Below the pieces are notes generated by a model. It was not told the origin of the DNA and made no database searches. It was given only the letters and a program-made list of their open reading frames with translations. From contig CAZDTP010000081.1 of the NCBI GenBank assembly GCA_964508365.1, forward strand, positions 1-13,483: a stretch of 13,483 nt of DNA. Reading direction: 5' to 3'. Both the position numbers and the translations under genes were made by a program. This stretch comes from an uncultured archaeon. Lineage in GTDB: Archaea; Asgardarchaeota; Lokiarchaeia; Sigyniarchaeales; SOKP01. Positions 1-13,483 of this stretch are shown here, one piece after another (within the stretch, counting starts at the first letter, position 1; every line of letters begins with the position of its first letter).

Positions 1-10
1 AGGGAAAATC

Positions 11-24
11 AGTACGAGAGGAAC
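11..24 (+). other. Sarcin-ricin loop (H95) of 23S rRNA, archaeal/eukaryotic variant AGUACGAGAGGAAC
   Basis: Exact motif match; the bacterial consensus ends GGACC, whereas this copy ends GGAAC. Confidence 0.95.
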
Positions 25-142
25 ATTTTGCCGGCGCCTCTGGTGTACCGGTTGTCTGACAAGGCATCGCCGGGCAGCTACGCGCTAACTGATAAGTGCT
101 GAAAGCATCTAAGCACGAAGCAGGTCCCGAAAAGAGTCATCC

Positions 143-331
143 AATCTTACTTCATATTGTATAAGTGGTATATTGATTATTTTGTTTAGCCGAGTTGACA
201 AGGTTCTCCTGTGAAGACCGGACGTCAGCTTAAAGTGTGTGTAAAAGCGTACGGGCAAGGCTATAAATGGAATGATTGGTATGTAGCTTGTCGAGAGCGG
301 GGCGCGGTGACGCGAACCGTGGGAGCGAGAC
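143..331 (+). other. Enlarged helix-98 region of 23S rRNA (ES39-like expansion segment, ~190 nt)
   Basis: Sits between the conserved CCCGAAAAGAG block (126-136) and the H99/H100 block (332-354), where most prokaryotes have only a short hairpin. Folds by eye: hairpin 148-167; 24-bp G.U-rich helix 168-191/259-284 with a 2-nt bulge; inner arms 192-231 and 237-252; hairpin 297-320 with a GUGA (GNRA) tetraloop. Boundaries are approximate. Confidence 0.78.
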
Positions 332-427
332 GAGCGCACCCGTAAAAGACGGGTTTGGTGAGATGGGGGTGTACGTGCCGAGCTTTCGGGCGAGGTATTC
401 AGCCCGCCATTCTCAACAGCGCGAGTG

Positions 428-553
428 TGTGGCATTCGAAAGAGGAGCTCAAGGTTCAGGCTTAGAGTGAATCGGGTTTATGTGAGTGGAATGCGATACG
501 AGTTTGTTTTGCGAGATTGAATTGTGAGATGGAGGTGGGAGTGTGTTCCGGAT
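428..553 (+). repeat. Long direct repeat, copy A (23S rRNA trailer)
   Basis: Matches 12830-12954: 66/71 identical over 428-498, an identical 18-mer TTGTTTTGCGAGATTGAA (504-521) and an identical 20-mer GGTGGGAGTGTGTTCCGGAT (534-553), separated by short indels. Confidence 0.95.
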
Positions 554-590
554 TTAACTTTTTTTTTGTAAATTTTTTTGTGATCATTTT
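554..590 (+). terminator. Oligo-T tract, probable archaeal intrinsic terminator of the rRNA transcript
   Basis: T9 (559-567) and T7 (573-579) runs directly after the trailer repeat; archaeal RNA polymerase terminates at oligo-T tracts. Confidence 0.5.
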
Positions 591-614
591 ATAGTTTGAT
601 TTAGATTGAATTTT

Positions 615-1232
615 ATGAAGGATTACTTGCGGTTAAACGAGAAAAATATTGTCAAGTATAAGGACAAATACAACTGGCAAGGAAATGGGAAAATGGTTCA
701 CGATCCCATAGTCATAGATTCGATTCCTCCTCATTATAGTAAATTAAAACTAAAGAATTTGAAGAGATTTATAGATATTTCGGATCTTTCGTTGGACTAT
801 GTTTATTTAACTGGTTGTAGATATGTATCAATAGAGGGATGTGAATTTAAATATTTTAATTTGACATCATGCCAGAACATGGTAGTAAGGCGCAATTTTC
901 TTCCTATCTTTATTCTTCTTTACAGTAGAAATAATAAGATCGTTGGGAATCAAATATCTGAAAGAGATTACGATATGGTAAAAAAATCTTTAGGTGCACG
1001 CGAAGATAATAAAAAACTTAATTTAGTATTAGGTTTAATAGTTGCCCTAATTTTTTTCATATTGTCCTATGGTGGGAGTCACTACAGTACCTTTGTATAT
1101 TTAATTTTTTTCGTTATCGTATTGGGAGTTCTCGTTTATTTTAAAATTCAAATCATAGTTCTCATAAAACGAAGCAATACTCTTCCAGATAACATTTTTA
1201 CAAAGAATGTAAAAATACCTGTAGAAATATGA
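615..1232 (+). CDS. Hypothetical membrane protein: short right-handed parallel beta-helix (PbH1/NosD-like) repeats plus two C-terminal TM helices
   Basis: ORF track gives 606 (TTG); ATG at 615 preferred. Three consecutive coils: DYVYLTGCRYVSIEGCEF / KYFNLTSCQNMVVRRNFL / PIFILLYSRNNKIVGNQI (795-956). Two hydrophobic stretches: LNLVLGLIVALIFFILSY and TFVYLIFFVIVLGVLVYF. No N-terminal signal peptide. Confidence 0.6.
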   Translation: MKDYLRLNEKNIVKYKDKYNWQGNGKMVHDPIVIDSIPPHYSKLKLKNLKRFIDISDLSLDYVYLTGCRYVSIEGCEFKYFNLTSCQNMVVRRNFLPIFILLYSRNNKIVGNQISERDYDMVKKSLGAREDNKKLNLVLGLIVALIFFILSYGGSHYSTFVYLIFFVIVLGVLVYFKIQIIVLIKRSNTLPDNIFTKNVKIPVEI

Positions 1233-1249
1233 TTTCCATTTTCGAAGTT

Positions 1250-1278
1250 GAGATTGAAGGGTGTGAGTTTGTTCCGGA
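1250..1278 (+). repeat. Short copy (C) of the repeat core: GAGATTGAAG-GGTGTGAGTTTGTTCCGGA
   Basis: GAGATTGAAG is identical to copy B at 12919-12928. The next 19 nt match the A/B core at 17/19. Starts 17 nt after the stop codon at 1232. Confidence 0.8.
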
Positions 1279-1303
1279 GTTTTTACTCCAATTTTATTTT
1301 TCT
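1276..1303 (+). terminator. Hairpin GGAGT-TTTT-ACTCC followed by T-rich tract
   Basis: Perfect 5-bp stem 1276-1280/1285-1289, then ATTTTATTTTTTCT. The same layout recurs at 13396-13432. Confidence 0.5.
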
Positions 1304-1311
1304 ATTTCACA

Positions 1312-1364
1312 AATTAGCTTAAATAGTGAATTTCGTATTGAAAGGTAAATTCAGCGTCTGATTT
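1312..1364 (+). repeat. Diverged intergenic block Z, copy 1
   Basis: 37/54 aligned positions identical to 12990-13043, including TTTC-TATT and GGTAAATT. Lies at nearly the same distance from TCCGGA (34 vs 37 nt). Confidence 0.55.
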
Positions 1365-1437
1365 CAATTACAAAATTTTTATTTTTCCAAGAAAGTTAGC
1401 TGAAGAAATTGTTATTGAGGAGAAATTAAAGCCTCAT

Positions 1438-2364
1438 TTGCCTACGAATTATACTCTAATAAAATATAAAAGTTTTATATTAGAAATGGAAAAGATTATC
1501 TCATTCTTGAGCAATTTTAATTTAACTTTAGAAGAAATTTCTAAAGATGAGATTTTGTTATCAAGGGATGGTTCTAATTCTACTGCCCTTTTATATATTA
1601 AAATAAATAAAAGTACAAATACTGAAGATATTCTATTTTGCTCACTTGGAATTAATAAAAAAAATAAGATTGATAAAGACATTGAGGATGAGTTAATATC
1701 ATTCATCTGGGATATTCTTAAGGATAATTTTACCGATTTTTCGATATTAGAACATGAATCTTCTGCAATAGAACCTAATGAATCAGACAAGGATGTATTA
1801 ATTAAAATTTTAAATAATTCTTGCGAAAGACCTTATCTAGACTTTAAAAAAGAAGTTGGATTAATTAATAAGACTCAAAAAGCAGAATTTATTAAAGATG
1901 CAATAGCATTAACTAATATGGCATATTTAAATGGAAATATATCATATTTAATTATAGGCATCGAGGAAATAAACTGTCAGATTAAATCTTTCAATAATAT
2001 TGAGAATTATGAAATCCTTAGACAACAAATATCTCAGATAATTGAAGAAAATATTGATTTCGCACCAAATATAGAATTCACTTTTTTCAAAATTTATGAT
2101 TTATTCACTTGGCAACAGAATAACGAGGTATCTGAAGATCTGATATTTAATAAAATACATCAGGACGATTCAAAACAAGAAAAAATATTAATGGTTAAAT
2201 TCCACCGTATTCCTAACCGAGTCTGCGATTTAAAGGATGATTATACTTTTCAAAATAAAAATGGAAGACCAGATAAATATGATAGGGGAATTTCTTGGAT
2301 GAGAATTGGATCTCATACATATAAAATTAATGAACAACATCGAATTTTTCTTCGAGAGAAGTAA
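1438..2364 (+). CDS. Schlafen/AlbA_2-domain protein with an uncharacterised N-terminal domain
   Basis: C-terminal half shows the AlbA_2 pattern E-x4-DFK (CERPYLDFK, from 1822), AEFIKDAIALTN, YLIIGIEE and terminal WMRIGSHT. Start is either TTG 1438 or ATG 1486. Very AT-rich (14/60 G+C at 1801-1860). Confidence 0.75.
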   Translation: MPTNYTLIKYKSFILEMEKIISFLSNFNLTLEEISKDEILLSRDGSNSTALLYIKINKSTNTEDILFCSLGINKKNKIDKDIEDELISFIWDILKDNFTDFSILEHESSAIEPNESDKDVLIKILNNSCERPYLDFKKEVGLINKTQKAEFIKDAIALTNMAYLNGNISYLIIGIEEINCQIKSFNNIENYEILRQQISQIIEENIDFAPNIEFTFFKIYDLFTWQQNNEVSEDLIFNKIHQDDSKQEKILMVKFHRIPNRVCDLKDDYTFQNKNGRPDKYDRGISWMRIGSHTYKINEQHRIFLREK

Positions 2365-2504
2365 TTCTTCATTTTTTTAGAGTAATATCTATTTTTAGTA
2401 TTAATATCCATTTTTTCAGAAAAATAAGGATTTTTTATTAATTTTTCCTTTAAATATAGGTTTATAATGGTATAGTTATAAATTTGTGTGTTGATGGGGT
2501 CTAC

Positions 2505-2514
2505 ATATTTAAAA
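2505..2514 (+). promoter_or_regulatory. Putative TATA box (ATATTTAAAA) for the HEAT-LRR gene
   Basis: TTTAAAA lies 27-33 nt upstream of ATG 2541, the usual archaeal spacing for a short-leader mRNA. AT-rich context lowers specificity. Confidence 0.4.
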
Positions 2515-2540
2515 GAAGTGGAAAGAAGAGATCATTGGAG

Positions 2541-4121
2541 ATGTCCGACTTAAATCCGACCGAGATATACCGTAGGTATCAACGCAACGAGTTAGACAAG
2601 CTGCTGGCTGTTGATTATTTAAAATCGATTATCGAGAGCAATAGCGAGGAGGAATCGAGGGTACGGTCCGTTGAGATATTAGGCGAGATGAATTTAGATG
2701 CAGGTGAGGTTTTTGAGTTTTTCGAGCAATTGGTAACTTCAGATTTAAACGAAAAAGTCAGGTTAACAGCAGCTCAAGTAGTTATAAATAATTTTTTAGA
2801 AAAAGGAGAAAAACTTCTGCGATGGGTTTTTCAACACGAACAATCATGTGAATGTTTATTAGGAATATATAACACACTTTCTAGCAAGGAAACTGCTCTT
2901 GTAGAAGATTTATTATCATTAATGGAAGAAACTATTGGCAAGAAGTATCTAGTTTACCACGACTTATTAAATAAAGAAGCTATGGCATTAGAATTGTTAG
3001 GACAGCACCTATGCAATTTATATGTTTTTTTTGAGTTGGAAAAATGGAATTTTACAGATCTCACGATAAAGAATCAACGAGTTGTTTCAATCAGAATAGA
3101 AAATTTATACAATTCAATTAACTCGAAATTTTTCAGTCTTTTTTCTGGTTTACAAGAATTGGTATTGATTGATTGTAAACTCAGCGATGCATTTTATTTG
3201 AGCGCGATTTCAAGTTTAAGGATTACTGGAACTGAAGAGGGTCGACTGGATAGTATTGATGACATAAAAGGCTTCGAGAAATTAAAAAATCTAAGAAATT
3301 TAGATTTAAGTACCAATAATATTTCAGAAATAACAAAATTAGAAAATTTAACGAATTTAGTAAATCTTAACCTCTCTCATAACAATATCAGTGAGATCAA
3401 AGGGTTTGAAACCTTGAAAAATCTAGAAGTCTTAAATTTAGAATTTAATAATATTAAGGAAATTAAAAATCTTGAAAACCTTGTTAACTTGAGAGAGTTA
3501 AATCTATCTGAAAATAAAGATATTACTGAAATTAAAAGTCTTGGGAAATTAAAAAATTTAGAGATCTTAATACTTTATAATAATTACAGGATAAACGAGA
3601 TAAAAGGACTTGAAGGTTCGAAAAATCTTAGAATATTAAATATTTCAAAAGATAGCTACATGATTGACAAAGAGGGAATCGAAGCGTTTTTAAATTGGAG
3701 ATCTGCGTTTAAGGATGGAATGGATGTCAAGGAGATTCTCAAAAATCAGGAGATTCTCAACGATAAATATAAGGAAAACAGAAAAAAACTAGAGGAAAAT
3801 AGAGATTACATTAAAGAAATAAAAGGACTGGATACACTGACTAATCTAGAGGAGCTTTCACTCGAAGGAAATTCGATATCGGAGATAAAGGGACTGGAAA
3901 AATTAAAAAAACTAAGGCTTCTAGATTTGAGTAGAAATAAAATAAAAGAAATAAAAGGTCTGGAGAATTTGAAGAAATTACAAACCTTAATTCTCACTAA
4001 TAATAACATAACTCCTATCGAAGGTCTTGAAGGTCTTGAAAACGACTCAGGAGTATCTGAACCTCAAAAATTTGTAGAATATTGTTATGAAAAAAAACGG
4101 GCTATAAACAACAAAATTTAG
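2541..4121 (+). CDS. HEAT-like N-terminal domain + SDS22-type leucine-rich repeat protein (526 aa)
   Basis: ATG 2541 (MSDLNPTEIY) preferred over GTG 2484. HEAT-like helices ESRVRSVEILGEM and EKVRLTAAQVV. Nine 22-23-aa repeats LxxLxxLxLxxNxIxEIKGL from ~3270 to ~4030, one interrupted by a 54-aa insert. No signal peptide or TM helix. Confidence 0.88.
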   Translation: MSDLNPTEIYRRYQRNELDKLLAVDYLKSIIESNSEEESRVRSVEILGEMNLDAGEVFEFFEQLVTSDLNEKVRLTAAQVVINNFLEKGEKLLRWVFQHEQSCECLLGIYNTLSSKETALVEDLLSLMEETIGKKYLVYHDLLNKEAMALELLGQHLCNLYVFFELEKWNFTDLTIKNQRVVSIRIENLYNSINSKFFSLFSGLQELVLIDCKLSDAFYLSAISSLRITGTEEGRLDSIDDIKGFEKLKNLRNLDLSTNNISEITKLENLTNLVNLNLSHNNISEIKGFETLKNLEVLNLEFNNIKEIKNLENLVNLRELNLSENKDITEIKSLGKLKNLEILILYNNYRINEIKGLEGSKNLRILNISKDSYMIDKEGIEAFLNWRSAFKDGMDVKEILKNQEILNDKYKENRKKLEENRDYIKEIKGLDTLTNLEELSLEGNSISEIKGLEKLKKLRLLDLSRNKIKEIKGLENLKKLQTLILTNNNITPIEGLEGLENDSGVSEPQKFVEYCYEKKRAINNKI

Positions 4122-4142
4122 ATAAGTTTTATTAAACTCCCA

Positions 4143-5681
4143 TTATCTAGCTACTGATCCATCGGAAGCAATCTCTATAACCTTTCTTATCGCATCTGGA
4201 ATCCCAACTAAAGCTATGGAAGCAATAAAATTAGCAATATTTTTGAAATTGCGCGCAATTCTATTTTCTCCATCTACAGGGGGTCTATAATTTAGAAAGT
4301 CATCAATATGTGACTGAGGATCTGAAACAGGTGGAAATTCCGATGGATTGTCACGTTCGGGATTATCTACAAAGTAATTAGGGTTCGGATCGTTATCATT
4401 GTTCTCTTTCTTTCCTTCGTTATAACAGTATTGCATGGCACACGCAGTATAGTATACTGACCAACACAATAATTCTTCTACCTTATTATAATAGTATTGA
4501 TGATTACTGTTTAATCGTCCTTCACTCTTTAAGTCATCATCCCAATCCCAATAAATATCAGTGTTATATGTACTATAGTTTATAAATAACCCACTGTTCT
4601 CAGCGATAGCATGATTATTTCCATTTATTGGGATATGTTGATGATTTCCGTCAGTCCTGAATGCTATCTTTATTGCTTCATCAGCCATTCGTGCAACTGC
4701 TATGTCAGGAGGTATGGGAATTATGGGAAGCAAAGTTACTTTATATGTATCCCAAGAAAATATCGTTTGTTCAGGACCTCCATTTGATCCAAGCTTTTTA
4801 TCCCATTTCGTCATATTAGCAAGATAGTTTTCAAACCAATTATGGAATAGCGCTTTTGAATATACATGTGGGTGCATATTTCTCTCAATTATATGTGCTG
4901 GAACCACAAGATCAGCAAGATAATGCGTCATTGAACCTAACCATCCTGAAGCTCCTTCTGGTTGCATTGCAGATATTTTATTACCATTATCATCTGTTTT
5001 TGTATTACTTATGCATTTAATTGCCTCTTTTCCTAGCAATAACGCAGTTGTAGCAGATCCAGTATATACAGGGATAAAATTATAAATTCCCGTATCAGAT
5101 CTTATATACTTAAAATGGTATCTATGTTTATTTTCTTGACCAACCCACATGTTGGGGATTTCAAAATCTTTAATAATTACACCTTCAGAGGGTATATCTA
5201 TTTTTTGAATATCTGGATAGTCATTCTTTTTCATATCTGGCATTTGAGTCGCGAAGATAAAAGTATAGTAACTCCTTATAGTGCGATGAAATCCAGAAGA
5301 GGCTCCATAATCTTCTTTCCAAGAAGGCCATTTATTCCTTGCTATATCTGAATTTATTAACCAAGTCCAATCACCAAAATGTAATGGATTTTTAATAGCA
5401 TTTCGCAAAGTTCGTAGTGCGGCATCAGCGATCCAATCATGAGTACCATAGTGAGAACCATCATAAAACTGATCTTCATCAATTCCTTTTTTCCCAAAAA
5501 TAAAATCAGATGGTTTTTTTGGTGCTTTGTAATAATCTTCTGTTGAAAAGTTTCCAGGAAATCCCATTCCCCAATAATTTGGACCATTCCTACACGCTAA
5601 TGAGTCGGCGATTACTACTTCAAGAAAAACTATTACAACAATCGCACTTAATAGCATTAAACATTTCTTTTTTGTTTTCAT
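4143..5681 (-). CDS. Secreted zinc-dependent phospholipase C / S1-P1 nuclease-fold protein
   Basis: Signal peptide (KTKKK + LMLLSAIVVIVFL + SLA). Motifs GTHDWIAD (H81), QMPD (D149), HRYH, HYLADLVVPAH (H253, D257, H263) and FHNWFE (H280, E284). Spacing parallels Bacillus cereus PC-PLC H14/D55/H69/H118/D122/H128/H142/E146. Substrate not determinable. Confidence 0.8.
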   Translation of the reverse strand: MKTKKKCLMLLSAIVVIVFLEVVIADSLACRNGPNYWGMGFPGNFSTEDYYKAPKKPSDFIFGKKGIDEDQFYDGSHYGTHDWIADAALRTLRNAIKNPLHFGDWTWLINSDIARNKWPSWKEDYGASSGFHRTIRSYYTFIFATQMPDMKKNDYPDIQKIDIPSEGVIIKDFEIPNMWVGQENKHRYHFKYIRSDTGIYNFIPVYTGSATTALLLGKEAIKCISNTKTDDNGNKISAMQPEGASGWLGSMTHYLADLVVPAHIIERNMHPHVYSKALFHNWFENYLANMTKWDKKLGSNGGPEQTIFSWDTYKVTLLPIIPIPPDIAVARMADEAIKIAFRTDGNHQHIPINGNNHAIAENSGLFINYSTYNTDIYWDWDDDLKSEGRLNSNHQYYYNKVEELLCWSVYYTACAMQYCYNEGKKENNDNDPNPNYFVDNPERDNPSEFPPVSDPQSHIDDFLNYRPPVDGENRIARNFKNIANFIASIALVGIPDAIRKVIEIASDGSVAR

Positions 5682-5688
5682 TTTTTAT

Positions 5689-5695
5689 TCACCTC
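5689..5695 (-). promoter_or_regulatory. Shine-Dalgarno site GAGGTGA of the PLC-fold gene
   Basis: TCACCTC on the + strand, 7 nt upstream of the ATG at 5681; complementary to the archaeal 16S 3' end. Confidence 0.75.
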
Positions 5696-5735
5696 GTTTT
5701 AAATTTAAATTTAATATAATTTTTTGTCATTAGGC

Positions 5736-8700
5736 TTAACTCCCATATATTGAATTTTCGTAAATTATATGATAATATCCCGACTTCAGGAAGAAAGTAA
5801 TGAAACAAAACGCCGAGAGGACGACAGAAATGACGGTGTGGACAATCATAATGGTCTTGATATGCTCCGTGCCGCCTCCAGTTTTCGCAGCTCCACTAAA
5901 TAGCACGAGAGAAGTTGTAAGTCCAATAATCGAACTGAATAAAGAAACAACCATAATCGGATATCCGCCAAGTAGTTCGTTTAGTGTGAGTGGGTCTTTT
6001 TCTTGAGATGGTACAAGAACTCCATCTTCATTCTCTTCCCAATTGATACCCATGACATCATCGTTCATATCAAATATCATTAAAGCCATTAATAATCCCG
6101 AAAACTGGGTAAGAAAGTTGAAGTTGAGAGAGCCAACTTCATTTTTAGAAACACTGAGTGCGATTAGAAATCCAACACTCTTTACAAACATGTGTAACCC
6201 GAGTCCGATGAGAGATCCCATGTCGTTTGTAGAAAATACAAAAGTACTGAAAGCGATAATGTTTAAGACGATATCTAGTACGGCAAGAGTCCCAGCGATA
6301 ATTTGGGCTGCAAGTTGTATTCTTGCATCTTTAAAGGACGCGAAAAATGCCATTGTCATGTATACTATTGAGATGACAATTGCACCTGCGATGCCTTCCA
6401 CACCTACCCCGTTCGGGTAGCCATAGAAGAAGGTATTTTTCATGTTCTCAAAGCTTCCCATGTGCCATATCCTCTTATTTGTGGTGATAATTGTGTTATG
6501 CGCTTGATTATCTTCAACCTCGAAGCTAAATCCCCACGCTCCGGAGGTAAAGTTATAACTGTTCAAATCAGAACTCTGTTCGTATTTGTAGGCATAGTGT
6601 CCGTCTCCAAGCACATCGATGAAATATTCGTCGTATCCTTCGGGTCCTGGACCGTAATGGTCTCCGGTCCACTTCATATCAATAGGTTTTAGTGGATCGT
6701 CTGGATGATCGAGGTTAAATAGCGTTAGTTTAGGGACGAATTCAAATTCGTTGTTCCAGTGTTCTTCGTGAGTTCCGTCGGGATCTTCAATGTAAACCCA
6801 AAATCTTAATATGAATTCGTCAGAAACGGGTGATAGCGCTGTTAAATCCGACTCTTCGCTGAGTAAGCGATTCCAAGTTAAGTCTTCGACGTACCACTTC
6901 CAGATGATTGGTGGAAGGTTAGTTCCCGTTATTCTGGGCTTAAGGAGTGGTCCTTCAAACCAGCACGGAATGTATTCAAAATCCTCGTCACTGTCAATGT
7001 ATTCGTCTTCGGGTTCATTATCCTCTTCTTCTTCGATAATTTGGTAATCCCATAAGACGGATACCGATCCATCGTAAAAGACAGCTTCGTAGTAATAGTT
7101 AAGAGTAGTCGGCTCATCAATGGAAATGTAGTTCGAGAAATTGAGTGTTCTACTATAGGTATTAAAACTCATCTCTTCGTAAGTGTAAGTAGATGCTAGA
7201 CTCATTGGAAAGGTCTTTATAGTTTCGTTTGGCCATTTCAATTTGAGATACACTTGTTCGGGTGTGAAACCGTCGAGAAAGTCGCATCCGGTTGCGGTGA
7301 ACTCGAACTCACTATCTATATATCCAGAGAATGGTTCTAAATATGAACTTATAAAATAGCTCCTATTATCGTGGAATAGAGGACCGATCGCGTAGCCATA
7401 ACAGGGCCATCTCGTTGTTTTATTCACGATGCTTGCTTTAGTAATAAAGCAATAGTGCCACTGTCCGTTTCGATGATAAAAGTCGAAATCTTCCCCAAAG
7501 TCAACGGTGCGATTAAATCTTACCCAATTGTAGTAGGTATCGAACGATTGTCCAGGAGTTTCGTCCATAGAATAGTTGTAAGTGTTCCCAGAGGGACTCA
7601 CGAGCACGAGAGTGACATAGTCGGGAGCGTATCCCTGCGGTCGATGTCGGTACGTAGCGTGAAAGTCATATCTCAACCCTCCTAGATGATCGAATCCGCA
7701 ACCGAGCTCAGGTGGAACGGTTGCATTGCTGTCAGTCCCCATGCAATCTTCGAGGAGCGATCCGAGTTTAGTGTCCATCGTAAGAAGTGGGAAGTATATG
7801 TCAAAGTATTCCCAATAAGTCCATGTTATATATGCTTCGACTCGTACTTCGTAGTCGGACATTTCAAGTTCGATAAATGCTATGCGAGTATCGACTCCGT
7901 ATGGTATAGCCCAGTTAATTCCCCAGTCGCACTCGAATTCGGTAAAGATGCTTGTTATATCGAGAGTAATTCCGATACCAAGGAATATTATTGAAATCGT
8001 TAATACTTCGAGGGCAAGACAGATGTATGCAACAACGATTAAAGCAGCGCGAATGAGACACCAGACGAGATTTGCGAGGAAGGTAAGAAGATTTAGTCCA
8101 ACTCCATTTGCGTTGTTATCATTGAATTGAGTTATACTGATGATGATTAGCGAGAAGATCATAATTAGTCCGATGGTTGGTAAAATAAACGGTAGCAAGA
8201 ACAGCCAAAAGAAAATGGGATTGTAGGGATTTGGCGTGGTTCCGTAGAGAGAATCTTCATAGCCACCGCCCCACAGAATAAATCTCGAGACGGTGTTGGG
8301 CACATTAAGGGACACAGCGCTCGTTCCGTTCAATTTTGTAGAAACAGCAGTATACACAATACCAAGGTCTGTTGATGTTTGGTTGTTTTCGTCAAGTGTT
8401 TGATTTATAGCACAGGTGAGGAGCAGATCGATCAGTTCCATGGCTTCTTGAGAGGTCATTTGGTATCTAACGAACACGAAATCAGCGTCTCCGCACTCGT
8501 CGTCAACGATGTTCCCGTCCCTATCGATGGAGTAAAACTCAAACTCTCCCTCAACATCGCTATATAGTACGGTTTGGTCTAATAGTCCGTTTTCAATGAA
8601 AGCGTTGAGTTTTGTCTTAGTGAAAAGGCTAGTTGGGACGACGATTGCGTTGGCTCCTTGGACGAAGGGAGTGCCAACTCCGGAATCTGTTATGTGTAGT

Positions 8701-11700
8701 TGGAAGACGTTCATTCTTTCTTGATTTTGATAGTGCCCGTTAAACAAGGTCTCGTTTTTCGAATAGATGGCTACGGTGTTAACTTTATCCACAGTAATTT
8801 TCTTTACATTTACCAGAATTTCGTCTGTTCTACCGAATTGTCCGGTGTGTTGGGCAACGAGGGCTTGCGTTTCTTCTGGGGAGTCAAGGTCATAGAAATC
8901 GGAATACCAATTTCCGTCAAAGCGGTTGAGATCTGGGAGGTCAATATCTCCGAGCATTGCGTCCTCCCACAGGGTGAAGAAAAATTGGACTTGGTTACTT
9001 TGCGAGGTAAAATCGTCGCTAATATCGATGTAGTAGCGATATCCTTCTCCACCGTTCCACCAAGCGGTTTGGTATGTTATGTACCAGTCTGCTACGAAAA
9101 CATCGGTTGTTGCATGTTTTCCTACAGTAAAGAACCCAACTTTATTTTCCTCTTCCGTGGCGTCTGGATCGGTAATATCGTTGAGTTGAAGGTATATACC
9201 AATTTTTAACACTGGGTTTGTGGTTGGCCACGCTTGGTTTCGATAGCTCGCATAGATGGGAGAAATTTCGAGAATGATGTTTTCAAGGGGATTTCTATCC
9301 TTAGAGTCGGCAGCACCGTCTCCATCGGTATCTCGACTTATGGGATTTGTACCCGTGGTAAAAATCTCGTAGCTATCGCTCCACCCGTCAGAATCTGAAT
9401 CGAATAATGCAGGATCGGTCAACCACGCGTGAGTATCGAGCGGTCCAGCTTCCACGAATGTATCGATTTCGATGTAAAATTCGTTGAGAGCGAGCAAATC
9501 TGCCCCTACATGAGTGGATTCTAAGGCAATAATAAGTATATATTCTCCGTAGATGTCAGATATGGTATTAGATTGGAGTAAATCAAATAAATTCACGCTC
9601 TGAGAGAACAGGAGATAATCGCTTGTAGTGCTTTGTTGAGAATAATCGATTAAAACAGAGTTACCAATGGTTTTGTTTAAATATTTTTTAACTACTGTAA
9701 ATTCTACGGAAGTATTTGGTTGAAGTTGTCCGTTAGATTCAATTTCTAAGTTTAACTGAGCGTTAGACACCCTCCCTATTTGCGGGATATCTAACCTGTA
9801 AGCTGTGGTATAGTTGGAATTAAAAGTCGTTGAATTGACAATTCTTTGAGTGCTGTTATATAAATCTTTTACATCTATTTTTTCCGTGCCTTCTACGAGT
9901 AGGTTCATTTCTACTCCATCGAGGATTCCATCCTCGTCAAAATCTTCAGCATGAGGGTCGAGATACCTACAAAATTCCAATTCAAATTGTTCCACCAAAC
10001 ATCCTGTGCTGTAGTCGTCCACTTCCAGAACGTAGTTTCCATAGTAGCTGTAACTGAGAGAATCGTTGTTCATAATCTTGCTTACATCTATTACATGAGA
10101 AAAGTATCTCGTTCCATTAGTAGTTGTTTCGAATAGGAGGGCGTCGTATCCTTCGTGCTTTACTCTCACGGTTAAATTTTTTACGTTGCTCTCTTCAATC
10201 CCGTATTCCCCGGTTTCGTTCGTTCCATGTTCTCCAAACGAGAGTGCTACGGAAATTTGGGCGGTTGCTGCTTTCTGGAACATGTATGGAAAGTGAAGAG
10301 AGACGGGATTTGATACGTTGACCCTGATTTCATTTTTTTCACTATTTTCTAATTGTATGGTATAAAATTTCATTTCAGCACCATCGGAAGCAAAATCACG
10401 ATCACAATCCGGGTTGAGGGGACTCGTTTTAAATCCTAAGAGCCCCCAACCGTAGAATTCTTCTCCATCTTTAATGCCATCTCCATCAGAATCAGTATTG
10501 TCGAGATCAGTTCCGATATCTAATTCAATTTTGTCCGAGAGAAAGTCTCCATCATTATCAAAATTAGCCGGATAAGGATCCTGCAAATCTTCTAACCCAT
10601 CTCCGTCAGAATCTTTTAAGCGGGGATTGCTCCCAGTTTGATATTCATCGTAATCCGAAACGCCATCACTATCAGTATCATAAATTAAGGGCTCGCTCGA
10701 GACATGGAGAACTTTAGAACCTTCAAAGAAATTAATCGTAACATTCCATCCATAAAACTCTATCGAATCCTTGAGGATGTCATAGTCGCTGTCGTCGTTC
10801 AATGGATTTGTCCCAATAGAAAGCTCTCCAATTCCAGAAGCGTCCAATCCATCGCAAAGTCCGTCGCCATCAGTATCAGGATTAACAAAATTAGTATTGA
10901 ATATAAATTGCTCGCACTCATCAGAGATATAATCGTTATCGGCATCAGAAAAAGTTTCCAAAGATTCGCTCGTTACATCTAATAATTGTTCGATATTATC
11001 AGGAACGCTATTTTTATTGTTGTCGATAACGACATTAACGAAGAATGTAGTTACGCTTTCCTTTCCGGACGGATCTACTACTTTTACTTGCCCTCTATAA
11101 ATAGCAGTCTCCGTACAGCTAAAAGTCATCGTGCTGGTAGCTTTCCCAACGGTGTCGCTATGGATGAAAGTAGTATCTCCATCAGTAATTTCCCAATAAA
11201 ATTTCAAATTATTAATGTCGAAAACGCTATCGTAACCGTACGCGATTAGTTGTAATTCTGCTTCATTGCTTGAGTCGGCATTTGGACCGTTATACACATA
11301 ATTTGAAACGAATACTTCTGGAGCGATATTATTTACTTTCAAAGTAATATTTTCCGAAGCAACTTGACCGTTTTGATTAGTAACATTTAACATAAAACGA
11401 TAATCTCCATCGTCTAGCATGATTGAAGGGCGTTTATCGTTTGAGATTTGAGCACCAGTTTCATCGTACCAGGTATAGGATAATATAGCCTCGTTCTCTA
11501 ACGAATCGTAAACTTCAACATCTAGATTAACCATTTGACCTTCGATATTTTGAGGGAGCGTAAAAGGACCTAGAACATCTAATGTGATAACATTCTCAAT
11601 TTCATTTTTTTTAGTTCCGTTAGTTTGATTACTATCGATATTTATTAGTTTTGAACTGTGATCCACTGCTCCATTATCATCTTTAACGCATAGTTCAACG

Positions 11701-12668
11701 GTGTATTGCCCGGAAGTATCGTAACCGTGATGGACATATTTCCCAAAAGCCGTGTGATTATCGCCAAAATCCCATATATACATTAGCGAATTATAATCGC
11801 TATCAGTGTCCACACTTAGCTCCGCGTTAAATTCTACGATGCCCTCTGATAAAATTTGATCAAAGTAAGCCACAGGAGCTTTGTTAATAATCTCTATATA
11901 TTCTGTTTTTTGAGATAGAGCGCCTTGGTCGTCGAATATGGTAATTGTAACAGGATATATACCCGCGTTTTCCCATTTATGAACTATTGAATTTTGATGG
12001 GATGTTGTTTGGTTATTATCTGCGAAATCGTAAACATATTTTAGAACTTCATTTTCTAAATCTACTTCGGATTCAATTATGTCTACGACGCTTACCCTAA
12101 CAAGTTCATCTTCGTGCGCGGAATTTGCGACTAAAACTTCAAATTGTGGAGCATTATTTTTGATTTCAATAAATAACGCTTTACTGGTAGAAAATCCATT
12201 TTGATTCCACACATGAATTAAAGGCGTGTATTTTCCTTGTACGGCATAGGAATGTTTAACGCTATTGGAGGTATTGTTTAGCTCTACACTTGTTCCATCC
12301 CCGAACACTATGGCTCCTTTTGAAAAACTTCCTATAACAATCCAACTAAAGGTGATGTCTTCATTTACATCTACTTCACGTTTATTGCCATTGAACACTA
12401 CATCAATGTTAGTTGATATCAATGTAAAATATAATCCAGAAAACATCGCAAAAAGCAAGACACCAATCAAGAACAACGCCTTCACTTTTCTGGACTTGAT
12501 TTTTTTTACCACATTGTTCCGTTTTTCTCGCTGATACCCAGGCAAGCGAATATAATTTCGACTCTTCTTCTCAAAAATTTTTGGTTGGAATACTTGTCGG
12601 TAAAAATTGTCTCTTTTTTGTTCTCTTTTACTTTCATTCTTAGCTGAAATTTCACTCTTATGGGGCAT
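5736..12668 (-). CDS. Giant (2310 aa) cell-surface glycoprotein: N-terminal TM anchor, ~5 PKD/Ig-like domains, DxDxDG Ca-binding (TSP3-like / binary-toxin-Ca-site-like) repeats, central hydrophobic helices, three beta-sandwich-like modules and ~6 C-terminal TM helices
   Basis: TM at aa 64-84. PKD signatures FGDG, YDFAD, WDFGD, HxYxxxGxYxVxLxVxD (nt ~12400-11030). Eleven clear DxDxDxxxD motifs (e.g. DTDGDGLCD, DSDGDGIKDGEEFYGW). Hydrophobic aa 1484-1575 and aa ~2092-2297. More than 25 N-x-S/T sequons. Single uninterrupted ORF. Confidence 0.85.
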   Translation of the reverse strand: MPHKSEISAKNESKREQKRDNFYRQVFQPKIFEKKSRNYIRLPGYQREKRNNVVKKIKSRKVKALFLIGVLLFAMFSGLYFTLISTNIDVVFNGNKREVDVNEDITFSWIVIGSFSKGAIVFGDGTSVELNNTSNSVKHSYAVQGKYTPLIHVWNQNGFSTSKALFIEIKNNAPQFEVLVANSAHEDELVRVSVVDIIESEVDLENEVLKYVYDFADNNQTTSHQNSIVHKWENAGIYPVTITIFDDQGALSQKTEYIEIINKAPVAYFDQILSEGIVEFNAELSVDTDSDYNSLMYIWDFGDNHTAFGKYVHHGYDTSGQYTVELCVKDDNGAVDHSSKLINIDSNQTNGTKKNEIENVITLDVLGPFTLPQNIEGQMVNLDVEVYDSLENEAILSYTWYDETGAQISNDKRPSIMLDDGDYRFMLNVTNQNGQVASENITLKVNNIAPEVFVSNYVYNGPNADSSNEAELQLIAYGYDSVFDINNLKFYWEITDGDTTFIHSDTVGKATSTMTFSCTETAIYRGQVKVVDPSGKESVTTFFVNVVIDNNKNSVPDNIEQLLDVTSESLETFSDADNDYISDECEQFIFNTNFVNPDTDGDGLCDGLDASGIGELSIGTNPLNDDSDYDILKDSIEFYGWNVTINFFEGSKVLHVSSEPLIYDTDSDGVSDYDEYQTGSNPRLKDSDGDGLEDLQDPYPANFDNDGDFLSDKIELDIGTDLDNTDSDGDGIKDGEEFYGWGLLGFKTSPLNPDCDRDFASDGAEMKFYTIQLENSEKNEIRVNVSNPVSLHFPYMFQKAATAQISVALSFGEHGTNETGEYGIEESNVKNLTVRVKHEGYDALLFETTTNGTRYFSHVIDVSKIMNNDSLSYSYYGNYVLEVDDYSTGCLVEQFELEFCRYLDPHAEDFDEDGILDGVEMNLLVEGTEKIDVKDLYNSTQRIVNSTTFNSNYTTAYRLDIPQIGRVSNAQLNLEIESNGQLQPNTSVEFTVVKKYLNKTIGNSVLIDYSQQSTTSDYLLFSQSVNLFDLLQSNTISDIYGEYILIIALESTHVGADLLALNEFYIEIDTFVEAGPLDTHAWLTDPALFDSDSDGWSDSYEIFTTGTNPISRDTDGDGAADSKDRNPLENIILEISPIYASYRNQAWPTTNPVLKIGIYLQLNDITDPDATEEENKVGFFTVGKHATTDVFVADWYITYQTAWWNGGEGYRYYIDISDDFTSQSNQVQFFFTLWEDAMLGDIDLPDLNRFDGNWYSDFYDLDSPEETQALVAQHTGQFGRTDEILVNVKKITVDKVNTVAIYSKNETLFNGHYQNQERMNVFQLHITDSGVGTPFVQGANAIVVPTSLFTKTKLNAFIENGLLDQTVLYSDVEGEFEFYSIDRDGNIVDDECGDADFVFVRYQMTSQEAMELIDLLLTCAINQTLDENNQTSTDLGIVYTAVSTKLNGTSAVSLNVPNTVSRFILWGGGYEDSLYGTTPNPYNPIFFWLFLLPFILPTIGLIMIFSLIIISITQFNDNNANGVGLNLLTFLANLVWCLIRAALIVVAYICLALEVLTISIIFLGIGITLDITSIFTEFECDWGINWAIPYGVDTRIAFIELEMSDYEVRVEAYITWTYWEYFDIYFPLLTMDTKLGSLLEDCMGTDSNATVPPELGCGFDHLGGLRYDFHATYRHRPQGYAPDYVTLVLVSPSGNTYNYSMDETPGQSFDTYYNWVRFNRTVDFGEDFDFYHRNGQWHYCFITKASIVNKTTRWPCYGYAIGPLFHDNRSYFISSYLEPFSGYIDSEFEFTATGCDFLDGFTPEQVYLKLKWPNETIKTFPMSLASTYTYEEMSFNTYSRTLNFSNYISIDEPTTLNYYYEAVFYDGSVSVLWDYQIIEEEEDNEPEDEYIDSDEDFEYIPCWFEGPLLKPRITGTNLPPIIWKWYVEDLTWNRLLSEESDLTALSPVSDEFILRFWVYIEDPDGTHEEHWNNEFEFVPKLTLFNLDHPDDPLKPIDMKWTGDHYGPGPEGYDEYFIDVLGDGHYAYKYEQSSDLNSYNFTSGAWGFSFEVEDNQAHNTIITTNKRIWHMGSFENMKNTFFYGYPNGVGVEGIAGAIVISIVYMTMAFFASFKDARIQLAAQIIAGTLAVLDIVLNIIAFSTFVFSTNDMGSLIGLGLHMFVKSVGFLIALSVSKNEVGSLNFNFLTQFSGLLMALMIFDMNDDVMGINWEENEDGVLVPSQEKDPLTLNELLGGYPIMVVSLFSSIIGLTTSLVLFSGAAKTGGGTEHIKTIMIVHTVISVVLSAFCFITFFLKSGYYHIIYENSIYGS

Positions 12669-12689
12669 ATACGCAATAAATATTGAATG

Positions 12690-12697
12690 TATATAAA
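12690..12697 (-). promoter_or_regulatory. Putative TATA box (TTTATATA) for a leaderless transcript of the giant gene
   Basis: Lies 22-29 nt upstream of the ATG at 12668 with no SD site. No clear purine-rich BRE upstream, so support is weak. Confidence 0.35.
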
Positions 12698-12829
12698 AGA
12701 AAAATAGACAAAAATGTAAAATCCCTAAATCGTAAATAATGTGATTGTGAAATTTTTACAGAAGAGATTCCTCAAAAATAGGATAAAACAAAATTAAAAC
12801 ATACTTTAATCTATCTAAAATTGATTTTA

Positions 12830-12954
12830 TGTGACATTCGAAAAAGTAGCTCAAGGTTCAGGCTTAGAGCGAATCGGTTTATGTGAGTGGAATGCGATAT
12901 GTGTTTGAATTGTTTTGCGAGATTGAAGTGTTTTGGTGGGAGTGTGTTCCGGAT
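12830..12954 (+). repeat. Long direct repeat, copy B (duplicate of the 23S trailer with no rRNA upstream)
   Basis: Alignment as for copy A; followed by T-runs at 12959-12987. Confidence 0.95.
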
Positions 12955-12989
12955 ATTATTTTTTTTACTATTTTTTTTGTTATTTTTGT

Positions 12990-13043
12990 AATTGGGGTAA
13001 TTATTGAGCTTTCCTATTCGATGGTAAATTACACGTTAGCTTT
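12990..13043 (+). repeat. Diverged intergenic block Z, copy 2
   Basis: 37/54 identity to 1312-1364, at an equivalent position after TCCGGA. Confidence 0.55.
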
Positions 13044-13128
13044 TCACAAATGAGTGAAAAAGTATAAATTGCGTATTTTCTTAAGTTCTCTACAAGCCTT
13101 TAAGGTTTAAAATAAAACATATAAAATA

Positions 13129-13134
13129 GAGGTG
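13129..13134 (+). promoter_or_regulatory. Possible Shine-Dalgarno site GAGGTG
   Basis: 13 nt upstream of ATG 13148; spacing is longer than usual. Confidence 0.45.
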
Positions 13135-13147
13135 TGAAGTAAAAACA

Positions 13148-13363
13148 ATGTCAAAATGTCCGTATTGTGAAGCGGATCTTCATATAGAAGATTTTTTTGT
13201 AGTGTTTGAAAAAGAATCAAAAAAAGGGAAAATAAAAACAAAAATCGGGGATTTTAGAGGGGAGAGTGTTGAGAAGTTTCGACAGCGTCTTAGAATGTGG
13301 GCGTGTCCTGGGTGTGATACGATTTTGGGGTTTTCAGAATACCGTTACGATAGTAAAATGTAA
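13148..13363 (+). CDS. Small CPxC...CPxC zinc-finger/zinc-ribbon protein (71 aa)
   Basis: CPYC at aa 4-7 and CPGC near the C-terminus (MWACPGCDTILGF), a layout typical of small archaeal CPxCG-related zinc-finger proteins. Confidence 0.8.
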   Translation: MSKCPYCEADLHIEDFFVVFEKESKKGKIKTKIGDFRGESVEKFRQRLRMWACPGCDTILGFSEYRYDSKM

Positions 13364-13377
13364 TTTTAGGAAGTAAT

Positions 13378-13398
13378 GAGGTGGGGATGTGTTCCGGA
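13378..13398 (+). repeat. Short copy (D) of the repeat core: GAGGTGGGGATGTGTTCCGGA
   Basis: 19/21 identical to 532-552; begins 14 nt after the stop codon at 13363. Confidence 0.8.
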
Positions 13399-13432
13399 GA
13401 TCTTTCTCCATACTTTTTTATTTTCTTTTTCT
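13396..13432 (+). terminator. Hairpin GGAGA-TCTT-TCTCC followed by T-rich tract
   Basis: Perfect 5-bp stem 13396-13400/13405-13409, then TTTTTTATTTTCTTTTTCT; parallels 1276-1303. Confidence 0.5.
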
Positions 13433-13483
13433 ATTCTACTATTTTTTGTAACTAATGCATTTTTTTTTACATTAATACCCAAT

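Follow-up and report, generated by a model that had tools for sequence, protein, structure and literature searches.

Co-oriented copies of the 23S rRNA trailer divide a row of accessory-gene cassettes behind the rRNA gene of an Asgard archaeon

The window, by which we mean the whole 13,483-nt contig analysed (C81), belongs to the 4.07-Mb genome under study, G000, that of a Loki-type Asgard archaeon. Its first base already lies inside the 23S rRNA gene, and the missing ~900 nt of the gene's 5' part and the leader are found at the end of contig C25, where positions 48932-50013 align with the leader and 23S start of relatives. At its other end the window runs into contig C18, on which conserved core genes start at ~9660. 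The features are as follows:

1..436, + strand: 3' end of an archaeal 23S rRNA gene (Rfam RF02540, 192.6 bits, model 2740-2987)
437..596, + strand: native 23S trailer (copy A), modelled as the 3' arm of the processing stem from pairing with its own leader and conserved pairs
451-459, 460-463, 464-466 and 467-471, + strand: predicted BHB half-site in copy A, consisting of AAGGTTCAG, GCTT, the bulge AGA and GTGAA, respectively
534-552, + strand: distal core motif of copy A, with the T-rich tract next to it
606..1232, + strand: cassette 1, ORF606, a 208-aa membrane protein (no Pfam match)
1239..1289, + strand: partial trailer copy (distal ~50 nt) closing cassette 1, with core 1260-1278 and hairpin GGAG..CTCC 1276-1289
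1300..1400, + strand: module at the start of cassette 2, called motif2, with core GGTAAATTCAGCGTCTGATTTC at 1344-1365 (pattern search)
1438..2364, + strand: cassette 2, Schlafen/AlbA_2-domain protein, 308 aa (Pfam PF04326, E 5.9e-07)
2484..4121, + strand: cassette 2, leucine-rich-repeat (LRR) protein, 545 aa (Pfam LRR_4, E 1.1e-31)
4143..5681, - strand: cassette 2, 512-aa protein, weakly similar to zinc-dependent phospholipase C (PLC; PF00882, E 0.0067, below the curated cut-off)
5736..12668, - strand: cassette 2, giant protein of 2310 aa with PKD and TSP3 repeats (Pfam)
12830..12993, + strand: copy B, an orphan trailer copy that is complete (23S end to T-tract inclusive), closing cassette 2 (blastn, local alignment)
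13148..13363, + strand: cassette 3, CxxC...CxxC zinc-ribbon (zinc-finger) protein, 71 aa (sequence motif)
13370..13425, + strand: partial trailer copy closing cassette 3, with core 13380-13398, hairpin and T-run (motif, profile)
13429..13483, no strand: exact 55-nt overlap with the start of C18, on which the array continues

The sequence-only reading had seen here one 12.3-kb block bounded by two copies of the trailer. The repeat itself is readily recovered. Local alignment of copy A (428-596) with copy B (12830-12993) spans 175 columns, 143 of them identical (81.7%), with 15 mismatches and 17 gap columns; both copies are on the + strand and are thus direct repeats, and the match has a blastn E value of 7e-38 in a search of the whole genome. 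The four substitutions and one indel counted earlier in the first 71 nt were reproduced exactly. The similarity starts at the 23S 3' end, as had been claimed, 8-9 nt ahead of position 436, the last of the Rfam archaeal LSU model in the window, and it extends past the T-rich tract to 596/12993, where the earlier reading had stopped short. Copy B is indeed an orphan between divergent genes, the giant gene starting at 12668 (-) and the zinc-finger gene at 13148 (+), and Pfam searches agree that the enclosed genes include no integrase or transposase. The single block, however, did not survive: two partial copies, at 1239-1289 and 13370-13425, had been overlooked, and the first splits the stretch into two cassettes of a 22.6-kb array with nine copies.

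A search of the whole genome for the 19-nt core motif, allowing up to three mismatches, found nine sites, all on the + strand and all within C81 and C18:1-7050. These nine co-oriented copies, full-length or 5'-truncated, lie within 20.5 kb made up of the window and the first 7 kb of C18, which holds five of them (at 1067, 2308, 3715, 4801 and 7025); elsewhere in the 4.07 Mb there is only one diverged stray copy, on C15, so that dispersal of the repeat through the genome, which would have spoken against an rRNA-linked element, is not observed. Between the 23S gene and the conserved core genes stretch 22.6 kb of accessory genes, which the copies split into cassettes; a cassette comprises at least one gene and the trailer copy behind it, and the native trailer heads the row. 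Trailer copies range from ~40 to ~310 nt, most end with the GGAG..CTCC hairpin and a T-run, and in several species even copies as short as 40 nt retain the core with at most two mismatches in 13. Most are closest to the native trailer of their own genome, which on sequence likeness suggests local origin or gene conversion. Some are nearer to the native trailer of another species; the one at C18 2308 has 76% identity to the native trailer of G021 and at most 67% to copy A. The right-hand boundary of the array is not at a copy, so illegitimate recombination also occurs.

The cassettes themselves recur in relatives. A homolog of ORF606 in G021 (58% identical) lies behind the second trailer copy of that genome and has a partial copy after it too. 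Cassette 2 extends over 11.5 kb, and its PLC-like and giant genes recur only in the array of G008: of the 42 genomes of the genus, only G000 and G008 have the PLC-like gene, both times within the array downstream of the 23S gene, and the giant protein, whose gene has a GC content of 37-45% against 31.8% for the genome, has a 79% identical homolog there. Homologs of the zinc-ribbon protein each sit behind a trailer copy in G012 (58%), L033 (63%) and G008 (32%); the copy closing cassette 3 begins 7 nt past the stop codon, and G008 is arranged likewise. Many cassette genes lie on the strand opposite to the copies. Motif2, with one to seven copies per genome and none in a reversed-pattern control, recurs at the cassette starts of relatives.

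What is the repeated element then? Its size of ~125 nt and its place after the 23S gene suggested 5S rRNA, a candidate that we rejected: RF00001 has no match in the window at E values up to 10, nor anywhere in the genome, and the element is G/T-rich and does not fold on itself. Archaeal pre-rRNA processing stems carry a bulge-helix-bulge (BHB) motif that is cut by the tRNA-splicing endonuclease. Folding shows the repeat to be a copy of the predicted 3' arm of such a stem, ~100 bp long, enclosing the pre-23S rRNA. The leader on C25 and copy A pair over a computed 101 bp (-106.6 kcal/mol, z -8.1), and four relatives whose 23S gene is complete are likewise predicted to pair leader and trailer over the full length (-92 to -114 kcal/mol, z -6 to -12). 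Across these five genomes 87 leader-trailer pairs are conserved, with 15 one-side changes, five compensatory changes and 3% non-canonical cells. A canonical BHB (3-nt bulge, 4-bp helix, 3-nt bulge) is predicted in all five, formed by AAGC and then the bulge aat in the leader and by GCTT and then the bulge aga in the trailer (window 460-466). No RNA run was found to contain this sequence. In sequence, copy A has everything that marks the 3' strand in known archaeal BHB stems. The stem differs from these in its unusual length (~100 bp over a trailer of ~130 nt) and in that its 3' strand occurs in several orphan copies while the leader strand is single-copy. The orphans vary in what they keep: copy B pairs more weakly with the leader (81 bp, -75.8 kcal/mol, z -5.3), the copy at C18 2308 is on par with the native trailer (-103.9 kcal/mol), and short copies lack the BHB half-site.

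The same locus holds other genes in L038, G017, G009, G012 and G008, with core genes flanking it. Between the 23S gene and the core genes lie ~1.3 kb in G017, 3.4 kb in G009, 22.6 kb in G000 and 37 kb or more in G012, and the genes in this interval differ from genome to genome. A trailer HMM gave 35 matches in 15 sequences of relatives, all 35 in the orientation of the 23S gene; at the 5' side they begin at scattered positions, and all but four have their 3' ends within a common span of ~20 model positions. Copies in G021 and G012 reach 124-130 nt into the 23S gene, and in a closed genome of another family (G037) the only further copies are three co-oriented ones at +4.7, +19.8 and +23.2 kb. 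Turnover is visible even between close genomes: L038 and G000, with 96% DNA identity, share one copy that is 100% identical up to its T-run, beyond which the sequences are unrelated as far as the core genes. Conversely, ORF606, the zinc-finger gene and the giant/PLC-like pair recur at different array positions in other genomes, and L035:1043-2687, matching G008 at 89.8%, is another recurring cassette. Comparison of the 23S flank in relatives, proposed by the sequence-only reading, therefore upheld its view that genes are gained and lost at a hotspot marked by the 23S trailer and not by a tRNA, and that the cargo carries no recombinase of its own. Its picture of one block entering between the trailer and an ancestral zinc-finger neighbour had to be given up: the zinc-finger gene, too, forms a cassette closed by a copy of its own, and the order 23S-trailer-zinc-finger is therefore not ancestral. 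In G008 the homolog of this gene lies ~440 nt past the 23S 3' end (~280 nt past the trailer), behind a short extra copy. Sequence comparison of L038 and G017 points to a small minus-strand ORF and the core genes as the probable original flank.

No integrase, transposase or homing endonuclease was found in any array examined. Among 104 array ORFs of 12 genomes, the matches listed include no integrase or transposase; matches to PF00589, PF00239, PF14528 and PF07282 never fall within an array, no IntI-type tyrosine recombinase lies beside one, and the PF00589 matches in five genomes are all on other contigs. The recombinase search that had been advised for the rest of G000 yielded a single tyrosine recombinase, on contig C17, which we take to be XerA-like; of the four relatives searched, three carry a close counterpart of it on a contig without an array. 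Rfam finds no tRNA in the window. Folded as single-stranded DNA, copies A and B show no attC-like structure on either strand (z 0.13, 1.46, -0.12 and 0.49), and the values for a C18 copy (z -1.5 and -2.0) are due to its terminal hairpin alone.

The results above show that copies of the trailer arm divide these arrays. We consider it probable, with moderate confidence, that cassettes are turned over by recombination within the copies, most likely homologous. Strains would gain, lose and swap cassettes in this way, the likeliest route being that a copy already in place undergoes ordinary homologous recombination with one on incoming DNA, or alternatively with one on a circle looped out of another array. 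Each such exchange would double the stretch of homology, the 23S gene would never lose its adjoining intact trailer, and array-encoded enzymes would take no part. Three observations speak for this route over a site-specific one: the absence of a recombinase from the arrays, the copy lengths of ~40-310 nt and the likeness of copies to their own trailer. On the other side, the common 3' end and the conserved 13-19-nt core with its hairpin would equally suit a site-specific enzyme acting in trans, and some copies, such as C18 2308, are closer in sequence to foreign native trailers. The homologous route also gives motif2 no role, and how a new gene acquires its first trailer copy is outside its reach.

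Site-specific gene capture is possible, in our view, though unlikely. A recombinase, nuclease or homing-type endonuclease, encoded at another place in the genome or by a helper element, would read the distal core, its target being GGGAGTGTGTTCC with the hairpin and T-run and possibly motif2, and insert or excise cassettes there as IntI does at attC or integrases do at tRNA 3' ends. The narrow span in which all but four copies end, the retention of the core even at 40 nt, the non-random occurrence of motif2 at cassette starts and the gene-then-repeat layout reminiscent of integron cassettes are all in its favour, as is the G000/L038 breakpoint exactly past the T-run of a copy; homologous recombination, however, equally predicts a breakpoint at the end of the homologous stretch. 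Moreover, no candidate enzyme was found in or adjoining any array, the one tyrosine recombinase of G000 has its counterparts away from arrays, and copies A and B do not self-fold like attC (z -0.1 to +1.5). A dedicated Asgard capture system without an array integrase, using the stem-arm copies and the junction motif GGTAAATTCAGAGTCTGATTTC as recombination sites for a candidate host factor, is doubtful; that factor could be a nuclease, or the RNA-processing machinery acting via an RNA or R-loop intermediate.

It is improbable that the copies are retained mainly for a function of their own, as transcription terminators, as insulators between cassettes or, for read-through pre-rRNA, as reserve processing arms or decoys, in arrays grown chiefly by local tandem duplication and decay rather than exchange. 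The hairpin and T-run at most copy ends, the strong leader pairing kept by several orphans such as C18 2308 and the general likeness to the own trailer would fit such a role. Nevertheless, a + strand terminator is of no use to the many cassette genes encoded in the other direction, copy B pairs less well than copy A and short copies have lost the BHB half-site; and local duplication alone is insufficient, since cassettes differ between 96%-identical genomes and the same ones occur in distant genomes.

An artefact of assembly or binning, with repeats fusing DNA of different organisms or an rRNA fragment misattached to the contig, is scarcely credible: the contig does begin within the 23S gene, a typical break point, and depth in run X1 over 1-450 is ~3 times that of the remaining window, but independent contigs from two samples bridge both the 23S-trailer-ORF606 stretch and the surroundings of copy B without differences, giving no sign of misassembly at repeats A and B, and the layout recurs in more than 12 related genomes as well as in a closed single-contig one. 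These Logan data, available as contigs only, cover 103-802 and 8452-13483 plus 5656 nt past the window end in X1, and 403-567, 558-2805 and 11152-13483 plus 1077 nt beyond in X3, a different sample, with 0 differences in both. No recombination event was seen directly; joints between copies in the run contigs extend only 26-30 nt on their short side and could stem from other strains.

Turnover of cassettes by recombination within trailer copies has partial parallels. Integration hotspots at tRNA and tmRNA genes are textbook knowledge and depend on element-encoded integrases. Integration into tRNA genes goes back to Reiter 1989, as cited in PMC2217521, and 'additive' flexible genomic islands arranged in tandem at the 3' ends of tRNA and tmRNA genes are outlined in PMC4033161, citing Lopez-Perez 2013. 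The trailer arrays share with these islands a stable-RNA gene end as anchor, content that differs between close strains, an intact gene with a direct repeat of its 3' part left by each insertion, and stacked co-oriented repeats between accessory genes; here, too, the bounding repeat is the 3' part of the target RNA gene, and the copies share the trailer's 3' end. They differ in that the anchor is a 23S trailer or processing-stem arm rather than a tRNA, that no integrase or transposase occurs in any cassette or at the array ends, and that the repeats vary from ~40 to 310 nt and cassettes go down to a single 71-codon gene. Integrons and integrase-less attC clusters (CALINs), among them archaeal integrons (Ghaly et al., 2022; PMC9668308), similarly line up small cassettes, mostly poor in promoters, in which a repeat stands behind the gene or genes, co-oriented from one fixed site (nine of nine on the + strand in G000) and with fast turnover of content. 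In contrast to integrons, the trailer arrays have no IntI-type integrase that we could find, carry cassette genes on both strands, and are built on G/T-rich repeats derived from an rRNA arm, with no attC-like hairpin on either strand.

Two systems are closer in location. HVR2 is a hypervariable island rich in surface-protein genes directly behind a 23S rRNA gene, for which exchange by homologous recombination via rRNA-gene homology was proposed (2007, PMC2217521; PMC4033161); it is one replacement island between two real rRNA genes, with an integrase gene, and unlike the G000 array has neither internal trailer copies nor cassette structure. HeimM2 and HeimV2 of Ca. Heimdallarchaeum (Wu et al., 2022; PMC8813620) are, like our array, found in an Asgard archaeon immediately behind an rRNA gene, and this mobile DNA includes an internalin-like LRR gene. 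They sit after the 16S gene and before tRNA-Arg as discrete elements, one with a homing-endonuclease-like gene, and no trailer-copy repeats or arrays were reported for them (PMC8813620). We found no description of such trailer-copy arrays in the literature.

What sets these arrays apart from the tRNA and tmRNA hotspots is the combination of an rRNA-tail anchor (a processing-stem arm), stacked units of integron-cassette size and arrays in which no recombinase was found. Since nine copies divide a fast-changing, integrase-free row of 22.6 kb, the tail of the rRNA gene in G000 would act, by analogy, as a gene-swapping site, as tRNA gene ends do elsewhere. If the dedicated capture system were true, it would stack and shuffle cassettes, among them eukaryote-like small GTPases and LRR proteins, behind the cell's most transcribed genes. 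Small GTPases, LRR proteins and giant surface proteins are among the array cargo, and the trailer copies explain contig breaks at these loci and provide a simple sequence handle for the flexible genome in fragmented MAGs.

The direct repeat described in the sequence-only reading is real: copy A (428-596), the native trailer following the 23S rRNA gene, and copy B (12830-12993), an orphan in the same orientation, are 81.7% identical over 175 alignment columns and are matched by blastn against the whole genome with an E value of 7e-38, and the alignment reproduces exactly the four substitutions and one indel reported for the first 71 nt. Both repeats are bridged in Logan contigs from two samples with 0 differences, so neither of them is misassembled. 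Contigs from public runs also contain the joints 487>1332, 506>1260 and 1290>12931, which do not count as evidence of excision or deletion: their sides span only 26–30 nt, and they may stem from other strains or from copies matching one another. The genome (G000) is a 4.07-Mb metagenome-assembled genome (MAG) of 31.8% GC, in which the window is one complete contig (C81, 13,483 bp), and the relatives sharing a core protein with it are labelled Promethearchaeota/Promethearchaeia, i.e. Loki-type Asgard archaea. Its single 23S gene is divided between at least two contigs (the end of C25 and the start of C81) with the middle missing, and Rfam LSU and SSU models run against the whole genome gave no match despite the partial 23S pieces on these contigs. 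The piece in the window carries an insertion of ~190 nt (142-329, between positions 2882 and 2883 of the archaeal LSU model), at a site which we take to be that of helix 98/ES39; Asgard rRNA is reported to contain supersized expansion segments.

What is the repeat then? In four relatives whose 23S gene is intact, the trailer of ~130–170 nt is predicted to pair over its full length with a C/A-rich leader of ~190 nt preceding the gene, at -92 to -114 kcal/mol versus -44 to -59 kcal/mol for shuffled trailers (z -6 to -12). In G000 the leader lies at the end of contig C25, together with ~900 nt from the start of the 23S gene, and it forms 101 predicted base pairs with copy A (-106.6 kcal/mol, z -8.1). 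A canonical bulge-helix-bulge (BHB) motif is predicted within the helix, with AAGC followed by the bulge aat in the leader and GCTT (460-463) followed by the bulge aga (464-466) in the trailer. In an RNAalifold consensus of five genomes 87 leader–trailer pairs are kept, with 15 one-sided and five compensatory changes and only 14 non-canonical cells out of 435. The leader pairing, the BHB motif and the conserved or compensated pairs together indicate that the repeat is, as modelled, the 3′ arm of a pre-23S processing stem that is unusually long. Other identities were rejected: the G/T-rich, unstructured 125-nt element has no match to the 5S rRNA model RF00001 at E values up to 10, it lacks the self-folding expected of an attC site, and BHB-flanked cassette RNAs made from orphan leader and trailer pairs would need an orphan leader, while the leader is single-copy in G000 and at all loci examined.

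The repeats themselves stood, but the single block between two of them that had been proposed gave way to an array of nine copies. With up to 3 mismatches allowed, a search for the distal 19 nt of the arm, GGTGGGAGTGTGTTCCGGA, finds nine sites genome-wide, all on the + strand. The first bases of contig C18 are the last 55 nt of the window, and contigs of two public runs (X1 and X3) extend beyond the window end, so that all nine copies fall within 20.5 kb of one locus. Dispersal through the genome away from rRNA was thus not found, the sole other relative of the element being a diverged stray copy on contig C15. The copies share a common 3′ end, consisting of the core, often a GGAG..CTCC hairpin and then a T-run, while their 5′ starts differ: copy B begins at the 23S end, C18 2308 at the BHB block and C18 4801 further in, and the remaining copies retain the last 40–55 nt only. 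Each cassette consists of one or more genes followed by a trailer copy, and at cassette starts, ~60–90 nt downstream of several copies, lies a second junction motif, motif2 (GGTAAATTCAGAGTCTGATTTC). It is found 1–7 times per genome in five genomes (reversed-pattern control 0), often in same-strand clusters and at a few sites also outside the 23S array.

Features of the window and of the G000 contigs carrying the two motifs
Window 1-436: 3′ end of the archaeal 23S rRNA gene (Rfam RF02540, 192.6 bits)
Window 534, 1260, 12935, 13380, + strand: core motif copies
C18 1067, 2308, 3715, 4801, 7025, + strand: core motif copies
Window 606-1232, + strand: gene for a 208-aa membrane protein
Window cargo: Schlafen/AlbA_2 protein
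Window cargo: LRR protein
Window cargo: protein weakly resembling zinc-dependent phospholipase C (PLC)
Window 5736-12668: 2310-aa giant PKD/TSP3 protein, raised GC
Window cargo: 71-aa zinc-ribbon protein
Window 1344-1365: motif2
Window 12958-13075: motif2, diverged form
C18 3806, 7113: motif2
C15 34592, 36872: motif2
C77 6650, 12708: motif2

The stray copy (C15:39079-39240, equivalent to L002:1580-1740) comprises ~35 nt from the 3′ end of the 23S gene plus the trailer, is 61–67% identical to the other copies and follows a 283-aa gene, with two same-strand motif2 copies 2–5 kb upstream; this region may be a second small cassette region.

The flank of the 23S gene differs greatly between relatives, which carry different cargo there. 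In G000 the conserved core genes, encoding an ARPP-1 domain protein, an ArsR-type HTH protein and an ADP-forming acyl-CoA synthetase-like protein, start 22.6 kb past the 23S gene (joined coordinate 23,088), while the distance is ~1.3 kb in G017 (one small cassette, one further copy and then a small ORF, which is common to L038 and part of the conserved flank), 3.4 kb in G009 and at least 37 kb in G012. In G008 the variable region extends at least 32 kb beyond the 23S gene, with no core gene within the stretch examined. A trailer HMM found 35 copies in 15 sequences from related genomes, all co-oriented with the 23S gene; all except four end within a common span of ~20 model positions, while their 5′ starts are scattered, and some copies extend 124–130 nt into the 23S gene (G021 and G012). 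Among the 24 further genomes searched within the genus, about a dozen contained orphan trailer pieces. The genome G037, closed in a single contig and belonging to a different family of the order, has three further copies of its 23S trailer in the same orientation (+4.7, +19.8 and +23.2 kb) and no others, so the pattern is neither confined to the genus nor a MAG artefact.

Between close relatives the cassettes turn over with the breakpoint at a trailer copy. The closest relative, L038 (96% DNA identity), shares an alpha/beta-hydrolase cassette with G000, and the trailer copy that follows is 100% identical through the T-run, beyond which the two are unrelated up to the core genes. The L038 record (DATKTW010000013.1) is titled 'Candidatus Nanopelagicaceae bacterium', yet across more than 10 kb of core genes its DNA is 95–96% identical to that of the Asgard genome G000, and it therefore looks mis-binned or mislabelled. 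Cassettes also recur in other genomes at different array positions. The 208-aa membrane protein gene follows the native trailer in G000 and the second full copy in G021, and is closed by a partial copy in both; a related-locus search with it as query gave no match. Upstream of it G021 has a 1.7-kb insert (L023:10534-12261) with two paralogous genes for small membrane proteins (200 and 211 aa), bounded by direct repeats of ~310 nt, each comprising ~124 nt from the 23S 3′ end and the entire trailer, which is the cleanest single-insertion example found. The zinc-finger gene has a trailer copy directly after its stop codon in G000 and G008; its homologs in G012 and L033 follow a trailer copy, with no clear trailing copy. 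The PLC-like and giant genes are confined, among 42 genomes of the genus, to G000 and G008, where they lie inside the 23S array in both, the giant homologs being 79% and the adjoining PLC-like ones just 57% identical, and a 1.6-kb cassette is 89.8% identical between L035 and G008.

Recognisable recombinases are absent within the arrays. The enclosed genes had been said to include no integrase or transposase, and this is borne out by the Pfam results for the window and by a census of 104 array ORFs from 12 genomes, where none appears among the 25 most frequent of 125 Pfam families; a rare singleton family could escape this count, which a PHROGs scan and four whole-genome family searches complement in part. 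In the latter every match to tyrosine recombinases, serine recombinases, LAGLIDADG endonucleases and TnpB lay outside the arrays. Nor does a recombinase adjoin the array among the first core genes. An attP-like trailer on viruses or plasmids was not seen either: the BHB-block 17-mer has no exact match in IMG/VR, and five exact matches to the 16-mer core are attributable to chance, as the surrounding sequence is unlike the trailer.

We infer that cassettes are probably exchanged by homologous recombination between trailer copies. Whether by one crossover with a circular molecule or by two with a linear one, such exchange would in every case leave an intact trailer beside the 23S gene, as selection demands, and this favours homologous recombination. 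So do the wide variation in copy length and the resemblance of most copies to the native trailer of their own genome, which points to a local origin or to gene conversion. A trans-acting site-specific enzyme would fit the invariant 3′ end of the copies, their conserved core and motif2, but we consider it unlikely. That the copies are purely functional, as terminators or decoy arms, in an array grown by local duplication is more doubtful still, since cassette sharing between distant genomes would be unexplained. Overall, the initial observation holds and its interpretation is supported in part, the mechanism being our own deduction.

The nearest known systems are tandem islands at tRNA/tmRNA 3′ ends, or 'additive' flexible islands (PMC4033161); integrons, those of archaea included, and CALINs (PMC9668308); the hypervariable region that SAR11 carries between its 23S and 5S genes (PMC2217521); and HeimM2 and HeimV2, which in Heimdallarchaeum are inserted behind the 16S gene (PMC8813620). 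Neither the consulted portions of these sources nor the text returned by a full-text literature search describe arrays subdivided by rRNA processing-arm copies.

The giant PKD/TSP3 gene has a GC content of 37–45%, versus 31.8% for the genome and 26–33% for its neighbours. Among the 104 array ORFs, small GTPases (Gtr1/RagA/Arf/Roc type, six ORFs) and LRR proteins (five) head the Pfam families, other common ones being TPR proteins, alpha/beta hydrolases, flavodoxins and zinc ribbons, to which the PHROGs scan adds methyltransferases and NUDIX hydrolases. Because small GTPases and LRR proteins are so represented, eukaryote-like signalling proteins are part of the mobile cargo of these archaea.
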